Source: a virus
Lineage: Duplodnaviria > Caudoviricetes
Strand: one strand, 5' to 3'
DNA: 64,000 nt
Virus record (IMG/VR): IMGVR_UViG_3300021962_000022
The notes below the pieces were generated by a model. It was not told where the DNA came from and did not search any database. It worked only from the letters and a program-made list of their open reading frames with translations. How positions within the stretch are numbered: position 1 is the first letter of the stretch; every line of letters begins with the position of its first letter. Positions 1-64,000 of this stretch are shown here, one piece after another. Both the position numbers and the translations under genes were made by a program.

Positions 1-2387
1 AATTCTTCTTGGTATTTTTTAGTCGGTTTACTTATCTTTTGAACATCACCATCTGATTTTTTTGTACCATTATTGATGTAATAAATTGTCTCACCTAAAG
101 TTGCGGGATAGTTATTTTGTATAACCAGCTCCATGTGAGCTTGTCGAGACATTAAAGAACCTGCTTTTGTGGTCTTTTTGATGTGTTTTTTATAGTCTTC
201 TACAGATTGTTTTACACGAGACTTATTCGCCATCTTAGACAATGGTATTTGTTTATTATAAATTTGTTGGACGTATCTATAATAAAGTTCAACGAAAGAT
301 AAACCATCACCATTTAATAAATGTTTCAAACCCTCATCCAAAAATTCAACAACATATTGTTGTAGTTTTTTAGATTTGATAGTATTACCGGTTAGTTTAA
401 TCTTTTCTTTTCCCTTCTTCAGAAGTTTAATGATGTAGTTCTTTCTTGATACGTTAATACACGCGGGTGCGGTATAGTCAATATCAAGACCCATTTCATT
501 TCTCATAAAGGTATCATTGAATTCTGCAGTGTCCGCTTCGATTCCAATGTACTCTTTACCTTCTTCAACCAATTCGTTTAAACCTTTACCGATGTAAACA
601 TGAGTATCAATATCATCGGGGGTTGAAAAGTTCACACCGTCAGTATCCATAACCAAAGGTACATACCCCTTTTTCTCAAAGAACATAATCATCATACGAA
701 GACATTGTCTTCCGGTACAAGTGATTGTCTCACCCATATTCATATCTCCCCACGGAAATACTTGAGGGGCGGAAAGTGAACCAAAATACGCGTTGATAAA
801 AATCTTAATTGGTAATTGTTTTCTATCATACATCTCCGCTTCAATAGGATTTGTTTTAGACAATTCACCCGCAAGTCTTTTATATTTGATACGAATGTTT
901 CGGAAATACTTTAACATCGATTTCTGAACACCCATAACATCACATTCAGGGAAAACATCGTACACCAATTGAATTGATGGATAAAGAGACGCGTAGTCAA
1001 ATTTTACAATGTTTTTTGAATAACCAACGTTTAACAATCTTGATAAACCACCAGTAATTGCTCTCTTCTCATCTTTTGTTGGTATCGCCAATCCATTTTC
1101 ATAGGACCAAGCCAACATGATAATTTTCCAAAGAGTCGCAGTACCCATAGTTGCAATCCTTTCATAGGTTGTTGGTACCAATTTAGAAAGTAAAAAAGTT
1201 GATTGAGAGAAGGAATCATCCACAATCATTGTTTCGTACAAGTCATCGTCAAGATATTGTTCTACAATTCTTTCACCTGGCCAAATTTCATACTTACCGG
1301 GATACTTGTCTAAAAGATTTTCCGTTCCCGGCTCACCTATCTTTTTATATTTACCTGTTTTAGGGTTGATGTAGTAACTATCATTTTCCAAATAAATTTT
1401 AGAAATGAATGCACCATCAACATATACACGATTTGGTTTTTCTTTTTCCAAATACTGTGTAATATACTTCAAACCCCACGATTTAATTTCAGAGTTAATT
1501 GCTTGGGCTCTTCTTACAGCGTGTGCAATATCAACAATATTGTGTCCCCATATTATATGTTGGGTATAAGGTTCGACCTCATTTGCTAATTTAAGAACCC
1601 CTTCTTTTTGTTTAATACCATCAGAGGTTAGAATCGCGGTACACTCTTCAATATCAACACCAAGAATTTCTGCTCTTTTAAGAATAAAAGGAAAGTCAAA
1701 TGACGCTGAATTATAACCACCAATAATTGTTGGTTTTAAATCCTTTATGATTTCAAAAAATTGTTCAATACATTTTTTTTCACCATCAGGACCAAAAGCT
1801 GGAATTGTTTTTTGTAAACCACGATTGTCTTTTACTCCAATAAGAATTATCTCATTGGTTTCGGGTTCAAGACCCGTGGTCTCAATATCGAATACAAAAC
1901 GATGAACACCCGAATAATCGTCAATACCCTTGAATAATCTTTTTTTCTTTTGAATCAGATATTGTTCAACAGGTGACAGTATCGTAAACAAATGTCTAAA
2001 TTTTTCACCCCAAGGGTCTATTCCACCTTGTTTAAAAAAGTTAATCAATTCTCGATAACCCTTTAGACTTTTAACCAAATAACACTGACCATTTTCAAGT
2101 CTTTCGTTACCATGGGTTTCAAGTTTATCGATTATGATACCATACTCCCCCATTTTTTTCTTTTGTAAGGACTTACTTCCTTGATAAAAATTGCAAGAAC
2201 TTAAGTCACCCACCCAAAGAAATGGAGTTAATGAATCAGGTTTAACAACCTTACCCCTTACAGGGTCTTGAATAATTTTGTAGATTTTGTTGTGTTGATA
2301 ATCGTATTCCACCCCAACAATGAATTCTTCGGGGTCCCAACCATTTAAAAAGTTCTCGATTACCTCTTGAGAAATTACTTCTGACAT
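1..2387 (-). CDS. Family B DNA polymerase, 3' end runs off the left edge (missing from the ORF track)
   Basis: Manual translation from ATG at 2387 (MSEVISQEVIENFLNGWDPEEF...). ExoI FDIETTG, ExoII YNSASFD, motif A FDYASLYPS, motif B KIFINAYFG, motif C MDTDG. Confidence 0.95.
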   Translation of the reverse strand, partial: MSEVISQEVIENFLNGWDPEEFIVGVEYDYQHNKIYKIIQDPVRGKVVKPDSLTPFLWVGDLSSCNFYQGSKSLQKKKMGEYGIIIDKLETHGNERLENGQCYLVKSLKGYRELINFFKQGGIDPWGEKFRHLFTILSPVEQYLIQKKKRLFKGIDDYSGVHRFVFDIETTGLEPETNEIILIGVKDNRGLQKTIPAFGPDGEKKCIEQFFEIIKDLKPTIIGGYNSASFDFPFILKRAEILGVDIEECTAILTSDGIKQKEGVLKLANEVEPYTQHIIWGHNIVDIAHAVRRAQAINSEIKSWGLKYITQYLEKEKPNRVYVDGAFISKIYLENDSYYINPKTGKYKKIGEPGTENLLDKYPGKYEIWPGERIVEQYLDDDLYETMIVDDSFSQSTFLLSKLVPTTYERIATMGTATLWKIIMLAWSYENGLAIPTKDEKRAITGGLSRLLNVGYSKNIVKFDYASLYPSIQLVYDVFPECDVMGVQKSMLKYFRNIRIKYKRLAGELSKTNPIEAEMYDRKQLPIKIFINAYFGSLSAPQVFPWGDMNMGETITCTGRQCLRMMIMFFEKKGYVPLVMDTDGVNFSTPDDIDTHVYIGKGLNELVEEGKEYIGIEADTAEFNDTFMRNEMGLDIDYTAPACINVSRKNYIIKLLKKGKEKIKLTGNTIKSKKLQQYVVEFLDEGLKHLLNGDGLSFVELYYRYVQQIYNKQIPLSKMANKSRVKQSVEDYKKHIKKTTKAGSLMSRQAHMELVIQNNYPATLGETIYYINNGTKKSDGDVQKISKPTKKYQEE

Positions 2388-2473
2388 ATCGTATATTTTT
2401 GTTTTGACATATTTGCTTACAACACCGTGTTGTAGTTTGCCTTATAACAAGTATACGAAATTACTACCAAATA

Positions 2474-2842
2474 TCAAAATATGGTAATAAATAATTTTTC
2501 CTTTATCGGAAGTATCAGTTTTGTTGTTGGATTTAAATTGGTATCTAAAAATTGTACGGTAATCTTACCCTCGTATTTACCAATTTTTGATGTTTGAGAT
2601 TCTGTAAATCTGTGAGTTATATAATACTCGTCAGTGGTTTGATTGTATTTTTTATCTCTAGTTGTTATTAAACAATCTGAATTTAATATTTCAGGTTCAC
2701 CCGTTTTTGCATCGTACATATCAAATGTGATGTCACAACTTTCTAACAAATCATTAAATCCGGATTTGTCATTTTTACCATCATCAATTAACCTCATTTT
2801 AAGTATTGGGTCAGATGCTCCTTGTCGTATAAAAAATTCCAT
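2474..2842 (-). CDS. Hypothetical beta-rich protein, possibly virion/baseplate Ig-like
   Basis: 122-aa ORF with upstream TATTTAT motif; predicted beta-strand pattern only. Confidence 0.6.
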   Translation of the reverse strand: MEFFIRQGASDPILKMRLIDDGKNDKSGFNDLLESCDITFDMYDAKTGEPEILNSDCLITTRDKKYNQTTDEYYITHRFTESQTSKIGKYEGKITVQFLDTNLNPTTKLILPIKEKLFITIF

Positions 2843-2875
2843 ATTGATTAATAAATATTATTCTTTTTATTTTAA

Positions 2876-3910
2876 TTAAAATCCATTTGTTGAAGGATTA
2901 TAAAAAACTAAACCTGTCACATTTGTTGTTTTTGTTATGGTCGGCGATGAGTAACTAAATGTCATAACATCACCACCACCAATTTCACCAAATTGTATTC
3001 TTATTGGATAGTAATTTCCAGCAACTAATGAAAACGTAGCCGATACTTCCTGAACCCCATGAGCACCACCATTGTTTATATTTGAATTAGCGGTGGTAAA
3101 ACCTGATAATGCATTTGCACCAATCCAAAGATAAGAACCATCATCACTTGATAAGAAGAATGTATATGTTTCTGTTGTTGTTGCCTTAAAATACCCCAAC
3201 CATTGACAACTAAAATCAGACCCGTCATTACTTGATGGTTCAGTTATTGAAGTTGTTTGAACCGAGGTGGCAGGATTTGTACCAAAGGTCGTTGGGGTTG
3301 CAGTTGCGAAAAACGCCGGATTTTCGCTATGATAACCAGAATATGTTGTTTTATATAAACCAGCACTAAACGCACTTGTTGGAGTTGGAGTTGGTGTTAA
3401 TGTTGGGGTGATAGTTGGTGTTAATGTCGGTGTTATTGATGATGTTGGAGTGATAGTTGGTGTTATAGAAGGTGTTCTACTTGGTGTTAATGAAGGTGTG
3501 ACAGTTGGTGTTGGTGTAACTGTAGGTGTTAGTGAGGGAGTAACGGAACTTGTCGGTGTAATTGATGATGTCAACGACGGTGTGACCGACGAGGTAAGAG
3601 AAGGTGTTACCGAAGGTGTTCTACTTGGTGTTAATGAAGGTGTTATACTTGGTGTTGGTGAAGATAATACGGTAGACGGGGTTGTGGAACTTGTTGGTGT
3701 CGGTGAAGGTCCCGTTTCAATAACATATAAAGTACATGTACTACCAAAAGCCGGAAAAAACAATGAATATGTCCCATAAAAATAAGGTGCAACATAATCG
3801 TATGGTAAAACTTGTGTACCCAAATTAATAGTCCCACCCGTATCGGGATAGTATGTAATAACCGCCGATTGACCAGTATAATTTGTTGAGACTATTTTTA
3901 AAGTATCCAT
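2876..3910 (-). CDS. Pro/Thr/Ser-rich stalk protein with C-terminal PA14-like carbohydrate-binding domain
   Basis: About 110 aa of TPS/TPT repeats, then WLGYF..TYTFFLSSDDGSYLWIG..NNGGAHG..YYPIRIQFGE typical of PA14. Confidence 0.8.
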   Translation of the reverse strand: MDTLKIVSTNYTGQSAVITYYPDTGGTINLGTQVLPYDYVAPYFYGTYSLFFPAFGSTCTLYVIETGPSPTPTSSTTPSTVLSSPTPSITPSLTPSRTPSVTPSLTSSVTPSLTSSITPTSSVTPSLTPTVTPTPTVTPSLTPSRTPSITPTITPTSSITPTLTPTITPTLTPTPTPTSAFSAGLYKTTYSGYHSENPAFFATATPTTFGTNPATSVQTTSITEPSSNDGSDFSCQWLGYFKATTTETYTFFLSSDDGSYLWIGANALSGFTTANSNINNGGAHGVQEVSATFSLVAGNYYPIRIQFGEIGGGDVMTFSYSSPTITKTTNVTGLVFYNPSTNGF

Positions 3911-3942
3911 TTATTTAAAATATAATATTTTGTTTAGTATTT

Positions 3943-5313
3943 TTAAAGTCCTACCATGCTATCCACACAATCTTCAACACATTCAATTATATCGTAATTT
4001 GGTTTAATATCAACCAAATAATGATGTCTTACCCTTACGTAGTTTAATGGTTCTTGATAATATTGGACTCTTTTAAAATTAAAACAAGAGGTACCCATAT
4101 TATGAATTCCACCTGAATATTGAGTACCACCAGCCCATGATTGTATAAATGGTTGGTCACCTCTAGTTGATGGTATAACTTCTTCCCATCCTTTTAATTT
4201 ATAGATTGTTCTGCCGTTTAAATAAATTTTTAAAGTACCCAATCTTCTATTTCTTTCTAACGCCCATTTCTTATTTAATTCTTCCGCAGTTGTATAAATA
4301 GTTGTTTGTGTTGATGTTACTGCGGTGATAACAGTATCGGTATATGGAATAGTTTTTATTCCCGGTATTAAATCATTCCACCCACCATCATTTTCTAAAT
4401 TACAATCCGTATAATACTTATCTCGTTCAAAAGTAATTGTAACATTAAAATCTTTTGACGTACCACTAACACATAATACGGGTGTTTGACCCGATGAAGT
4501 ATAATATGATTCTGTATAACCACTATCGGTCACACAAACACCTGAATATCTAATTGCTCTCCATTGTATTCTACCATCATTTGTGAATGAAAATGATAGA
4601 TTATTATCTGCGTAATTTGATATTGAACTCTCATTTCTAACACCTAAATAATAAATCGTCCTTCCACTTGTCCAATTAGAACCATCTTTATTAAGTACCA
4701 AATCAATTGTCCAACCTTTTTCATTTCTTCTCTGTACTTTGTAAGAACAATTATCAGTTCCAGCACCATGATTTATTTGATATGCCCATGGTTTTGCGGT
4801 TGGAATTGGGTCTTGAGGACAACAATTATCACTGATAATTTCTGTGACACAAGGATATTTGGCACCAATCCCATTAAAATTTGCAACATTTAGAGAATTT
4901 GGATTGGATGCGGGGTCATTATAAATGTTCGCATTATGAACAAAATAATGTTTATAACCACTTCCATCGATGTATTCATAAACATCATTCTCTAAAATTA
5001 AATCTGAATTTTGTAGTTGGGTTGTAAATCCACTATAAGGTAAAACCCAAGACCAACCTGAAAATAATGAACCTGTTATATAAGAGGTTAAATTCACTTC
5101 AAGTAGGGATATAGTATCCCTTACACAATCAGTTCCGGTCATACCTGTTGTGTTAATAGTCAATCCTGTATATGATATACTATTATCCAAATCCAAAACC
5201 AAACTATCATAATCTAATTCAGTTTTAGAAATTTCGTAATCGTAATATTCCGAAGAATCGAGTTGTAAATCTAATTTACTCCCCCAAAATTTAAGTATGT
5301 TTTGACTATTCAT
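3943..5313 (-). CDS. Putative virion protein with concanavalin/LamG-like beta-sandwich
   Basis: 456 aa; GTLKIYLNGR and QSWAGG..F..VQYYQEPL resemble LamG folds; TATTTATA upstream. Confidence 0.55.
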   Translation of the reverse strand: MNSQNILKFWGSKLDLQLDSSEYYDYEISKTELDYDSLVLDLDNSISYTGLTINTTGMTGTDCVRDTISLLEVNLTSYITGSLFSGWSWVLPYSGFTTQLQNSDLILENDVYEYIDGSGYKHYFVHNANIYNDPASNPNSLNVANFNGIGAKYPCVTEIISDNCCPQDPIPTAKPWAYQINHGAGTDNCSYKVQRRNEKGWTIDLVLNKDGSNWTSGRTIYYLGVRNESSISNYADNNLSFSFTNDGRIQWRAIRYSGVCVTDSGYTESYYTSSGQTPVLCVSGTSKDFNVTITFERDKYYTDCNLENDGGWNDLIPGIKTIPYTDTVITAVTSTQTTIYTTAEELNKKWALERNRRLGTLKIYLNGRTIYKLKGWEEVIPSTRGDQPFIQSWAGGTQYSGGIHNMGTSCFNFKRVQYYQEPLNYVRVRHHYLVDIKPNYDIIECVEDCVDSMVGL

Positions 5314-5370
5314 GCTATTCTATAAATATCTTTCCTTTCTTTTGATATTTATATTAAAAAAGATATTTGC

Positions 5371-6129
5371 ATGGATAAATACATTAAAAATATTATTGAG
5401 GAAACTTTTGCGTCCAAAAAACAACAAAGATTCTTTTATGCCAAGGCGAACGACAAATCAACATCAAAGAAAGAAAGAAACAAATGGTCCAAATGGGCTA
5501 AAGAATATTCTGACGATACCGACTTTGAAAAAATACCAGAAAAGGTTGAAACTGAGGTAGATGAAATAGTTGACGAAAAAGGTAATATCGCTAGAAGAAA
5601 AACACCAAATACAAAATCAAGTAAAGGTGGTTCAAAATCAACGACTGACAAAGTGGTATACACTGGAGCTGGGTCAATGGGTATTCACGGTGTTCATGGT
5701 ACTCACACATCTTTAAGATATTGGGCGGAATCTGATTTAAGTAAAGCTTTAGGTTATAAAAATACTTTGGGTCAAGATGAGGACATTGAAGATGCATATG
5801 AATATTTTGAAGATGACCTTGGTATGGGTGATGATGAAAGTAAAGAAAGATTATCATCATATGGTTACGATGAAAATTTAAAAGGTGATAAAGTAAGATT
5901 AATAGAAAACCCAAAAAAATTTGTAAAAGATTACGTTGAAAGTGTCATAAGAAAAAAATCATCCTCAGAGGATTTGGTTAAAAAAGACCAAACCGAAGAC
6001 ATTAAGGGTGAATTAAATCCAATTATCAAAAGACAAATCACTTCTTTAAAAAATACTTTAGTTAAAAATAATTTGTCAGTTGAGGATGTAATTGACATTC
6101 TTAAATCAGAAGACGAAACCGATGAATAA
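5371..6129 (+). CDS. Hypothetical protein
   Basis: 252-aa ORF, first of a tightly packed + strand run. Confidence 0.75.
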   Translation: MDKYIKNIIEETFASKKQQRFFYAKANDKSTSKKERNKWSKWAKEYSDDTDFEKIPEKVETEVDEIVDEKGNIARRKTPNTKSSKGGSKSTTDKVVYTGAGSMGIHGVHGTHTSLRYWAESDLSKALGYKNTLGQDEDIEDAYEYFEDDLGMGDDESKERLSSYGYDENLKGDKVRLIENPKKFVKDYVESVIRKKSSSEDLVKKDQTEDIKGELNPIIKRQITSLKNTLVKNNLSVEDVIDILKSEDETDE

Positions 6130-6619
6130 AGAATTAAAAGGAAGGATTTTTGATATTCCTCAGGACATTTTAGATAAGATAAACCATACAGTAGTTGGTT
6201 TAAATAGTGAAAATGTGCGTGGTATTCAAAGAGCTAAAAAACTTTTAATCGATAAAAAAGTAAAATACGGTCAACTCAAGAGGATAATTCATGATATTCA
6301 AAACATGGATAAAATGAATGAAAAAGTTAAATATGACTTATGCGGTGGAGATTTGATGGAAAAATGGGCTAAACAATTTTTACAAGGAGAAAGAGATTTA
6401 ATAAGTAATAGGAAAGACTCCAAAAAAAGGGCGGATGATATAACATCAATGACTGGTGAGAGAAAAAACAGTCACTTGAAATCACACACAAAAAGATTTA
6501 GTTTCAAAGTCCCAATAAATTTGGTTAAAAGTAATTCCCACAAAACCAGTGTTTCACCTTTAACATCTATGAAACTATTCGAAGAGATTGATAAAATAAA
6601 AAAATTAATTAGTTATTAA
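6122..6619 (+). CDS. Hypothetical protein
   Basis: ORF track starts at 6092; ATG 6122 (MNKELKG) overlaps the previous stop and is the likelier start. Confidence 0.7.
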   Translation: MNKELKGRIFDIPQDILDKINHTVVGLNSENVRGIQRAKKLLIDKKVKYGQLKRIIHDIQNMDKMNEKVKYDLCGGDLMEKWAKQFLQGERDLISNRKDSKKRADDITSMTGERKNSHLKSHTKRFSFKVPINLVKSNSHKTSVSPLTSMKLFEEIDKIKKLISY

Positions 6620-6620
6620 T

Positions 6621-7286
6621 ATGCCAACACAATTAGAAATAATCGGAGACAGAGAAAGAAACCTTCTTGTATCAAGAAATGAATACAACTACGGGGATTT
6701 ATATAGTTCAAGCAATACAGGTGCATTATCAGACGGTGACGAAAGAGGTAAGGGTGAATTAAGTGGTAGTATTGGTTCAAAAACCGATATCGGTGAAAGA
6801 ACCTCATTACAATCCAAAAACATTTATGGACCAACCAATCAGTACGGAAGTGGAAATGCTAACGCACTTTCGGATGGTGATGAAAAAGGTAAAGGAGAGT
6901 TAAGTGGTAATATAGGTTCTAAGACTGATATCACAGAAAGAAACACTCTTGTTGCTAAAAACGTCTACAATAATTCATTTCAATACTCATCAGGTAATCC
7001 TAACGCATTATCAGATGGTGACGAAAGAGGAAGAGGTGAAAACAATTCAGGTGGTGTTGGTACCTTAACCGATATCAATGAAAGAACCACTCTTATTGCT
7101 AAAAATATTTATAACAACAATTTTGGTTACTCTTCTGGTAATCCCAATGCATTGTCAGATGGTGATGAAAAAGGACGAGGTGAAAACAATACAGGAGGTG
7201 TTGGTACTGTAACCGATATTAACGAAAGAACTGTTTTAAAAGCAAAAAATAAATACGGTAGCACAAAAACATATCCCGATTTTTAA
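6621..7286 (+). CDS. Tandem-repeat protein (four ~41-aa units, core ALSDGDE[RK]G[RK]GE)
   Basis: Repeats visible in the translation. Confidence 0.8.
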   Translation: MPTQLEIIGDRERNLLVSRNEYNYGDLYSSSNTGALSDGDERGKGELSGSIGSKTDIGERTSLQSKNIYGPTNQYGSGNANALSDGDEKGKGELSGNIGSKTDITERNTLVAKNVYNNSFQYSSGNPNALSDGDERGRGENNSGGVGTLTDINERTTLIAKNIYNNNFGYSSGNPNALSDGDEKGRGENNTGGVGTVTDINERTVLKAKNKYGSTKTYPDF

Positions 7287-8137
7287 TGATAAATTTCGAG
7301 TCAATATTAACAAACATTTTATCTGAAGCACCTTCGAGAGGAACACAAAAAACTCTTGAATATGCTATTAAGAATAGAATGCCCGTTTCTTTTGACTATA
7401 GAGGTCCAAGAGGTGAAGTATTACCAGGAAGAAGAATTAAAACAGAATTAGTTGCGTCAGGCCTAACAAAAAAAGGAAACTTATCATTTAGAGGATGGGT
7501 TCAACCACCGTCGGTGTCTAAAAAGGGATTTAAAGAACATGGTTGGAGAACTTTTATACTGGATAGAATATCTGCAGGTTCAATACAAGTTTATGAAGAT
7601 GAACAGTTTGATAATAAAAGACCGGGTTACAAAGAAGGTGATGATAGTAGTTTTTCCACTACATACGTAACAAGTGATTGGGGAACTACACCACCAGCAC
7701 CACAAGAGAGAAAACCAAGTAAAACACCCGTACCTAAACAAGAACCCGAAAAACAAAAATTACCCGAACCAAAACCAAAAGAAAAACCATCAGCGTCACC
7801 CATTGAAGTACCAAAGAGAGAAATTGAAGTGTTTAACGATTTAAAAACCAAAATCAAAGTTGTTGACAATATTAAACAAATTAGTCCTGACGATTTTAAA
7901 AATGCAATTGACGATTTGTACAAAAAGAAAATGGATGATTGGAAAAAATCACAAATCGATTTAGGTGGTAACACTAATGCCGGTGAGGGAACAAGAAGAA
8001 GAATTGAAAAGGATTCTGAATCTGATTTGGACAGATTATTAAAACAAGATAATATCAAAATAGTCGAACCATCATCAGAAGAAACAGTGGAATTACAAGA
8101 ACAATTAAATAGAATCAAGACTTTAATTTTCTTTTAA
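7286..8137 (+). CDS. WYL-like domain protein with Pro/Lys-rich linker
   Basis: N-terminal VSFDY..G.R..E..A.G....GN...RGW...GWRTFILDRI resembles WYL domains. Confidence 0.55.
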   Translation: MINFESILTNILSEAPSRGTQKTLEYAIKNRMPVSFDYRGPRGEVLPGRRIKTELVASGLTKKGNLSFRGWVQPPSVSKKGFKEHGWRTFILDRISAGSIQVYEDEQFDNKRPGYKEGDDSSFSTTYVTSDWGTTPPAPQERKPSKTPVPKQEPEKQKLPEPKPKEKPSASPIEVPKREIEVFNDLKTKIKVVDNIKQISPDDFKNAIDDLYKKKMDDWKKSQIDLGGNTNAGEGTRRRIEKDSESDLDRLLKQDNIKIVEPSSEETVELQEQLNRIKTLIFF

Positions 8138-8164
8138 AAATACTTATTTTATAAAAAAATCAAT

Positions 8165-8743
8165 ATGGAAAAAACAGGAACAGGGGTACTATCACAAAAC
8201 GATTTGATGCAAAGATTAGTACAAGCGAAAAAAATTTTAAATAAAGTAGAAAATGGTGATTACGAAAGAGGTAATGTAAATGAAGATATATTAAGGACTA
8301 ACCCTGAAGACCTCATGTCGACCGAAAATTCCGCACCAATAAGACAACCACAACAACCCAATTTTCAAAAAATACAAGAGTCTAAATTACCTGAAGCAAT
8401 TAAAAGAGCAATGATTGAAAATCCCATACCTCAAATTAGTTTATCGGATTCATTGGATTTAAATTTTGTTGAAAAAACAAAAAAATTAATGGAGAACGAA
8501 GGTGTGTCAACTAAAAAATCGTCACCACAAAAAGGTTCTTCAGTTGATAGTTCAGATTTAGTAAAACAATTAACCCCCATAATTGAAAACATTGTAAGAA
8601 AGACTGTTGTTGAAATTTTGGACAAGAAGTTAAATCAAATATTAACCGCACAACAAACCATGTCCATCAACGAGAACTTGGTTTTAAAAGTGGGTGACTC
8701 CGTTTTTAAAGGAAAAATTACGGGTGTAAATAAATCAAAGTAA
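8165..8743 (+). CDS. Hypothetical protein
   Basis: 192-aa ORF. Confidence 0.7.
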   Translation: MEKTGTGVLSQNDLMQRLVQAKKILNKVENGDYERGNVNEDILRTNPEDLMSTENSAPIRQPQQPNFQKIQESKLPEAIKRAMIENPIPQISLSDSLDLNFVEKTKKLMENEGVSTKKSSPQKGSSVDSSDLVKQLTPIIENIVRKTVVEILDKKLNQILTAQQTMSINENLVLKVGDSVFKGKITGVNKSK

Positions 8744-8796
8744 GTTTGACTTTTCGAATTTTTTTCTTATACTTTATAAAAAAGGAAAGAATTTGA

Positions 8797-10017
8797 ATGT
8801 CAAAGATTAGAATTTTAGCAATACCACCCGATACCCATGGTGTAGGTAAATATAGAATATTAGACCCATATAAATTTATTGGAGACCATTACTCAGATGA
8901 GTTCCATATTGATATCGCACTATCAGTTGAGAACAATGATAATTTCTTTAAGAACTATGACATCGTTGTTTTCCATAGTTTTATCCATCAAACAAGCCAC
9001 GAAGAAAATATTTCAAGAATTAAATGGTTAAAATCCCAAGGGATTAAGACCGTTATGGATATTGATGACCACTGGTCTCCTGACCATAGACACCCAATGT
9101 ATTTTCATATCAAAGAAAATGAATTGCCAAAAAAGAAGGTGGACATGATGAAGGAATCAGACTATGTTACATGTACCACTGAACATTTTGCGAACGGACT
9201 TAGAAAAAAACTTAATTTAAAAAATGTTTTGGTATTTCCAAACGCAATTGACCCAAATGAAAGTCAATTCCAACCAAAACCAACACAATCTGATAGACTT
9301 AGATTCGGATGGTTAGGTGGTTCAACACACTTACATGATTTAGAACAAATTAGAGGTGGTATCTCAATGATTGCAAATCAATATGATAACGTACAATTCG
9401 TTCTTTGTGGTTATGATTTAAGAGGTTCAATCACTGAAGTAAATCCACAAACCAACGAAAGAAAAACAAGACCAATCCAACCAATGGAAACGGTTTGGTA
9501 CAAATACGAACAAATTTTCACTGATAACTATAAAACTGTTGATGGAGACTATAAATCATATTTAATGAATTTCTCACCAACACCTGAAATTGACGTTAGT
9601 GATAAAAAATATAGAAGGGTATGGACTCAACCAATTGGTAGATATGGTGCAAATTATAATTTATTTGACGTATCTTTAGCACCCGTGATACCTTCAGAAT
9701 TCAATTCATATAAATCACAATTGAAAATAATCGAATCTGGTTTTCACAAAAAACCAATCATTGCTAGTGAAACGATGCCATATACCATTGATTTAAAAAA
9801 CGCTTATAAAGAGGGTAAATTACTGGATGATGGTAATGCTTTATTAGTACATGAAAATAAAAATCATAAACTTTGGGCAAAATACATGAAATTACTTATT
9901 GAAAACCCAAATATGGTTGAAGATTTAGGTAATAAACTCTATGAAACCGTAAAAGACAAATATTCTTTAGTTACGGTATCTAAAAACAGAACAGAATTTT
10001 TCAAATCAATAATTTAA
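8797..10017 (+). CDS. Glycosyltransferase, GT-B fold (GT4-like)
   Basis: DIDDHW, FPNAID, FGWLGGSTH, DVSLAP..FN.YKSQLKIIESG motifs. Confidence 0.8.
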   Translation: MSKIRILAIPPDTHGVGKYRILDPYKFIGDHYSDEFHIDIALSVENNDNFFKNYDIVVFHSFIHQTSHEENISRIKWLKSQGIKTVMDIDDHWSPDHRHPMYFHIKENELPKKKVDMMKESDYVTCTTEHFANGLRKKLNLKNVLVFPNAIDPNESQFQPKPTQSDRLRFGWLGGSTHLHDLEQIRGGISMIANQYDNVQFVLCGYDLRGSITEVNPQTNERKTRPIQPMETVWYKYEQIFTDNYKTVDGDYKSYLMNFSPTPEIDVSDKKYRRVWTQPIGRYGANYNLFDVSLAPVIPSEFNSYKSQLKIIESGFHKKPIIASETMPYTIDLKNAYKEGKLLDDGNALLVHENKNHKLWAKYMKLLIENPNMVEDLGNKLYETVKDKYSLVTVSKNRTEFFKSII

Positions 10018-10030
10018 AAACAAAAAAAAC

Positions 10031-10267
10031 ATGCATTACTTAGTTACAGTAGGTTACGAAACCGAAAATTTAGACAGAAATGGTAATCCAAGATTACAAA
10101 AAGTTAAGTACATCGTAGAAGCCGAGTCGGTTGAAGAGGCAACATTAGTTGTTTCAAAATACAGAGCGGGTGACATGCGTTCATCAGAAAGTTTGGCCAT
10201 TGTTAAAATGCCAATCGAATGTATTATTGACCCACAAAACACTCCTGAGTACTTTAAAAACAAATAA
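10031..10267 (+). CDS. Hypothetical protein
   Basis: 78-aa ORF with A-rich initiation context. Confidence 0.7.
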   Translation: MHYLVTVGYETENLDRNGNPRLQKVKYIVEAESVEEATLVVSKYRAGDMRSSESLAIVKMPIECIIDPQNTPEYFKNK

Positions 10268-10269
10268 TT

Positions 10270-10836
10270 ATGATAACCGCAGAACAAATAGAATCTAACA
10301 AAAAAAAGTTTCTTGAGACAAACTCAAAATACAAAATCTTTACAGATGAATTGTTAGATTTTTTGGGTGATGATTTCTTCATCGCACCTGCATCCACATC
10401 CCTAGACATGTACGGATGTTATCCCGGTGGATTACTTAGTCACTGCTTTAAGGCGGCCAAGTATTCTGTTAAAACAAATGAATTGTTACCCGAACCCATG
10501 AGAGTTCAGACATCATCAATTCTCAAATGTATCTTTCTTTCACAAATTGGTAAAACATTTATGTTTAAACCAAATCCAAGTGAATGGCACAGAAAAAATT
10601 TGGGTAAGTTGTACGAATTCACGGAACAAGAAGTTTCAATGAAAGCCGGTGAAAGAGCGGTCTACTACGCAACCACAAATGGTGTTAAACTTTCTGAAGA
10701 TGAATTCCAATCAATAATGAATTCAGATAAAGAATCGGATGACAAAATGGCTAAGTATCGTTCAGGAACATTGTCTAATGTAATAAGAGTCGGTTTTGAA
10801 CTATCAATATTAGAAGAAAAAAATGGACAAAAATGA
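10270..10836 (+). CDS. HD-hydrolase-like protein with degenerate HD motif
   Basis: APAS..YPGGLLSH resembles YhaM-type HD proteins, but LSQIGK replaces LHDIGK. Confidence 0.55.
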   Translation: MITAEQIESNKKKFLETNSKYKIFTDELLDFLGDDFFIAPASTSLDMYGCYPGGLLSHCFKAAKYSVKTNELLPEPMRVQTSSILKCIFLSQIGKTFMFKPNPSEWHRKNLGKLYEFTEQEVSMKAGERAVYYATTNGVKLSEDEFQSIMNSDKESDDKMAKYRSGTLSNVIRVGFELSILEEKNGQK

Positions 10837-11419
10837 AATTGAGTCGTACATTAAACGACTTCAAGAATTAGAAAAAGAAATCCTAAATGAGGATTCTAAC
10901 GACGAATCAATCATGGGGGACTTAAATAAATTGTTATTTAGTCTCGGGGATGATATTAAAAATCAAGTCGAAGAACAAGTTAATCGATTTGAGGTAAAAA
11001 TAAAAAAATTAAACCCAAATGCGGTCATCCCCTCATACTCAAAAGAGGGTGATGCTGCCATGGATTTAACCGCGGTAGATGTTGAGTTTACCGACGATTA
11101 TATTTCATATAAGACAGGTATTGCAATTGAAATACCCAAAGGTTATGTTGGTTTAGTTTTCCCGAGAAGTAGTAATTCTAAAAAAGATTTACTATTAACA
11201 AATAGCGTTGGGGTTATTGATAGTGGGTACAGGGGAGAAATTGAAATTAGATATAAAACAATTTTAAATAATAAAAGAGAAAATATTTCAATTTACAATA
11301 CCTTAGACAGAGTGGGTCAGATTATGATTATCCCATACCCTTCAATTACATTCGTTGAAGTAGATGAGTTATCACAAACAGAAAGAGGTGATGGTGGATT
11401 TGGTTCTACCGGAAAATAA
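10823..11419 (+). CDS. dut: Trimeric dUTPase with N-terminal extension
   Basis: AAMDL, FPRSS, GVIDSGYRGEI, RVGQ, RGDGGFGSTG motifs. Confidence 0.95.
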   Translation: MDKNEIESYIKRLQELEKEILNEDSNDESIMGDLNKLLFSLGDDIKNQVEEQVNRFEVKIKKLNPNAVIPSYSKEGDAAMDLTAVDVEFTDDYISYKTGIAIEIPKGYVGLVFPRSSNSKKDLLLTNSVGVIDSGYRGEIEIRYKTILNNKRENISIYNTLDRVGQIMIIPYPSITFVEVDELSQTERGDGGFGSTGK

Positions 11420-11444
11420 TAATTATATTAATAAAAATACATAC

Positions 11445-12161
11445 TTGAGAAAGTCAACAACAAAAACCGCCAATCTTATAGAAGATAAGAAAATCGCTAA
11501 AAAACAAAGAATTAGAGAAATTATAAAACAACCAAAAGAAAAATTTCTCACCAAAAATCAAGAAGAGTATTGGAGAATATTGGGTGATAATGAAATAACA
11601 CTTTGTTTTGGTCCAGCTGGTGTTGGTAAATCGTATATTGCAATGAAAAGGGCGGTTGATTTACTATGGGATGATAACAACAAATATGAAAAAATTATTA
11701 TTGTTAGACCCGCGGTTGAAGCAGAAGAAAAGTTGGGTTCATTACCTGGCGGTTTGGAAGAAAAACTTGACCCATACATCTACCCATCGTATTATCTTTT
11801 AAATAAGATAATTGGTAAAGATGCTAGAGAAAAATTAAAAGACGAAGGATTTATTGAAATCGCCGCATTAGCGTACATGAGAGGGTGGAATGTTGATAAT
11901 ACAATATTGGTGTTTGAAGAAGCTCAGAATACAACACCGTCTCAAATGAAACTACTATTAACACGTATTGGATTCAATTCTAAATTCTTCATTTCAGGAG
12001 ACTTAGAACAATCAGATAAATTCAAAGACAAAACAAAAACAGGTTTATATGATGCAAAAGTTAGACTTGGAGATTTAAAAAATGTTGGAGTTTTTGAATT
12101 TGGTAGTGAGGACATTGTAAGAAATCCTATAATCACTCAAATCTTAAAAAGATACGATTAA
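11445..12161 (+). CDS. phoH: PhoH-family ATPase
   Basis: GPAGVGKS, LGSLPG, AYMRG, EEAQN, GDLEQSD, DIVRNP. Likely TTG start at 11445 (ORF track start 11364 overlaps dut). Confidence 0.93.
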   Translation: MRKSTTKTANLIEDKKIAKKQRIREIIKQPKEKFLTKNQEEYWRILGDNEITLCFGPAGVGKSYIAMKRAVDLLWDDNNKYEKIIIVRPAVEAEEKLGSLPGGLEEKLDPYIYPSYYLLNKIIGKDAREKLKDEGFIEIAALAYMRGWNVDNTILVFEEAQNTTPSQMKLLLTRIGFNSKFFISGDLEQSDKFKDKTKTGLYDAKVRLGDLKNVGVFEFGSEDIVRNPIITQILKRYD

Positions 12162-12198
12162 ACTTTACTTATAAAGTATTATAAGTTATATTTCCTTT

Positions 12199-12879
12199 AT
12201 GGAAATATTTGTAAGTATAGACGGTGTTTTAAGAAACACCATACAAAAATTTGATTATCATTATAAAGATTATTTCTTAAACACCGAATCAGACGAAGAG
12301 GAAAAATTCGAATATGGTGTTAATGGTACCCCTATATCTATTGAGAATTTATTAAGTACATATAAATTTCAATCAATCGACGAGTTTAACAAATTTTTAT
12401 ATTTTGATTTTCCAATCGAAATATATGGTCACGCGGGTTTAAGTTACAGTCACGCGGCAACCGAATTGAACAGTTTTATTTTTGAGAATAAGGATGTGAA
12501 AATTACCTTGGTTGGTCTTAGTGAAAAAGGTAAAGCGAAACCCGCAACACTTTTCTTCTTATCAAAAAACGGTATTATGGCAGATAATGTAATTTTTTCA
12601 TCACCAGAAAAGATAAAAAAATTATGGAAAAAATGTGATGTGTGGATTACAGACGATATTAATGTTGTTTCTCAATGTCCCATCCACAAGAGGGTTATAA
12701 AATTTAATACGTTTTACAATAATAACTTTACAAATAAACTACAAATAAATAAATTATCAGAAATAAATAAAACATGGTTGAAATTTTCGGTAAAAACTAT
12801 TATATCGATGTTGATGGAATCAGTCAAAAATGTCAAACGGGTAATCAAATCCAAAACGAAGACGGAACCACAACGCTAG
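12199..12879 (+). CDS. HAD-superfamily 5'(3')-nucleotidase-like protein (first Asp replaced)
   Basis: VSIDGVLR at the N-terminus and WITDD later; canonical motif I is DxDG. Confidence 0.5.
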   Translation: MEIFVSIDGVLRNTIQKFDYHYKDYFLNTESDEEEKFEYGVNGTPISIENLLSTYKFQSIDEFNKFLYFDFPIEIYGHAGLSYSHAATELNSFIFENKDVKITLVGLSEKGKAKPATLFFLSKNGIMADNVIFSSPEKIKKLWKKCDVWITDDINVVSQCPIHKRVIKFNTFYNNNFTNKLQINKLSEINKTWLKFSVKTIISMLMESVKNVKRVIKSKTKTEPQR

Positions 12880-13055
12880 AGATAAACATATTCAAATATG
12901 AAATAATAAAAACTTGCATTGAAAGAGTGTTAAATGAATTTGAAGAATCAGATGAAACGTTAGGTGAATTTGGTGAATCAAACTTATCAATATCATTTAA
13001 AATTGCATATAACACATTAATAAAATACGAAATATTAATATCAGAAGATGAATAA
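12774..13055 (+). CDS. Hypothetical protein
   Basis: 93-aa ORF overlapping the previous gene by 106 nt and the next by 8 nt. Confidence 0.6.
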   Translation: MVEIFGKNYYIDVDGISQKCQTGNQIQNEDGTTTLEINIFKYEIIKTCIERVLNEFEESDETLGEFGESNLSISFKIAYNTLIKYEILISEDE

Positions 13056-14121
13056 CAAAGAAAACATAGAAAAACTGTCGGTGGCTTTAGAAAACCTAAC
13101 CACCAAGACTAATAACATATACTTTTTGGTATATGACACAAAAAACAATCCAAGAGCTTCAGTTAAACATATCTACGATATGGCACTGACACTAAAACAA
13201 AATGGATATAACGCTAAATTACTTGTTGAAGATAAAACATACACAGGTGTTAATTCTTGGTTAGGTGACACATATAATGAATTAGATGTTGTGACCATTA
13301 AGGATGACCGAGTTGAAATTAAAATTGAAGATGTAATTGTTGTACCTGAATATTATTCAAATGTTTTGGAATCCATGGCAAACATCAGATGTGTAAAGGT
13401 TATGTTAGTTCAACAAAAAGAATACATATTTGAGACATTACCAATTGGAAGCAGATGGTCTGATTATGGATTTGACAGAGTGATTACAACCACCGAGTTT
13501 TCTAAGAAATATATTGGTGAGATTTTTAACGAGTCTTTAGTACACATAATTCCACCAATCATTAGTGATGAATTTAAAGTTAGTGAAAAGAACACAAAAC
13601 CTATCATCGCGATTATGTGTAAAGACAGGTCAACAAATAAAAGAATTATCTCAGAATTTTATATTAGATACCCTCATTTAAGATGGTTGACGTTTAGAGA
13701 TATGGTTAACATGTCCTATCAAGAATTTGCTGATAATTTGAGAGAATGTGTTGTTTCGGTATGGGTTGACGAAGATTCAACTTTCGGGACTTTCCCATTA
13801 GAATCAATGAAATCAGGTATACCAATTATTGGTAAAATTCCTAAAAATGAACCTGATTGGTTAAGTGAGAACGGGATGTGGACATACGATGAATCAAAAA
13901 TTGTGGAGATTCTTGGTACGTATATAAACGCTTGGTTAGAGGGTGTTGAAATTAACGATGATGTTAAACAGAAAATGAAAGATACTCTTTTACCATACGA
14001 AACTGAAATTACAAAAAATAATATTTTGAATATTTTTGATTCATTCATCAATAAAAGAATTGATGCGATAGAAAAGGCATTAAATAAAATAAAAGAAGAA
14101 AACAAAGAAGAAATAGCATGA
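13048..14121 (+). CDS. Glycosyltransferase, GT-B fold
   Basis: VIVVPE, DEDSTFGTFPLESMKSGIPIIG resembles the GT4 E-x7-E region. Confidence 0.7.
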   Translation: MNNKENIEKLSVALENLTTKTNNIYFLVYDTKNNPRASVKHIYDMALTLKQNGYNAKLLVEDKTYTGVNSWLGDTYNELDVVTIKDDRVEIKIEDVIVVPEYYSNVLESMANIRCVKVMLVQQKEYIFETLPIGSRWSDYGFDRVITTTEFSKKYIGEIFNESLVHIIPPIISDEFKVSEKNTKPIIAIMCKDRSTNKRIISEFYIRYPHLRWLTFRDMVNMSYQEFADNLRECVVSVWVDEDSTFGTFPLESMKSGIPIIGKIPKNEPDWLSENGMWTYDESKIVEILGTYINAWLEGVEINDDVKQKMKDTLLPYETEITKNNILNIFDSFINKRIDAIEKALNKIKEENKEEIA

Positions 14122-14897
14122 AAGACATATCAATAATTTTACCAATCCACAAATGGGATGAGGAATATGAAATAATGTTTAAAAACGCGTTTAGTTCGGT
14201 AGAACAATTCTATAATGATGTTAAATTATTTATTGTTGGTCCATCTAATGTCGTTTCTAAAATAAAAATTGACGAGACAAATTTAGAATATCATATTATC
14301 GAAAACACCGGTAATCATGATTTTTGTTCTCAAGTAAACTTAGGAATTGAGAAGTGTGAAACCGAATGGTTTTCAATTTTAGAAGTCGATGATGAATATC
14401 ATAAAAATTGGTTGACTTTAGTAAATTCTTATAGAAGAGAAAATCCTGAAGTCAGTGCATTTTTAAGTTTAGTTAAAGACATCAATGTTGAAGGTAACTT
14501 TTTAAGTTATACAAACGAATCAACTTGGGCTTATGGTTTTACAGACAAACAAGGGTTTTTAGATAATGAAGCACTTTTAGAATATCAAAATTTCCAAATC
14601 AATGGTGGTTTGTACAAAACATCAGTTATTACTGAGTATGGTAAATTAAAATCAAACATTAAATTAACTTTTGGGTATGAATTCTTATTGAGATTAACCC
14701 ATAATAATGTTATTGTAATGACCATTCCAAGATTAGGATATCAACACGTCAATTTTAGAGAAGACTCATTATTTTGGAACTATAAAAATTCCGATGACAT
14801 GAGACTATCTCCCGAAGAAGTTAAATTTTGGTTGGATACTGCGAAAAAAGAATTTTTCTTTAAAAATAATAGAGACATAAACTATGTAGAAAATTAA
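14118..14897 (+). CDS. Glycosyltransferase, GT-A fold (GT2-like)
   Basis: ISIILPIH start, NLGI..CETEWFSILEVDDEY (DxD-like), YEFLLRL. Confidence 0.75.
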   Translation: MKDISIILPIHKWDEEYEIMFKNAFSSVEQFYNDVKLFIVGPSNVVSKIKIDETNLEYHIIENTGNHDFCSQVNLGIEKCETEWFSILEVDDEYHKNWLTLVNSYRRENPEVSAFLSLVKDINVEGNFLSYTNESTWAYGFTDKQGFLDNEALLEYQNFQINGGLYKTSVITEYGKLKSNIKLTFGYEFLLRLTHNNVIVMTIPRLGYQHVNFREDSLFWNYKNSDDMRLSPEEVKFWLDTAKKEFFFKNNRDINYVEN

Positions 14898-14899
14898 AT

Positions 14900-15598
14900 A
14901 TGCCGCGTAAACGAACCCAAAAAATTTATTTTGGGGAGGAACAAGAACAAGCGGTTGTAAGATACTTAGAATCCGACTCCGATACTGACAAGAATAAGAT
15001 ATTCAATGAATATTTAAGAGAACCTCTCACAATAATGGTCGAAAGTATAATTCGACGTTATAAATTGTATAGAAAAGACTTTGAATTCGTAGACATACAT
15101 GCGGATACAATGTCATTTCTTATGACTAAGATTAACAAATTCGACCATACAAAAAATCACAAAGCTTATTCTTATTTCGGAACCATCTGTAAAAATTACT
15201 TGATGGGGGCAATTCAGAAGGATGCTAAAGAAATGAATAGGAATGTGTCGTATGATGACATTTCATCCGATTTAGAGGAGAGTACAGAACACTCCTATTC
15301 CATAGACGAATATCATATTGATTATAAAGATGTAATCATAAAATTCATAATTGAATTAGAAACGTTTATGGAAGATGAGGATTTAAATGAAAACGAACAA
15401 AAATTAGGATACGCATTAATTGAAATCTTTAGCAACTTTGAAAAAATCTTCCAAGTTGGTGAGGGTAATAAATTCAATAAGAACTTGATTTTATTATCGT
15501 TACGTGAGATGACCTCATTATCAACTAAGGAAATACGAATATCTTTAAAAAGATATAAAAAAGTTTATGAAGGTATCATGATTGGATTCATAAATTAA
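14900..15598 (+). CDS. Phage sigma factor, gp55-like (candidate late sigma)
   Basis: Region-2-like KINKFDHTKNHKAYSYFGTICKNYL; size 232 aa. Confidence 0.65.
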   Translation: MPRKRTQKIYFGEEQEQAVVRYLESDSDTDKNKIFNEYLREPLTIMVESIIRRYKLYRKDFEFVDIHADTMSFLMTKINKFDHTKNHKAYSYFGTICKNYLMGAIQKDAKEMNRNVSYDDISSDLEESTEHSYSIDEYHIDYKDVIIKFIIELETFMEDEDLNENEQKLGYALIEIFSNFEKIFQVGEGNKFNKNLILLSLREMTSLSTKEIRISLKRYKKVYEGIMIGFIN

Positions 15599-15619
15599 TA
15601 ATTTCTCTATTTATATGTT

Positions 15620-15994
15620 ATGAGGGAAAAGAAAAACATTATATCGTTAGATACCGACTCAGCATTATCATTGATGCAGGAGATTTATAATGATATCGTT
15701 GAGCAGAAAAACACCGCGTCCATGATAACAAAAAAAATGTTAACATTCATGAAGGATGCTGAAGATATGAGTGTGATTGGTCCCGTAATTAAAGAACAAC
15801 AAAAAATACTAAACGATTGTACTGAAAAAAAGATTTCGTTAGTTAAGTTACAAAGTGCTCTATTAAAACAAACTCAAGGAAGTGGTCCTAACTCAACTGG
15901 TGGTAAACTACAACTTACAGATGAAGATAGAGTCTTGTTAGAAAAACTGATGAATGATTCAGAAGGTGAATCGTCAGGAATATATAGAGACTAA
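15620..15994 (+). CDS. Hypothetical coiled-coil protein
   Basis: 124-aa ORF, TATTTATA 4 nt upstream of ATG. Confidence 0.7.
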   Translation: MREKKNIISLDTDSALSLMQEIYNDIVEQKNTASMITKKMLTFMKDAEDMSVIGPVIKEQQKILNDCTEKKISLVKLQSALLKQTQGSGPNSTGGKLQLTDEDRVLLEKLMNDSEGESSGIYRD

Positions 15995-17952
15995 TGAGCA
16001 ATTCAAAAGAAACGAAAAAAAAACTTCAGTCACAGATTGAAGCAATCAAAAAAATTAACGACGACCCAAAGGGGGCTTCGAATTCCATTGCTGACGCATA
16101 TCAAAAAAATATACCTGACCCAAATGAATTATTTTCTAAAAAAAGTGATGATTTAAAAAATAAATTAAAATCTAAAGTAGAAAATAATAAAGACATCTTC
16201 AAAGATTTATTGGACGTTGCTGAACAATTCATTACCAGCAATAAAAAAACAAAAAAAGATACAACCGCAACACAAAAAGACAGTGTTCCCGTAAACGTAG
16301 ATAAAAATCTTGTGAAGGGAAAAATAAAAAGGTATGCGGTGTCTTCTGCAAAAACCACTTTAAAATCCGCAAAACAAATTGCAGTAAAACATTTTTCCGA
16401 AGCTCTTTTTATGGGTGATGGTATTTGTGGTAGTCAATCAGTATTCAATATCGATTCTATCACTTTAAAACCAGACGAATTTGATTTTTTAGACATATTC
16501 ACCATTGACCCCGATTCTGATTGTGGTAATTTAATCTATGAAAAGAAATCACCCAATAAGAATAAACAAAAGGCCAATAGAAAATTATATGATTTAATGT
16601 CATCAGGTGGATTATACACCTATTCATCTAATAATGGTAAAAACCTGTTTACGTCTCAATGGAGTGCATCGACACAACAATTCTTAATTACTGGTTTAAC
16701 TCAAGGAACTACAGGTGCAACTAAAGTTCAAAATTTTATTCAAGATTATTATGAATCTTTAGAATTTCCTGATATCGAGGAAATTATGAAAACATCTATG
16801 ATGTTAACAATACAAGGTGGTTCAAGTTGTAGTGAATCGAGTAAGTTTACGGTGTCATTAAACAAATCACTGAGACTTATAGATAAGTTATTTAAAGTTT
16901 GTGGTTCAAGTACCCAGAAAGATGAGTTGAAGAATCAAACTCCTGTTGATATGTTTAGTGAAAACGACCAAGACATTGAGTTTTACTTTGATTTTGACGA
17001 TGTAGAAGGTATTGATTTAGATGACGAACAAAATAGATTTAGAAGAGTATTGAGATTTAAAGATTGTTACAATTTTGAAGTTCCTGTGGACGATATGCAC
17101 ATCGAAGATTTCATCTATTTAACAAACAATAAAAATATTGAACAGGCGGTTGATGATGTTTTAGAAAGTGTATCTAAAGATGCATTATCAAAATCAGATT
17201 CATCATTTGACCTTAGCGCATTCTTGAATAATTTAATAAACAACTTTATTATAAACTTACCAAAAGCTTTGGTGATGTCTATATTGTCCGCCAAAATATT
17301 TTTACCAATAATAATTCTGTATAAAATATTTAAAACGGGATTAACCAATATCTACTTGAACAGTAAAGAATTGGCTAAGAAATTTTATAAGGCGTTAGGT
17401 AATATTATAAAAGATTTATTTTGGTTATTCATAAGAGAGTTTTGGAAATTAATTAAAACTGACCTCTTATCATTTATACAAACGATTGTACAAAGAATTA
17501 TTAAAAACAAATATAAAAGATATCTATTAATTATTACTTCATTGATAGTTTTATTAAAGAAATTATTACAAAATGAAATAAATAATTGTTACGATTTATT
17601 TCAAACAATTTTGTCAACAATTAATGCAGCACTTTCCCAAAAAGCACCAATAACAGTCCCCTCAATATTGTTACTATTTTCCGAGTCTCTTCCGGGATTT
17701 AGTCAAGACAGGGCGTTTATGAACATAATGAATAAATTAGAAGCATCAGGTGTACCAACAGGACCCTTGTATGGTGAAAGTAATAAAATAGGTGATTTAG
17801 TTAAATCCATTATAGATGGACATACTGAAGAAAAAGATGCAAACTCTTTTGTAAAAATTGTTCTAAAAGGTGGTGTTTTACCAGGTCCACCACTCGCGGG
17901 TGGTGCGGTTATTCCACCGGGTTTAATTTCTGGTGTAGGAAAAGAATTTTAA
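15994..17952 (+). CDS. Hypothetical large protein, probable virion component
   Basis: 652-aa ORF in a late-motif operon. Confidence 0.7.
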   Translation: MSNSKETKKKLQSQIEAIKKINDDPKGASNSIADAYQKNIPDPNELFSKKSDDLKNKLKSKVENNKDIFKDLLDVAEQFITSNKKTKKDTTATQKDSVPVNVDKNLVKGKIKRYAVSSAKTTLKSAKQIAVKHFSEALFMGDGICGSQSVFNIDSITLKPDEFDFLDIFTIDPDSDCGNLIYEKKSPNKNKQKANRKLYDLMSSGGLYTYSSNNGKNLFTSQWSASTQQFLITGLTQGTTGATKVQNFIQDYYESLEFPDIEEIMKTSMMLTIQGGSSCSESSKFTVSLNKSLRLIDKLFKVCGSSTQKDELKNQTPVDMFSENDQDIEFYFDFDDVEGIDLDDEQNRFRRVLRFKDCYNFEVPVDDMHIEDFIYLTNNKNIEQAVDDVLESVSKDALSKSDSSFDLSAFLNNLINNFIINLPKALVMSILSAKIFLPIIILYKIFKTGLTNIYLNSKELAKKFYKALGNIIKDLFWLFIREFWKLIKTDLLSFIQTIVQRIIKNKYKRYLLIITSLIVLLKKLLQNEINNCYDLFQTILSTINAALSQKAPITVPSILLLFSESLPGFSQDRAFMNIMNKLEASGVPTGPLYGESNKIGDLVKSIIDGHTEEKDANSFVKIVLKGGVLPGPPLAGGAVIPPGLISGVGKEF

Positions 17953-17953
17953 A

Positions 17954-18151
17954 ATGGAAATAGAAAAACTTAAAAACATTGTAGAAAACGCTAAGGACAA
18001 ATCAAATAAAGATTTATTTGATGCTGAGAATTTTTTGTTTAAACAACACGAAGAACTTAAGTTACACATAATTGAATTGACACGTAAATTAGAGTCAATT
18101 GAAAATTTACATCAAGTAATAATCACTGAAATTGAAAATAGAAAAATGTAA
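17954..18151 (+). CDS. Small coiled-coil hypothetical protein
   Basis: 65 aa, translationally coupled on both sides. Confidence 0.65.
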   Translation: MEIEKLKNIVENAKDKSNKDLFDAENFLFKQHEELKLHIIELTRKLESIENLHQVIITEIENRKM

Positions 18152-19707
18152 TGAAAATAGTTGATATTGGTGTATGTACCGAAAACAATGACCCTAAAGG
18201 ATTAGGAAGAATTAGAGTAATAGATTACGATGATTATGTTGGTGGTAAGTCGAATATAAAAGAAGGTATAGAAAAGTGGAGTAAAGACGACCCATTTATC
18301 GCATCACCATTTTTACCAAACAATATAAATTTTATTCCTGAAGAAAAACAGGCGGTAAAAATAATACGTTATGACACTAAAAAAACAACCGTTAACCAAG
18401 AATATATTGCGGGCCCGTTTTCAACTAGATACGATTTTAATTCACAAGTATTTAACACACAAATATCTCAAACATCTTACGGTGTGTCGGTTGAAGATAA
18501 AGCCGATATCATAAAAAATGAACAAGGGACTTTACCTGAAAATTGTAAGGACACACTATCTAAATACAAAGATTATTCTATTAATGGTAAGTATGGTTCT
18601 GATGCCATCTTTACACAAGATGGTTTAGTATTAAGAGGTGGTAAACTCGTACAAAAAGACATTACAAGTAATCAAAATAAAGAACTTCTAATCAAAGGTT
18701 TCCCAATTGCATCAAATAAAGTTGCAAAACTACATTTAAAGAAATTCGGACCAAAACAATTCATCGTTGATGAAACAAAAATAGAAGAGATTACAGAAAA
18801 CTCAAATCTTAAATTCATAATTGAATATGATGTTAATGACTTATCCAACCCAAATTATGTTAATTTTTATGTTTACCAAATAAAACCAAACGTATCAAAA
18901 AAATATAATTCAAGTAATTTTACTGAATCAACTCAAACCATATCAGGTGAAACAGTTTTTTTGACCGAATCAGGCAATACGTACACTTTTAGAAGTGAGT
19001 TAAATTCAATCACAGATTATAGTGGTGCAACATTAACAAAAAAGATTCAATTAATTTATCAAGAAATTAGAAATAAATTAAGTACAATACAGAGTAATGG
19101 ATTTAGTGGTACGGTATCTTTTAAAATTTTGACGGATTTAATTGTCACTCAAAGTGATTCAAATATCTATCCATTTTTCTTTAGACCAACAGATGAATTT
19201 CAAAATAGAACTGTAACCACAACCGAAGCTGAAAATAGATTAAAAATATTCAACAATGTGAAATTACCGGGTTCAACATCCAAATCTAGTTTAGTGTACA
19301 GTAAAGATAAAGTGAACCCAAATACGAGACAAGTAGAAAAAACGGTAAAGGTATTAAAAACCGATACCTCATCTGTTGAACAAACTTTTGGAAACGTCAC
19401 CGCGGATAAAATCTACTTATTATCAACTGAAACCAATTTTACCGATAAAAAAATTGATTTCCCTACACTTAACACATACGAATATGAACAGTCTGATTAT
19501 ATTGAAAAAATCGACCCCAACACTTATTCGTTAGTTAGGGGGGAAATTCTATTGGATTTTATTGACGCTTTGTACAATACATTTTTTGGTCACGTACATA
19601 ATATCAACGAGCCATATGTAAAATCGGACCCAAATCACACTAAACTAGAATTACTTTATAATAAATTAAGGGAAGAATTGATAAACAAGTCCATTAAAAT
19701 CAACTAA
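18151..19707 (+). CDS. Baseplate hub/spike-like protein (gp5/VgrG-type N-terminal OB fold)
   Basis: N-terminal GVC..NNDPKGLGRIRV is typical of gp5 OB domains; C-terminal H.H motif. Confidence 0.6.
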   Translation: MKIVDIGVCTENNDPKGLGRIRVIDYDDYVGGKSNIKEGIEKWSKDDPFIASPFLPNNINFIPEEKQAVKIIRYDTKKTTVNQEYIAGPFSTRYDFNSQVFNTQISQTSYGVSVEDKADIIKNEQGTLPENCKDTLSKYKDYSINGKYGSDAIFTQDGLVLRGGKLVQKDITSNQNKELLIKGFPIASNKVAKLHLKKFGPKQFIVDETKIEEITENSNLKFIIEYDVNDLSNPNYVNFYVYQIKPNVSKKYNSSNFTESTQTISGETVFLTESGNTYTFRSELNSITDYSGATLTKKIQLIYQEIRNKLSTIQSNGFSGTVSFKILTDLIVTQSDSNIYPFFFRPTDEFQNRTVTTTEAENRLKIFNNVKLPGSTSKSSLVYSKDKVNPNTRQVEKTVKVLKTDTSSVEQTFGNVTADKIYLLSTETNFTDKKIDFPTLNTYEYEQSDYIEKIDPNTYSLVRGEILLDFIDALYNTFFGHVHNINEPYVKSDPNHTKLELLYNKLREELINKSIKIN

Positions 19708-19732
19708 AATGATATTTATATTATAAAAGGTA

Positions 19733-21106
19733 ATGTCATACTATCGCTCATATTTCTCTAAAAATAACACTATCATTGAAAATAGTAGGGTTAACACTGC
19801 AAAAAACCCAACAACAGAAATCTTTTATGGTGATGGATATTCAAGATTTATCTTTAAAGTTGATTTTAGTGATTTACAAAGTAAGGTAAATAATGGTGAT
19901 TTGGTAATTACATCAGGTGCAACACATCATTTAAAAATGACCAATACGGTAATCGGGGACCCTAAATTGATAGGAGACAGTAAATCTAACGGAAAATACC
20001 GTGCGACATCATTCGATTTAATTCTTTTTACCGTACCACAATCATGGGATGAGGGTGTAGGTTATGATTACGAGTTCACCTCTTACGATGATAATTTGGG
20101 TAATAAAATTTATGACACTCGAGCATCAAACTGGTACGATAGAACAACAACCACAGGTTGGACATATCCAGGAATTTACACAGGTGCAACAATACTACAA
20201 ACAATACATTTTGACAATGGTAATGAAGACATCAATGTAAACATCACTAACTACGTTAATGGTATTATTCTTTCAGGTAACACCAACCATGGATTAGGTT
20301 TGGCATTCACATCTGCATTCGAGTCGATAACCACCGGAGAGACACAACAATCAGTTGCGTTCTTCTCAAAATACACACAAACTTTTTTTGAACCATTTGT
20401 TGAATCGGTATTTGATGATAGAATAGATGACAATAGACATAATTTCATTGAAGAAAGATATAATAATCTATACCTATACGTTACTAAAGGTTCCAATTTT
20501 TATAATTTAAATAGTAACCCTACGGTTGATATTTTAAACTCAAGTAGTGTTGCAATTTCGGGATTGACAGGTCTAACTACCACAAGAATTAAAAAAGGTG
20601 TCTATAAAGTTAGATTTGGTCTAACGGGTCAATTATGTGACGGTAAGAGATTCTTCTATGATAGATGGAAAGGTTTATCCTTGGATGGAATATCAATAAG
20701 TAATGTGACTCAGAAATTTGTACCTAAACCATTCACATCGGGTTATAGTATTGGTACAAACCCAACAGAAACACAAAACTATAAGATTCAATTCTCCGGT
20801 ATAAAACAAAATGAAAAAATTATCAGAGGTGAATTGAAAAAGATTGTACTTTATTTAAAATCAATCGAACAATCAAGAACTATATTATTCGACGATGTCT
20901 ATTATAGAATTTTCGTAAAAGAAGGTAAAACAAATGTAATAGTCTATGATTGGACTAAAACCGATGTAACCAATGAAAATTCATTCTACTTAGACACTTC
21001 TTATTTAATACCAAGAGAGTACTTTATTGAATTTAAGGCCAAAACGTACACTGAAGAGATATTTTATAATGATTACATCAAATTTGAAATATTATCAGAA
21101 AAATAA
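19733..21106 (+). CDS. Probable virion structural protein
   Basis: 457 aa, beta-rich, TATTTATA upstream. Confidence 0.6.
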   Translation: MSYYRSYFSKNNTIIENSRVNTAKNPTTEIFYGDGYSRFIFKVDFSDLQSKVNNGDLVITSGATHHLKMTNTVIGDPKLIGDSKSNGKYRATSFDLILFTVPQSWDEGVGYDYEFTSYDDNLGNKIYDTRASNWYDRTTTTGWTYPGIYTGATILQTIHFDNGNEDINVNITNYVNGIILSGNTNHGLGLAFTSAFESITTGETQQSVAFFSKYTQTFFEPFVESVFDDRIDDNRHNFIEERYNNLYLYVTKGSNFYNLNSNPTVDILNSSSVAISGLTGLTTTRIKKGVYKVRFGLTGQLCDGKRFFYDRWKGLSLDGISISNVTQKFVPKPFTSGYSIGTNPTETQNYKIQFSGIKQNEKIIRGELKKIVLYLKSIEQSRTILFDDVYYRIFVKEGKTNVIVYDWTKTDVTNENSFYLDTSYLIPREYFIEFKAKTYTEEIFYNDYIKFEILSEK

Positions 21107-21120
21107 AAATATTTAATATT

Positions 21121-21552
21121 ATGGACAACTTAGACGGAATTATCAAAATGCAATTAAGTAACTACAAAGATGAAAAAGTTACTGAAAATTATATGTTCTT
21201 TAGTAACTTAAAACAGTTACATAGACAATGTCAAATGTTATTGGAATTAGACCCCTCAGTCGTTGAATCTATTATACAAAATGGACACGATTGGGCTGAT
21301 GACCACATAGCAGTGGCTAAAGAAAATGTCGACCAAGTTTTTGATTTTATGATGAACACCACAAAAGAATCAATAAACGAGGCCAAATCTAATAAATTGT
21401 GTGCTAGAGGTGTCTCTGCTGCTAAATCAAAATTCAAAGTTTACCCAAGTGCTTATGCCAATGGATATGCTGTACAAGTCTGTAAAGGTAAAATAAAAGG
21501 TCTTGATGGAACAAAAAAATGTTCGGGTTCATATTGTAGTGGTAAAAAATAA
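21121..21552 (+). CDS. Hypothetical protein with Cys/Lys-rich C-terminal module
   Basis: KLCARG..AAK.KFKVYPSAYANGYAVQVCKG. Confidence 0.7.
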   Translation: MDNLDGIIKMQLSNYKDEKVTENYMFFSNLKQLHRQCQMLLELDPSVVESIIQNGHDWADDHIAVAKENVDQVFDFMMNTTKESINEAKSNKLCARGVSAAKSKFKVYPSAYANGYAVQVCKGKIKGLDGTKKCSGSYCSGKK

Positions 21553-22649
21553 TGGATAAGAAAATAATTTGTGAAAATTGTGAGTGGGGATGGTTACTAT
21601 CTGATGGTGGTGATGACCCATACTCATGTCACAAATGTGGTCATGATAATTCTGAAATTTACCTTACAAAAATTCACATAAGTGAAGAAGACTTAATGTA
21701 TGTTACGGAGTGTATTGAATCAGGTGAAGTCTTGAAAGAAGACCTCGCTAGATGGTTCAAAGAAAAATGGGTTGATGTTTCTCGTAAAATAGATGGTAAA
21801 CATCCTCCATGTGGCAGAAAATCCGCGGACGGTGATAAGAGTAGAAAAGGTTATCCAAAATGTAGACCACTAAAAAAGGTTTCCAAAGACACACCCAAAA
21901 TTGCATCTTCATATAGTAAAAAAGAAAAGAAATCTATGGTTTCTCAAAAAAGAAGGGCAGAGAAAAAAGACCCAAAACCCGGTACAGGAAATAAACCAAC
22001 ATTTACAAGATTTGATGAGAATATGATTAACAATATAACAATAAATGTAGATGAAATAATCGATACCTATAATCCACCTAAATTATGGATAGTATCGGAA
22101 TCAAAAAATTTACTAAGTGAGGGATTACAGTATCATATTGAAAAAGAAAAACCATTAATTGAAAACATATATCGAGTTTATTCTGAAAACTTTTTTAATC
22201 TATTCAACGAGTCAAGAGATTTATACAACAAAGGAGTTCTTATACTTGACGGTGAAGACTTAGATTTAATTAAAACAGACATTGGGTTAACAGGTATCTA
22301 TGAAGGTGAAGAAGTTTACTTAGACATTCCATTCATATTAAATGAAGAAGAGTATCTTGTTGAAGCTAAACACAGAGGTAAAAATGTAAAATTAAATAAA
22401 CCATTTAGAACATCAGGTGGTCCTAAAAAATTCGCGGTTTATGTTAAAAATAGTAGTGGAAATGTTGTTAAAGTAACTTTCGGTGACCCAAATCTTAGAG
22501 TTAGGAACAATAATAGGGCGGCAGCGAAGTCATTTAGAGCTCGTCACAAATGTGACCAAAAGAAAGACAGAACAACTGCTGGATATTGGAGTTGTAACAT
22601 CTCAAGATATAGAAAAGCTCTTGGTATCAAATCATCAAACCCTTGGTAA
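21552..22649 (+). CDS. Multi-module hypothetical protein (N-terminal Zn ribbon, basic Cys-containing modules)
   Basis: CENC..CHKC; WFKEKWVD..CGR..YPKCRP; FRARHKCD..AGYWSC. Confidence 0.7.
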   Translation: MDKKIICENCEWGWLLSDGGDDPYSCHKCGHDNSEIYLTKIHISEEDLMYVTECIESGEVLKEDLARWFKEKWVDVSRKIDGKHPPCGRKSADGDKSRKGYPKCRPLKKVSKDTPKIASSYSKKEKKSMVSQKRRAEKKDPKPGTGNKPTFTRFDENMINNITINVDEIIDTYNPPKLWIVSESKNLLSEGLQYHIEKEKPLIENIYRVYSENFFNLFNESRDLYNKGVLILDGEDLDLIKTDIGLTGIYEGEEVYLDIPFILNEEEYLVEAKHRGKNVKLNKPFRTSGGPKKFAVYVKNSSGNVVKVTFGDPNLRVRNNNRAAAKSFRARHKCDQKKDRTTAGYWSCNISRYRKALGIKSSNPW

Positions 22650-22945
22650 TGGATTTCCCATTCAAAGAAGAATTAAAAGAAGGATTTCATGTTAGAACAT
22701 TCACCTCAGATTTAACTGAGATGGAATTGAAGTGGCATTTTGACAAAGAAGATAGGATTGTTATTTGTGAACATGACACTGATTGGATGTTTCAAATGGA
22801 TAATGAATTACCCATACAAATTAAAAAAAATACCCCCATTTTCATACATGAGGGTACTTATCACAGAATTATTAAAGGAACAGGTGACTTAATTGTTAAA
22901 GTTAAAAAACTTAATAATAATACACCTGAACACCACACTCATTGA
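22649..22945 (+). CDS. Cupin-like hypothetical protein
   Basis: WHFDKEDR...IFIHEGTYHRIIKG; ATG 22649 overlaps the previous TAA. Confidence 0.55.
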   Translation: MDFPFKEELKEGFHVRTFTSDLTEMELKWHFDKEDRIVICEHDTDWMFQMDNELPIQIKKNTPIFIHEGTYHRIIKGTGDLIVKVKKLNNNTPEHHTH

Positions 22946-23351
22946 GAAGTTGTTGACTTTTCATCTGTGATTCCACCCATTTCTCTTTGTTTTTAGTGGT
23001 ACACTCGGTTTTACACCAAACCACTTTAATCCCCGAATTAACAATACCTCTTGCACAATCCATACAAGGTAATCCCGAAGTTAGATATATTGTGGAATTT
23101 TTAAGAGACACACCAATACGTGCTGCGTTGTAGATTGCATTACGTTCAGCGTGTTCAAACCAAAAGTATTTCTCAGGTCTTTCCTGACGTTCTTCTATGG
23201 TATCATCCAATCCTCTCGGAAATGAATTATAACCCGTAGAAAGTACCTCATTATCAACACCAACAATTACGGCACCAATCTGTGTAGATTTATCTTTTGA
23301 TTTTAGTTTTACTTGTTCGGCGATGTTTAAGAAATATTCGGTCCAATTCAT
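22911..23351 (-). CDS. dCMP deaminase
   Basis: HAERNAI and PCMDC zinc motifs, IGAVIV..GYN. Confidence 0.92.
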   Translation of the reverse strand: MNWTEYFLNIAEQVKLKSKDKSTQIGAVIVGVDNEVLSTGYNSFPRGLDDTIEERQERPEKYFWFEHAERNAIYNAARIGVSLKNSTIYLTSGLPCMDCARGIVNSGIKVVWCKTECTTKNKEKWVESQMKSQQLLNECGVQVYYY

Positions 23352-23698
23352 AATAGTTTTTGTTTAGAAATATAGTGTATTCTGTCATTAGAATAAAGGT
23401 TCATTCGATATGCGATATTTTTTTCAACCAATTTACCCATTTCGATTAAATTGTTGGAGTCTCTTAAATCTATTCCAACCATATAACCATCTGCGTGTTT
23501 TGTGTAGATTATAGGTCTAATATACTTGTCATTGTCGTCCATAACAAGATACTTTACCATTTCTTCTTTGGTTTGTTTACATTCGATGTTTCGGGACTCA
23601 ACTAAATTCTTTAAAACATCTAATCGTAATTTATTATAATCAATTGGTTCGTCTGATTTTAAACTATTAGCAATTTGTTTTTTAGTCATTTTACCCAT
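23348..23698 (-). CDS. Hypothetical protein, possible SAP/HeH-like N-terminus
   Basis: YNKLRLDVLKNLVESRNI...KEEMVKYL; TATTTATA 4 nt upstream. Confidence 0.6.
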   Translation of the reverse strand: MGKMTKKQIANSLKSDEPIDYNKLRLDVLKNLVESRNIECKQTKEEMVKYLVMDDNDKYIRPIIYTKHADGYMVGIDLRDSNNLIEMGKLVEKNIAYRMNLYSNDRIHYISKQKLL

Positions 23699-23730
23699 AG
23701 AATATAAATATAGTTAAAATATTTGGCAAT

Positions 23731-23757
23731 AAAAAAGGGGGACTAATGTCCCCCTTT
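23731..23757 (-). terminator. Rho-independent terminator after the major capsid gene
   Basis: GGGGAC-ATTA-GTCCCC followed by a T run on the minus strand. Confidence 0.85.
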
Positions 23758-23777
23758 CTATTATGAGATTGAAATGA

Positions 23778-25535
23778 TTATCTCAAGGTGTCAAGACTGA
23801 ATGTAGTCAAACCACCAACGTTAATCACACCAAAGTAACGGTTGTTAACCATTTTCTTAGCGTATCTTGTCATGATACCTTTGATTGGTGTAAAGTTGAA
23901 TGGATTGTACATTGTAGGTGTCAATTGTAATGGAACGTATGGTGCGTAAATGTAACCAGCGTCCAACAATGATTTACCTTTGTGACCGATGATAACTTTA
24001 CCAGCTGGTAAGTAAGGGTCACGGTAAACTTGATAACGACCTGCTAATGAACCGATTTTCTCGATACCCATGTTGTATTGGTCTTGCTCAGGGTTAGCGT
24101 TTGAAACGTGGAAGTATTCCAAGTCATCAAATACTGCAGATACCTCAGAAGATACAACAATCCAGTTAGCTCCACCTCTTAAGGTAGTTTTGTGGATTTG
24201 AGCTGAGATTTGGTTAATCTTGGTAACCAAAGTTTGGTTCCAATCTTTTTGAGTATAACCAGCGAATGATGAACCACCATTACCGTATCTCCACTCATTG
24301 TAGTCCCATTTAGCGGACCAAGCGGCACCTTTACGGATGTCACGAAGGATTTCACGGTCGATTTCTGCTGCGATTTGCTCAGACAATAAAGCTGTCAATT
24401 CTGCTTCAGCATCGATGTTGTGGAATGCACTTACGTCTTGAGCCAATTCAGGAGACCAGCTAGCTCTTAACTTTCTTTCAGTTACAGAAACTGTTACTGA
24501 TTGAAGGTCGAAAGATACTTCACCGATTTCTTCTTCGAATTCAAGTGAACTGTATTCTCTCCAAGAAACTTTAAGGTCAGAAGCAGCCAATGTAGAACCT
24601 GCAACTGTGTAGTCAGTGTATCCAGTTGTTACACCGTTATACTTTTGTAAGTCAACTTGAAGGTAGATAACACCTTCAGCGTCACAAATGTTGTCATATT
24701 TACCAGTTCTACCAGTACCTTTACTTCCGTATTCTACAATACCTTTACCGTATTTTTGTGTTACTACGTTAAAAGGAATGTTAGCAGCCGCAGTTGCACC
24801 TAAGTGAGTATACAAACTACTATCTACACCTGTTAGAGTAAATACAGTTAATGAAGCCAAGAACTCTTCAGTGTCCATAACTTGACCGTTAGGACCAGCA
24901 AGTTTAGCGGCACCGTCGTAAGTAGTGAAACCAGAAAGTTTCAAGATTACACTTGATACAGTGTTACCAGTTGCGATTGCTGATTGAGTTGATGCAGTAC
25001 CGTTACTGAATGTTACGAATTCAATAGAAGTACCTGTAACACTTGTGTAAGTACCTTTTGAATAATCGAACAAACCTGAATCTACTGAATCACTTGACTC
25101 ATAGAAACGGTCGTACAAGTTATTACCTGTGTAACCTGCTGCTGGGTCAGTCTCATCACTTGGGAATCCGTAAGGTTTACGGTGGTCGCCGGCGTTTCTG
25201 TCTTGGATTTTAGGTACGAAGTAGAACAATTTACCGATAGGTAAGTTCATTGCTTGTACTGAAACGATGTCATTCGCTAATAATTTAGAGAATACACGAC
25301 GGATGATAGGGAATACTACAGTTTCGAAAGAACCTGAAGCATCGGCTACAGCCGCTTCGTTGATTAGGTATGAAGCTTGGTTTTCATACAATTGTGCGAT
25401 GTTGTCTTTTTGGTGACCGTTAAGACCCTCAAGGAATCCTAAGTCGTCCCATTTTTTGATGGTATCTTCTTTGATAACACGAAGGTGCTTAAGACCGATG
25501 TTACCAACCATACCTGATTCTAATAATGCTCCCAT
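23778..25535 (-). CDS. Major capsid protein, T4 gp23-like
   Basis: VSVQAMNLPIGKLFY, RKLRASWSPELAQD, ELTALLSEQIAAEIDREI, YAPYVPL, GIMTRY. Confidence 0.97.
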   Translation of the reverse strand: MGALLESGMVGNIGLKHLRVIKEDTIKKWDDLGFLEGLNGHQKDNIAQLYENQASYLINEAAVADASGSFETVVFPIIRRVFSKLLANDIVSVQAMNLPIGKLFYFVPKIQDRNAGDHRKPYGFPSDETDPAAGYTGNNLYDRFYESSDSVDSGLFDYSKGTYTSVTGTSIEFVTFSNGTASTQSAIATGNTVSSVILKLSGFTTYDGAAKLAGPNGQVMDTEEFLASLTVFTLTGVDSSLYTHLGATAAANIPFNVVTQKYGKGIVEYGSKGTGRTGKYDNICDAEGVIYLQVDLQKYNGVTTGYTDYTVAGSTLAASDLKVSWREYSSLEFEEEIGEVSFDLQSVTVSVTERKLRASWSPELAQDVSAFHNIDAEAELTALLSEQIAAEIDREILRDIRKGAAWSAKWDYNEWRYGNGGSSFAGYTQKDWNQTLVTKINQISAQIHKTTLRGGANWIVVSSEVSAVFDDLEYFHVSNANPEQDQYNMGIEKIGSLAGRYQVYRDPYLPAGKVIIGHKGKSLLDAGYIYAPYVPLQLTPTMYNPFNFTPIKGIMTRYAKKMVNNRYFGVINVGGLTTFSLDTLR

Positions 25536-25569
25536 TTTAGTATTGATTTTTAATTTTTAAGTTTATTGT

Positions 25570-26850
25570 TTATTTTAATTTCGACATCAAATCTTTCATT
25601 CTCTTGAATTGTGGATTCTCGTATGCTTTAGATTCCGACAATACTTTTTGAGATGAAGAAGAAGTTGGTGCCGTAGTTATTTTATCAACCACTGATTCGG
25701 TCACAGGTTTTTTAGTGTCCAATTCAGTTTTTATAGAACTATATAAGTTCTTAGACTCTTTCAAGGTTGAAATTGAATCGAATCTTTTTAGGATGTTTAA
25801 CTTTTCTTGTTTGGTGGTTGAGTGTTCTGTAAACAAACGAGTAGCGTAAGCTAAGTTGGCGTTAAAGACAGCAACTTCGTTCAACTTTTCTTTGAATAAT
25901 ACAAGAGATTTCTTGTACTCATCATTTTGTTTTCTAAGTTTGCTAACTTCTTCGTTGATTTCTTCTCTCTTATTACCAGCGTAGAATTTCTTTTTGGATT
26001 TAATTCCTCCATGATATCCATTACCCATAGTACGAGCAGATTCTTCAACATCACCTTCCATAGGTTCGTAACCTTCTTCGTAAGTTTCGTCAACATATTC
26101 TTCTAATGATTCACCACCTAAGGTTTCATCATCATCTTCATATGACATGTCTTCGTTTGTATCATCAAGTTCGATTTCGTAAACAGTTTCTTCAGAGTCA
26201 TCCATCATTTCTTCCAAAGACTCATCCGAATATTCTGATTCATCACCTTCTCCCAAATTTTCATCGGAATATTCTGATTCATCACCTTCTTCTAAATCTT
26301 CTTCAGACATCATAGTTTCATCTAAGTCTTCTTCACCTAACTTAATGATATACTCATCATCACCATCAGACAATTCAATGTGGTCATCATCTTTTTTCAC
26401 GATTACACCATCTTCAGGACTCATTGCTTTGAATACTTTTAAAATTTCGTCTTCATCAGCTCCTGTCATATCAACAACGTCATTATCATCTTCGTCATCT
26501 CCGAATCCGCCCATGTTAAACATATTACCCATGTCGTCATCGTCATCTTCAGATGAATCTTTATCGTCGATACCTTTAGTTGGTTCATCAGATGATTCGT
26601 CATCATCCTCGTCCGATTTATCGTCCCCTGTTTCATCATCAGCTTTTGCTGACACATCATCTGTGGGGTCTTCTTCAGGAGTAGGTTGTTCTTTAACTTC
26701 CTTCTCCTCATCTTCCATTGATTCTTTCAACAAATCACCTAGTTCTTGCTTCATAGTAGATGCAAGTATACCTTTTGCGTTTGCTTTTACTGCCTCTTCA
26801 AGAGTCTGTACTTGAAGTAATGCTTGTTCTAGAATGGATTTTTCGCTCAT
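25570..26850 (-). CDS. Prohead core/scaffold protein (gp22-like, highly acidic)
   Basis: Lies between protease and capsid genes; D/E-rich centre, coiled-coil C-terminus, internal GDESEYSDE duplication. Confidence 0.75.
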   Translation of the reverse strand: MSEKSILEQALLQVQTLEEAVKANAKGILASTMKQELGDLLKESMEDEEKEVKEQPTPEEDPTDDVSAKADDETGDDKSDEDDDESSDEPTKGIDDKDSSEDDDDDMGNMFNMGGFGDDEDDNDVVDMTGADEDEILKVFKAMSPEDGVIVKKDDDHIELSDGDDEYIIKLGEEDLDETMMSEEDLEEGDESEYSDENLGEGDESEYSDESLEEMMDDSEETVYEIELDDTNEDMSYEDDDETLGGESLEEYVDETYEEGYEPMEGDVEESARTMGNGYHGGIKSKKKFYAGNKREEINEEVSKLRKQNDEYKKSLVLFKEKLNEVAVFNANLAYATRLFTEHSTTKQEKLNILKRFDSISTLKESKNLYSSIKTELDTKKPVTESVVDKITTAPTSSSSQKVLSESKAYENPQFKRMKDLMSKLK

Positions 26851-26930
26851 TTTATTAAATATATTTACCTATAAATATGTCGATAATGTAAAAAAATACG
26901 GATTATAGTATGATAAACTATATTAAATAC

Positions 26931-27614
26931 TTATTTACCCAAATAAGTATCCAACTTAGACATCAAATTTTTCATTCTGTCAGAGTCGGCAGGTTTATCT
27001 TGAATTGATTCTTGGTATTGGTCTCTGTCTTTTAAATCAGAGAATACATATGCACCTGGTGTGCTTGGAGATGATACTAAATCAAAACAAACTAATTCAA
27101 AATCTTCTTGAACTATGTTTTGTCCTTTAATATTTTTTAATGACCCAACACCTCTTGAAGAAATACCAAGTGTTGCTCCATTCATAAGTAACATTGCTGC
27201 TTGGTCACCTTTGGTACTAACGATACCCATTTTTTTCCAAGCGGGAGATGTAAACAATTTAATCTTACCCATTAAGATTTTCCCATCCCACCATGTTTCC
27301 AATATGGAATGAGAAACTCTATCTAAATCGATAAGAGAAGATGTTGGGTGATTTAACTCATTAAGAGCACTTCCTTTTTTTATTAAGGTTTGATATTTTT
27401 CGTTTTCTCTTTTTAATATGTTTTCAGGATATATTCTACCATTTTTATTTGGTGTGTCATATTTCTGCAAAACAGCATAAAGGACTACATCTTGCGAGTA
27501 ATCCACGTCTTTCATCTCAGAAATTATTTTCTGATTTTCTAATGGTGAGATATATCCGGCATCGTATTCAATTAGTATACCTTTACCGGTTTCATTTGGC
27601 CCGAGTATTTTCAT
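26931..27614 (-). CDS. Prohead protease, T4 gp21-like
   Basis: NKNGRIY, ELNHP, LGISSRGVGS, FDLVSSPSTPGA. Confidence 0.95.
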   Translation of the reverse strand: MKILGPNETGKGILIEYDAGYISPLENQKIISEMKDVDYSQDVVLYAVLQKYDTPNKNGRIYPENILKRENEKYQTLIKKGSALNELNHPTSSLIDLDRVSHSILETWWDGKILMGKIKLFTSPAWKKMGIVSTKGDQAAMLLMNGATLGISSRGVGSLKNIKGQNIVQEDFELVCFDLVSSPSTPGAYVFSDLKDRDQYQESIQDKPADSDRMKNLMSKLDTYLGK

Positions 27615-27649
27615 CCAACTTTTTTATAATAAATACCCCGAATACTGAA

Positions 27650-28075
27650 TTAATTCTTTTTTTCAAAGAAATTAAATAAAGTTTCGTCCGTTAAAACGGT
27701 ATCTACTATAGATTCTGATAAGTTGGATATAATATTTTTAACCTCTTTTGACCTTACATCAAAAAACTTCTCTACATATAAAGTAATTTCAAGGTCCATG
27801 AATGACCTTTTATTTTCTTTTATGCCATTAGTTTTAATATCTAAATCGACTATTGATTCTTTTTTGAATAAATCAGAATTCAAAGAATAAATTTTTTCTT
27901 TGATTTGTCTTCTGGTTTTCGAAATTAACTTATCAAAGTCGTGGTCGATTATTGTGGGTTGGGTCCATGAGTTTAGTTGAATGTAGACCGTTTTTAAGTT
28001 CTTATAATCAACAGTACCATACCCAATCTTTACATTATTGTGTACACCTATTGAAATAAACTTTCCTTTTTTCAT
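27650..28075 (-). CDS. Hypothetical protein
   Basis: 141-aa ORF. Confidence 0.7.
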   Translation of the reverse strand: MKKGKFISIGVHNNVKIGYGTVDYKNLKTVYIQLNSWTQPTIIDHDFDKLISKTRRQIKEKIYSLNSDLFKKESIVDLDIKTNGIKENKRSFMDLEITLYVEKFFDVRSKEVKNIISNLSESIVDTVLTDETLFNFFEKKN

Positions 28076-28171
28076 TTAAATTTATCATACTTATATATTT
28101 TATGGTGTATTTAAAATATACAGAATAAACTTAACAAATCAAAACTTTTCAATTATATTTAAAAAAAACAT

Positions 28172-28372
28172 ATGATAATCGTAAACGTCAATAAAGAGAA
28201 GAACCTTGAATCTGCATTAAAGAAATACAAATACAAGGTTCAAAAGACTAAACAAAACGATAAATTGAGGGAAAAACAACAATATACTAAACCCTCAGTT
28301 GCTAAAAGAAGTAAAAAGTTAAAAGCTATCTACAAACAACAATTGTTTACGAATCAAGAAAAATCAAATTAA
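28172..28372 (+). CDS. rpsU: Ribosomal protein bS21
   Basis: 66 aa; LESALKKYK.K...LR....YTKPSV.KR...KAIY matches the bS21 pattern, Bacteroidota-like. Confidence 0.9.
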   Translation: MIIVNVNKEKNLESALKKYKYKVQKTKQNDKLREKQQYTKPSVAKRSKKLKAIYKQQLFTNQEKSN

Positions 28373-29104
28373 ACCGTTTTTCAATTCAATCAACTTGTAG
28401 TAATTGTATTTTGTAACCTCTGACTTATCTACCTCTGATTTCACATTATTAAGTTTACTTACAACAGAATCTTCAGTTGATTCTTTCAAAAGAGAATCGA
28501 GTTTATTATTCAACTCTTTTTTAATTGTATTCATTTCCAAAACCAAATCATCGTTTGTCATGGAAACAATCTTATTAAACGTCCCTTTTTGTTCTTCATT
28601 TAAGAAATCTGCGTATTTTATATTAAAGTTATTTACCAACACCGCATTTAACAATGAATGGTTTTCAATTTGAATTGGTGAAGGTTCAACAACTTCTTTT
28701 TTCTTTTCAGAAATTAAATGATTTATTAAATTTTCTCTGGCGTCAATTTTAGATGCGATATTGTGCATATTAGACTCTTCAGATAAGATATCTAAGTCAT
28801 TGTATACTGAAGTATTTTCCACAACAACATCTTTGAGAGATTTACCGAATTCTTTCATCTCTTTTTTCAAAGATTTCATTTTATCAATCAAAATCGGTTC
28901 AATAGATTCTACATACAATTTAGCTTTATCTCTACTTGTAATATTAAGATTTTCTATGTTTTCATAAAACATATACATCTCAACCAAAGATTTATTTGAT
29001 TTTAGTTTTTTTACCAAATCTTTAATTTCACTCTTTTTATTAGAGGTGTACGATTCGGTTAATTTTGTCAATAGTTTTGTTTTTAATTCACCAAAGTTTG
29101 TCAT
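28364..29104 (-). CDS. Hypothetical helical protein in the head module
   Basis: 246-aa ORF directly downstream of the portal gene. Confidence 0.75.
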   Translation of the reverse strand: MTNFGELKTKLLTKLTESYTSNKKSEIKDLVKKLKSNKSLVEMYMFYENIENLNITSRDKAKLYVESIEPILIDKMKSLKKEMKEFGKSLKDVVVENTSVYNDLDILSEESNMHNIASKIDARENLINHLISEKKKEVVEPSPIQIENHSLLNAVLVNNFNIKYADFLNEEQKGTFNKIVSMTNDDLVLEMNTIKKELNNKLDSLLKESTEDSVVSKLNNVKSEVDKSEVTKYNYYKLIELKNGLI

Positions 29105-29109
29105 TTCAG

Positions 29110-30918
29110 TTATTCGTTTAAAAAGTCTTTTAGTTTATTTTCTATTTCATAAATATTCTGTTGAGCTTTATCCATGTTAAATAAATCTTTTAAATTTTCA
29201 TTTTCACCTAACATGCTCAATATATTATGTTTTTTAGTTTCATTTTCACTCAATGGAGCTTCACCACCGGCTGGCGGTGGAGGTGGAGGTGCTCCTCCTC
29301 CCATATCTGAACCCATTCCTCCTCCTCCTTCAGGTGCTTCACCACCTTCTTGTCTTTCTTCTTCAGGTACACCATACTTAGAATCCACATCATCAAATAC
29401 TCCTGAACGTTTAATTACATTTTGTGTATTTGTTAATTCAAATCCTATTGCTCTTTCAAGTCTTTGTTGTTGTAAATCCAACACTACTTCACTATCACTC
29501 ATACCAAGAATATTCTTCTTAGCCCATGTATGTGAAACAGGAAGAATACCTATTTGAGATTGGTCTGATGTTGCATCTTTATACAAGGTTATTTTTTCTT
29601 TCCATTGTTCAATTCTTAATAAATCAGACTGAGCAGATGGATTGGTTAATGATAATGTAAAGTTGTCTAATTCGTCCTCTAAACCAAGTAAATAAAGATG
29701 GATTAATGCAATCTTATTTAATTCTTGAATTATTGATTTTTGAATTCTATTAATTGTTCTTGCAAAACGTATATCCATTAACGCAAGAGTCTTACCATCG
29801 CCCACAACTTCTTCAAAACCTAAGAATGCTTTAGGAATACGAAGAGCTGCCAACATTTTCTTTTGGATGTATTCAATATCCGCAATCTCACCTAAATTTT
29901 GAGCTCCCGCCAAAGTTTCAATTGGATTTGTTTGAGCGGGGTCACGAACAGGTATGAAATAATCTTGGTCTACTGCCATTTGATTATATCTCATATCCAC
30001 CTGACCGTTTCTTGAGTCTACTATTTGGTCTCTTTTAAATTTGTTTGCAACACGTTGTACATATGCTTCAATATCTTTGTCATCCATGTTACCAACAAAG
30101 ATTTTGAAAACTCTTCTTTCAGGTGCTCTAGTTGTTCTATAAATCAACATGGCATCTTCAGCCAAAAGTAATTGTTTCCAAATCCTCCTTATTTTGTCTA
30201 ACATAGAAGTACCATAAGGAAGTTTTCTATCATCACCTAACAATCTAAAATGTGCAATTTCCCAAGCTTGGAATTCCAAATCTTTATTTTTCCATTGGAA
30301 TCTTAATTCCCTTGTGGGCATCTGCATTGCATTTTGTTGGTTCGGTGTTTTACTTTCTTTACCCTCGTGTCTTTCTATTTCAATATTTGGTAGTTGTTGG
30401 CAACCTATGATACCCTTTTCAGGGTCAATTTTCAGGTAAACGAAATTGTCTCCATACTTACACACACCTCTTGTCCACATTTGTAGATTAGTGTTTAAAT
30501 CTAATCTATTCATGAATAAATCTTCAAGAATACTTTTAATTCTTGTTGATTCTGAAAATATGGTTAAAATTTCACCCTTTTCGGATAAAGTTGTTGATTC
30601 TTCAGCGTAGATGTCTAATGCCGCAGAAATTTCAGGAGTAAACTCCATTGATTCATAATCGTAATATGCTGATAACCTGTTAGGTTCATAGTATACCGAT
30701 TGGTTGTAAAGAGATTGGTCGAGTTTTGTCCATTTATCCGCGATGTATTGACTTTGTTGTGCTTGCAACATCGCTTTCTCATACTCTTCTCGACTATTTG
30801 TTTTTAATATTTGCTCTTTGTCAAAATTGAAAGACGGAGCTTCTTCAGGAGTTACCTTATTAGGAAACCCAAACACCTTTGTTAATCTCTGAAAAACCGT
30901 CAAATTACTTTCTGCCAT
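29110..30918 (-). CDS. Portal protein, T4 gp20-like
   Basis: YESMEFTPEISAALDIYAEE, EDAMLIYRTTRAPERRVFKIFVGN, DYFIPVR, ALRIPKAFL. Confidence 0.96.
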   Translation of the reverse strand: MAESNLTVFQRLTKVFGFPNKVTPEEAPSFNFDKEQILKTNSREEYEKAMLQAQQSQYIADKWTKLDQSLYNQSVYYEPNRLSAYYDYESMEFTPEISAALDIYAEESTTLSEKGEILTIFSESTRIKSILEDLFMNRLDLNTNLQMWTRGVCKYGDNFVYLKIDPEKGIIGCQQLPNIEIERHEGKESKTPNQQNAMQMPTRELRFQWKNKDLEFQAWEIAHFRLLGDDRKLPYGTSMLDKIRRIWKQLLLAEDAMLIYRTTRAPERRVFKIFVGNMDDKDIEAYVQRVANKFKRDQIVDSRNGQVDMRYNQMAVDQDYFIPVRDPAQTNPIETLAGAQNLGEIADIEYIQKKMLAALRIPKAFLGFEEVVGDGKTLALMDIRFARTINRIQKSIIQELNKIALIHLYLLGLEDELDNFTLSLTNPSAQSDLLRIEQWKEKITLYKDATSDQSQIGILPVSHTWAKKNILGMSDSEVVLDLQQQRLERAIGFELTNTQNVIKRSGVFDDVDSKYGVPEEERQEGGEAPEGGGGMGSDMGGGAPPPPPPAGGEAPLSENETKKHNILSMLGENENLKDLFNMDKAQQNIYEIENKLKDFLNE

Positions 30919-30970
30919 GTATATAAATAGTTTATGAGAATATAATTAATTCTGTTATGATAATAAAGGA

Positions 30971-32746
30971 TTATCTTTTTTTACCAAACAACCATGCGTA
31001 CTGTTGGTAATTTTCTTTTGTTGCGTTATTGGTATGTCTTGGGATACTCGGGTCATTATCCATGGACATTGAACCTATTTGGTCAAAAGCGGTACCGTAA
31101 GAATAAAATGATTTGTTTGGTTCATATGTTCTTTCAGACAAAGTCCATGATTCCAACATTGCTTTATTCGCGTTTTCATTTTTAGTTAATTGACTAAAAG
31201 ATATGTCACCAACATATAAAGCCATAGACATACTCATAATTGCGTCGTCATGTGCTCCTTTCATGTGGTCAGGTCTACCATTTATATAAACAAACGTGTT
31301 TAATTCATTCATTAATCTTGTTGACCTTACTTGAAATCCCTTTCTTAATTGTTCCTCAAATGCCGCGACAATTTGTGTTCTTTTATTGTTAAAGTTTAAT
31401 CCAGGAATTTTCTCCATCGCTTTTGAATTATACTCCCAAATATTCTTGGTATTAATACCATCTATGTAAAGATTTTTGTAGTTTAATTCTTGTAACTTTC
31501 TTGATGTTGCAACACCCATACCTCCTGTAATATCGACAACAATGAATGCCTCATATAAAATACCCCACTTGTATGCGATGGATGCTAAATCATCTGGTGG
31601 TATTTTTCCAATATATTCTGCAACTTGTTCCCTCTCATCAAAATCAATAATATTAATTGATGAAAAGTCTTCACTATCTCCACGGGATACGTCTACACCC
31701 ATAATATACTTGTGACCTTGTATTGGTTCTTTCCATTGCCAAAAGGTACCCTGTATATATTTTTCTTTTGGGTCCCTTATCATGTTTTTAACAATGTTAT
31801 CTTGAACCTCACTAGGAATTACACCATCACCCGAACCTAAAAAATCACACTCTAATTCCTGTGCAATTTTACGTCTATCAAATTTGAATTTTTTAGACAT
31901 GGATTCAAACCATGAAGAAAGTGGTTTATACCCATCCTCTTCATATTGTTTATAATTGGTGATGTCAAAATCGTACATTACAACTTCGTTATCGTCGTAT
32001 TGTTCTCTGTTTAACATATAGTGAACAATATCCGAACACTTAACCCATCTTAAATCTTTTGTGTATCGTGGGTCTTTAAACCATCTTAAATCCGTAATGT
32101 GAAAATCATTAACACCTCTGATTGCTTGGTCATATACACCGTAATAAATCGGGTCAAATCCATTAGGGGTAGAAATTAGAATAATTTTACCGCCCGTTGA
32201 TAATGACGCCATTGATGCCGCCCAAAAATCTTCACCAGCTTCAATATATGCAGCTTCGTCAAATACAAGTATGGTTGGGGTATATCCACGTAACGCGTCC
32301 GCGGATGTTGCCACCGCTTTGACCTCACATCCATTGTTTAATCTAAATCTACTTTCAGAATTCTTATCGGGTGAGAACCCAACATTTAACCAATCAGGCC
32401 ATTGGTCTAAGAAATGTCTAACTTTATTAGCCATTTCGACCGCGGTATCCTTTTTGTTGGCGATAACAAGAACCCTTTCAGGGTTTTCAGGTTTTGCTAA
32501 TTGTAACTTTTTAGAAATCCAAGCAGCGGTTACTGTAGTTACACCCGCCTGTCTATACTTTCTAGTTATATTTTCGTTGTATTGTTCGTAATCTTTGAGT
32601 AACTGAATTTGGTCAGGGAACAACTCTAACGGTACATATTTTTTTTGGGTATTATCATATGTTTGAAGATACGTTTTCAACGCATAGGTTGTATCTTTCA
32701 TTATACGAGCATACTCTTTTAATTGTTCAATTTTTTGATTACTCAT
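30971..32746 (-). CDS. Terminase large subunit, T4 gp17-like
   Basis: YRQAGVTT Walker A, LVFDEAA Walker B, ISTPNG, GVDVSRG and HDDAIM nuclease motifs. Confidence 0.96.
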   Translation of the reverse strand: MSNQKIEQLKEYARIMKDTTYALKTYLQTYDNTQKKYVPLELFPDQIQLLKDYEQYNENITRKYRQAGVTTVTAAWISKKLQLAKPENPERVLVIANKKDTAVEMANKVRHFLDQWPDWLNVGFSPDKNSESRFRLNNGCEVKAVATSADALRGYTPTILVFDEAAYIEAGEDFWAASMASLSTGGKIILISTPNGFDPIYYGVYDQAIRGVNDFHITDLRWFKDPRYTKDLRWVKCSDIVHYMLNREQYDDNEVVMYDFDITNYKQYEEDGYKPLSSWFESMSKKFKFDRRKIAQELECDFLGSGDGVIPSEVQDNIVKNMIRDPKEKYIQGTFWQWKEPIQGHKYIMGVDVSRGDSEDFSSINIIDFDEREQVAEYIGKIPPDDLASIAYKWGILYEAFIVVDITGGMGVATSRKLQELNYKNLYIDGINTKNIWEYNSKAMEKIPGLNFNNKRTQIVAAFEEQLRKGFQVRSTRLMNELNTFVYINGRPDHMKGAHDDAIMSMSMALYVGDISFSQLTKNENANKAMLESWTLSERTYEPNKSFYSYGTAFDQIGSMSMDNDPSIPRHTNNATKENYQQYAWLFGKKR

Positions 32747-32760
32747 ATATATAAATATGA

Positions 32761-32785
32761 AAAAGGGTGGTTAAAACCACCCTTT
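32761..32785. terminator. Hairpin between ORF 32795 and terminase
   Basis: AAAGGGTGG-TTAAAA-CCACCCTTT perfect inverted repeat. Confidence 0.7.
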
Positions 32786-32794
32786 AGTATTATT

Positions 32795-34144
32795 TTAAGA
32801 TGTTGGACCCTCAGGGTCTTCATCATCATCTGAGAATCTAATACCTATATCTCCTAAGAAACCTCTTAAATCATCATCACTTATATCGTCACTCACTTGT
32901 TCTAAGTCTTCATTAAACCTTGACATTGCGTCTTGGTAATCTTGATTTTTTAACATTTGGTCAATTCCTTGTAACAATTCTCCCATAAATCTTTTTCCGT
33001 TTTCGGAACCCGATAATACTTCTTTGGTGAAAACCAAAAATTCTTTAGCCGGTAATTTGAAAATACTAACTAAAAGGTAGTTTTGTAATTCAAATTTAGT
33101 TTCATCAACTAAAATTTCTTCAGGGAATTGTCTTCTCATTCTTTCCCAAATTGCTGGACCTAATCTCAAATCCCATATTTCTTTTTCTAAAGTATCTTCA
33201 GATTGTTCAACTTCAGACCATCTTGGGTCTTCATTACCTTGTTCATCCTTAGGTCTACCTTGAATGGCGAATAATTCTAAAACTCCTTTAATTAATTCGT
33301 GAACTAATATTGGGAAGTTAATACCCCGAGCAACAATGGTTGGTGGTGTAGTATTTCTTCTAACTTCTTGTTTACCACCTACACTTCCGCCACCACCAGC
33401 TCCACCCATCATCATTTTCATGGTGTCATCACTTAATTGCCAATATAATGTGTCATTTACTGACATTAATATCCCATATTGATTAAGTAGAGTTTCTGAA
33501 CCGGTGATTTCTCTAATTTTATCTGCAACAAAATGATACATGTAGTGACCTTTTTTAGATGCCCCTTGTATCATACTATTGATTAATCTTCTTTTTGCCT
33601 TTTCTAAATTTAAAACACTTAAATCATCAGATAAATCTTGTTCAATGTCAACAGGTTCCATGTTAGGTTCTTCTTGCATTTCTCTGTTGAAATTCGAAGT
33701 ATCTATTTGACCAACACCAACAATTTTAGCATCGAATTGTAATCTACCTTCAGGTATAGACATTTCTCTTTTTACCAATTCTATTGCCAATTGTTCAAGC
33801 GCTTCTTTATGTGCCGCTTCTGTTTGAATAATCTCATTGTGAGCTCCCATCATCATTTGTGCAAGTGGCATTACACCACGTTCACCTGACATAGGAGTTT
33901 GAACACCTGTGTATTCTCTTACTTTAGCAACAACTTGTCTATATCTTTCTGAAGCCAATAATTCTTGGAAATTCTTATTAGGTTCATCCCCTGTTTGTGG
34001 TAGTGGTACCTTTTTTAAAGGTGTGTCACCTTGAGCTAATTTATCTTGTAACCCTTGGAAAGGTCTATCCTCTGTATCAAAATCCATTGGCATTTCATTA
34101 ATATCTTCCATTAAAGATATTAAATCTTTTTTTGTAAATCTCAT
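32795..34144 (-). CDS. Hypothetical protein
   Basis: 449-aa helical ORF upstream of terminase. Confidence 0.8.
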   Translation of the reverse strand: MRFTKKDLISLMEDINEMPMDFDTEDRPFQGLQDKLAQGDTPLKKVPLPQTGDEPNKNFQELLASERYRQVVAKVREYTGVQTPMSGERGVMPLAQMMMGAHNEIIQTEAAHKEALEQLAIELVKREMSIPEGRLQFDAKIVGVGQIDTSNFNREMQEEPNMEPVDIEQDLSDDLSVLNLEKAKRRLINSMIQGASKKGHYMYHFVADKIREITGSETLLNQYGILMSVNDTLYWQLSDDTMKMMMGGAGGGGSVGGKQEVRRNTTPPTIVARGINFPILVHELIKGVLELFAIQGRPKDEQGNEDPRWSEVEQSEDTLEKEIWDLRLGPAIWERMRRQFPEEILVDETKFELQNYLLVSIFKLPAKEFLVFTKEVLSGSENGKRFMGELLQGIDQMLKNQDYQDAMSRFNEDLEQVSDDISDDDLRGFLGDIGIRFSDDDEDPEGPTS

Positions 34145-34761
34145 TTTGATATTTTTTTCTTTTCTGCTAATGCCTTTGGTTTTGGGTCAGTACCCGGACC
34201 TGGCTCATACGGGTCTATAGTTGGTTTTTCAGGTGTCTTTGGTTTGGTTGGGGTATCTACATCAGGTTTAGTTTCAGCGGGTGTTGGTTGTGACGCCACG
34301 ATTGCATCATATGACATAAACTCAGGAACACCATTGTGACCTTTACGTGCTTTACTTTTTGGCATTGGTTGGAACGTTTCCCCAACTTTTTCATTTATAA
34401 CACCCATGATGTCTTTTTTTGATGTAAAGTGAGAATACTTTGATTCTGCTAAATCTAGAACCCATTCTTCAATTTCTTGAGATTTGTTTTCTTTGTGTTT
34501 TTTATCTTTACACTTACAATCTTTCATTCCACAAACGGAACAAACTTTTGTTTTATTTTTTTCTGTTAATTGGACATTGAATCCAGCATCTGTATATTTT
34601 TTAACTTCAGCAGGAGACGTTGTTTTTTTCATCATAACAGAACCCACCTCTTTTAAAACGGTATTTGAAAGTGTTATGAGTTCGTTATCACTTAAACGAG
34701 AAAGAGTCTTATCTGAAAACCCTTCCATAACTAATTTTTCGATGATTAATTTTCTATTCAT
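34141..34761 (-). CDS. Hypothetical protein
   Basis: 206 aa with CSVCGMKDCKC and a Pro-rich C-terminus. Confidence 0.7.
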   Translation of the reverse strand: MNRKLIIEKLVMEGFSDKTLSRLSDNELITLSNTVLKEVGSVMMKKTTSPAEVKKYTDAGFNVQLTEKNKTKVCSVCGMKDCKCKDKKHKENKSQEIEEWVLDLAESKYSHFTSKKDIMGVINEKVGETFQPMPKSKARKGHNGVPEFMSYDAIVASQPTPAETKPDVDTPTKPKTPEKPTIDPYEPGPGTDPKPKALAEKKKISK

Positions 34762-35159
34762 GATTCTTTGAATTTTATTGATTTTTTCTCAAGAGTAAAA
34801 TTCCTCTCTTTTAATTTTTTTGAAACATTTTCATATGATTCACCAAAACGGAAAAACAATCTATCTTCTTCTAAATCAAAATTTGATTTTTCCCAAGCCA
34901 TAGCGATTATTCCGTCCACAGCATCAATAACACCGAAATAGTCAGAATTTTGTATCAATTCAAAAACTATGTCGGTGTCTTTTAAGAGACCTACTTGGTC
35001 AATATATTCTATGTTTGGTGATTTTGGTGTAGATGTAGAAGATGCTGGTACGTCAAACCATTCGTCCATGTCTATCTCAGTAGATTCACTAAAAATGAAT
35101 TCATACTGTTTTTGACCCTTATAATCGGTTCCGATTTCGTTGACATATATCAGTCTCAT
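34758..35159 (-). CDS. Hypothetical protein
   Basis: 133-aa ORF, coupled to its neighbours. Confidence 0.7.
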   Translation of the reverse strand: MRLIYVNEIGTDYKGQKQYEFIFSESTEIDMDEWFDVPASSTSTPKSPNIEYIDQVGLLKDTDIVFELIQNSDYFGVIDAVDGIIAMAWEKSNFDLEEDRLFFRFGESYENVSKKLKERNFTLEKKSIKFKES

Positions 35160-36188
35160 TTACTTAAAGTATTTACCCAGTGTTTCAGATATACTTTTGT
35201 TGATTTCTTTCTTTATTTCGTCTAAATCAATCTCTTTAACATCATCATTACCTAAATCAGCGTATTTTGATAAATCGATTTCTTCTTCGGTTGACATTGG
35301 TGTATTAATAAATGTTTCCAATTTATCCATTACATCCATTTCACCTAAATCTCCCTCATCTCCTGTTGGTTCTGCGGGTGTAGTATCATCATCAGCGGGT
35401 ACATCTGGCATATCATCAGACATATCTGCGTCGTCTTCGATTTCTCTATCGAATTTTTTACCAATTTCTTCAATATCTTCATCATCAAGTTTATCCAAGT
35501 CAACAGCGGAAATAATCATATTCAAAACGTATTTGATATCATCACTTTCCATTTTTTCTTTTTGGTCTCTTAATTCTTGGCCAAGTTTACCTGAATATTT
35601 TTGAATTTCGGACATGTAATCAGATGGTTTAGCACCGCCCATATCTCCTTCGTCACCCATATCTGTTTCATCTGATGGTGGAACATCCCCACCCATTTCA
35701 GGTGCAGGAGGAACATCACCACCCATGTCAGGTGCGGGTGCTGGTGGAACATCCCCACCCATTTCAGGTGCAGGAGGAACATCACCACCCATGTCAGGTG
35801 CGGGTACAGGAGCTTCATTTGCTTGTCCTGAATTTTGTTTTAAAACATATTTTGTTGCTTCATTAAGTTCACCACCAGATAATAGTTGTAATCTTTTTAA
35901 TGCCTCAGCGTATGAATTAAATCTATTTTTATTTTTCATGAAAAGACCACCAATGTAGTCTAATGAACTTTCATTTAACCCTTTTTTTACGTAATATCCA
36001 TCTTTCTCCTTAACAATACCAAATTTAGACCCATTCACTGATTCTGATAGATATTCGGTTTTTGATGTTAATGTTTGATTTGATGTAGTTGATTTTTTAT
36101 CACTACCGTAATAGGTTAACTCAAGGATACGCTTCAATTTGTCGTCTCCGTTAAGTTTTTCGCTTCCTAGTGGTTTTAAATCTGCCAT
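35160..36188 (-). CDS. Hypothetical acidic protein with Pro/Gly-rich repeats
   Basis: 342 aa; PDMGGDVPPAPEMGGDVPP repeats. Confidence 0.75.
   Translation of the reverse strand: MADLKPLGSEKLNGDDKLKRILELTYYGSDKKSTTSNQTLTSKTEYLSESVNGSKFGIVKEKDGYYVKKGLNESSLDYIGGLFMKNKNRFNSYAEALKRLQLLSGGELNEATKYVLKQNSGQANEAPVPAPDMGGDVPPAPEMGGDVPPAPAPDMGGDVPPAPEMGGDVPPSDETDMGDEGDMGGAKPSDYMSEIQKYSGKLGQELRDQKEKMESDDIKYVLNMIISAVDLDKLDDEDIEEIGKKFDREIEDDADMSDDMPDVPADDDTTPAEPTGDEGDLGEMDVMDKLETFINTPMSTEEEIDLSKYADLGNDDVKEIDLDEIKKEINKSISETLGKYFK
35676..35805. repeat. Exact 64-nt tandem duplication (period 66) inside ORF 35160-36188
   Basis: tggtggaacatcccc...tcaggtgcgggt at 35676-35739 and 35742-35805. Confidence 0.9.
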
Positions 36189-36262
36189 TTGTTTAAATGT
36201 TGATAATTATATTATTCTTGTATCCTATAAATACATGCATATAGTAAAAAAAATTATTCTAT

Positions 36263-37048
36263 TTACTGTGGTAGGGACAATTTTTTATTTCTGACCTTTG
36301 TTTTTATATCAAATAACTTTTCGATGTAACCATTTCTTCGTAATAACTTGAAAGTTAAATTTTCATACGAATATTCACCACCCACTTCTAATCCAGTTTG
36401 TCTGAACTTCTTTAACTTACTTTTTAGTTCATCTACTTGTTTTATAACGTCATTACCTTCTTCAGCACTTTTTTCCAAACTGTCGATTAGTTTACCATAT
36501 TCTTCACTCTTCTCAAGGATTTTCTTATCGTCTAAGTCAAATGCAGATTCTATTTGTTTAGGTTCAACAACCCAATCATTATTTAAAATAGAATAAACAC
36601 CCGTTGATACACCAGGAGAATCGATGTCTTGAACATAAAACTCCACTTCAAAACCTTTTACAGTGATATCATTTGATGCTGCCCATGATTTTTTCTTAAG
36701 TTCAAAAAACTCTTTTATTATTTCGTGAAAAACAATAGAATTTGATTTTGCAGAATCAAACTCATCTATATCAACTAATATGTGGATATCTAAATCAGAA
36801 TAATTAGACCAATTATAGTTCGCTAATGAACCTGTAAAATGGATATCGTAAATAAAAAAATCAATACCGATAAAATCAAGAAATGAGTTGGTGATTTCTA
36901 AAAGTTTCTCTCTTATTTCTTCTTTTATAACATAAGAATTTTTTGTCTTATTAAAAATTTCCAATGATAGTGAATCCTTAGGTATAAAGGATTTCATTAT
37001 TTCTTTATCTTTTTCAATATCTTCAATAAATTCTCTATAATTTTTCAT
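36263..37048 (-). CDS. Pol-beta-superfamily nucleotidyltransferase-like protein
   Basis: TGSLANYNWSNYSDLDIHI = GS-x(n)-DxD; third acidic site in VEFYVQD. Confidence 0.75.
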   Translation of the reverse strand: MKNYREFIEDIEKDKEIMKSFIPKDSLSLEIFNKTKNSYVIKEEIREKLLEITNSFLDFIGIDFFIYDIHFTGSLANYNWSNYSDLDIHILVDIDEFDSAKSNSIVFHEIIKEFFELKKKSWAASNDITVKGFEVEFYVQDIDSPGVSTGVYSILNNDWVVEPKQIESAFDLDDKKILEKSEEYGKLIDSLEKSAEEGNDVIKQVDELKSKLKKFRQTGLEVGGEYSYENLTFKLLRRNGYIEKLFDIKTKVRNKKLSLPQ

Positions 37049-37290
37049 TTTATCTTTTTGTATTTAAAACTTCTTGAAATGTTTGCGTTAAAATGTTTAC
37101 CCTGTGATTCCGCTTTCTTAAAATCTGTAAACACCTCTAACGGCACTTTTTCATATTCATAAATAGAGCCGTTGTTAAATTCAATCATAAGATTGTTGTC
37201 TTCGGTATTGAAAACCGCTCTACCGATATTTGAAGATGTTACTACCACCTCAATTAAGTTACCTTCCGTTTTTTCTAAAATAATCGCCAT
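37045..37290 (-). CDS. KTSC-domain protein
   Basis: SSNI..AVF....L.IEFNNGSIYEY..VP..VF..F..AESQGKHFNANI. Confidence 0.88.
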   Translation of the reverse strand: MAIILEKTEGNLIEVVVTSSNIGRAVFNTEDNNLMIEFNNGSIYEYEKVPLEVFTDFKKAESQGKHFNANISRSFKYKKIK

Positions 37291-37495
37291 AATTTTTTTA
37301 GATATTATTATACATAATAAATATCAAATAAAAAACCCCGAGCAACACATCTTCTATTTTTTGAGTATGTTTGTAAAGAACATATTCTGTTGAGACGTTT
37401 TAGACAATATGTCATTTTTATTTTTATACAATTGAAAAAATGTCATTGTTTGTTTTTACGGGATATATTTTGTATACTTAAAGAAAATAATTCAG

Positions 37496-39514
37496 ATGTC
37501 AGTAGATTTTTTCGAAGAAGGAAATGTTTCCAACCCTAAAAAGACAAGAAAGGGTTCTACCACCCCTATCCTTGATAATTTTTCAAGGGATTTAAACAAA
37601 ATGGTTGAAGAAGGTAAAATTGACCCCGTCATTGGTAGAGATAGTGAGGTTAAGAGAATTGCTCAGATTTTATCTCGTAAAAAGAAAAACAATGTTGTAA
37701 TAGTTGGTGATGCTGGTGTGGGTAAATCCGCTTTAGTTGAAAAGTTGGCACAACTAATCATTAAAGGTGATTGTCCGTCGAATCTTTTAGATAAAAGAAT
37801 CGTATCACTTGATTTAACATCATTAGTTGCGGGTACCAAGTATAGAGGTCAATTTGAAGAAAGAATCAAAGCGATATTGAATGAATTACAAAATGAACCC
37901 AATGTCATTGTCTTCATTGATGAAATACATACAATGGTTGGTGCGGGTAATGCCAGTGGTTCAATGGATGCTGCGAATATCATGAAACCCGCGTTAGCAA
38001 GAGGTGAAATTCAATGTATTGGGGCAACCACTTTTGATGAATTTAAAAAACACATTGAAAAAGATGGTGCGTTAGTTAGAAGGTTTCAAAAAATAATTTT
38101 AAAAGAACCAACTAAAGAAGAAACGGTACAAATTTTAAATAATTTGAAAGACTCGTACCAAAGTTTCCACAAGGTATTTTATGAACCGAATGTATTTGAA
38201 ACAATCGTTAACCTCTCATCAAGATTTATTACGGATAGACAATTCCCTGATAAGGCGATTGACGTAATGGACGAACTTGGTTCAGATAAAAAAATTAACA
38301 CTAAAATTCCTGAAGTTTTAGAAAAACTTAAAAAAGATTCCGATGAATTAAAGGAAAGAAAAATACAAGTTGTTAAAAGTCAAAACTACGAACAGGCGGC
38401 AAAATTGAGAGATGAGGAAAGAAAGATATTGAGTAGGTTGGATGAAGAGAAGAAAAAATGGTTGGAAAAACAAAAGGATAACAAGACGCCAGTAACAGTA
38501 GATGATGTTTATGATATTATCTCACAAATGACAGGTGTCCCACTTTCTAAGATTGATGAAAGAGAAACATCAAACTTACTAAGTTTAGAAGAGAAGTTAA
38601 AATCAAAGGTAATTGGACAAGATGACGCCATTTCAATCATTTCAAAAGCGATTAGAAGAAATAGAGTTGGAATCAAAGACACAAATAAACCTATTGGTTC
38701 ATTTATCTTCTTAGGGTCAACAGGTGTTGGTAAAACATATTTAGCAAAATCAATCGCTGAAATTTTATTTGGAGACCCCGACAAAGTTGTGCGTGTAGAT
38801 ATGAGTGAGTACATGGAAAAACACAATGTTGCAAAATTAATCGGTTCTCCTCCGGGATATGTTGGTTATGATGAGGGTGGACAATTAACCGAAAAAATAA
38901 AGAACAATCCATTCTCAGTTGTTTTGTTTGATGAGGTTGAGAAGGCACACAAAGATGTGTTTAACATTTTACTTCAAATCTTGGATGAGGGTCACTTAAC
39001 CGATTCATTTGGTAGAAAGGTTAACTTTACAAATACAATTGTGATTATGACATCAAACATCGGTGCAAAAAAAGTGTCCGAGTTTGGTAAAGGTGTTGGA
39101 TTTGATTCCTCATCGTCTAACAGTCAAAATTTTGAAGTTAAAAAATCCATTGTACAAAAATCTTTGAAGCAACATTTTAATCCTGAGTTTTTAAATAGGG
39201 TTGACGATATTATCAGTTTCAATTCATTGGACAAAGACGTTATCAAAAAAATCATTGGAATTGAATTGAATAAATTAGTTGTGAGATTGAAGGATAAGAA
39301 TTTCAAGATTTCATTTGATAAAACAATCATTGAAAGGATTTCAGAACTCAACACTCAAGAAGATTATGGAGCAAGACCAATTAAAAGAATCATTCAAAAT
39401 CTCTGTGAGGACTTTTTGAGTGATTCAATTTTAAAGGGTGACATCAAAGAAAATGAAACCATAACTTTAAAATTTAAAGATGGTGAAATAAAAATTTTTA
39501 AAAAAAAGGTCTAA
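37496..39514 (+). CDS. ClpC/ClpB-type double AAA+ ATPase lacking the N-terminal Clp repeat domain
   Basis: DPVIGR, GDAGVGKS, FIDEIH, GSTGVGKT, LFDEVEKAH, GARP; only ~20 aa precede NBD1. Confidence 0.93.
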   Translation: MSVDFFEEGNVSNPKKTRKGSTTPILDNFSRDLNKMVEEGKIDPVIGRDSEVKRIAQILSRKKKNNVVIVGDAGVGKSALVEKLAQLIIKGDCPSNLLDKRIVSLDLTSLVAGTKYRGQFEERIKAILNELQNEPNVIVFIDEIHTMVGAGNASGSMDAANIMKPALARGEIQCIGATTFDEFKKHIEKDGALVRRFQKIILKEPTKEETVQILNNLKDSYQSFHKVFYEPNVFETIVNLSSRFITDRQFPDKAIDVMDELGSDKKINTKIPEVLEKLKKDSDELKERKIQVVKSQNYEQAAKLRDEERKILSRLDEEKKKWLEKQKDNKTPVTVDDVYDIISQMTGVPLSKIDERETSNLLSLEEKLKSKVIGQDDAISIISKAIRRNRVGIKDTNKPIGSFIFLGSTGVGKTYLAKSIAEILFGDPDKVVRVDMSEYMEKHNVAKLIGSPPGYVGYDEGGQLTEKIKNNPFSVVLFDEVEKAHKDVFNILLQILDEGHLTDSFGRKVNFTNTIVIMTSNIGAKKVSEFGKGVGFDSSSSNSQNFEVKKSIVQKSLKQHFNPEFLNRVDDIISFNSLDKDVIKKIIGIELNKLVVRLKDKNFKISFDKTIIERISELNTQEDYGARPIKRIIQNLCEDFLSDSILKGDIKENETITLKFKDGEIKIFKKKV

Positions 39515-39551
39515 ATATTCATACTTTTTAAAAAAACATATATATTTATAT

Positions 39552-39652
39552 TCACACAGGACATCTTTGCCGATTTCCTCTCGTTTTATAGTCTGTGGTG
39601 TTGAAACCACAAAATGACCACAAACCCCCGACTCACCGTTGGGGGTTTTTTA
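39552..39652 (+). ncRNA. Candidate ~100-nt small RNA
   Basis: TATTTATA at 39543-39550, hairpins AGGA/TCCT and GTGGT/ACCAC, and a terminator at 39622-39651; no ORF. Confidence 0.5.
39622..39651 (+). terminator. Rho-independent terminator
   Basis: AAACCCCCGA-CTCACCG-TTGGGGGTTT plus T run. Confidence 0.85.
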
Positions 39653-39654
39653 TT

Positions 39655-39686
39655 TTTGGTATTCTAAAAATAATTGTATATATTTG
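39655..39686 (+). promoter_or_regulatory. Bacteroidota sigma70-type promoter for the RNA-repair genes
   Basis: TTTG (39655-58), 20-nt spacer, TATATTTG (39679-86). Confidence 0.7.
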
Positions 39687-39704
39687 TGATAAAATAATCT
39701 TAAA

Positions 39705-40118
39705 ATGGAATATACAAAAGATTTGATACTTGTTCGTGGTATCCCTGGCTCGGGTAAATCAACTTTGGGTGAGGTAATCCTATACATCCCAAACAACCCG
39801 TTGAAACCTTTATCTGCGGATGATTACTTTATGGATAAAGAGGGTAACTACAATTTCGACCCAACAAAAATTAGGGAAGCTCACAACGACTGCCAACAAA
39901 GATGTGCAAACCTGATGATGAATTCAGTTGTTAGGGTTGTAGTTTCAAATACATTTACACAAGAATGGGAAATGGAACCATATTTTGAAATGGCTCGTAG
40001 ATATGGTTATAGAGTCCACACTGTTATTGTTGAAAATAGACATGGTGGGTCTAACGTTCATGGTGTTCCTGAGGACAAATTAGAAATAATGAAAAATCGA
40101 TTTGAGGTCAAGTTGTGA
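39705..40118 (+). CDS. P-loop kinase (AAA_33 / polynucleotide kinase-like)
   Basis: LVRGIPGSGKST, SADDYF, VVVSNTF, NVHGVP. Confidence 0.85.
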   Translation: MEYTKDLILVRGIPGSGKSTLGEVILYIPNNPLKPLSADDYFMDKEGNYNFDPTKIREAHNDCQQRCANLMMNSVVRVVVSNTFTQEWEMEPYFEMARRYGYRVHTVIVENRHGGSNVHGVPEDKLEIMKNRFEVKL

Positions 40119-41185
40119 TAGATAGACTCGAAAAATATCATGAAGATGGGTTGTTAGTAAAACAAACCCACCCAACTAAAGATTTGTACATTTGGAATTA
40201 CACACCAAGAGTACAATATGAATCTTTATGGGATGATATTACTATGCAATGTCGTGGACTTATTACAACTCATTCGGGAGAAGTTATATCAAGACCATTC
40301 GGTAAGTTTTTTAATTATGAAGAGGTTATTGATAAGGATATGATTCCATGGGACAGTGAGTATGCTCATGTGCAAACAAAAATGGATGGTTCTCTCGGTA
40401 TACTATTTTTCTATGATGGTGAATGGATTATGTCGACAAGGGGTTCATTCACATCTGAACAATCAATTCGAGGATTAGAGATTCTAAAATCAAAATACGA
40501 TTTGGGGAGGTTTTCTAAAGAATTTACTTATCTATGTGAAATAATTTATCCTGAGAATAGAATCGTAGTAAATTACGGTGAGGATAAAATCACATTTTTG
40601 TCTATAACCACTCCTGAAGGAGAATTGAATTGGGCTACATCAAATTTGATATTTCACTCATCAAATATCAAGGAAGAAGATATTGTCAATAGTACTATGG
40701 TCACTTTTAATAAAGAAACTTTCGATACTTACAAAAAACTAAACTTACCAAATGAGGAGGGATTTGTCATTAGATTTTATCCATCTAATTTTAGGATGAA
40801 GATAAAATTTGAGGAGTATGTTCGTTTACATAGAATTTTAACCAACGTATCAAATAGAGATATTTGGGAAGTACTTCGTACCAATGGTGACATGAAAGAA
40901 ATACTTGATGGTGTACCAGATGAATTTTATGATTGGGTCCGTAAAACAAAAGAGGATTTATTATTCCAATACAAACACTTGGAACGTGAATACCAATGGA
41001 TTTTTAAAATCATAAATCGAGCCCCGAACATAGAAAATCGAGCTGTTTTCGCTGAGTACGCAAAGAGATATAAACACCCCTCAATATTGTTTAATATGTT
41101 AGATAATAAGGATTACTCCCAACAAATTTGGAAGTTGATTTATCCATCATATTCGAAACCATTTAAAACAAATGAAGAGAATTAG
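40115..41185 (+). CDS. RNA ligase, T4 Rnl1-like
   Basis: CRGLI, RPFGKFFN, KMDGSLG (adenylated Lys), EII, EGFV, MKIK. Confidence 0.9.
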   Translation: MIDRLEKYHEDGLLVKQTHPTKDLYIWNYTPRVQYESLWDDITMQCRGLITTHSGEVISRPFGKFFNYEEVIDKDMIPWDSEYAHVQTKMDGSLGILFFYDGEWIMSTRGSFTSEQSIRGLEILKSKYDLGRFSKEFTYLCEIIYPENRIVVNYGEDKITFLSITTPEGELNWATSNLIFHSSNIKEEDIVNSTMVTFNKETFDTYKKLNLPNEEGFVIRFYPSNFRMKIKFEEYVRLHRILTNVSNRDIWEVLRTNGDMKEILDGVPDEFYDWVRKTKEDLLFQYKHLEREYQWIFKIINRAPNIENRAVFAEYAKRYKHPSILFNMLDNKDYSQQIWKLIYPSYSKPFKTNEEN

Positions 41186-41612
41186 TAAGAAGAATTATAC
41201 AATGAAAACGAGAATTTATTTAGACGATGTAAGAACCCCCATCGAAAAAGACCAATGGGTTGTTGTTAGAAATTACGAAGAGTTTGTAAATAAAGTTAGT
41301 GAAATTGGTTTGGAGAACATATCTCTAATATCATTGGACCACGATTTAGGTGAAACAGCAATGGCCGAATGGCATCGTAATGTTTATCACCACTATGAGT
41401 TAGATTATGACAACATCTTGGAAAAAACCGGAATGGATTGTACCAAATGGTTGGTTGAACAATGGATGAATGGTAAACCCGTGGTTGACGTTGTTGTTCA
41501 TTCCGCAAACGCTATTGGTAGCGGTAATATGATGGGTTACATAAACAACTACAGACACATTAATCGACTACCTCAGAACTGTATTAGAGTTCAAATTGAA
41601 CATACTGTGTAA
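41172..41612 (+). CDS. Cyclic-phosphate-processing receiver-like domain protein
   Basis: IYLDDVRTP, SLDHDLG, KTGMDC..WL, VHSAN..G..NM; alternative start at 41202. Confidence 0.75.
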   Translation: MKRISKKNYTMKTRIYLDDVRTPIEKDQWVVVRNYEEFVNKVSEIGLENISLISLDHDLGETAMAEWHRNVYHHYELDYDNILEKTGMDCTKWLVEQWMNGKPVVDVVVHSANAIGSGNMMGYINNYRHINRLPQNCIRVQIEHTV

Positions 41613-41697
41613 AGGTTTTTCTAAACTTTTTGGTTAAAAGTTTGTTTGTGTCGGTTTTTATAGTCATATTTGTGATAAACCAAAAATTAAATCGACA

Positions 41698-42039
41698 ATG
41701 TCAACAAAAGAACCGAACAAACCAAAAGATACGGTAATTAAAAAACTCATACTAAAACAAGATTATAAAAACTTCAGTGATTTTTATAACATCAACAAAG
41801 AATCCATTTACAGAACCTTAGCAAATCTTTTTAAAAGTTTGAAGAGAAGGGATAAACAAGTGGTTATTTTAGTTTTGGGTGCTAAGATTAATGGACTACA
41901 ATGGGAAACCGAGCTAAAGTTTAAAAGACAAGAATCAGTTGTTTTAGTCAGGGATATTTTACCTTTCTTTGAACAAAATGAAGATTACGAAACTTGTGGA
42001 GAAATAACGGAAACCTACAATAAGATTTTAGAGATTTAA
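41698..42039 (+). CDS. Hypothetical protein
   Basis: 113 aa; preceded by TTTG-N20-CATATTTG. Confidence 0.65.
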   Translation: MSTKEPNKPKDTVIKKLILKQDYKNFSDFYNINKESIYRTLANLFKSLKRRDKQVVILVLGAKINGLQWETELKFKRQESVVLVRDILPFFEQNEDYETCGEITETYNKILEI

Positions 42040-44330
42040 TAAGACGAAGAGGATAAATTAGCATCACCTTTTACTATGTACTTAATATTGAAAATTAATG
42101 AAGTATTGGTAAAATTAATTGTGAAATTTGTCACTGGTTGTACGTTGTTAAAATTCGACAAAGTTAGGGAGTTGAAATCTGATGATGTGTACCAATACAC
42201 TTCGTTAAATGGTATCATTCCACTAATGTTTGCACCCAACAGATAAGCGTCTGAAATATTAATTTTACCGTCTTTATTTATGTCCCCTGCTTTCATTTTA
42301 GGACCGTTGTTAAGTACTAAACCCGGTTGAAGTTGGGTTGGGGTATTTTCATTTTGTGACTCATTAAAAACTTCATTAAAGTCATTTGATGTCAAAGATG
42401 GTGTGTACGTTGGTACAATCTTATACGTTGAATTATATTTGGTTGGGTTAAATGTGAATGAACCTGTTGCACCAACTATTGCGGTTTGCAGTAAAGTCTC
42501 GACCCCATTTTCAACCAAATAAAATTTTAATTCGGGTCTTACAGATAAACCTGAAGGGATAGTAACTGTTCCTGATATTGTTTCTGTTATTATCGTAACC
42601 GAACCTGAAGAACTAAATGCAAATCCACATGTCCCACTCTGTAATTGTGCTCTGAATAGAGTTTTTACGGATATGTTTGAATAAGACTGTGATGCGGTTG
42701 TATTCACAATATCGGTCCACGTAACACCGTCATTTGTTGACCTCTGCCATTTAACAATACTACCACTATACCCACTTAAAGTTAATGTTCCTGAGTTTGT
42801 TGTTGTGGTATGAATCGACGATGATACCGAACCACCAACAGGAGGTGTACCTGATGTCACGGTAATTGTTTTTGAGTCCGAATTAACTGCACTACCACAA
42901 TTTGGTGTTTGTACCTGAACTCGGTAATAATATGTTCCGGCTGAACTTAACGTTTGTGTTAAACTTGTAGTTGTGTTAGAAATATCTACCCAATTTATAT
43001 TGTCTGTTGAACGTTGCCATTTATTTACATTACCCTGTTGACCTGATAATGTTAGTTCTACTTGACCACCGGCACATATTGAATTATTAACAGCAAATAT
43101 GGTACCCGATTTTGTTGGTTTAACTGACAAGAATACACTTGACGTTGGTAAACTTGAGCAAGTTGTTGGACTAGTTGAATTCACAATCGCCCTATAGTAT
43201 GTTGTTTTAGTTAGATTAGTTACGGTAATAGTTGATGATGTACTTGATATTGTCGTACCAGCGGTAAAAAAGTTATCAAATGAAGATTCCCATCTCGCGA
43301 TACTACCTGTATATCCATTAAGTGTTAGTGTTGTACTATTACTACCTGAACAGACATTAATATCACCACCACTAATATACCCACTTGATGCCCCACTAAT
43401 TTCTAAATTTCTTGTTAATATGGTTGTACTTGTGGTGATGTCACCTGGCATGTCACCATATTCACAAATATATCCGGGTAGAGATGTGTTTGGTAAATCA
43501 TTCCATTGACCCGCATTACCTGAATAAAATTGACCGTAATGTTCTGCACCGGCATTATTAGGTTCCCCACCCGCCCATTTTGCATATTGACCTGTAACAG
43601 CGGTACTACCGTTAGAAAATTGAGTTCCCTTTTCAGGTCCTGTAACCCAATGCCACTTTTGTTCAACGGCAGCTTGTGATGCGAACGCGGTGGTACCTTT
43701 AGCGGTATTGACCACACCCATTTCATCTGAAGCACCAAACCAACCATCTGACGACATTAATTTCCAAATAAAATTATTTTCCGCCTCAGATGACATTGTT
43801 GCCAAATAACCCGCTCTACCAAAATATGAACGATTTTCTGCGGATGTTTTTGAATTTGTCCACGTTGTTGAACCGGAAACATATTCATAAAAATGTTCAG
43901 TTAATGGGTTGTAAAATACAATTCCCGCAACGAATGTTACTCTTCTTTGTAATGCGTAACAGGTAGAGGTTGTTGACCTAAATTCAACTCCTCTTAAAAC
44001 CGTTTCCCAATTTGAGGCGGTTGTTGTTCCATTAAAAACTAATACACCTGTGGTTGTATTGAATGCGGAAACAGTAATACCCGACGGTAAAGTCGCTGTT
44101 GACCTTAATTGGTCACCACTTGTACCACTTATGTAACTTTGAGATATTTGAACTCTAAACCCATTAATTGTACCATTTGCGGTCAAAGTAAGATTCGGGT
44201 CAACCGTTGTCCAAGTATTAAAACTTGCGGAAAGTGTGCCCGTACTCGATGTGCCTAAAGAAACTGATGTTGCTTGTGAGTAACCGAGAATCGGTAAAAT
44301 TAAAAGTAATATAATAATTAAATTTCTCAT
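42036..44330 (-). CDS. Exported multi-domain protein: C-type lectin-like, Ig-like repeats, dockerin-like C-terminus
   Basis: Signal peptide; YLATMSSEAENNFI..W.G...W..GEPNN..EHY...WNDL..YICEY; GDINKDGKINISDAYLL. Confidence 0.8.
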   Translation of the reverse strand: MRNLIIILLLILPILGYSQATSVSLGTSSTGTLSASFNTWTTVDPNLTLTANGTINGFRVQISQSYISGTSGDQLRSTATLPSGITVSAFNTTTGVLVFNGTTTASNWETVLRGVEFRSTTSTCYALQRRVTFVAGIVFYNPLTEHFYEYVSGSTTWTNSKTSAENRSYFGRAGYLATMSSEAENNFIWKLMSSDGWFGASDEMGVVNTAKGTTAFASQAAVEQKWHWVTGPEKGTQFSNGSTAVTGQYAKWAGGEPNNAGAEHYGQFYSGNAGQWNDLPNTSLPGYICEYGDMPGDITTSTTILTRNLEISGASSGYISGGDINVCSGSNSTTLTLNGYTGSIARWESSFDNFFTAGTTISSTSSTITVTNLTKTTYYRAIVNSTSPTTCSSLPTSSVFLSVKPTKSGTIFAVNNSICAGGQVELTLSGQQGNVNKWQRSTDNINWVDISNTTTSLTQTLSSAGTYYYRVQVQTPNCGSAVNSDSKTITVTSGTPPVGGSVSSSIHTTTTNSGTLTLSGYSGSIVKWQRSTNDGVTWTDIVNTTASQSYSNISVKTLFRAQLQSGTCGFAFSSSGSVTIITETISGTVTIPSGLSVRPELKFYLVENGVETLLQTAIVGATGSFTFNPTKYNSTYKIVPTYTPSLTSNDFNEVFNESQNENTPTQLQPGLVLNNGPKMKAGDINKDGKINISDAYLLGANISGMIPFNEVYWYTSSDFNSLTLSNFNNVQPVTNFTINFTNTSLIFNIKYIVKGDANLSSSSY

Positions 44331-46087
44331 AAATTTATCTTACTACCAACTAAGAAAAATGATAGAATTGGAAATTCAGGGTTTGTACTCATGTTCGCCT
44401 TATAGTTAACATTTAACTTAAAACGTTTTGAGATTTGATAGTCAAAACCACTACCAATAAAACCACTCACATATCTATCAGTTATTGATACGTTGTCTTT
44501 GGATGAATAAACTAAAGGTGTTGAAATAACATACAATTCGGGTGACACAATTAATTTTTTACCGACTTTAAATGGTCTTGTGTAAAAAGCGGTGATAGAT
44601 GGTGAATAATAACCATTCTTTTCTTCCGATATAATTGTCGCAGCAGCACTTACGTTAAAACCCGTAATACCATATTTTCCACCATTTAAAATACCACTAT
44701 AACCAATAAAACCTAAATAATTACCATAAGTGTAAACCCCTGTCAGGTTTATGTTATGAATGAACTTCAACTTTTTTGTTTTATTATAATGTATTTTAGT
44801 ATATTTTGTTGACACAGCAAACTGTTTGAAATTTAACCAAACCATACCAGTTACCCCATAACTTGATAAACCTGTCATTGATGATTTACTTGTCCCAATG
44901 TTTACTATTGGGGTAAACGTTCTATTCAAATTTTGAGCGGAGGTAACATCAGAAGAAACAATGATAGGGTTAGACCTCGCACCACCATTACTACCCGATT
45001 TACCTTTTCCACCACCACTTGAACCACCGGAACCACCCGCGTTATTATCGTTGTGGGCATCATTGTTCATTTGTGTTGTTGCACCAACTTCTTCACCTTG
45101 TTTTTGGGTGTTGTTTTGATTATTGTTCCCATTGGATGTACCTGTTCCACCATTATTTGAGTTTCCCGAACTACCGCTATTTCCTGTGGTGGTAGAACCA
45201 CCGGAACCTCCGTTATTACCTGAAGTTCCCGAACTTCCTGAACCATTATTTCCTGTGTTTGTTCCGTTGGTTGTTCCCGAACCACCTGTGGTGCTCGAAC
45301 CATTTGAACCTCCGTTATTTGATGAGGACCCATTTCCGTTATTAGAACCACCTGTAGACCCTGAACCACCGTTGTTCGAACCCGAATTGTTTGATGGGGA
45401 TGTCCCATTAGAGTTACCCGAACCTACAGACGGTTGAGTCGTTGAATTTCCCCCCTGAGTTGAGTTACCTGTACTTGATGACGTTCCTCCATTTGTTGAA
45501 TTTCCACTTCCTTGAGTCGAGTTACCTCCTCCATTTGTTGTATTAGTTCCTGAATTCGATTGGGATTGTCCTCCATTTTGAGTTGTACTATTATTCGTAG
45601 TATTTGATTGAGATGAATTACTTCCATTACCTTGGTTATTATTGTTTTTCTTCTTATCAGAACTTTTATTATCCTTACCACCAGCATCACTACTACCCGA
45701 CGAACCAGTTTCTAAACTAGATGATTGTGCTTGACTACTTGACAAAATCGAACTCACAACTGACTGAACCGTACTACCAATAATTTGGGCGGTTATTTGG
45801 TTTTGAGTTACCTGACCCTGTTGTTGTGAACATGGGTTTGTTTGTCTGTATGTGGTATAAACCTGATTTACCCAATTGGAAAATGTACCATTGGATAAAT
45901 CGTTCGCGTCAAAACTACCAACATTATTTAAAAAAATAATCATCGTTTTACCCCCCTGTATTGGTACACTAAATATTGTGACTTCTTTTGTACAGGGGTC
46001 TATAAAAGTATACGTTGATACTTGTGCTTTCGATACATTACATACGAAAGTAAGAAAAAATGTTAATATTAATGTCTTAATGTTCAT
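44327..46087 (-). CDS. Exported protein with Gly/Ser/Asn low-complexity linker and C-terminal beta-barrel-like region
   Basis: Signal peptide, ~230-aa G/S/N/T tract, amphipathic C-terminal strands. Confidence 0.75.
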   Translation of the reverse strand: MNIKTLILTFFLTFVCNVSKAQVSTYTFIDPCTKEVTIFSVPIQGGKTMIIFLNNVGSFDANDLSNGTFSNWVNQVYTTYRQTNPCSQQQGQVTQNQITAQIIGSTVQSVVSSILSSSQAQSSSLETGSSGSSDAGGKDNKSSDKKKNNNNQGNGSNSSQSNTTNNSTTQNGGQSQSNSGTNTTNGGGNSTQGSGNSTNGGTSSSTGNSTQGGNSTTQPSVGSGNSNGTSPSNNSGSNNGGSGSTGGSNNGNGSSSNNGGSNGSSTTGGSGTTNGTNTGNNGSGSSGTSGNNGGSGGSTTTGNSGSSGNSNNGGTGTSNGNNNQNNTQKQGEEVGATTQMNNDAHNDNNAGGSGGSSGGGKGKSGSNGGARSNPIIVSSDVTSAQNLNRTFTPIVNIGTSKSSMTGLSSYGVTGMVWLNFKQFAVSTKYTKIHYNKTKKLKFIHNINLTGVYTYGNYLGFIGYSGILNGGKYGITGFNVSAAATIISEEKNGYYSPSITAFYTRPFKVGKKLIVSPELYVISTPLVYSSKDNVSITDRYVSGFIGSGFDYQISKRFKLNVNYKANMSTNPEFPILSFFLVGSKINL

Positions 46088-46097
46088 AGTGTATATT

Positions 46098-46122
46098 AAA
46101 AAAGGGGTTTTACCCCCTTTTT
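46098..46122. terminator. Bidirectional terminator-like hairpin
   Basis: A6-GGGGT-TTT-ACCCC-C-T5. Confidence 0.7.
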
Positions 46123-46146
46123 ATTAGTATTATCAAACATTATTAA

Positions 46147-46932
46147 TTATTTAGGGAATACACCCTTTTTTATCATTCTTAATAGAATTCTAGAACATGC
46201 AATATCTAATGCTTTTTTGGTACTAATTCCTATTGTCGATTGATTAAATTTAACTTCACTTAAATTATCGTCATTTAGTAAACTTAATTCTCTAACGGTA
46301 ACCGATTCACCCAATCCACTAGCCGCAATTATTTGACCCGTTTCTGCATCGGTGAATCTAACTTGTAACCCTAATCTTGTAACAACAGTGTTTTTAACAC
46401 CATTACTAAGATTAACTGTCTCATCCTCACTCACTGAAAATTCATAAACTTCAATTGTAACAAAATAGTGTGCTAAACGTATTTTTCCTCTACCATTTAA
46501 AGTATCATAACTGATACCCGCTTGAGAAGCTTGGTATTGTTTCACCATTCTATTTTTGATTTCGGTTTTATCCTCAGTAAATGTGAATCTATTTAAATTC
46601 TCCAAATATTCTAATGTTATATTTGCCACACCTAAACCTACTTTCTTTTCTTTTAATTCAGGATATTGTTCATATACTTCATCACTGATTCCAATTTTTA
46701 GAATTTGTATTGGAATTTGTGGTCCGTCATAATCCATTAGTGAATCAATGCTCACATTAGTTTCAAACGATGCTTTATATTGTTCTGTTTGTGTTTTACC
46801 AACAACCTGTGCACTTACAGTATTGGCGAAGACAAACATCAATACAAACCATAGTATTATCAGAATTACTGGTGATAATAGTTTTTCTATGACAAATTTT
46901 TTCATTTTATTCGGGGTCTTGTATTTTACCAC
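46147..46932 (-). CDS. CsgG-like envelope protein
   Basis: Signal region; NRFTFTED, VTIEVYEFS, LGLQVRFTDAETGQIIAASG, KKALDIA resemble the CsgG family. Confidence 0.65.
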   Translation of the reverse strand: MVKYKTPNKMKKFVIEKLLSPVILIILWFVLMFVFANTVSAQVVGKTQTEQYKASFETNVSIDSLMDYDGPQIPIQILKIGISDEVYEQYPELKEKKVGLGVANITLEYLENLNRFTFTEDKTEIKNRMVKQYQASQAGISYDTLNGRGKIRLAHYFVTIEVYEFSVSEDETVNLSNGVKNTVVTRLGLQVRFTDAETGQIIAASGLGESVTVRELSLLNDDNLSEVKFNQSTIGISTKKALDIACSRILLRMIKKGVFPK

Positions 46933-47443
46933 ATTTCAAACATTCCAACTCACCGTCATTGTCTTGGTCACCCCAAACATGTTCGCATTGGCGATGTTCA
47001 AAATACTCATCAATTATACCATCGTTGTCATAATCTAAACCGTCCATAACACCATCACCATCTTCATCAATTTCAACACCAACTTTTGATGTTGACTCGG
47101 TGATTGGTTCGTTTTTGGTTTCATTATTTGATGATTTCATATCTGCGGTGTTTGAAAAAGAAACACCATCTTCCTCATCCATTTTTTGTACTAACATCTT
47201 ATCCTTATCGGTATCACTAAACCAATAGTCAATAATTTTACCATAAGAACCTATGAAAGCACCTAATAGTAGGAGAAGTAATTCTTTCCATTCACCACCG
47301 ATTTCATTTTTACCTATAATAGCCGCGAAAATTCCAGCCATGATAAACATAAAACCACCTAACACAATCGCGGTAATAAACCACCTTCTTTTCATCATTG
47401 CGTTAAGAAGGTCTCTAAATCCGGTTGGTTGATTGTTTACCAT
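46907..47443 (-). CDS. Two-TM membrane protein with Ca-binding-like DxDxDG repeats and C-terminal Zn ribbon
   Basis: Two hydrophobic helices; DEDGDGVMDGLDYDNDG; CEHVW..CLKCG. Confidence 0.7.
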   Translation of the reverse strand: MVNNQPTGFRDLLNAMMKRRWFITAIVLGGFMFIMAGIFAAIIGKNEIGGEWKELLLLLLGAFIGSYGKIIDYWFSDTDKDKMLVQKMDEEDGVSFSNTADMKSSNNETKNEPITESTSKVGVEIDEDGDGVMDGLDYDNDGIIDEYFEHRQCEHVWGDQDNDGELECLKCGKIQDPE

Positions 47444-47778
47444 TGTGGCTCCTTTTCTTTGAATTCATCACCCTCTTTTTTAGGTTTTGCGGGTTCTGAC
47501 TTAACCGGTTTTTCAACCACTCTTTCTTTTATTATAGTTGTGTTACCACCACCACTTGATGACGTATTCTTAGAAGAATTGTCAACATTTAAATTAATTA
47601 CAGGTGCTGCTTGTTGTGTTTGGGTTGGTTCCTTTTCTTTGTCATCACCACCACCAAATAAGGTAGTTGTAAAGTAAGTTCCGCCAGCCATAACTGCCGT
47701 GGTAATAACCCCAATAATTGTTTTCTTCAGTCCTGACCATGTTCCGTCAGATTCTGGTACGTTTGTTTCTTCGCTCAT
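47437..47778 (-). CDS. Single-TM membrane protein
   Basis: 113 aa, one hydrophobic helix then a low-complexity tail. Confidence 0.7.
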   Translation of the reverse strand: MSEETNVPESDGTWSGLKKTIIGVITTAVMAGGTYFTTTLFGGGDDKEKEPTQTQQAAPVINLNVDNSSKNTSSSGGGNTTIIKERVVEKPVKSEPAKPKKEGDEFKEKEPQW

Positions 47779-47782
47779 TGTT

Positions 47783-49696
47783 TTAAACTTTAATGAATTG
47801 TTTAGTTAATTGTTTATTATAATTATTTAATACTAAATAATAATTACCTGCTGCGGATGATGTCATATCAATTTGCTTATATGCAATTTTTTCTGATGAA
47901 TTGGTTGAAACAGAACCGATGTTTTTAACCAATTGACCTCTCACGTCATAAATTGAACCAATCATCTCCATATTTGGATTTGGGAACCTAATTTCAATTT
48001 CAAACCAACCACTTGTCGGGTTTGGTCTAATTGATGCTGTGATTTCATCAATTGATTGGTCTGTAGGTGGGGCCATTTTGTACATAATAACCGCAATACT
48101 ACTAACCAAATCAATGTTTAAATGGTCTCCTCTTTCATCTGACGCATCCATCAACTCTCTGACATAGATATTACTTACGATGTCATTATTACCAATTGGT
48201 GAGAATTTTAATTTAAATGGGGTTGCTTGACCAATCAAACCATTTTTGAATTGGTTATTCATACCACCAAATCTAATTGTACCATTGGTTGCGTCGTGAG
48301 TTACATATTGTAACCATGGACCCCCATTAAAATTTGATACAATCTCTTCAAATTTAACTTTAGTTTTATCGTACTTCATTTCAAATTGTAATCCATAATT
48401 GTTATCACCATTTGTGTTAACATTAAATGGTACATATATTGGTTGACTTCCTGTTGCAGAAGTGTTAGGTATCTCAACATCTAATTTACCTTTGAATACC
48501 GCTTTAGCAACTAATACACCTGATGAGTTCCATACTCTTGATGAATATGTTCTATCTACGTCACCCTGAATAAAGTATTTAATGTTTACCGTTTTATTCA
48601 CTAAACCAACACTATCCGTGATAAAATTGGTTGCGGTTAAATGGTTTGGCCAATCGTTCCATTGGGTTGAACCTAAAACTAAAGAGTCGTAAACACTCGC
48701 GTGGAAAGTTCTAATCATTGTTGTAGTATCTATTTTTTTCATACCACTTACGTTAGCGTAAATTAGATATGGGTCACCACCGTCTAATTTTCCGTTTTGG
48801 TTCATATCACCAATAAGGTACGCTAAACCATTTTTTAAATATTGTTGACCAAATCCTTGGTTAACATCTGTAATAGTATATTCATCGTAAGTCTTAACCG
48901 CGTCTGATATTGTAACAGCATAATCCCTAAAGACTTCCATACTGTCAGCGGGGAATCTCACCAATAATTTATATTTGGTGTTTTTGTCTACGTTGTTTAG
49001 TGAATAGTTACCCGCGGTATCACATAAAGACGATGAAACAAAAGTACCTGTATTAAACTTTGTACATATAACTGTTGGTCTTCTACCAGCCAATTTCATT
49101 GTTGGTGGTAATTCAACAACGCCACTAATCACCAAGTTACCTAAAAGTTCAAGGTGCATATCTTGTACATTCAAGATTGCGATGTTATCACCAATTGTAG
49201 AACCGTCATATTTGAACATTCTAGCCCAGTTAATTTCAACGCTATCGGCGTCAAAGTTTGATTCGACATCATTAATAATAAATTTGTTATGTATTAAAAA
49301 TGTGTCTTGTGTTATTTGAGAACCACTTGAAAGAACCAAGAAATTTCTCGCTACGGTGTAGTTAGTATCACTCGTATATGAATACAAACCTGTACCCGAA
49401 CTATAACTTGAGTATTTGTAATTGCTAAAGAATTTTATCGAAAGAGCCGGAGTCATAGTACTCACAGTTGGGTCAACAGTAGTTGATACGTGAGTGAAAA
49501 GTTGTTTTCTATACTGAAAATCAACTTGGAATGTTCTTACGTCAACCGCAGATGCTGGTGTGTATTTAAACACAACATCTAAAGTGTCACCTCTTTTGAT
49601 AGTTTTATACGCAACGGGATTACCTATTTGAGGTGTTTGTGAAAACGCCATTGTCGTGAGAAATAATGTAATTAGGAAAAGTGTTATTTTTTTCAT
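47783..49696 (-). CDS. T9SS cargo protein with cohesin-like and dockerin-like domains
   Basis: Signal peptide; GLQFEMKYDKTKVKF (cohesin-like); GDMNQNGKLDGGD (dockerin-like); C-terminal IRPNPTSG..IYDVRGQLV..GNYYLVL..TKQFIKV = type A T9SS CTD. Confidence 0.85.
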   Translation of the reverse strand: MKKITLFLITLFLTTMAFSQTPQIGNPVAYKTIKRGDTLDVVFKYTPASAVDVRTFQVDFQYRKQLFTHVSTTVDPTVSTMTPALSIKFFSNYKYSSYSSGTGLYSYTSDTNYTVARNFLVLSSGSQITQDTFLIHNKFIINDVESNFDADSVEINWARMFKYDGSTIGDNIAILNVQDMHLELLGNLVISGVVELPPTMKLAGRRPTVICTKFNTGTFVSSSLCDTAGNYSLNNVDKNTKYKLLVRFPADSMEVFRDYAVTISDAVKTYDEYTITDVNQGFGQQYLKNGLAYLIGDMNQNGKLDGGDPYLIYANVSGMKKIDTTTMIRTFHASVYDSLVLGSTQWNDWPNHLTATNFITDSVGLVNKTVNIKYFIQGDVDRTYSSRVWNSSGVLVAKAVFKGKLDVEIPNTSATGSQPIYVPFNVNTNGDNNYGLQFEMKYDKTKVKFEEIVSNFNGGPWLQYVTHDATNGTIRFGGMNNQFKNGLIGQATPFKLKFSPIGNNDIVSNIYVRELMDASDERGDHLNIDLVSSIAVIMYKMAPPTDQSIDEITASIRPNPTSGWFEIEIRFPNPNMEMIGSIYDVRGQLVKNIGSVSTNSSEKIAYKQIDMTSSAAGNYYLVLNNYNKQLTKQFIKV

Positions 49697-50190
49697 AGTA
49701 TTAATTTGTTTATTAGGGTTTGAGTTGTTTTCTTTAATGCCGAACTAGCAGATTGTTGATTGAATTTACCACCCTCATCAATCATAATAGTTGAGGTTGA
49801 AATTTCGGTAGATTTACCTTCCGAGAATTCCTGTTTAATTTTTTTATCACCTTTGTATAAAACACCTTTCATTCTTATCACAGTCGTTGTTTTATCTTCG
49901 TGAAAAATACTAACCCCCGAGTTAGTTGTTACAATGTCAAAAAATATAAGTTCAACTTTAATTTTGTAGTCGGCTTTATTTTTATCTGTAATCAGAATTA
50001 AACTATCCTGTTCGTTTATGATTTCTTCAATGATGTTTTTTACACCAAAAGCTAAATTTTTGTTTTCAGTAAACGGACCAATTTTAATGTTATTGATAAC
50101 AGTATCAACAACAATAGTTTGAGCATTTAGATTAGAAAATCCAAATGATATTAAAAATAATAGTAATATGATGGGTAATCTTTTCATCAC
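49693..50190 (-). CDS. Exported protein (CsgG/LptE-like alpha-beta fold, tentative)
   Basis: Signal peptide; ends SALKKTTQTLINKL like CsgG-family C-termini. Confidence 0.55.
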   Translation of the reverse strand: MMKRLPIILLLFLISFGFSNLNAQTIVVDTVINNIKIGPFTENKNLAFGVKNIIEEIINEQDSLILITDKNKADYKIKVELIFFDIVTTNSGVSIFHEDKTTTVIRMKGVLYKGDKKIKQEFSEGKSTEISTSTIMIDEGGKFNQQSASSALKKTTQTLINKLIL

Positions 50191-50210
50191 AAAAAAGAAA
50201 AAAAGGAAAA

Positions 50211-50231
50211 AACGGGGTTATTAGACCCCGT
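50211..50231 (-). terminator. Terminator-like hairpin after ORF 50237
   Basis: ACGGGGTC-TAAT-AACCCCGT-TTTT on the minus strand. Confidence 0.7.
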
Positions 50232-50236
50232 AATTC

Positions 50237-50491
50237 TTATTCAGAAACTTCGTCTTCTGATTTTTTCTTATGTGAGAACTTGTCTAAAGTATCTGCACCC
50301 ATTCCAATTGCAGTAATTACCATTACCGCATTTACCAATTCTTCTGATGGTTTAATGTCACCATGTGTAAAAGAGTTTGCCATCATGGTTCCGCAAAGGA
50401 ATAACGCACCTAAGAGCGCGATTACCGGTTTGATTGAAGTTGACCCTCTTTCGTCTTTGAATAGGTCAATAATCCATTTTTTAAAGTTCAT
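50237..50491 (-). CDS. Two-TM small membrane protein (holin-like)
   Basis: 84 aa, two hydrophobic helices, charged C-terminus. Confidence 0.6.
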   Translation of the reverse strand: MNFKKWIIDLFKDERGSTSIKPVIALLGALFLCGTMMANSFTHGDIKPSEELVNAVMVITAIGMGADTLDKFSHKKKSEDEVSE

Positions 50492-50588
50492 AGTTGTAAT
50501 TTAGTTTAGTTTTATTATTTGGTTTACTATAAATACCACGGCAATTCAGATTTTCATATATATTATTTTAAAAAAATTTTAAACTTTT

Positions 50589-50620
50589 CTTGTTTTTCCG
50601 AATACTTATTGTTATCTTTG
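50589..50620 (+). promoter_or_regulatory. Bacteroidota sigma70-type promoter of tRNA operon 1
   Basis: CTTG (50589-92), 20-nt spacer, TATCTTTG (50613-20). Confidence 0.8.
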
Positions 50621-50651
50621 TAAAAGATTTTAAAAATTAAATAAACTTTCG

Positions 50652-50741
50652 ATGATACGCTCAACACATACAATGTCGTTTACAATCTGTTCAAAATGGG
50701 CAGAGGTGGCTGATATTTGCATGTCCCGAGGTGTCTTGTGA
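50652..50741 (+). CDS. Candidate attenuator leader peptide 1 (MIRSTHTMSFTICSKWAEVADICMSRGVL)
   Basis: 29-codon ORF between promoter and terminator; contains the antiterminator segment 50724-50732. Confidence 0.55.
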   Translation: MIRSTHTMSFTICSKWAEVADICMSRGVL

Positions 50742-50769
50742 GTTGTTTAGTTTAAAACGATACTTTAAG

Positions 50770-50799
50770 AACCTCGGGAGAAATCTCGAGGTTTTTTTG
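50770..50799 (+). terminator. Attenuator terminator 1
   Basis: AACCTCGGGA-GAAA-TCTCGAGGTT plus T run. Confidence 0.9.
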
Positions 50800-50805
50800 T
50801 TTTAT

Positions 50806-50875
50806 GGGCCTGATGTCAACGGCAGACCGTCTGATTTGCAATCAGAACGATTGGGTTCGATTCCCACAGTGTCCA
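50806..50875 (+). tRNA. tRNA-Ala(TGC), imperfect acceptor/T stems
   Basis: TCTGA-TT TGC AA-TCAGA; G3:U70 present; TTCGATT loop. Confidence 0.7.
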
Positions 50876-50881
50876 CAAAGA

Positions 50882-50904
50882 TGTTCTTTGACATATTGGT
50901 TTAA
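50882..50904 (+). promoter_or_regulatory. boxA-like antitermination element
   Basis: TGTTCTTTGACATATTGGTTTAA, identical 23-mer at 53981-54003. Confidence 0.6.
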
Positions 50905-50907
50905 TTT

Positions 50908-50980
50908 GGTACCGTAGCTCAGTAGGTAGAGCACCAGACTGAAAATCTGGGTGTCACTGGTTCAAATCCAGTCGGTACCA
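50908..50980 (+). tRNA. tRNA-Phe(GAA)
   Basis: CCAGA-CT GAA AA-TCTGG; acceptor GGTACCG/CGGTACC. Confidence 0.95.
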
Positions 50981-50985
50981 CACTT

Positions 50986-51059
50986 GTCTTCGTAGCTCAG
51001 TTGGTTAGAGCACCTCACTTTTAATGAGGGAGTCACGCGTTCGAGTCGCGTCGGGGACA
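50986..51059 (+). tRNA. tRNA-Lys(TTT)
   Basis: CCTCA-CT TTT AA-TGAGG. Confidence 0.95.
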
Positions 51060-51063
51060 CAAA

Positions 51064-51191
51064 GGTTGATTGGGGAATGGTTATGTCTATAGTTCGAGAG
51101 TGAATACTGACTGATATAATCGGAGTTTGGAGGTATTCACCTAAGTAACGCCAATCGTAAAAGGAGATGTCCACTGAACCATCTTCTCCTT
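51064..51191 (+). ncRNA. Unassigned structured RNA A
   Basis: GATTGG/CCAATC, GTTAT/GTAAC, GTGAATAC/GTATTCAC, AGGAGATG/CATCTTCT. Confidence 0.5.
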
Positions 51192-51201
51192 TCCTTGACT
51201 T

Positions 51202-51274
51202 AGTTCCTTAGCTCAGTTGGTAGAGCATCTGCCTTACATGCAGAGGGTCGTTGGTTCGAATCCGACAGGAACTA
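51202..51274 (+). tRNA. tRNA-Val(TAC)
   Basis: TCTGC-CT TAC AT-GCAGA. Confidence 0.95.
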
Positions 51275-51282
51275 CATTATAC

Positions 51283-51353
51283 ACAGGTGTGGTGAAAGGG
51301 TATCATACCGGTCTCCAAAACCGTTGTTGGGAGTTCGAATCTCTCCACCTGTG
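51283..51353 (+). tRNA. tRNA-Trp(CCA)
   Basis: CGGT-CT CCA AA-ACCG; acceptor ACAGGTG/CACCTGT. Confidence 0.92.
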
Positions 51354-51428
51354 CAAATTATATGTAAAGACATATAAAATAACGGTACATAATAAAATTA
51401 TATCTAAAAACATATAAAACTAAAAACT

Positions 51429-51860
51429 ATGAATAATCAAATGGGAATCGAAGCAGCAAAAATTAAATTTGAGGCTGAGAAAATGAAACTAAAGGAGGAA
51501 AGAGAACAAAGGATTAAAGATTTTTGGGAAAACGGAATACCCAAATTAAATAATCCTGAAGACGTACCAACCCTTCCAAGAGTGAATGAAAAAGAATGGA
51601 AAGAGTATTATGTACCAAGATTGATTGATGCGGGTGCAATCCCCAAAAAAGATTTAATCCACGGACAAGTTTATATTGGTGACCATCGAAACACAGATGT
51701 TGCAAGATGGAATCAAGAAACAAATAAATTTGACCATATGAGATATAAATTTGGTTGGAGGAAAGATGACTGTAACCATTTTGAAGATGATGATGGGTTT
51801 GCGTTATTTGTTCCGATTAGATTAGGTACTGAAGATGATTGGAATGAAAGAATTAAATAA
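51429..51860 (+). CDS. Hypothetical protein within the tRNA array
   Basis: 143 aa, A-rich initiation context. Confidence 0.75.
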   Translation: MNNQMGIEAAKIKFEAEKMKLKEEREQRIKDFWENGIPKLNNPEDVPTLPRVNEKEWKEYYVPRLIDAGAIPKKDLIHGQVYIGDHRNTDVARWNQETNKFDHMRYKFGWRKDDCNHFEDDDGFALFVPIRLGTEDDWNERIK

Positions 51861-51865
51861 ATGAT

Positions 51866-51939
51866 ACTCTCGTAGTTCAATGGATTAGAACATTTCACTA
51901 CGGATGAAAGGGTTGGGAGTTCGAGTCTCTCCGAGAGTA
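51866..51939 (+). tRNA. tRNA-Arg(ACG)
   Basis: TTTCA-CT ACG GA-TGAAA. Confidence 0.93.
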
Positions 51940-51945
51940 CAATAA

Positions 51946-52015
51946 GGTCAGTTTGGTCATGGAGGCCGGTTAGTCTGCAAAACTAACGGAGTTGGTTCGA
52001 TTCCAACATTGACCT
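51946..52015 (+). tRNA. tRNA-Cys(GCA)
   Basis: TTAGT-CT GCA AA-ACTAA; U73 discriminator. Confidence 0.9.
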
Positions 52016-52071
52016 CAATATAAGGTCTGAACCTAATAGTGGGGGATTATTAGGTCTAGAACTTATAATAT

Positions 52072-52146
52072 GGTAGATATAGTTCAGTTGGTTAGAACGT
52101 CTGATTGTGGTTCAGAAGGTCGTCGGTTCGAATCCGATTATTTACC
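52072..52146 (+). tRNA. tRNA-His(GTG)
   Basis: TCTGA-TT GTG GT-TCAGA; G-1:C73. Confidence 0.93.
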
Positions 52147-52152
52147 CTTTAT

Positions 52153-52229
52153 TGGAATATAGCTCAATTGGTTAGAGCATTCGTCTGATACGCGAAAGGT
52201 TATAGGTTCGATTCCTATTATTCCAACCA
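52153..52229 (+). tRNA. tRNA-Ile(GAT), CCA encoded
   Basis: TTCGT-CT GAT AC-GCGAA. Confidence 0.95.
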
Positions 52230-52234
52230 AACAT

Positions 52235-52308
52235 TGCGGGGTGGACTGGAGAGGTTCCAGCTCAGTCTCATAAGCTGAATGACGTGGGTTCGATTCCCAC
52301 CCCCGCAA
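52235..52308 (+). tRNA. tRNA-Met(CAT), initiator-like 5' end
   Basis: TCAGT-CT CAT AA-GCTGA; starts TGCGGGGTGG but lacks the three G:C anticodon-stem pairs. Confidence 0.85.
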
Positions 52309-52388
52309 CTTTTTCATTGAATATTTTGAAATATGAAATTTCATGTTTATATTTTAATTGTTCGTTTGTTCTTTGAAATAAAAATATG

Positions 52389-52471
52389 GGTATAACTAGG
52401 GTCGAGCCAGATTTTGCCACGGTTATATCAAGGGTTGGAAGGACCAGAGCTGGCCGTGACTACTCCAACCC
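52389..52471 (+). ncRNA. Unassigned structured RNA B (two hairpins with complementary loops)
   Basis: GGTATAAC/GTTATATC and GGGTTGGA/TCCAACCC; loop segments GCCAG/CTGGC and GGTC/GACT; boxA-like site at 52367-79 upstream. Confidence 0.55.
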
Positions 52472-52477
52472 ACTATC

Positions 52478-52551
52478 GCCTCCTTAGCTCAGTTGGCCAG
52501 AGCGCCTCACTTGTAATGAGGATGTCGTTGGTTCGAATCCGACAGGAGGCT
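52478..52551 (+). tRNA. tRNA-Thr(TGT)
   Basis: CCTCA-CT TGT AA-TGAGG. Confidence 0.95.
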
Positions 52552-52560
52552 CTGCAGGGT

Positions 52561-52646
52561 TTTCGGTGTAAAGGGTGTCACAACCTACCTGAGCAAAACC
52601 TAACACATGTCCACTATGTGTTAGGGTAATGTGGATAAAACCGAAA
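52561..52646 (+). ncRNA. Unassigned structured RNA C (pseudoknot)
   Basis: TTTCGGT/ACCGAAA closing stem; CCTAACACAT/ATGTGTTAGG with loop GTCCAC pairing to GTGGAT at 52631-36. Confidence 0.55.
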
Positions 52647-52648
52647 TT

Positions 52649-52720
52649 GGTCTCATAGTTAAACGGCTATAATGCAGCCCTGTCACGGCTGAGTTCGGGG
52701 TTCGATTCCCCGTGGGACCG
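52649..52720 (+). tRNA. tRNA-Asp(GTC)
   Basis: CAGCC-CT GTC AC-GGCTG. Confidence 0.95.
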
Positions 52721-52721
52721 C

Positions 52722-53005
52722 AATGGGTAAGAGATACTCAGGAAGATTGGCTACATTCTTTAAAAAAGTAGTGGTGGTAAAAAAATCCTCGACCTTAATG
52801 AGGTATCGATTCGGATAAAACGGTAGCAAGACTCTGCACCGCCGACGTATAGAGTTGACAGGTTTTTATGTGGTAAGACACTAATGAGAAAGGCCCAATG
52901 ATGGAGGACACTTTTAAGCAATATGTTCAGAGAGCGTTGGGGGATATGGTTCTCGAAACAGTGAGAGAAACCCGTTAAAATCTACTTATTGTAATCTCAG
53001 ATAAG
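52722..53005 (+). ncRNA. Unassigned ~285-nt multi-helix RNA D
   Basis: AATGGGT/ACCCGTT long-range pair; CCCAAT/GTTGGG crossing GAGAGC/GTTCTC; several local hairpins; no ORF in the track. Confidence 0.5.
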
Positions 53006-53011
53006 GAAATT

Positions 53012-53097
53012 GGAGAGTTGGCAGAGCTGGTTGAACGCGGCGGTCTTGAAAACCGTTTTATCGAAAGGTAACGGGGGTTCGAATCCCTCACTCTCCG
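53012..53097 (+). tRNA. tRNA-Ser(TGA)
   Basis: GCGGT-CT TGA AA-ACCGT; long variable arm. Confidence 0.95.
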
Positions 53098-53105
53098 CAA
53101 ATTAT

Positions 53106-53180
53106 GGCCCTTTCGTCTATCGGTTAGGACAGGTCCCTTTCACGGACCAGAGACGGGTTCGATTCCCGTAGGGGCTACCA
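53106..53180 (+). tRNA. tRNA-Glu(TTC), CCA encoded
   Basis: GGTCC-CT TTC AC-GGACC. Confidence 0.95.
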
Positions 53181-53194
53181 AACAAAAAACCAAT

Positions 53195-53437
53195 ATGTTA
53201 GAGAAAATTTTAGAACAATACGAAGGTGAAGAAATCTTAATCGCGGATGGATTTGATAATGCTGTTATAGGTATTGACGAATCTTCAATGAGATTAATTT
53301 ATTCTGTTGAAAAGTGTATAGAAATCCTTATGAAACAAGGAATGGATATGACTGAAGCCGTTGAATACTTTGATTTTAATGTGTCAGGTTCATATGTTGG
53401 GGAGAAGACACCAATATGGTGTGACGATTTATTTTAA
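53195..53437 (+). CDS. Small acidic hypothetical protein
   Basis: 80 aa; ADGFDNAVIG..RLIYS..EAVEYFDFNV.GSYVGEKTP. Confidence 0.75.
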   Translation: MLEKILEQYEGEEILIADGFDNAVIGIDESSMRLIYSVEKCIEILMKQGMDMTEAVEYFDFNVSGSYVGEKTPIWCDDLF

Positions 53438-53550
53438 AAAATAACACCCTATGTTACCCTATTGTTAAAGGAATTTATTAATATGTTTTTTTTATTATAT
53501 TACAATATCTATAAGTAATAATAAAAAATAAAAACAAACAAAAGAAAATT

Positions 53551-53715
53551 ATGCAAAAAGAACAAATACTAGGAATCGTAAGACACACATTAACATTTAT
53601 TGGTGGTGCATTAGTAGCAAAAGGATTAACAACAGACGTTTTATCTAATGAATTAATTGGTGCTGCAATGACATTAATTGGTGGTGTGTGGTCAATCATA
53701 TCAAAAAATAAATAA
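53551..53715 (+). CDS. Small two-TM protein, holin-like (not in the ORF track)
   Basis: MQKEQILGIVRHTLTFIGGALVAKGLTTDVLSNELIGAAMTLIGGVWSIISKNK, 54 aa, A-rich initiation region. Confidence 0.75.
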   Translation: MQKEQILGIVRHTLTFIGGALVAKGLTTDVLSNELIGAAMTLIGGVWSIISKNK

Positions 53716-53731
53716 AAAAATTTTAAAATTA

Positions 53732-53762
53732 CTTGTAAATAAAAAAACTTTTCGTATCTTTG
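53732..53762 (+). promoter_or_regulatory. Bacteroidota sigma70-type promoter of tRNA operon 2
   Basis: CTTG (53732-35), 19-nt spacer, TATCTTTG (53755-62). Confidence 0.8.
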
Positions 53763-53779
53763 TAATAGTTATTTAAGAA

Positions 53780-53884
53780 ATGATGAACTTGGTATACATA
53801 CAACAACCGTCAAACAATCCACTTAGTGGTAATGGGAGAGGTATATATTTATGTGGCCCAAGTTCGGAGTTAAACAAGTTGTAA
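53780..53884 (+). CDS. Candidate attenuator leader peptide 2 (MMNLVYIQQPSNNPLSGNGRGIYLCGPSSELNKL)
   Basis: 34-codon ORF between promoter and terminator; contains the antiterminator segment 53861-53871. Confidence 0.5.
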   Translation: MMNLVYIQQPSNNPLSGNGRGIYLCGPSSELNKL

Positions 53885-53910
53885 GAAAGTAAAAAACTTA
53901 TAGACAGGTG

Positions 53911-53942
53911 AAACCCGAACTCAAAAAAAGTTCGGGTTTTTT
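53911..53942 (+). terminator. Attenuator terminator 2
   Basis: AAACCCGAACT-CAAAAAA-AGTTCGGGTTT plus T run. Confidence 0.9.
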
Positions 53943-53980
53943 GTTTTTTAAGATTTTCGCTCTTATATTTTGATTATATT

Positions 53981-54003
53981 TGTTCTTTGACATATTGGTT
54001 TAA
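53981..54003 (+). promoter_or_regulatory. boxA-like antitermination element
   Basis: Identical to 50882-50904. Confidence 0.6.
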
Positions 54004-54009
54004 GTAGAT

Positions 54010-54094
54010 GCCGAGGTGATGGAATGGTAGACATGAGGGACTTAAAATCCCTTGGACAGTAATGTTCGTGTGGGTTCGACTCCCATCCTCGGTA
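54010..54094 (+). tRNA. tRNA-Leu(TAA)
   Basis: AGGGA-CT TAA AA-TCCCT; long variable arm. Confidence 0.95.
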
Positions 54095-54097
54095 CAA

Positions 54098-54300
54098 AAG
54101 AAACATCCTTACAGAAGGTGATAATGCTTCACTGAAAGGACTACTGACTTCCAAGTGGGTCGCAACCACAATCGGAAGGTACGACACGGCTCAGTAGACT
54201 CTGTAATGGACCCTGATCTATGGTGCACACATAACAGGTGATGGGGAACAAACCATCGGTAAAATCTAAACCTACGGTGAGCGTAGAAGGATTGTTTCTT
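54098..54300 (+). ncRNA. Unassigned ~200-nt multi-helix RNA E
   Basis: AAGAAACA-TCCT/AGGA-T-TGTTTCTT ends; TACAGA/TCTGTA; CTACTGA/TCAGTAG; CTTCC/GGAAG; CCTG/CAGG; GATGG/CCATC; CTACG/CGTAG. Confidence 0.65.
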
Positions 54301-54306
54301 TTTTTT

Positions 54307-54380
54307 GTCTCCGTAGCTCAGTTGGATAGAGCAACAGCCTTCTAAGCTGTGGGTCATTGGTTCGAATCCAATCGGGGATA
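54307..54380 (+). tRNA. tRNA-Arg(TCT)
   Basis: ACAGC-CT TCT AA-GCTGT. Confidence 0.95.
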
Positions 54381-54382
54381 CT

Positions 54383-54522
54383 AAGATAGTGGTCACTCTT
54401 ACAATGAAAGTCGACAAAGTAGTTGTAAGGTTCATAGTGTTCAGCACCCTCGGCCAGTGCACTGATAAAACTCAGAAGAAGCCGTTAAGATTGGAGCGAG
54501 ATGGGTACTCCATCACTATCTT
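54383..54522 (+). ncRNA. Unassigned ~140-nt structured RNA F
   Basis: AAGATAGTG/CACTATCTT ends; CTTACAA/TTGTAAG enclosing GAA...AGTA; TCAG-CAC/GTG-CA-CTGA; TGGAG/CTCCA. Confidence 0.6.
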
Positions 54523-54527
54523 TTTAT

Positions 54528-54600
<73 letters not shown>

Positions 54601-54605
54601 CACAA

Positions 54606-54677
54606 TCCTCGATAGCTCAGCGGTAGAGCACACGGCTGTTAACCGTGTGGTCGTTGGTTCGAATCCATCTCGGGGAG
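54606..54677 (+). tRNA. tRNA-Asn(GTT)
   Basis: CACGG-CT GTT AA-CCGTG. Confidence 0.93.
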
Positions 54678-54753
54678 CAAAAAAATCGCTGATAGAAACA
54701 TCGAAGGTGTACAATGCTAGCAACACCGTAGGTTAAGCGATATCCTACAATAG

Positions 54754-54834
54754 GCCTTGGTGGTGGAATGGTAGACACGCTAGTCTTAGGAACTAGTGGC
54801 GAAAGTCGTGTCGGTTCGAGTCCGACCTGAGGTA
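54754..54834 (+). tRNA. tRNA-Leu(TAG)
   Basis: CTAGT-CT TAG GA-ACTAG; long variable arm. Confidence 0.95.
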
Positions 54835-54840
54835 CAAAAT

Positions 54841-54923
54841 TGAAAGGTGGGTGAGTGGTTAAAACCGACAGACTGTAAATCTGTTCTCTTTGGAGTACGG
54901 CGGTTCGAATCCGTCCCTTTCAA
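54841..54923 (+). tRNA. tRNA-Tyr(GTA)
   Basis: ACAGA-CT GTA AA-TCTGT; long variable arm. Confidence 0.95.
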
Positions 54924-54936
54924 CAAAAATATTAAT

Positions 54937-55491
54937 ATGGGAACTAGAAGTAAAAAAATTTCAGAGATGTTATCAAACATAACACCTGAAATGAAAGAGA
55001 AATGGAAACAAGAAAGAGTTGAGAGTAAAAAGAAATTAACTCTTGAATATCAACTTGGTTACTATGTTGGTTTGGAGATTGTTCACAGATATCTACCAAC
55101 ACTTTCCACAGATATGTTACAATCTCGTACCGTGATTGAAGTTTCTGAAGAAGATACTTTAGAAAATGAAAGATTGGATACCGAATGGTATTCAACAACA
55201 ACACACGGTGGAGAATGGAATGGTGTTGATGAAAATGGTAATAAAGAAAAATGGGAGTTGTACCATCAACACAATAAGATGTTAGAGAGGAAATACCTAC
55301 CAAATCCATTAGAGTGTTACATGAGTTTATTAAATGTTCAAAACATGGATGAATTTAAAAAAGGTTTAAGGTTCGCTTTGTGGGATTGTGATATGTGTTC
55401 ATACAATATTGAACCTGAAAACATAAAAATTTACGATGATGAACAATCAATGTTTACAATCATCGAATTACAATTAGATTCAGTGGTGTAG
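54937..55491 (+). CDS. Hypothetical protein within the tRNA array
   Basis: In frame with ORF-track 54847; true start likely ATG 54937 (MGTRSKK) after tRNA-Tyr; stop lies inside the next tRNA. Confidence 0.75.
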   Translation: MGTRSKKISEMLSNITPEMKEKWKQERVESKKKLTLEYQLGYYVGLEIVHRYLPTLSTDMLQSRTVIEVSEEDTLENERLDTEWYSTTTHGGEWNGVDENGNKEKWELYHQHNKMLERKYLPNPLECYMSLLNVQNMDEFKKGLRFALWDCDMCSYNIEPENIKIYDDEQSMFTIIELQLDSVV

Positions 55492-55558
55492 CTCAATTGG
55501 TGAGAGCAGGACTCTTATACAGTCAAGGTTATGGGTTCAAATCCCGTCATCACTACCA
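55482..55558 (+). tRNA. tRNA-Ile(TAT), CCA encoded
   Basis: GACT-CT TAT AC-AGTC; acceptor AGTGGTG/CATCACT. Confidence 0.85.
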
Positions 55559-55581
55559 ATTATCGTCGATTTGAACGATAC

Positions 55582-55655
55582 GGTCCCTTAGCTCAGTTGG
55601 TTAGAGCAACTGACTCATAATCAGTAGGTCCACGGTTCAAGCCCGTGAGGGACCA
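55582..55655 (+). tRNA. tRNA(CAT), Ile2-like (lysidine type) or elongator Met
   Basis: ACTGA-CT CAT AA-TCAGT; body GGTCCCTTAGCTCAG..TTAGAGCA..GACTCATAATC resembles bacterial Ile2 tRNAs. Confidence 0.85.
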
Positions 55656-55682
55656 CGGAGATATTTATATAATAAAAAAACT

Positions 55683-56054
55683 ATGGGAATTGAATTAAAA
55701 AAGAAAAAACAACTTATTGAAAGATTAAATAAAAGATTATTATCTGAAGCTGAGATGGAATGCCCCAAATCAACAAAAGATACTGAACTTAACGACACCA
55801 ATAAGAAAAAAATCGAAAAGACACATCAGTACGGATTACCAACTGAAGAAGCAAAAGAAAAAAATCAAAATTGTGGAAATTGTGTTGCGTTTGATATTTC
55901 ATCAAGAATGAAAGATTGTATGAGTGATAATAGTGGTGAAATTGGTTATTGTTGGATGCACCACTTTATGTGTTCAGGAAAAAAATGGTGTGACACATGG
56001 GTTGAAGGTGGTCCAATCACAAAAGATTCTGTTTCATACGAAAAACAACAATAA
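55683..56054 (+). CDS. Cys-rich protein with HiPIP-like cysteine spacing
   Basis: NCGNCVAF...GYCWMHHFMC...WCDTW; TATTTATA upstream. Confidence 0.65.
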   Translation: MGIELKKKKQLIERLNKRLLSEAEMECPKSTKDTELNDTNKKKIEKTHQYGLPTEEAKEKNQNCGNCVAFDISSRMKDCMSDNSGEIGYCWMHHFMCSGKKWCDTWVEGGPITKDSVSYEKQQ

Positions 56055-56117
56055 ATGTAGTCGTACCCTTAACTCCAAAACTCACCTATGAGTCTCCGTT
56101 ATGGGAAGGCTACTCCC

Positions 56118-56190
56118 GCGGAAATAGCTCAGTTGGTAGAGCATCACCTTGCCAAGGTGAGGGTCGCGAGTTCGAGTCTCGTTTTCCGCT
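56118..56190 (+). tRNA. tRNA-Gly(GCC)
   Basis: TCACC-TT GCC AA-GGTGA; U73. Confidence 0.95.
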
Positions 56191-56259
56191 CTAAGTAAAC
56201 CTTAAAAAGGGCCCTTCCGTTGGTACGACAACGGCTTGTTGGGCCCGGGTTTACTTTTT

Positions 56260-56331
56260 GCGAATATCGTATAATGGTCATTACTCCTTCCTTCCAAGTA
56301 GGAGATGTCGGTTCGATTCCGGCTATTCGCT
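56260..56331 (+). tRNA. tRNA-Gly(TCC)
   Basis: CCTTC-CT TCC AA-GTAGG (one mismatch); U73. Confidence 0.9.
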
Positions 56332-56384
56332 CAATCATTATAGAGACTACTAAATCGGGTTAGTGAGAATCTATTTGTTATTAT

Positions 56385-56455
56385 TGTCCTGTGGTGTAAC
56401 GGCAGCACATCTGGTTTTGGTCCAGAGAATTGAGGTTCGAATCCTTGCGGGACAA
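56385..56455 (+). tRNA. tRNA-Gln(TTG)
   Basis: TCTGG-TT TTG GT-CCAGA. Confidence 0.92.
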
Positions 56456-56493
56456 CAAAATTTTTAAATCATAAAAAAACCAATATGTCGAGA

Positions 56494-56581
56494 GGAAAGT
56501 TACCCAAGTTGGTGAAGGGGACGGTTTGCTAAACCGTTAGGTCGAGTAATCGGCGCGAGGGTTCGAGCCCCTCACTTTCCG
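56494..56581 (+). tRNA. tRNA-Ser(GCT)
   Basis: ACGGT-TT GCT AA-ACCGT; long variable arm. Confidence 0.95.
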
Positions 56582-56612
56582 CAAAATACTTATAACTAGA
56601 ATAATATGTAAT

Positions 56613-57074
56613 ATGACAAAATTTAGAACATTGTACGGAACACCCATAACTGACGTTATTGGTTACATCAAAGATTATTTGGTGGATAAAACTGATGTTG
56701 AGATATTAATTGGTTCGGATTCACAATCATTTAGTAATTCAAAAACGGTTTATGGAGTGGTTATTGCACTTTACACAACAGGTAAGGGTGCACACGTATT
56801 ATGTACTAAAGACGTTACACCATTTGAAAAAGATACATCAAGTAGATTAATGACCGAAGTTTGGAAAGCTGTTGAAGTTGCTGAACATTTGAGAAATAAT
56901 GGTTTACCAAAAGCCACATGGATTGATATAGACTTAAATCCTGACCCAAGATATAAATCAAACAAAGTTTTAAGACAAGCGGTTGGTTTGGTTGAGGGTA
57001 TGGGATACAAGGTAAGATACAAACACGCAGGTGCTATGGTGACTTACAGTGCAAACCATTTGGTAAGAATTTAA
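56613..57074 (+). CDS. RNase H-like protein, YkuK/DUF458 family
   Basis: ILIGSDSQ, GKGA, RLMTEV..AVEVA, IDIDLN..KSN, C-terminal A.H. Confidence 0.75.
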   Translation: MTKFRTLYGTPITDVIGYIKDYLVDKTDVEILIGSDSQSFSNSKTVYGVVIALYTTGKGAHVLCTKDVTPFEKDTSSRLMTEVWKAVEVAEHLRNNGLPKATWIDIDLNPDPRYKSNKVLRQAVGLVEGMGYKVRYKHAGAMVTYSANHLVRI

Positions 57075-57102
57075 ATTTTTTTTATTTTTTTTTTTGAAAG
57101 GG

Positions 57103-57133
57103 CTTGTTTTTTAAAAAAAGTTTCTTACCTTTG
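57103..57133 (+). promoter_or_regulatory. Bacteroidota sigma70-type promoter of the 690-aa protein / RNA-array operon
   Basis: CTTG (57103-06), 19-nt spacer, TACCTTTG (57126-33). Confidence 0.8.
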
Positions 57134-57171
57134 TACCACTACAATAAATTACAACATTTAATACGACATAT

Positions 57172-59244
57172 ATGACAACAAGAAATTTAGTTGCATTTCA
57201 AAAGAATTTGGTGTGTTCACCAAACGACGGTCAAGATAACAGAATCGCCGTAGCAACCGTACAATCCCACCTAATGCAATGGGGTTACATGTTAGACGAA
57301 GACGCTTTCTTCGCATTATCCAAATCAGATTTATCGTTTATTCAAAACTTCAATGACGAAGTGTTGAATCATTTGAAAAATGTAATGGGGGGTAATCGTA
57401 ATTACCAACCTTTATATAAAAATTTCCCACAAGAAGTAATGGTTATGTCCGACTTCGAATTGTACATGAACGCAATCATGCACTATTGGAGTAACGGTCA
57501 ATGGGAACCATCCACCCATACTTATGAGAAAGAAATCAAGTTTGAAAAAATCAAATACAACTTGATTAAGTATGGTACTTCGGAAAGATTCTCAAAAATT
57601 TTCACTGATTTAGTGTCAATAAACACATCATTAACTCCTCAAGACCTTGAGATTGTTAAATGGTTTGTTGAGAGTGGTGAAACATTGGTCTTCCCTGACA
57701 CAATTCCCTTTAAAGAGAACTTGTGTACATTGGCGGCCATGGGAATCGCGGGATTACCAGTTAAGACTTCAACCGATGTGTTAAGAATCGCCGTTCATCT
57801 TTCAGGTGGTGATATCAGTTTACCAAAAGTTCCTGAAAAGGAAATTAGAGCAAACAGATGGACTACTCAAAGGATTACAAATCCCGAAAGAGAAAAGTTT
57901 AAATTCAAGAAATTCTCTCGTAAAGAAAGAAAATACATCTTGGGTTTACTTGAGAACACAAACTGCGACCCACGTGAAATGGTTTTAAGAGACCAACGTT
58001 GGGTTCGTTTAGGTGAAATATTACACCCCGGTGAATATAAAAACCAATTCCCTAAGTCTTTCGAGGCCTTCAACAAAATCCGAAACGAGAAAGTAAAATC
58101 TTGGTTCGCACTTGTTAATGAAGGTTTCAATAAAGGGTTAGAGAATGGTTTGAGAGTATTGTCTCAAAGACCCGGTGAATTCTCTCGTAGAATGGATTGG
58201 TTGGTTCGTACATATCCAAAAGATATCGAACTAATTATGAAGTTCTTCGGGGAAGTGGTAAAAGGTACATCAAACAAAGTATTGTTTGAGGTTTACACTC
58301 ACTTTGAAAATCGTACTGAACCTGTAGATAATAGGTCTATTATGATTAAAGGAGCGAGAAAACGTACCACGTTACCATCACTACCAGCAATCCCTAAAGA
58401 AATTGTGGAAACCATCCACTCTAAATTATTTGAAACACTTAGAGATAAGTTTTCGGTAATGGAATCTTTAGGTAACTGTTGGATTGATGAGGAATTGAAA
58501 AAAATTCCTTTACCAACCAACATGAGAAGTATGAACTTCTCAACTAAACCAACAATCAGAGGTCAAAGAGTTCCACTTGAAAACCCTGATGCAAAAGTTA
58601 TCAGACCGTTTGTTCATTGGATGGATAAACGTGGTAGCGAAGACTTGGATTTAAGTGTTACGTTTGTTGGTGAAAAAGTGTCAGAAGTATTATCTTTCAG
58701 TAACTTGAGAGTTGGTAAATCTTGTCACTCAGGGGACGTGAGACATAGACAGGGTCCTTGTGCCGAGTACATCGACATCGATATCCAAGATGCGTTAAAA
58801 CAAGGATTCAAATACGCCGTTATTGACGTGAGAAACTTCAATGGTGGTACTTTGAGTTCACTTGAAACATCTTTTGGTATCATGGAACGAGAACATCCTG
58901 AATCAAACAAAACATGGTTACCTGAAACAATTTCAAATTGTCAATCATTGGAATCGGCGTCGTCAAACACATTGATTTCTATTATTGACCTTGAAACTAA
59001 GGAGTACATCATGTTGGATGTTGATTCATCAGGTTTCGTTACCGCGAGAGGTGACTTCAAAAACACACTGAAAGTAATTCAACAATACGCGGAATTACCA
59101 AAAGTAAGTGTTTATGACCTTATTCTTCTACACGTAGAAGGTCGAGGAAAACAAGTTACTCTTGATGAAAATGTCGACGTACATTTTAAGTACGAGGACT
59201 TCTGTTACTCTTATGAAGAGACAGGTAAATTGATGGGTGTCTAA
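57172..59244 (+). CDS. 690-aa protein: helical N-terminal region (possible Ro60/TROVE-like) plus C-terminal TerD-like domain
   Basis: C-terminal DLDLSV..HSGDVR..CAEYIDIDI..YAVIDVRNF resembles TerD; the TROVE-like call for the N-terminus is inference from size, helicity and the adjacent RNAs. Confidence 0.65.
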   Translation: MTTRNLVAFQKNLVCSPNDGQDNRIAVATVQSHLMQWGYMLDEDAFFALSKSDLSFIQNFNDEVLNHLKNVMGGNRNYQPLYKNFPQEVMVMSDFELYMNAIMHYWSNGQWEPSTHTYEKEIKFEKIKYNLIKYGTSERFSKIFTDLVSINTSLTPQDLEIVKWFVESGETLVFPDTIPFKENLCTLAAMGIAGLPVKTSTDVLRIAVHLSGGDISLPKVPEKEIRANRWTTQRITNPEREKFKFKKFSRKERKYILGLLENTNCDPREMVLRDQRWVRLGEILHPGEYKNQFPKSFEAFNKIRNEKVKSWFALVNEGFNKGLENGLRVLSQRPGEFSRRMDWLVRTYPKDIELIMKFFGEVVKGTSNKVLFEVYTHFENRTEPVDNRSIMIKGARKRTTLPSLPAIPKEIVETIHSKLFETLRDKFSVMESLGNCWIDEELKKIPLPTNMRSMNFSTKPTIRGQRVPLENPDAKVIRPFVHWMDKRGSEDLDLSVTFVGEKVSEVLSFSNLRVGKSCHSGDVRHRQGPCAEYIDIDIQDALKQGFKYAVIDVRNFNGGTLSSLETSFGIMEREHPESNKTWLPETISNCQSLESASSNTLISIIDLETKEYIMLDVDSSGFVTARGDFKNTLKVIQQYAELPKVSVYDLILLHVEGRGKQVTLDENVDVHFKYEDFCYSYEETGKLMGV

Positions 59245-59272
59245 ACCCACCCATCAGTTCTTTGAAATACTA

Positions 59273-59672
59273 TATGTGGCTATGTGAGCCATTGAGAGGA
59301 TAGTCAACTGCCCATCACACCAAACCACGAGGTGGTTCTGTTTTGGGCCTTAGCGGTGACAAAAGTATCAATGCAAACGTCTTACTTCTAACATACAACT
59401 ATCAGATACATCGTTAGACACACAATCTCCACATAAACTTCTTTGACGGCTATGTACTAAGTTACTTCTAGCTAAACAATTGGATGTTATCACACTTGTA
59501 CCCTTTCCGTCTACCATCTTAAGTGGCTATCTACCAACTTACTTCTATATTATATCAGATAAAATAAAAATTAGTTGTAGTCTTTCCACTTTAAAAATCT
59601 TAATGGCTATGTGATTAGTTACTTCTAACTTTGACTGATTATCAAACCAACGATACTAACACAATTCCCATT
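59273..59672 (+). ncRNA. Tandem array of four bulged-stem RNAs (Y/Yrl-like candidates)
   Basis: Units 59273-435, 59445-511, 59522-590, 59602-672 share invariant GGCTAT and TTACTTCTA with compensatory stem changes; boxA-like GTTCTTTGAAAT at 59257-68. Confidence 0.8.
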
Positions 59673-59700
59673 TTTAAAAACAACATTTAAAACAACAATT

Positions 59701-60150
59701 ATGGCAACAAAAACAACAACCGACGAAAAAGTTAAACAACTGTTTGACCTCGTACAAGAAAAAAAATTAGCAATTGAAAAGGCGGAAAGACCTTGTTGGA
59801 AAACAAGTTGTAATTTCGGATTTTCAGCAAATTCTGCACACGACAGAACATCAATTCCATTAGTAACTGATGTTCGTAAACTTGTAGAAATGTACGCTTT
59901 CTTGATGGAAAGACGTGATAAATCTGAAAGTGCAGCAAAAGAGCTTGGAGTTGATTACAACTTCACTTGGTTAGGATTTACCGTAGAAGAATGGAAAGAT
60001 GATTTCCAAACTCGAGTAAATCAAATTTCAATTCAAGAAAAACGTAAAGAACTCGCCGAATTAGAATCTCGTTTGAATGCAATTATTTCACCCGAATTAA
60101 AAGCACAAATGGAATTAGAGGCAATTGAAAAATTATTGAGTTCTAAGTAA
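59701..60150 (+). CDS. Hypothetical protein, last gene of the RNA-array operon
   Basis: 149 aa, C-terminal coiled coil. Confidence 0.8.
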   Translation: MATKTTTDEKVKQLFDLVQEKKLAIEKAERPCWKTSCNFGFSANSAHDRTSIPLVTDVRKLVEMYAFLMERRDKSESAAKELGVDYNFTWLGFTVEEWKDDFQTRVNQISIQEKRKELAELESRLNAIISPELKAQMELEAIEKLLSSK

Positions 60151-60212
60151 AAACTTTTCTTGGTTTAGTAAAATCAAGTGGTGGAGTCGTACCGAAAAAC
60201 CGGTCGTCCTGT

Positions 60213-60241
60213 TAAGGGGTTGGGCAACTAACCCCTTTTTT
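60213..60241 (+). terminator. Rho-independent terminator
   Basis: GGGGTTG-GGCAAC-TAACCCC plus T run. Confidence 0.8.
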
Positions 60242-60272
60242 AAATAAAATAATTTATATATATTTACAATAT

Positions 60273-60992
60273 ATGAGAATAGTTTGTATATCCGATACCC
60301 ACTCTTTGCATCCGTATATGTCACATGACATACCGAATGGTGATATATTAATACATTCTGGTGATTGTACAAATATTGGTGAAGAAAATGATGTTCGTGA
60401 GTTTATTACTTGGTTCCAAAATATTCAGGGATTTAGTCATAAAATTTTTATTGCGGGAAATCATGATTTTGCATTTGAAAGAGAACCTTCATGGTTAAAT
60501 CTCTACATTGACCCAAATATTTTAACAGAACACAATGTAACATATTTGGAAGACGGTGAATTAGAGATTGTAAGTTCCGAATTTTCGAGACCGATAAAAA
60601 TATACGGTAGTCCATGGCAACCTGAATTTTATGATTGGGCATTTAACTTACCGAGAAATGGTGAGGTTTTAGCATCAAGATGGGCGGACATACCTGATAA
60701 TACAGATATCTTAATCACCCATGGACCTCCACACGGTATTAGAGACTTTACTCCCACAAATTTACAAGTGGGATGTGAGTTACTGAGAAGTAGGGTTTTT
60801 GAAATAAGACCGTTATTACATGTTTTTGGACATATACACGGTGCTTATGGTGGTGTTGAGGTAGACGGTATCACTTTCGCAAACGCATCAATTTGTACTG
60901 AAAGATATAAACCAACTAATAAACCATTAGTTTTTGATTTAACAGAAAATAATGGTAATTTTACAATTACATACGTAGACGAAGAAAATTAA
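60273..60992 (+). CDS. Calcineurin-like metallophosphoesterase
   Basis: ISDTH, HSGD, IAGNHD, THGPP, VFGHIH. Confidence 0.93.
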   Translation: MRIVCISDTHSLHPYMSHDIPNGDILIHSGDCTNIGEENDVREFITWFQNIQGFSHKIFIAGNHDFAFEREPSWLNLYIDPNILTEHNVTYLEDGELEIVSSEFSRPIKIYGSPWQPEFYDWAFNLPRNGEVLASRWADIPDNTDILITHGPPHGIRDFTPTNLQVGCELLRSRVFEIRPLLHVFGHIHGAYGGVEVDGITFANASICTERYKPTNKPLVFDLTENNGNFTITYVDEEN

Positions 60993-61019
60993 TTATCTTT
61001 GTTTCGTTCTTTGATTTAT

Positions 61020-61416
61020 GGGGGTGTATGGAATTGATTGGCATTGATATTCTAAATGGGCACGTAGTCGGACTTCATCTACGACTTAAATCTACGGTGG
61101 AAAAATTCAAACGGCAACGTTTACAACAACATGGAAGTAGCAGGTCTTCTTGCAACTTCTAAAGTTGCTGCCTAATCGGTAGTAACTAACGGGTCGATGG
61201 ACACATAACCTTGGAACAGAAGTCCTTACAGTGTAATACCACTTAGAGTGTTAGGAGAATGGCCTGATTGTCTCTTTAAATTATAGTCAGGAACAGGTTT
61301 GTTGTTTTTCTGTATATGAAATCAAATATTTGTTGGTTGTGAATAACCAAATAAACGTGTAGTCCATTTATGGTATGATGAGCAAGACGCGGGTTCGAAA
61401 CCCGCCACCTCCACCA
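61020..61416 (+). ncRNA. ssrA: tmRNA
   Basis: Acceptor GGGGGTG/CACCTCC with G3:U70 and ACCA end, T arm GCGGG-TTCGAAA-CCCGC, internal tag frame 61113-61175 (GNVYNNMEVAGLLATSKVAA*); TATCTTTG box at 60994-61001. Confidence 0.93.
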
Positions 61417-61422
61417 AATAAG

Positions 61423-61452
61423 AAGGGGACCCTTAAAAGGTCCCCTTTTTTA
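61423..61452. terminator. Bidirectional terminator between tmRNA and the DUF2589-like operon
   Basis: AAGGGGACC-CTTAAAA-GGTCCCCTT plus T run. Confidence 0.88.
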
Positions 61453-61938
61453 TTGTTTTGTTGGATTTATGTTTGGTTCAGACATATTTTGAATGTAACC
61501 ATCTATAATTCTACTGACCGCTTCAGGTTTGTCATCTGATTTAAATTTAACTTTAATCTTAGCCATTCCATAGTCGTCAATATTTTTACCCGAATCAACT
61601 TTTATTCCTCTGATATTGTGTTTATAATCTTTTTTCTTAAAAATCCCTAAAAGTGATTTTTTTAAATTAGATACGTCACATGAATCATCATCAAAAAGAA
61701 GTCTGGCGTCAAATTCAACATCCAATTCATTTAATCCAATTGAAGAGTGGTCCGCTAAAATATAATAAGGAACCACTATTTCTTTTTCCCCAACTTTAAA
61801 AGTTGTTGTTATTGGTGTACCATCCTCATTGAAATAATTTTTTAAATTATCAATGTGTTGTCTTTCACTAATACTTTGAGCAACCATAGCCGCTTCTAAA
61901 AGACCACCAATAAGTTCTTCAATATTTAATTTTGACAT
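61450..61938 (-). CDS. DUF2589-like protein
   Basis: LIGGLLEAAMVAQ..., VPYYILADHSSIGLNELDVEF, KIKVKFK...PEAVSRI. Confidence 0.65.
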   Translation of the reverse strand: MSKLNIEELIGGLLEAAMVAQSISERQHIDNLKNYFNEDGTPITTTFKVGEKEIVVPYYILADHSSIGLNELDVEFDARLLFDDDSCDVSNLKKSLLGIFKKKDYKHNIRGIKVDSGKNIDDYGMAKIKVKFKSDDKPEAVSRIIDGYIQNMSEPNINPTKQ

Positions 61939-61993
61939 TCTTAAAAATTATGTTAATTAAATATAACACAATTTTTTGACAAAATCAAATATC

Positions 61994-62590
61994 TTATTTA
62001 CTTGGGTCTGCGGTCAAAGGAATCAAAGATGGTTCTAACATCTGAGTAAGATAATCAGACAACTTTAACATACCTTCAGTTGGTGGTAATTGTTCAGCAT
62101 GAACTTTAACTTCATATTTAGCTGAGTTATCCGTACTTCTTGTATTTTCCTTATGTGTAGCGACTTTACCTGCAACAGTTGCTGAGAATTTCATACCCCA
62201 CCAACTAGCTGATGCTGTTGCTGAATATGATGATTCACTATCAGAACTCTCTTGAGATGTTTCTGAAGTTTTAACTTCCATTGTAAACCCAATATCAGCA
62301 GAAGTAATCGCTAAAGCTGGAAGTGGCACCAATGGTAACATTGGAACTTTATTGTATAATTTTTGAATTTCTTGTTGACCTGTTTCACCGTTTGTTACAA
62401 CTCTATTCATTTCAACGTCTAATGAACGAGCAGTAGTGTTACCGTCCTTATCTTTTTCAAATGCAACTTCAGAGATGTATCTCCAAGTAACTTCATTTAA
62501 TTTCGCTTGTCCTTTAGCCATACCGACAATTGGGGACACGATTAAGTCTTCAATAGGAAGACCTACAAATTGGTCTGCAATTCCTGCCAT
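61994..62590 (-). CDS. DUF2589-like protein
   Basis: FVGLPIEDLIVSPIV..AKGQ, VPMLPLVPLPALAI, SAKYEVKVHAEQLPPTEG. Confidence 0.75.
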   Translation of the reverse strand: MAGIADQFVGLPIEDLIVSPIVGMAKGQAKLNEVTWRYISEVAFEKDKDGNTTARSLDVEMNRVVTNGETGQQEIQKLYNKVPMLPLVPLPALAITSADIGFTMEVKTSETSQESSDSESSYSATASASWWGMKFSATVAGKVATHKENTRSTDNSAKYEVKVHAEQLPPTEGMLKLSDYLTQMLEPSLIPLTADPSK

Positions 62591-62651
62591 AATTTTGTTT
62601 TTTTAGTTAATTTATATAACAATAAATATCACGAGTAATGGTAAAGTCGTT

Positions 62652-62855
62652 TTACCCAAATTTGACCAAACCTTTATATTGTTTTTTGATTTTATCAATT
62701 TCATTCATCGCTTCGGTATATGTTTTTTTAATCTCTTCATTTACCGTAAAATCCAAAATTGTTTTACAATGTGGACAAGCAGAAACAGGATGTTTGATAA
62801 TAAACTCTAAAGTTAATCCGAGCGGATTTTTACACATTGGACAAGGAAGTGCCAT
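62652..62855 (-). CDS. Small zinc-ribbon protein
   Basis: CPMC..CPHC, 67 aa. Confidence 0.75.
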   Translation of the reverse strand: MALPCPMCKNPLGLTLEFIIKHPVSACPHCKTILDFTVNEEIKKTYTEAMNEIDKIKKQYKGLVKFG

Positions 62856-62900
62856 GATATAATATAAGAATTGAGATTTTGATTATCAAGGATAAATAAA

Positions 62901-63015
62901 TGGGAGGTATATAACGAACAAAGGAGTCGATTAAGACTCCCTTGCCGAGATGTGGATACCTCCTTTCGTTTTTTAGTCTAATTATCGTCTCATGGCGACC
63001 AAACCATTTGACTCT
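62901..63015. ncRNA. Structured element upstream of the Zn-ribbon/DUF2589 operon
   Basis: GGAGGTAT/ATACCTCC enclosing GGAGTC/GACTCC; shares TTGCCGA and a 17/19-nt block with 39567-39594. Confidence 0.5.
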
Positions 63016-63041
63016 AATTATAAATATCTTGTAATCTTAAA

Positions 63042-63992
63042 TTATACGTATTTTTTTGCTAAAGTTTTTAATAAACCTATACCAATTACGCCCGAAAGTG
63101 GATTAAACCCTGAACCCTGTCCTTGAGATTCAATTTGACTTAAATCTTCAGTGTTAGTGTTCTGTGCAATATATTGACTAACTTGTGGGTCATTCGCTAA
63201 CGCATCTCTGAATTTAGAGTTATTCATCATATCATCCAATTGGTCCATACTTAAATCGGGTAAACCAAACATTTTAGCAACCTCACTAGCCGCAACTATT
63301 GACCTGAACATATCTCGTCTTGATTGTCTGCCCGCTCTTGTGATATTCCACCATTTACTTAACCAATTACTTGGTTCCATGCCTTTTTTTGCAACATACT
63401 GTGCTAATTTTTCATCTCTGAAAAACGCTTTCATTCCTGTAGCAACAGGTCCTTTACCCATCATCATTTTAAGATACCCTGCGGGTTGTTGAGTTGCAAT
63501 TTCTTTACCAATTCTTTGTGTCATTTGAACTGGTCTTAATTTTGATGCTGTTGCTTTTAATGACCCGAGACCATCTGACATTTTTTGTGCCCAAGATTTG
63601 TTAATACTACCCACTGAATTAATTGTTTGTTTAACCCCTGCGTCGTCAAAATGTTTTGACATTTTTAAAAATTGTTCTTTAGCACTTGGATTCTGCATCA
63701 AATATTTTGCCAAATCATCACTACTTCTCATAGCGGTTTTTCCAGCAATACCAGCACCCTTTAACACTCTAATAAATGGTTTCGCAATAAAGTCACCCAC
63801 GGTTGGTATTAAAGCGATTAACATTAGTGCAGCATAGATATATTCTTTCTTATAGATGTATCTAATAATTAAGATTATATCGGCAATCTCACCAATAACA
63901 GGGACAAATCCTGCAACCATTAAAATATTCTCAAGAGTATCCTCTTTTAATACTTGTCTATTTTCTAATATTTGTTTTTTAGTAAGTTTCAT
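63042..63992 (-). CDS. Hypothetical protein with N-terminal pre-toxin TG-like segment
   Basis: VAGFVPVIGEIADI...YAALMLIALIPTVGD; 316 aa. Confidence 0.6.
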   Translation of the reverse strand: MKLTKKQILENRQVLKEDTLENILMVAGFVPVIGEIADIILIIRYIYKKEYIYAALMLIALIPTVGDFIAKPFIRVLKGAGIAGKTAMRSSDDLAKYLMQNPSAKEQFLKMSKHFDDAGVKQTINSVGSINKSWAQKMSDGLGSLKATASKLRPVQMTQRIGKEIATQQPAGYLKMMMGKGPVATGMKAFFRDEKLAQYVAKKGMEPSNWLSKWWNITRAGRQSRRDMFRSIVAASEVAKMFGLPDLSMDQLDDMMNNSKFRDALANDPQVSQYIAQNTNTEDLSQIESQGQGSGFNPLSGVIGIGLLKTLAKKYV

Positions 63993-64000
63993 TAATGAAT

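Follow-up and report, generated by a model that had tools for sequence, protein, structure and literature searches.

A probable multivalent leader-peptide attenuator precedes a tRNA array in a large uncultured phage

The window, that is the whole stretch of 64,000 nucleotides analysed here, comes from a large uncultured phage record of IMG/VR, the completeness of which is 38% according to CheckV. Positions 1-63083 of the window correspond to G000:C1:52782-115864. ARAGORN identified 25 tRNA genes in the window, to which a tmRNA gene and a weak tRNA-Ala(UGC), seen with Rfam only, have to be added. Two tRNA arrays are found on the same strand, array 1 at 50806-53180 and array 2 downstream of it. 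They are separated by two small protein genes followed by the leader-2 region, which is the subject of this study (Table 1). Promoter boxes of the TTG...TAnnTTTG type and a boxA match point to a Bacteroidota host. The stretch is present in DNA runs of freshwater, estuary and marine metagenomes. No close relative was found among deposited phages, where matches occurred at the tRNA level only. When the window was searched with Rfam at gathering thresholds, tRNA and tmRNA were the only families detected, with no T-box or other known leader family.

A 54-residue hydrophobic ORF (53551-53715) lies between an 80-residue gene and leader 2. It is missing from relative G001, in which leader 2 comes immediately after the 80-residue gene, and is kept in relative G002 together with one more inserted gene. 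Within the arrays, some inter-tRNA spacers are long and GC-richer (e.g. 54096-54306 and 52722-53011). Metatranscriptome depth peaks in bins 54226-54432 and 56089-56295, to which tRNAs from other organisms may contribute. The spacers, whose role is unknown, could form structured RNAs or represent intermediates of processing. In relative G004 (L030, about 2990-4000), an insertion of approximately 1 kb appears to split tRNA-Leu(UAA) in the anticodon loop; it encodes an HNH-type ORF, and ARAGORN misses this tRNA. The arrangement recalls the group I introns of tRNA-Leu(UAA).

Table 1. Features of the leader-2 region and array 2, with leader 1 (positions in the window)
Feature	Position	Strand	Description
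Leader 1	50589-50805	+	Promoter, 29-codon ORF 50652-50741, terminator 50767-96; before array 1
Promoter P1, Bacteroidota type	53733-53762	+	-33 TTG 53733-35, 19 nt, -7 TATCTTTG 53755-62
Leader-2 ORF MMNLVYIQQPSNNPLSGNGRGIYLCGPSSELNKL	53780-53884	+	34 codons, ATG 53780, TAA 53882-84
Segment 1 (codons 2-5)	53784-53792	+	Pairs with 53858-66 in the free-RNA MFE fold
Segment 2 (codons 27-31)	53858-53871	+	53858-66 pairs with segment 1; 53860-71 pairs with terminator 5' arm 53912-21
Intrinsic terminator	53910-53949	+	12-bp stem 53910-21 / 53929-40, 7-nt loop CAAAAAA, T-tract
Candidate promoter P2	53940-53971	+	-33 TTTG 53940-43, 20 nt, -7 TATATTTT 53964-71
boxA-type element GTTCTTTGACATATTGGTTTAA	53982-54003	+	22 nt, identical to the copy at 50883-50904
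tRNA array 2	54010-56582	+	12 genes (ARAGORN, Rfam)

An earlier note, made from the letters alone, had read the region as a promoter, a 34-codon ORF, a terminator, a boxA and a tRNA-Leu. This anatomy is now established, all five elements being found within 1-2 nt of the positions claimed, with tRNA-Leu at 54010. The terminator, claimed at 53911-42, is indeed present, and its stem was measured at the borders given in Table 1; the hairpin contains GC. The start site of P1 is inferred from the sequence at about 53768-71, and the ORF begins approximately 10 nt past it. The -7 octamer and the spacing of P1 are the same as in leader 1 (octamer at 50613-20) and are conserved in relatives. Array 2 encodes Leu-UAA, Arg-UCU, Pro-UGG, Asn-GUU, Leu-UAG, Tyr-GUA, Ile-UAU, Met-CAU, Gly-GCC, Gly-UCC, Gln-UUG and Ser-GCU. 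The distance from stop codon to terminator stem, which the note had put at 26 nt in leader 2 and 28 nt in leader 1, was measured as 25-26 nt and 25 nt, respectively. As was also claimed, ACATACAA occurs in both leaders (50666-73 and 53796-803) and the leaders are otherwise unrelated in sequence: local alignment of the ORF-to-terminator stretches gave no better score than shuffled sequences (P 0.06). Homology of the two leaders at the DNA level, for which ACATACAA and a second apparent block, AATGGG.AGAGGT, could have been invoked, was rejected on the same ground. Leaders 1 and 2 have only the promoter and boxA in common.

The codon content of the leader-2 ORF was then compared with the array. 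Codons were assigned to an array when its tRNAs can read them with standard wobble. Array 2 reads 26 of the 32 non-Met codons of leader 2 (binomial P 2.8e-6), whereas such codons make up 40% of the window's long ORFs. None of the 11 non-Met species of array 2 is left unsampled (P 4.8e-3 with random ORFs). The array-2 codon score is 0.81, the 197 ATG-ORFs of 25-45 codons in the window giving 0.43 ± 0.11. Leader 2 ranks first among these ORFs for array-2 codons, in keeping with the argument of the earlier note for more than chance. Codons 1-22, upstream of the antiterminator described below, are sufficient to cover all 12 array-2 species. Six codons are foreign to the array (V5, S11, C25, S29, E30 and K33), and four of them are located in codons 25-33, at or past the antiterminator. 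At the isoacceptor level, leader 2 carries Arg AGA, Ile AUA (twice) and Ser AGU (twice).

Leader 1 served as an internal control. Array 1 reads 23 of its 26 codons and all 13 species are sampled (P 8.5e-5). Among the 197 ATG-ORFs, leader 1 ranks first for its own array. Its isoacceptor codons are Arg CGC and CGA, Ile AUC and AUU, and four UCN Ser codons. The codon matching is therefore demonstrated for both leaders of the window. The weak tRNA-Ala(UGC) mentioned above (50806-50875; Rfam score of 31.8 bits, missed by ARAGORN) is located between the leader-1 terminator and boxA, and brings the phage set to 20 amino acids. There is no room for a promoter before this tRNA, which is therefore reachable only via the leader-1 terminator.

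Next, the pairing potential of the leader RNA was examined. The earlier note had proposed that AGTTCGGAGTT (53861-71), at the end of the ORF, faces AACCCGAACT (53912-21) in the terminator 5' arm, and RNAduplex selected precisely this duplex. The energy of the ORF-to-terminator stretch with the 5' arm was -12.1 kcal/mol, as compared to -6.4 ± 1.9 kcal/mol for 300 shuffles (z -3.0, p 0.007), which demonstrates the complementarity. The antiterminator (53860-71) begins 22 nt and ends 11 nt before the stop codon. In the MFE fold of the free RNA, codons 2-5 pair with codons 27-29 and the terminator is formed (z -3.4). When the 3' arm was omitted, mimicking the co-transcriptional order, codons 27-31 paired with the 5' arm (-16.9 kcal/mol). 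With a ribosome footprint masked at codons 8 to 34, the terminator was kept in the equilibrium MFE fold except at codon 24. Overall, the 12-bp terminator outcompetes the 7+3-bp antiterminator at nearly all modelled ribosome positions. The switch is thus not demonstrated on thermodynamic grounds alone, and the decision must be kinetic. In the trp attenuator, the terminator is likewise favoured at equilibrium according to published energies.

Ten distinct members of the leader-2 family were collected. The locus search used a degenerate DNA pattern, the peptide being too short for this purpose. The whole unit is conserved in these 10 relatives, as the following comparisons demonstrate. The reading frame is kept in 10 out of 10, indels being in-frame and of 3 nt; one lineage shows a one-codon deletion in the ORF and two others have different ORF ends. 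In 9 of the 10 members, codons 1-22 include at least one codon for each of the 12 species. The peptide is well conserved, and its core NNPLSGNGRGIYLC is nearly invariant, many third positions included. Variable sites are distributed 11/9/16 over the three codon positions, which corresponds to a modest third-position excess. The predicted helix between segments 1 and 2 (53784-92/53858-66) is paired in 92.5% of cells in nine distinct relatives, with one compensatory UA>AU change and weak covariation. Corresponding values are 94% for the antiterminator and 93.5% for the terminator stem. As paired columns hardly vary, within-family covariation is uninformative for all three helices. Co-variation of leader and array was not found among close relatives, the arrays of which are almost identical. 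Moreover, the leader does not follow the array in two cases: it is nearly unchanged in G002, where ARAGORN does not find Ile-UAU and Gly-GCC of array 2, and in G005, where it finds only four array-2 tRNAs.

In order to extend the comparison, the 22-mer box, and later a 16-mer version of it, was used as query, and many viral contigs were retrieved. In 29 contigs of the 16-mer search, a tRNA lies no more than 80 nt after the box. Most such contigs share one layout in spite of quite different sequences: a Bacteroidota-type promoter, an ORF of 24-41 codons, an intrinsic terminator, in some cases a tRNA, then boxA and the array. For instance, MRTTGTTYQPKQYTQGGKPSVTGVSYQVGSEEII precedes an array of Pro Pro Gln Tyr Thr Gly Gly Lys Lys Lys, and MTRNSNMNIINLYNIDLYLDMDDGFVLLR one of Tyr Leu Leu Met Leu Asp Leu Asp Arg Arg. 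The terminator stands mostly 20-34 nt past the ORF stop in this wider set. The comparison set comprised 25 non-redundant leaders from other uncultured phage contigs. In this set, own-array tRNAs read a fraction of 0.523 of the leader codons, as compared to 0.361 after permutation (z 8.8; n=25), and the fraction of array species sampled by the own leader was 0.929, as compared to 0.678 (z 6.5; n=25). In both tests, 0 of 200,000 permutations reached the observed value. The match extends to isoacceptors, with 70 of 106 split-box codons fitting the array and 55 expected (z 3.0). Complementarity between the 3' part of the ORF and the terminator 5' arm is also a general feature (mean z -2.8; z < -2 in 17 of the 25 leaders). 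The antiterminator partner is positioned from about -25 to +10 with respect to the stop codon, its end having a median of 9 nt before the stop (n=25). No peptide motif is common to leaders of different families.

Six of these 25 leaders have no more than 20 nt between terminator and boxA, without a -7 box. In a seventh, L152, the 20 nt separating the two hold a box without a spaced -33 element. A tRNA directly follows the terminator in 5 of the 25 leaders. A -7 box is observed between terminator and boxA in only about 6 of the 25 families. Therefore, in families having neither the room nor a -7 box for a promoter, or having a tRNA directly after the terminator, the array can be reached only through the terminator. 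Passage through the terminator is taken to be the general case among the 25 families.

Concerning boxA, the 17-mer GTTCTTTGACATNTTGG recurs in many Bacteroidota genomes and, in the two rrn operons examined (Pedobacter and Flavihumibacter), sits between the last spacer tRNA and the 23S gene. Judged by its sequence, the phage box is the boxA of the Bacteroidota rrn 16S-23S spacer. An assignment as a 16S leader box was rejected, since none of the 81 genomic copies has a 16S 5' end in the 600 nt downstream of it. The box also precedes tRNA arrays in many other phage contigs. In E. coli, rrn antitermination via boxA and NusB/S10 is established. By analogy, we infer that the phage boxA would keep the polymerase processive through long untranslated RNA operons, in the absence of NusB/S10 binding data. 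Related modules were noticed elsewhere in the window. Directly before the tmRNA gene (61020-61416), a -7 box TATCTTTG (60994-61001) is followed by a boxA-like GTTCTTTGATTT (61006-17), an order matching that of the candidate P2 module, -7 box then boxA. Inside array 1 (52340-52380), the gap between tRNA-Met and tRNA-Thr contains a TATATTTT box and a boxA-like GTTCTTTGAAAT (52368-79); this internal box may be a promoter for the distal Thr, Asp, Ser and Glu tRNAs. Another boxA-like GTTCTTTGAAAT is present at 59257-59268 in a neighbouring RNA operon.

The earlier note had cautioned that a box at 53975-82 might act as a bypass promoter. The caveat was justified, and the TATATTTG box is present at this place, but a more likely -7 element is TATATTTT of P2, 53964-71. 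The -33 TTTG of P2 lies in the terminator tail. P2 recurs at this position, with a spacing of 19-20 nt, in 9 of the 10 family members, six of which carry an exact TATCTTTG or TATATTTG as their -7 box. The activity of P2 is inferred; it probably gives array 2 a basal level of expression. With a Bacteroidota-type promoter, conserved in position, between terminator and boxA, array 2 need not rely on read-through, and the switch thus probably modulates array 2 rather than being its sole gate.

Parts of the stretch were found in six metatranscriptome runs. Contigs of a close strain, obtained from three studies, begin at 53778, 53788, 53826 and 53826, and all cross the terminator and boxA into tRNA-Leu. 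The one starting at 53778 is 562 nt long and extends to 54340, inside tRNA-Arg. At 53650-53729, no depth was observed in at least three of the four runs mapped on leader 2. As for the neighbouring protein genes, 53191-53397 had no depth in any of four runs mapped on this part, and the region up to 53604 had zero depth in three and slight depth in the fourth. The absence of depth upstream of leader 2 indicates that the signal is RNA rather than contaminating DNA. These contigs demonstrate only that transcripts run from the leader region across the terminator; they give neither ends nor amounts. On the leader-1 side, a 166-nt contig (run X18) covers 50647-50799, from the ORF start to the terminator end. 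A terminated leader transcript would look like this contig, which has the size expected of it.

Codon match, complementarity of ORF end and terminator arm, frame maintenance in relatives, boxA identity and RNA contigs bear out the reading of leader 2 as an attenuator put forward in the earlier note. We consider it likely, in the absence of any experiment, that leader 2 is a multivalent leader-peptide transcription attenuator sensing the decoding of the codons that its array reads. Translation of the ORF is inferred, and so is a read-through that depends on stalling, for which contigs running across the terminator are indirect evidence only. In the proposed mechanism, transcripts from P1 would carry the 34-codon ORF, codons 1-22 of which would test all 12 array-2 species. 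If translation is smooth, the ribosome reaching the stop codon (53882) would cover segment 2, the terminator (hairpin 53910-40) would form and transcription would end. If the ribosome is held up at any codon that is poorly decoded, within the first two thirds of the ORF, segment 2 would stay free. Its pairing with the 5' arm (53912-21) would then precede the synthesis of the 3' arm, so that RNA polymerase would read on. Without translation, segment 1 would sequester segment 2 and the terminator would form; the hairpin of segments 1 and 2 would be a protector or pause hairpin. A limit of this model is that segment 1, at codons 2-5, is not physically covered by ribosomes stalled after about codon 10. 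The read-through RNA would bear boxA (53982) and, by the rrn analogy, could recruit NusB/S10, a step that is likewise inferred, making the polymerase processive over the 2.6-kb untranslated array. The net effect would be a negative feedback, the tRNA set being made when the set itself or its host equivalents are short. This attenuator output would add to the basal P2 level.

Other explanations have to be weighed. The ORF might be an independent micro-protein gene, or the leader a terminated small transcript, with array 2 expressed from P2 (53940-71) and the hairpin acting as an insulator. The consensus spacing of P2 and its conserved position in 9 of 10 family members fit this idea, as do the good conservation of the peptide and the recurrence of '-7 box then boxA' directly before the tmRNA and inside array 1. 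However, it leaves unexplained the match between codons and array in leader 2, leader 1 and 25 other families, as well as the fixed position of the complementarity between ORF 3' end and terminator arm. In many homologous layouts a second promoter would not fit, and the RNA contigs, which begin at the leader, extend past the terminator. We therefore hold this explanation to be improbable. Simple chance, i.e. a spurious ORF in an AT-rich spacer followed by the ordinary terminator of the preceding gene, can hardly be maintained. Short ORFs and promoter-like boxes are certainly common in DNA of 32% GC, and a promoter scan yields no more sites than shuffles, but neither the first rank of the ORF among 197 nor the permutation z values of 8.8 and 6.5 are expected from chance. 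Nor are the conservation of the whole unit in 10 relatives and the presence of a Bacteroidota-type promoter between the upstream gene and the ORF.

A translation-dependent switch could also respond to another signal than tRNA supply, such as amino-acid pools, ribosome availability or a small molecule causing nascent-peptide arrest. Charged tRNA, which classical attenuators sense, also reflects amino-acid supply, and the near invariance of the core NNPLSGNGRGIYLC, even at many third positions, also speaks for such a signal. Yet invariant third positions are also expected from the fit of codons to one tRNA and from RNA folding. The leaders of different families share no peptide motif. In addition, amino-acid sensing does not predict the isoacceptor-level match (Arg AGA vs CGN, Ser AGY vs UCN, Ile AUA vs AUY; z 3.0). 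A signal other than tRNA supply consequently appears unlikely, and sensing of the decoding of array-2 codons remains the preferred reading of leader 2.

On a more tentative level, such checklist leaders may be both an inducible counter-defence and a supply sensor, the array being switched on when any matching isoacceptor is limiting and off by its own products. This extension is possible, but we would not rely on it. Shortage could be caused by host anticodon nucleases, by phage shutoff of host tRNA synthesis or by a mismatch in codon usage. If this counter-defence reading is true, a ribosome-measured circuit of tRNA homeostasis is widespread in phages of Bacteroidota.

The purpose of the tRNA sets of large phages and the control of their expression are an open question. 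Current proposals include compensation of codon usage and a substitution for host tRNAs lost to degradation or to cleavage by defence nucleases. If leader 2 works as an attenuator, tRNAs are made on demand in one large phage group, with translation speed as the signal. Attenuation of tRNA genes by a leader peptide would then be seen for the first time, and so would a sensor whose input is the regulated product; a full-text literature search for leader-peptide control of tRNA genes found none. It would also constitute a natural multi-input translational sensor, testing 12 species in one 34-codon ORF. The simple sequence rule involved would allow regulatory units to be predicted among the tRNAs of uncultured phages.

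Among known systems, the closest are the enterobacterial attenuators, i.e. the multivalent leaders of ilvGMEDA, ilvBN and thr, and also trpL, hisL, pheL and leuL. Like them, leader 2 has a promoter-proximal short ORF with codons tied to the regulated product, and exclusive 1:2, 2:3 and 3:4 pairings, predicted in our case, with an intrinsic terminator. The antiterminator likewise overlaps the last codons, where it would be masked by a ribosome at the stop, and, as in the multivalent leaders, several different codons would be sensed together. Four attenuator traits are present in leader 2: a short ORF preceding the first structural gene, its enrichment in codons reporting on the regulated product, an intrinsic terminator ahead of the structural genes, and an antiterminator pairing incompatible with the terminator. 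The classical trait of controlling amino-acid biosynthetic or synthetase genes is lacking, since leader 2 would control 12 tRNAs. In contrast to the enterobacterial leaders, it has no run of a single codon but a one-of-each checklist of 12 species, and its product, tRNA, is what the sensor reads. Leader 2 also differs in being phage-borne, followed by boxA and provided with a candidate second promoter behind the terminator. The E. coli pheST operon, with its pheM leader, is another case in which attenuation acts on a component of the translation apparatus; there, a synthetase is controlled via the codons of one amino acid, without tRNA genes and without a checklist. T-box riboswitches likewise choose between terminator and antiterminator according to the state of a specific tRNA, but their ligand is uncharged tRNA itself, no translation is involved, and the genes they control are synthetase or amino-acid genes. 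Finally, the phage box shares with the boxA of the rrn NusB/S10 system the same 17-mer and a location at the head of long untranslated RNA operons, whereas the phage copies head tRNA arrays, a tmRNA gene and another RNA array.

What the first reader, a model, noticed from the sequence alone, without database searches (positions are those of the whole stretch)
57103..60241. Candidate phage ribonucleoprotein operon: TerD-tailed (Ro60-like?) protein plus an array of four covarying Y-like RNAs
Seen in sequence: one transcription unit runs promoter (57103-33), 690-aa gene, boxA-like site, four tandem RNAs, 149-aa gene, terminator (60213-41). Each RNA has an outer stem ending GG/CC, then CTAT, a 3-4 bp stem, a 5'-side bulge, a 4-5 bp stem, and a loop starting TACTTCTA. 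The stems change sequence but keep pairing. Unit 2: GACGG/CCGTC, GTAC/GTAC, AAGT/ACTT. Unit 3: AGTGG/CCACT, CTAC/GTAG, AACT/AGTT. Unit 4: AATGG/CCATT, GTG/CAC, TTAGT/ACTAA. Unit 1: TATGTGG/CCACATA, GTG/CAC, GTCT/AGAC. This covariation is strong evidence for RNA structure. Established knowledge: Ro60/TROVE proteins bind a bulged helix in Y RNAs, and bacterial Ro60-Yrl loci are linked to RNA repair. Inference: the N-terminal helical region is a divergent Ro/TROVE ring loaded with these RNAs, which lack the tRNA-like T arm. My recollection that TTACTTC resembles YrlA is unverified.
Basis: partly seen in the sequence, partly recalled or inferred. Interest (0 to 1): 0.9.

Follow-up and report, generated by a model that had tools for sequence, protein, structure and literature searches.

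The report
Phage Ro-like protein with RNA array
A large freshwater phage encodes an uncharacterised 690-residue protein (Ro60-shaped helical part plus a TerD domain) followed by four small structured RNAs, and this protein-RNA pairing recurs in very distant phages, pointing to an undescribed relative of the Ro60/Y RNA particle that works on tRNA-like RNAs.

Summary
Window 57172-59244 encodes a 690-aa protein. The 456-nt spacer behind it holds four tandem RNA units, followed by a 149-aa gene and a terminator. The units share one scaffold. It has an outer stem ending GG/CC, an internal loop (CUAU), and a helix with a one-base bulge closed by an invariant U-A. A single-stranded UACUUCUA follows. 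Covariation is strong (about 89% of cells paired against 58-67% in shuffles).

A covariance model built only from close relatives finds the same RNA beside 23-60%-identical homologues in 10 of 11 distant loci. These include Xanthomonas, Rhodococcus and Rhodobacter phages. It finds it nowhere else in five phage records. In two of those phages the scaffold carries a YrlA-type tRNA-like domain, and no canonical Ro60 gene is present. Elsewhere the scaffold sits inside tRNAs or encloses one.

Best reading: a new Ro60/Y-RNA-like particle in a tRNA, tmRNA and RNA-repair island. Binding is inferred, not shown. First-stage readers of this scan noted similar loci in five other genomes.

The parts
57105..57133 (+). 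Promoter-like site of the Bacteroidota type (TTG, about 19 nt, TACCTTTG), 39 nt upstream of the start codon.
   Evidence: Read from the sequence. The TANNTTTG motif is not enriched in the window overall, so this is plausible only.
57172..59244 (+). Gene for the 690-aa protein, a Ro60-shaped helical body plus a TerD domain. It belongs to a large unnamed family.
   Evidence: ORF. No Pfam hit; matches phrog_33734, function unknown. 2,425 representative clusters at 50% identity match at E <= 0.001. AF2 model with pLDDT 88.6.
57172..58536 (+). N-terminal alpha-helical repeat region (aa 1-455) that resembles the Ro60/TROVE ring in shape.
58534..59106 (+). TerD-fold beta-sandwich domain (about aa 455-645). 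It stands where Ro60 has its vWA domain.
59257..59265 (+). boxA-like GTTCTTTGA just upstream of the array.
   Evidence: Five + strand copies between 50.8 and 61.0 kb. Four lie 14-28 nt upstream of a stable-RNA gene; the fifth (52368) is 110 nt upstream of tRNA-Thr.
59273..59435 (+). RNA unit 1: the common scaffold with a conserved 92-nt branched helix (59287-59378) inserted at the bulge position.
   Evidence: Fold. In an alignment of 10 orthologous units, 22 of 42 predicted pairs show compensatory changes. The model R1 gives only a weak hit (16.9 bits) because of the insertion.
59443..59513 (+). RNA unit 2: simple scaffold whose loop holds a small hairpin with an AUUGG loop.
   Evidence: R1 70.9 bits, E 4e-17. 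The MFE fold equals the consensus.
59520..59592 (+). RNA unit 3: simple scaffold.
   Evidence: R1 69.3 bits. MFE fold.
59600..59674 (+). RNA unit 4: simple scaffold with an inner hairpin.
   Evidence: R1 66.5 bits. MFE fold.
59701..60150 (+). Gene for a 149-aa protein of unknown function. It follows the array in this lineage.
   Evidence: phrog_2574, function unknown. tblastn finds it directly after the array in all 23 close loci and in L028 and L029, but not in the more distant phages. Its Atlas neighbours are viral clusters with no shared Pfam family.
60214..60245 (+). Intrinsic terminator-like hairpin plus T run that closes the unit.

Best explanation
The locus encodes a phage ribonucleoprotein of the Ro60/Y RNA kind, built from parts that are not the canonical ones.

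The protein has a helical-repeat body shaped like the Ro60/TROVE ring. In place of the vWA domain it carries a TerD beta-sandwich, a fold known elsewhere for binding calcium.

The four RNAs behind the gene are transcribed with it, under rrn-type antitermination as for the neighbouring tRNAs and tmRNA, and are cut into small stable RNAs of about 70-160 nt. Each carries the same 'handle'. The handle is the outer stem ending GG/CC, the asymmetric internal loop, the helix with a one-base bulge closed by U-A, and the exposed UACUUCUA. I take the handle to be the protein-binding site.

The rest of each RNA varies from unit to unit. It can be a small hairpin, a long extension helix, a T arm, a YrlA-type tRNA-like domain, or even a whole tRNA. 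I take this part to be the working end. As in Y RNAs, it would tether the protein to tRNA-recognising or RNA-degrading and RNA-repairing enzymes, or present tRNA-like decoys.

The setting suggests a role in keeping the phage's own translation RNAs intact during infection. The window holds 25 tRNAs, a tmRNA, a metallophosphoesterase, and a kinase / Rnl1 ligase / cyclic-phosphate cassette.

Shown: the RNA structure; the genetic linkage of RNA and protein across distant phages; the TerD fold; the Ro60-like shape; tRNA-like modules in sister arrays. Inferred: physical binding, processing into small RNAs, and the function.
For: RNA structure:
- Strong covariation in three helices, reproduced by unconstrained folds.

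Linkage of RNA and protein:
- The model R1, built only from relatives with 73-98% protein identity, finds units on the same strand in the spacer next to homologues of 22-60% identity.
- These are XacN1, Weasels2, RcXuper and a faecal phage contig, plus metagenomic loci L028, L029, L031, L032, L038 and L039.
- Across five phage records (about 1.09 Mb), every hit at E <= 0.01 lies beside the gene.

Y RNA link:
- Rfam YrlA matches its tRNA-like core inside the arrays of RcXuper (40.7 bits, E 1.7e-7 in a 701-base search) and Weasels2 (26.4 bits).
- The same model scores only 32.5 bits beside the canonical Ro60 gene of Mycobacterium phage Bxz1.
- RcXuper, Weasels2, XacN1 and a complete 310-kb relative have no Pfam TROVE gene.

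Protein:
- TerD fold and Ro60-like body.

Context:
- tRNA array and tmRNA; RNA ligase, kinase and cREC domain.
- Near the gene in other loci: Thg1, Tpt1/KptA, a PolyA_pol-family (CCA-adding-type) nucleotidyltransferase, annotated nucleotidyltransferases in RcXuper and XacN1, and metallophosphoesterases.

Expression:
- Metatranscriptome contigs from four runs in three studies cover the gene and the tmRNA but little of the flanks. One contig runs from the gene into unit 1.
Against: - No sequence-level link to TROVE. There is no Pfam hit in any of 60 homologues, and hhalign gives probability 0.14%.
- The canonical Ro-binding motifs (GGUCCGA, GNCGAA(N)G, CGAA; PMC4201824, PMC12135203) are absent.
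- The window's own units have no T or D arm and match no Rfam family.
- No contig in the RNA runs covers units 2-4. Short structured RNAs are poorly recovered in such data.
- One distant homologue (L037) has no unit within 2.5 kb.
- Binding has not been tested in any way.
Confidence: 0.62

Rival explanations
1. The handle is an RNA-processing or sorting signal rather than a stable protein partner. It marks phage tRNAs and tRNA-like RNAs for cutting, intron-like excision and religation, or modification. It can be inserted between the D arm and the anticodon arm, placed in the anticodon loop, or wrapped around a whole tRNA. The 690-aa protein would be the factor that recognises it only transiently. 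The handle-only units in the window would be left-over or regulatory copies.
For: The Rfam tRNA model hits tRNAs carrying about 45-60 extra nucleotides that contain the handle: L015 6651-6777, L016 6752-6877, L009 6705-6827, L021 6049-6185, L028 6189-6310, L029 4216-4336 and 5007-5123, and L038 1403-1533. In L028 6055-6182 the two halves of a handle enclose a complete tRNA-Met with an encoded CCA. The window encodes an Rnl1-type ligase, a kinase and a cyclic-phosphate domain.
Against: Neither the protein model nor its conserved residues show a nuclease or ligase domain. Most units, including all four here, carry no tRNA part. The YrlA-type permuted tRNA-like domains in RcXuper and Weasels2 cannot mature into tRNAs.
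Confidence: 0.17
2. The units are cis-acting elements of the mRNA. They would be autoregulatory binding sites, stabilisers, or translation controls for the 690-aa or 149-aa gene, not separate small RNAs.
For: The units lie in the untranslated spacer of one apparent transcription unit. One RNA contig joins the gene to unit 1.
Against: Copy number varies from 3 to 7 or more between close relatives. Arrays lie upstream of the gene in some phages and downstream in others. In L029 tRNA genes are interleaved with units. A boxA-like site of the kind seen before four tRNA and tmRNA units precedes the array. Some units carry tRNA-like domains.
Confidence: 0.07
3. The RNAs are free-standing phage small RNAs, for example decoys for host tRNA-cleaving defence nucleases or sponges for a host factor. 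They would work without the 690-aa protein and share only the RNA-gene island with it.
For: The region is an island of stable-RNA genes. Sister arrays contain tRNA mimics.
Against: The pairing survives down to 22-30% protein identity in phages of four bacterial phyla whose gene neighbourhoods otherwise differ. The RNA is found nowhere else in those genomes. That is hard to explain without a functional tie.
Confidence: 0.1
4. The units are a repeat family without RNA function, such as miniature mobile elements or recombination sites.
For: Tandem repetition and variable copy number.
Against: The stems change sequence while keeping pairing, and the loops stay invariant. All copies lie on the strand of the gene. 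There are no terminal inverted repeats or target duplications. The structure is conserved across phyla.
Confidence: 0.02

Closest known systems
Ro60 (Rsr) with Y RNAs, in particular bacterial and phage YrlA (Chen et al. 2014, PMC4201824; Thermus phage phiLo Ro60 with Yrl1/Yrl2, PMC12135203)
   Same: A helical-repeat body whose best structural matches are the solved Ro60 proteins. One to several small RNAs are encoded in tandem beside the gene on the same strand. The RNA plan matches: a terminal stem, an internal loop and a bulged helix form a constant module, joined to a variable module that is tRNA-like in some members. In RcXuper and Weasels2 that module matches the Rfam YrlA core as well as the YrlA beside a canonical phage Ro60 does. 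The genes sit among RNA-repair and tRNA genes.
   Different: There is no detectable sequence similarity to TROVE. A TerD beta-sandwich stands in place of the vWA/MIDAS domain. The constant RNA module has its own consensus (GGCUAU ... UACUUCUA ... UUUCC) and lacks the CGAA/GGUCCGA Ro-binding motif. Arrays are longer (3 to 7 or more units). The module is also found inside, or wrapped around, otherwise normal tRNAs. R1 finds nothing beside the canonical Ro60 of Bxz1.
TerD-family proteins of tellurite-resistance (Ter) clusters
   Different: Ter proteins are about 190-aa single-domain proteins in terZABCDE-type clusters. Here the domain is the tail of a 690-aa protein in an RNA-gene island, with no other ter genes nearby. 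The Pfam TerD model does not reach the window's protein.
Candidate Ro-like protein and abundant non-coding RNAs of Listeria phage CKA15 (PMC12282133)
   Same: A phage protein whose only link to Rsr is remote homology or structure prediction. It is encoded within 2 kb of highly transcribed non-coding regions, and its authors propose it as a Y RNA system.
   Different: No sequence relation to this family was found; no Listeria phage appears among the tblastn hits. That paper reports no TerD domain and defines no RNA structure.

Membership tests
Ro60 / TROVE (Pfam PF05731) | Sequence match to the TROVE profile | tested here: not met
   No hit at E <= 1 for the protein. TROVE is not among the 25 families listed at E <= 10 for 60 homologues. 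No hit in the window's genome. hhalign of the family alignment against a 26-sequence TROVE alignment gives probability 0.14%.
Ro60 / TROVE (Pfam PF05731) | HEAT-like helical repeats arranged as in solved Ro60 rings | tested here: inconclusive
Ro60 / TROVE (Pfam PF05731) | C-terminal von Willebrand factor A domain with a MIDAS site | tested here: not met
   The C-terminal domain has the TerD beta-sandwich fold.
Ro60 / TROVE (Pfam PF05731) | Binds Y RNA on the outer surface and single-stranded RNA ends in the central hole | not testable with these tools
   The complex-prediction tool offered takes no RNA chains. This needs EMSA, RIP-seq or a structure.
Y RNA / YrlA (Rfam RF00019, RF02553) | Match to the Rfam covariance model at its gathering score | tested here: not met
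   The window array has no Y RNA or YrlA match at E <= 10. Sister arrays give partial matches below the gathering score of 69: 40.7 bits in RcXuper and 26.4 in Weasels2. The control beside the canonical Ro60 of Bxz1 also reaches only 32.5 bits.
Y RNA / YrlA (Rfam RF00019, RF02553) | 5' and 3' ends form a long stem with an internal loop and a bulged helix | tested here: met
   Covariation counts and folds.
Y RNA / YrlA (Rfam RF00019, RF02553) | Conserved Ro-binding motif (GGUCCGA, GNCGAA(N)G or CGAA) | tested here: not met
   The invariant 5' strand reads GGC.A (mostly GGCUAUG) and contains no CGAA. Motifs are as given in PMC4201824 and PMC12135203.
Y RNA / YrlA (Rfam RF00019, RF02553) | tRNA-like domain (T arm, closed acceptor-like stem, D arm) | tested here: not met
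   Absent from the four units in the window. Present in homologous arrays: RcXuper L025 2186-2249 and Weasels2 L026 4520-4587. T-arm hairpins occur in units of close relatives.
Y RNA / YrlA (Rfam RF00019, RF02553) | Encoded next to the gene of its protein partner | tested here: met
   Met for the Ro-like protein: all 23 close loci and 10 of 11 distant loci. Genome-wide the RNA occurs only there.
TerD domain (Pfam PF02342) | TerD beta-sandwich fold | tested here: met
tRNA | Cloverleaf recognised by ARAGORN or Rfam RF00005 | tested here: not met
   No tRNA call between 59245 and 59700. Relatives end their arrays with tRNAs that carry the handle as an insertion.

The most novel reading that the evidence does not exclude
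This would be a widespread, undescribed class of phage ribonucleoprotein. A Ro-shaped protein that uses a TerD domain instead of vWA is loaded, through one universal RNA handle, with interchangeable cargo modules. These include permuted tRNA mimics and whole tRNAs. The particle would serve as a tRNA-guarding platform, either as a decoy or as a repair and quality-control hub, against host nucleases that attack tRNAs during infection. It would also mean that the Ro60/Y RNA principle is much more common in viruses than TROVE-based searches show.
Probability: 0.3. Interest if true: 0.9.

Novelty: new variant of a known kind. Interest (0 to 1): 0.8.

Why it matters
Ro60/Y RNA particles are known from animals, some bacteria and a few phages. 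They have always been found by searching for the TROVE domain. Here a protein family with about 2,400 clusters at 50% identity, with no Pfam family and no described function, is tied to a new structured RNA class absent from Rfam. The RNA class has very clean covariation.

The tie holds across phages of Bacteroidota-like, gammaproteobacterial, alphaproteobacterial and actinobacterial hosts. The RNA handle is fused in several topologies to tRNA mimics and to real tRNAs. That gives a direct experimental handle on what Y-like RNAs do with their tRNA-like parts. It may also help explain why large phages carry tRNA, tmRNA and RNA-repair islands.

Three cultured phages (Weasels2, RcXuper, XacN1) carry the system, so it can be tested at once.

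Tried and rejected
Searches that found nothing useful:
- A DNA search of the phage collection with the locus gave no match.
- phmmer and a family profile against PDB sequences gave only chance hits.
- The language-model look-up in the ESM Atlas returned only the protein's own kind of clusters for the helical part and for the 149-aa protein.
I used look-ups of single homologues instead.
- Folding the whole 456-nt spacer as one RNA gave z = -1.2 and was uninformative. The units have to be folded singly.

Leads dropped:
- The best AlphaFold DB cluster hit, 33% identical, carries the automatic name 'ZorC EH domain'. Pfam EH_Signature (PF15611) does not match anything in the window's genome, so I dropped a Zorya link.
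- The sub-threshold Rfam hits in the window's locus (snoR03, SraG, a CRISPR-DR7 match at 59672-59708 and others, all E > 0.4) are chance matches.
- A CRISPR-like array is excluded. The units are not identical repeats separated by spacers; their stems differ and covary.
- I considered a local hairpin closing TTACTTC as a 7-nt anticodon-like loop. It is rejected for the simple units because the flanking bases do not pair consistently. It holds only in some tRNA-embedded copies.

RNA-run data showed no coverage of units 2-4. Because these are contigs of standard libraries, I do not count that as evidence of absence.

I did not run complex prediction. I make no claim that two proteins bind, and the tool takes no RNA.
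Full report
**What is there**

The + strand carries a 690-aa ORF (57172-59244), a 456-nt spacer, a 149-aa ORF (59701-60150) and a terminator-like hairpin with a T run (60214-60237). No comparable terminator lies in between. The spacer holds four units: 59273-59435, 59443-59513, 59520-59592 and 59600-59674. They are separated by only 6-7 nt, like genes in a tRNA array. Each unit has GGCTAT and, 14 nt later (104 nt later in unit 1), TACTTCTA.

The locus lies in an island of stable-RNA genes. ARAGORN calls twenty-five tRNAs between 50908 and 56582, and a tmRNA lies at 61020-61416. A boxA-like GTTCTTTGA sits at 59257-59265. It occurs five times on the + strand between 50.8 and 61.0 kb. Four copies lie 14-28 nt upstream of a stable-RNA gene: the first tRNA, tRNA-Leu, array unit 1 and the tmRNA. 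The fifth (52368) is 110 nt upstream of tRNA-Thr.

The window is the end of a 115.9-kb viral contig that CheckV rates 38% complete. Close relatives lie on contigs of up to 310 kb, one of them with terminal repeats. This is therefore a large phage. Runs that hold the DNA come from freshwater, estuarine and marine metagenomes. The Bacteroidota-type promoter pattern and a relative binned with Puia suggest a Bacteroidota host.

**The RNA is real**

Thirty simple units from the window and relatives align with invariant GGC.A, UUACUUCU, a closing U-A pair and CC. I tested a structure with three helices:
- a 7-bp outer stem;
- a 4-nt/5-nt internal loop;
- a 4-bp helix, a one-base bulge, and another 4-bp helix.

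With this structure 89.8% of cells pair, against 67.0% in column shuffles and 34-46% when the 3' partner is slid. There are 121 double-sided changes against 37 expected. On 63 units that include distant phages the figures are 89.3% against 58.4%, and 298 against 92. That alignment was fitted to the model, so it leans towards the structure. Unconstrained folds of units 1-4 return the same scaffold.

The large loop often holds a small hairpin whose stem also covaries and whose loop reads AUUGG. Unit 1 carries a 92-nt extension at the bulge position. In ten orthologous copies, 22 of 42 predicted pairs show compensatory changes. Rfam 15 has no family for any of this.

**The protein**

The protein matches no Pfam family. 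Its only PHROG is one of unknown function. The family is large: 2,425 clusters at 50% identity match at E <= 0.001. An AlphaFold2 model built on 60 homologues is confident (pLDDT 88.6, pTM 0.81).

Residues from about 455 to 645 have the TerD fold:
- Foldseek probability 1.0, TerZ at E 3e-6;

The helical body is less clear-cut:
- An independent shape search of the ESM Atlas returns a TROVE cluster (TM 0.46/0.55, 273 aligned).
- Foldseek sees only phiLo Ro60, weakly, with the full model (probability 0.72) and nothing with the part.
- Sequence methods see nothing: no TROVE among the families listed for 60 homologues, and hhalign against a TROVE alignment I built from the Ro protein of phage Bxz1 gives probability 0.14%.

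I conclude that the protein is Ro60-like in shape and that common ancestry is unproven. It lacks the vWA domain, so I do not file it as a TROVE member.

**Linkage of protein and RNA: the decisive test**

All 23 close loci from IMG/VR carry the array right after the gene, with 3 to 7 or more units.

I then took the covariance model R1, built only from these close relatives, to distant homologues.
- Hits fall on the gene's strand in the unannotated spacer next to the gene in Xanthomonas phage XacN1 (38.4, 27.1 and 21.9 bits), Rhodococcus phage Weasels2 (27.5, 26.3, 22.1), a human-faecal phage contig (28.4) and, more weakly, Rhodobacter phage RcXuper (18.4). Their proteins are 22-30% identical to the window's.
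- Six of seven further metagenomic homologues (31-60% identity) show the same. One, L037, has no unit within 2.5 kb.
- Arrays lie upstream of the gene in some phages, downstream in others and on both sides in one.
- Searching five whole phage records (1.09 Mb) with R1 gives hits at E <= 0.01 only beside the gene.

**Link to Y RNAs**

Inside the arrays of RcXuper and Weasels2, Rfam's YrlA model matches its tRNA-like core (T arm, closed acceptor-like stem, D arm). The scores are 40.7 bits (E 1.7e-7 in a 701-base search) and 26.4 bits. Reading the sequence shows that this core sits in the loop of a handle of the R1 kind.

As a control I ran the same model on the locus of the canonical Ro60 of Mycobacterium phage Bxz1, from the phage group for which Chen et al. 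(PMC4201824) reported YrlA. It scores 32.5 bits over the same model positions, and R1 finds nothing there. The complete genomes of RcXuper, Weasels2, XacN1 and a 310-kb relative have no Pfam TROVE gene. The only candidate partner for these YrlA-like RNAs is therefore the TerD-tailed protein.

Other cargo types occur:
- In close relatives some units carry a T-arm hairpin in the loop.
- Many arrays end with a tRNA that has the handle plus a hairpin inserted between the D arm and the anticodon arm, or in the anticodon loop.
- In L028 the two halves of a handle enclose a whole tRNA-Met with an encoded CCA.

The window's own four units are the plain type (units 2-4) and the extension type (unit 1).

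**Context and expression**

The window also encodes a metallophosphoesterase just after the unit (60273-60992). About 16 kb upstream lies an AAA_33 kinase, an Rnl1-type RNA ligase and a cyclic-phosphate-processing receiver domain. Next to distant homologues I found Thg1, Tpt1/KptA, a PolyA_pol-family (CCA-adding-type) nucleotidyltransferase, annotated nucleotidyltransferases in RcXuper and XacN1, metallophosphoesterases, tRNAs and tmRNAs. The theme is tRNA maintenance and RNA repair, as for bacterial Ro60 loci.

In four freshwater metatranscriptome runs from three studies, assembled contigs cover the 690-aa gene and the tmRNA but little of the flanking genes. One contig runs from the gene into unit 1 (59095-59393). 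Units 2-4 are not covered, which such data cannot be expected to show.

**Mechanism**

I propose a Ro60/Y-RNA-like particle (62%). The constant handle would bind the protein. The variable part would act as tether or mimic towards tRNA-recognising and RNA-degrading or RNA-repairing enzymes.

Shown:
- the RNA structure;
- the linkage of RNA and protein;
- the TerD fold and the Ro60-like shape;
- tRNA-like cargo in sister arrays.

Inferred:
- binding;
- processing into small RNAs;
- the function.

The main rival (17%) is that the handle is a processing or sorting signal on phage tRNAs that the protein recognises only transiently. Smaller rivals are free-standing decoy RNAs (10%), cis-regulatory mRNA structures (7%) and non-functional repeats (2%).

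**Novelty**

I found no paper that describes this protein family, the RNA motif or their pairing. The nearest are canonical phage Ro60 systems (PMC4201824, PMC12135203), a brief mention of TROVE proteins in jumbo phages (PMC7824862) and an unproven Ro-like candidate in a Listeria phage (PMC12282133).

First-stage readers of this scan noted similar loci in five other genomes. None of those notes had been followed up.

Noticed in passing
window 61020-61416: Phage-encoded tmRNA (Rfam 90.5 bits). A TATCTTTG promoter-like box lies at 60994 and the boxA-like GTTCTTTGA at 61006. Metatranscriptome contigs cover it in all four runs laid.
   Followed up: partly
window 39705-41612: RNA-repair cassette: an AAA_33 kinase (137 aa), a T4 Rnl1-type RNA ligase (356 aa) and a protein with a cyclic-phosphate-processing receiver domain (146 aa). 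A ClpB-like ATPase lies at 37496-39514.
   Followed up: partly
L001 6703-6828; L009 6705-6827; L015 6651-6777; L016 6752-6877; L021 6049-6185; L028 6189-6310; L029 4216-4336 and 5007-5123; L038 1403-1533: tRNAs with about 45-60 extra nucleotides that contain the handle (GGCUAU ... UACUUCUA) plus a hairpin. The insertion lies between the D arm and the anticodon arm or in the anticodon loop. The Rfam tRNA model finds them; ARAGORN does not. Whether the insertion is removed is unknown.
   Followed up: partly
L028 6055-6182: The two halves of one handle enclose a complete tRNA-Met(CAU) with an encoded CCA end.
   Followed up: partly
L001 3822-3894; L009 3834-3908; L013 3312-3386; L018 3572-3643: Relatives carry a tRNA with anticodon CUA (an amber suppressor, which ARAGORN labels Pyl) just upstream of the 690-aa gene. 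The window has none there. This hints at stop-codon reassignment in some members of the phage group.
   Followed up: no
L015 8272-8670: A GOLLD RNA (Rfam 315.7 bits) lies 2 kb downstream of the array in a complete 310-kb relative. In L001 and L013 a tmRNA occupies the equivalent place.
   Followed up: no
L007 8742-8956; L009 9271-9485: Group I introns (Rfam 65.8 and 68.7 bits) lie downstream of the locus in relatives.
   Followed up: no
window 50806-50875: An extra weak tRNA-model hit (31.8 bits, just above the gathering score) lies ahead of the first tRNA that ARAGORN calls.
   Followed up: no
window 56613-57074: The 153-aa protein just upstream of the locus matches Pfam RNaseH_like (PF04308, E 1.3e-16). 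It is conserved upstream of the gene in 12 of the close relatives.
   Followed up: partly
protein family of window 57172-58536: AlphaFold DB clusters show the same helical body fused to other tails in bacteria: RING-finger proteins of the MXAN_6230/SCO0854 type and DUF4132-named proteins. One 33%-identical homologue is auto-named 'ZorC EH domain', although Pfam EH_Signature does not match in this genome.
   Followed up: partly
L025 1716-2132; L024 808-1108: The distant homologues in RcXuper and in the faecal phage contig also sit next to a tmRNA gene and tRNAs, so the island architecture is conserved across phyla.
   Followed up: no
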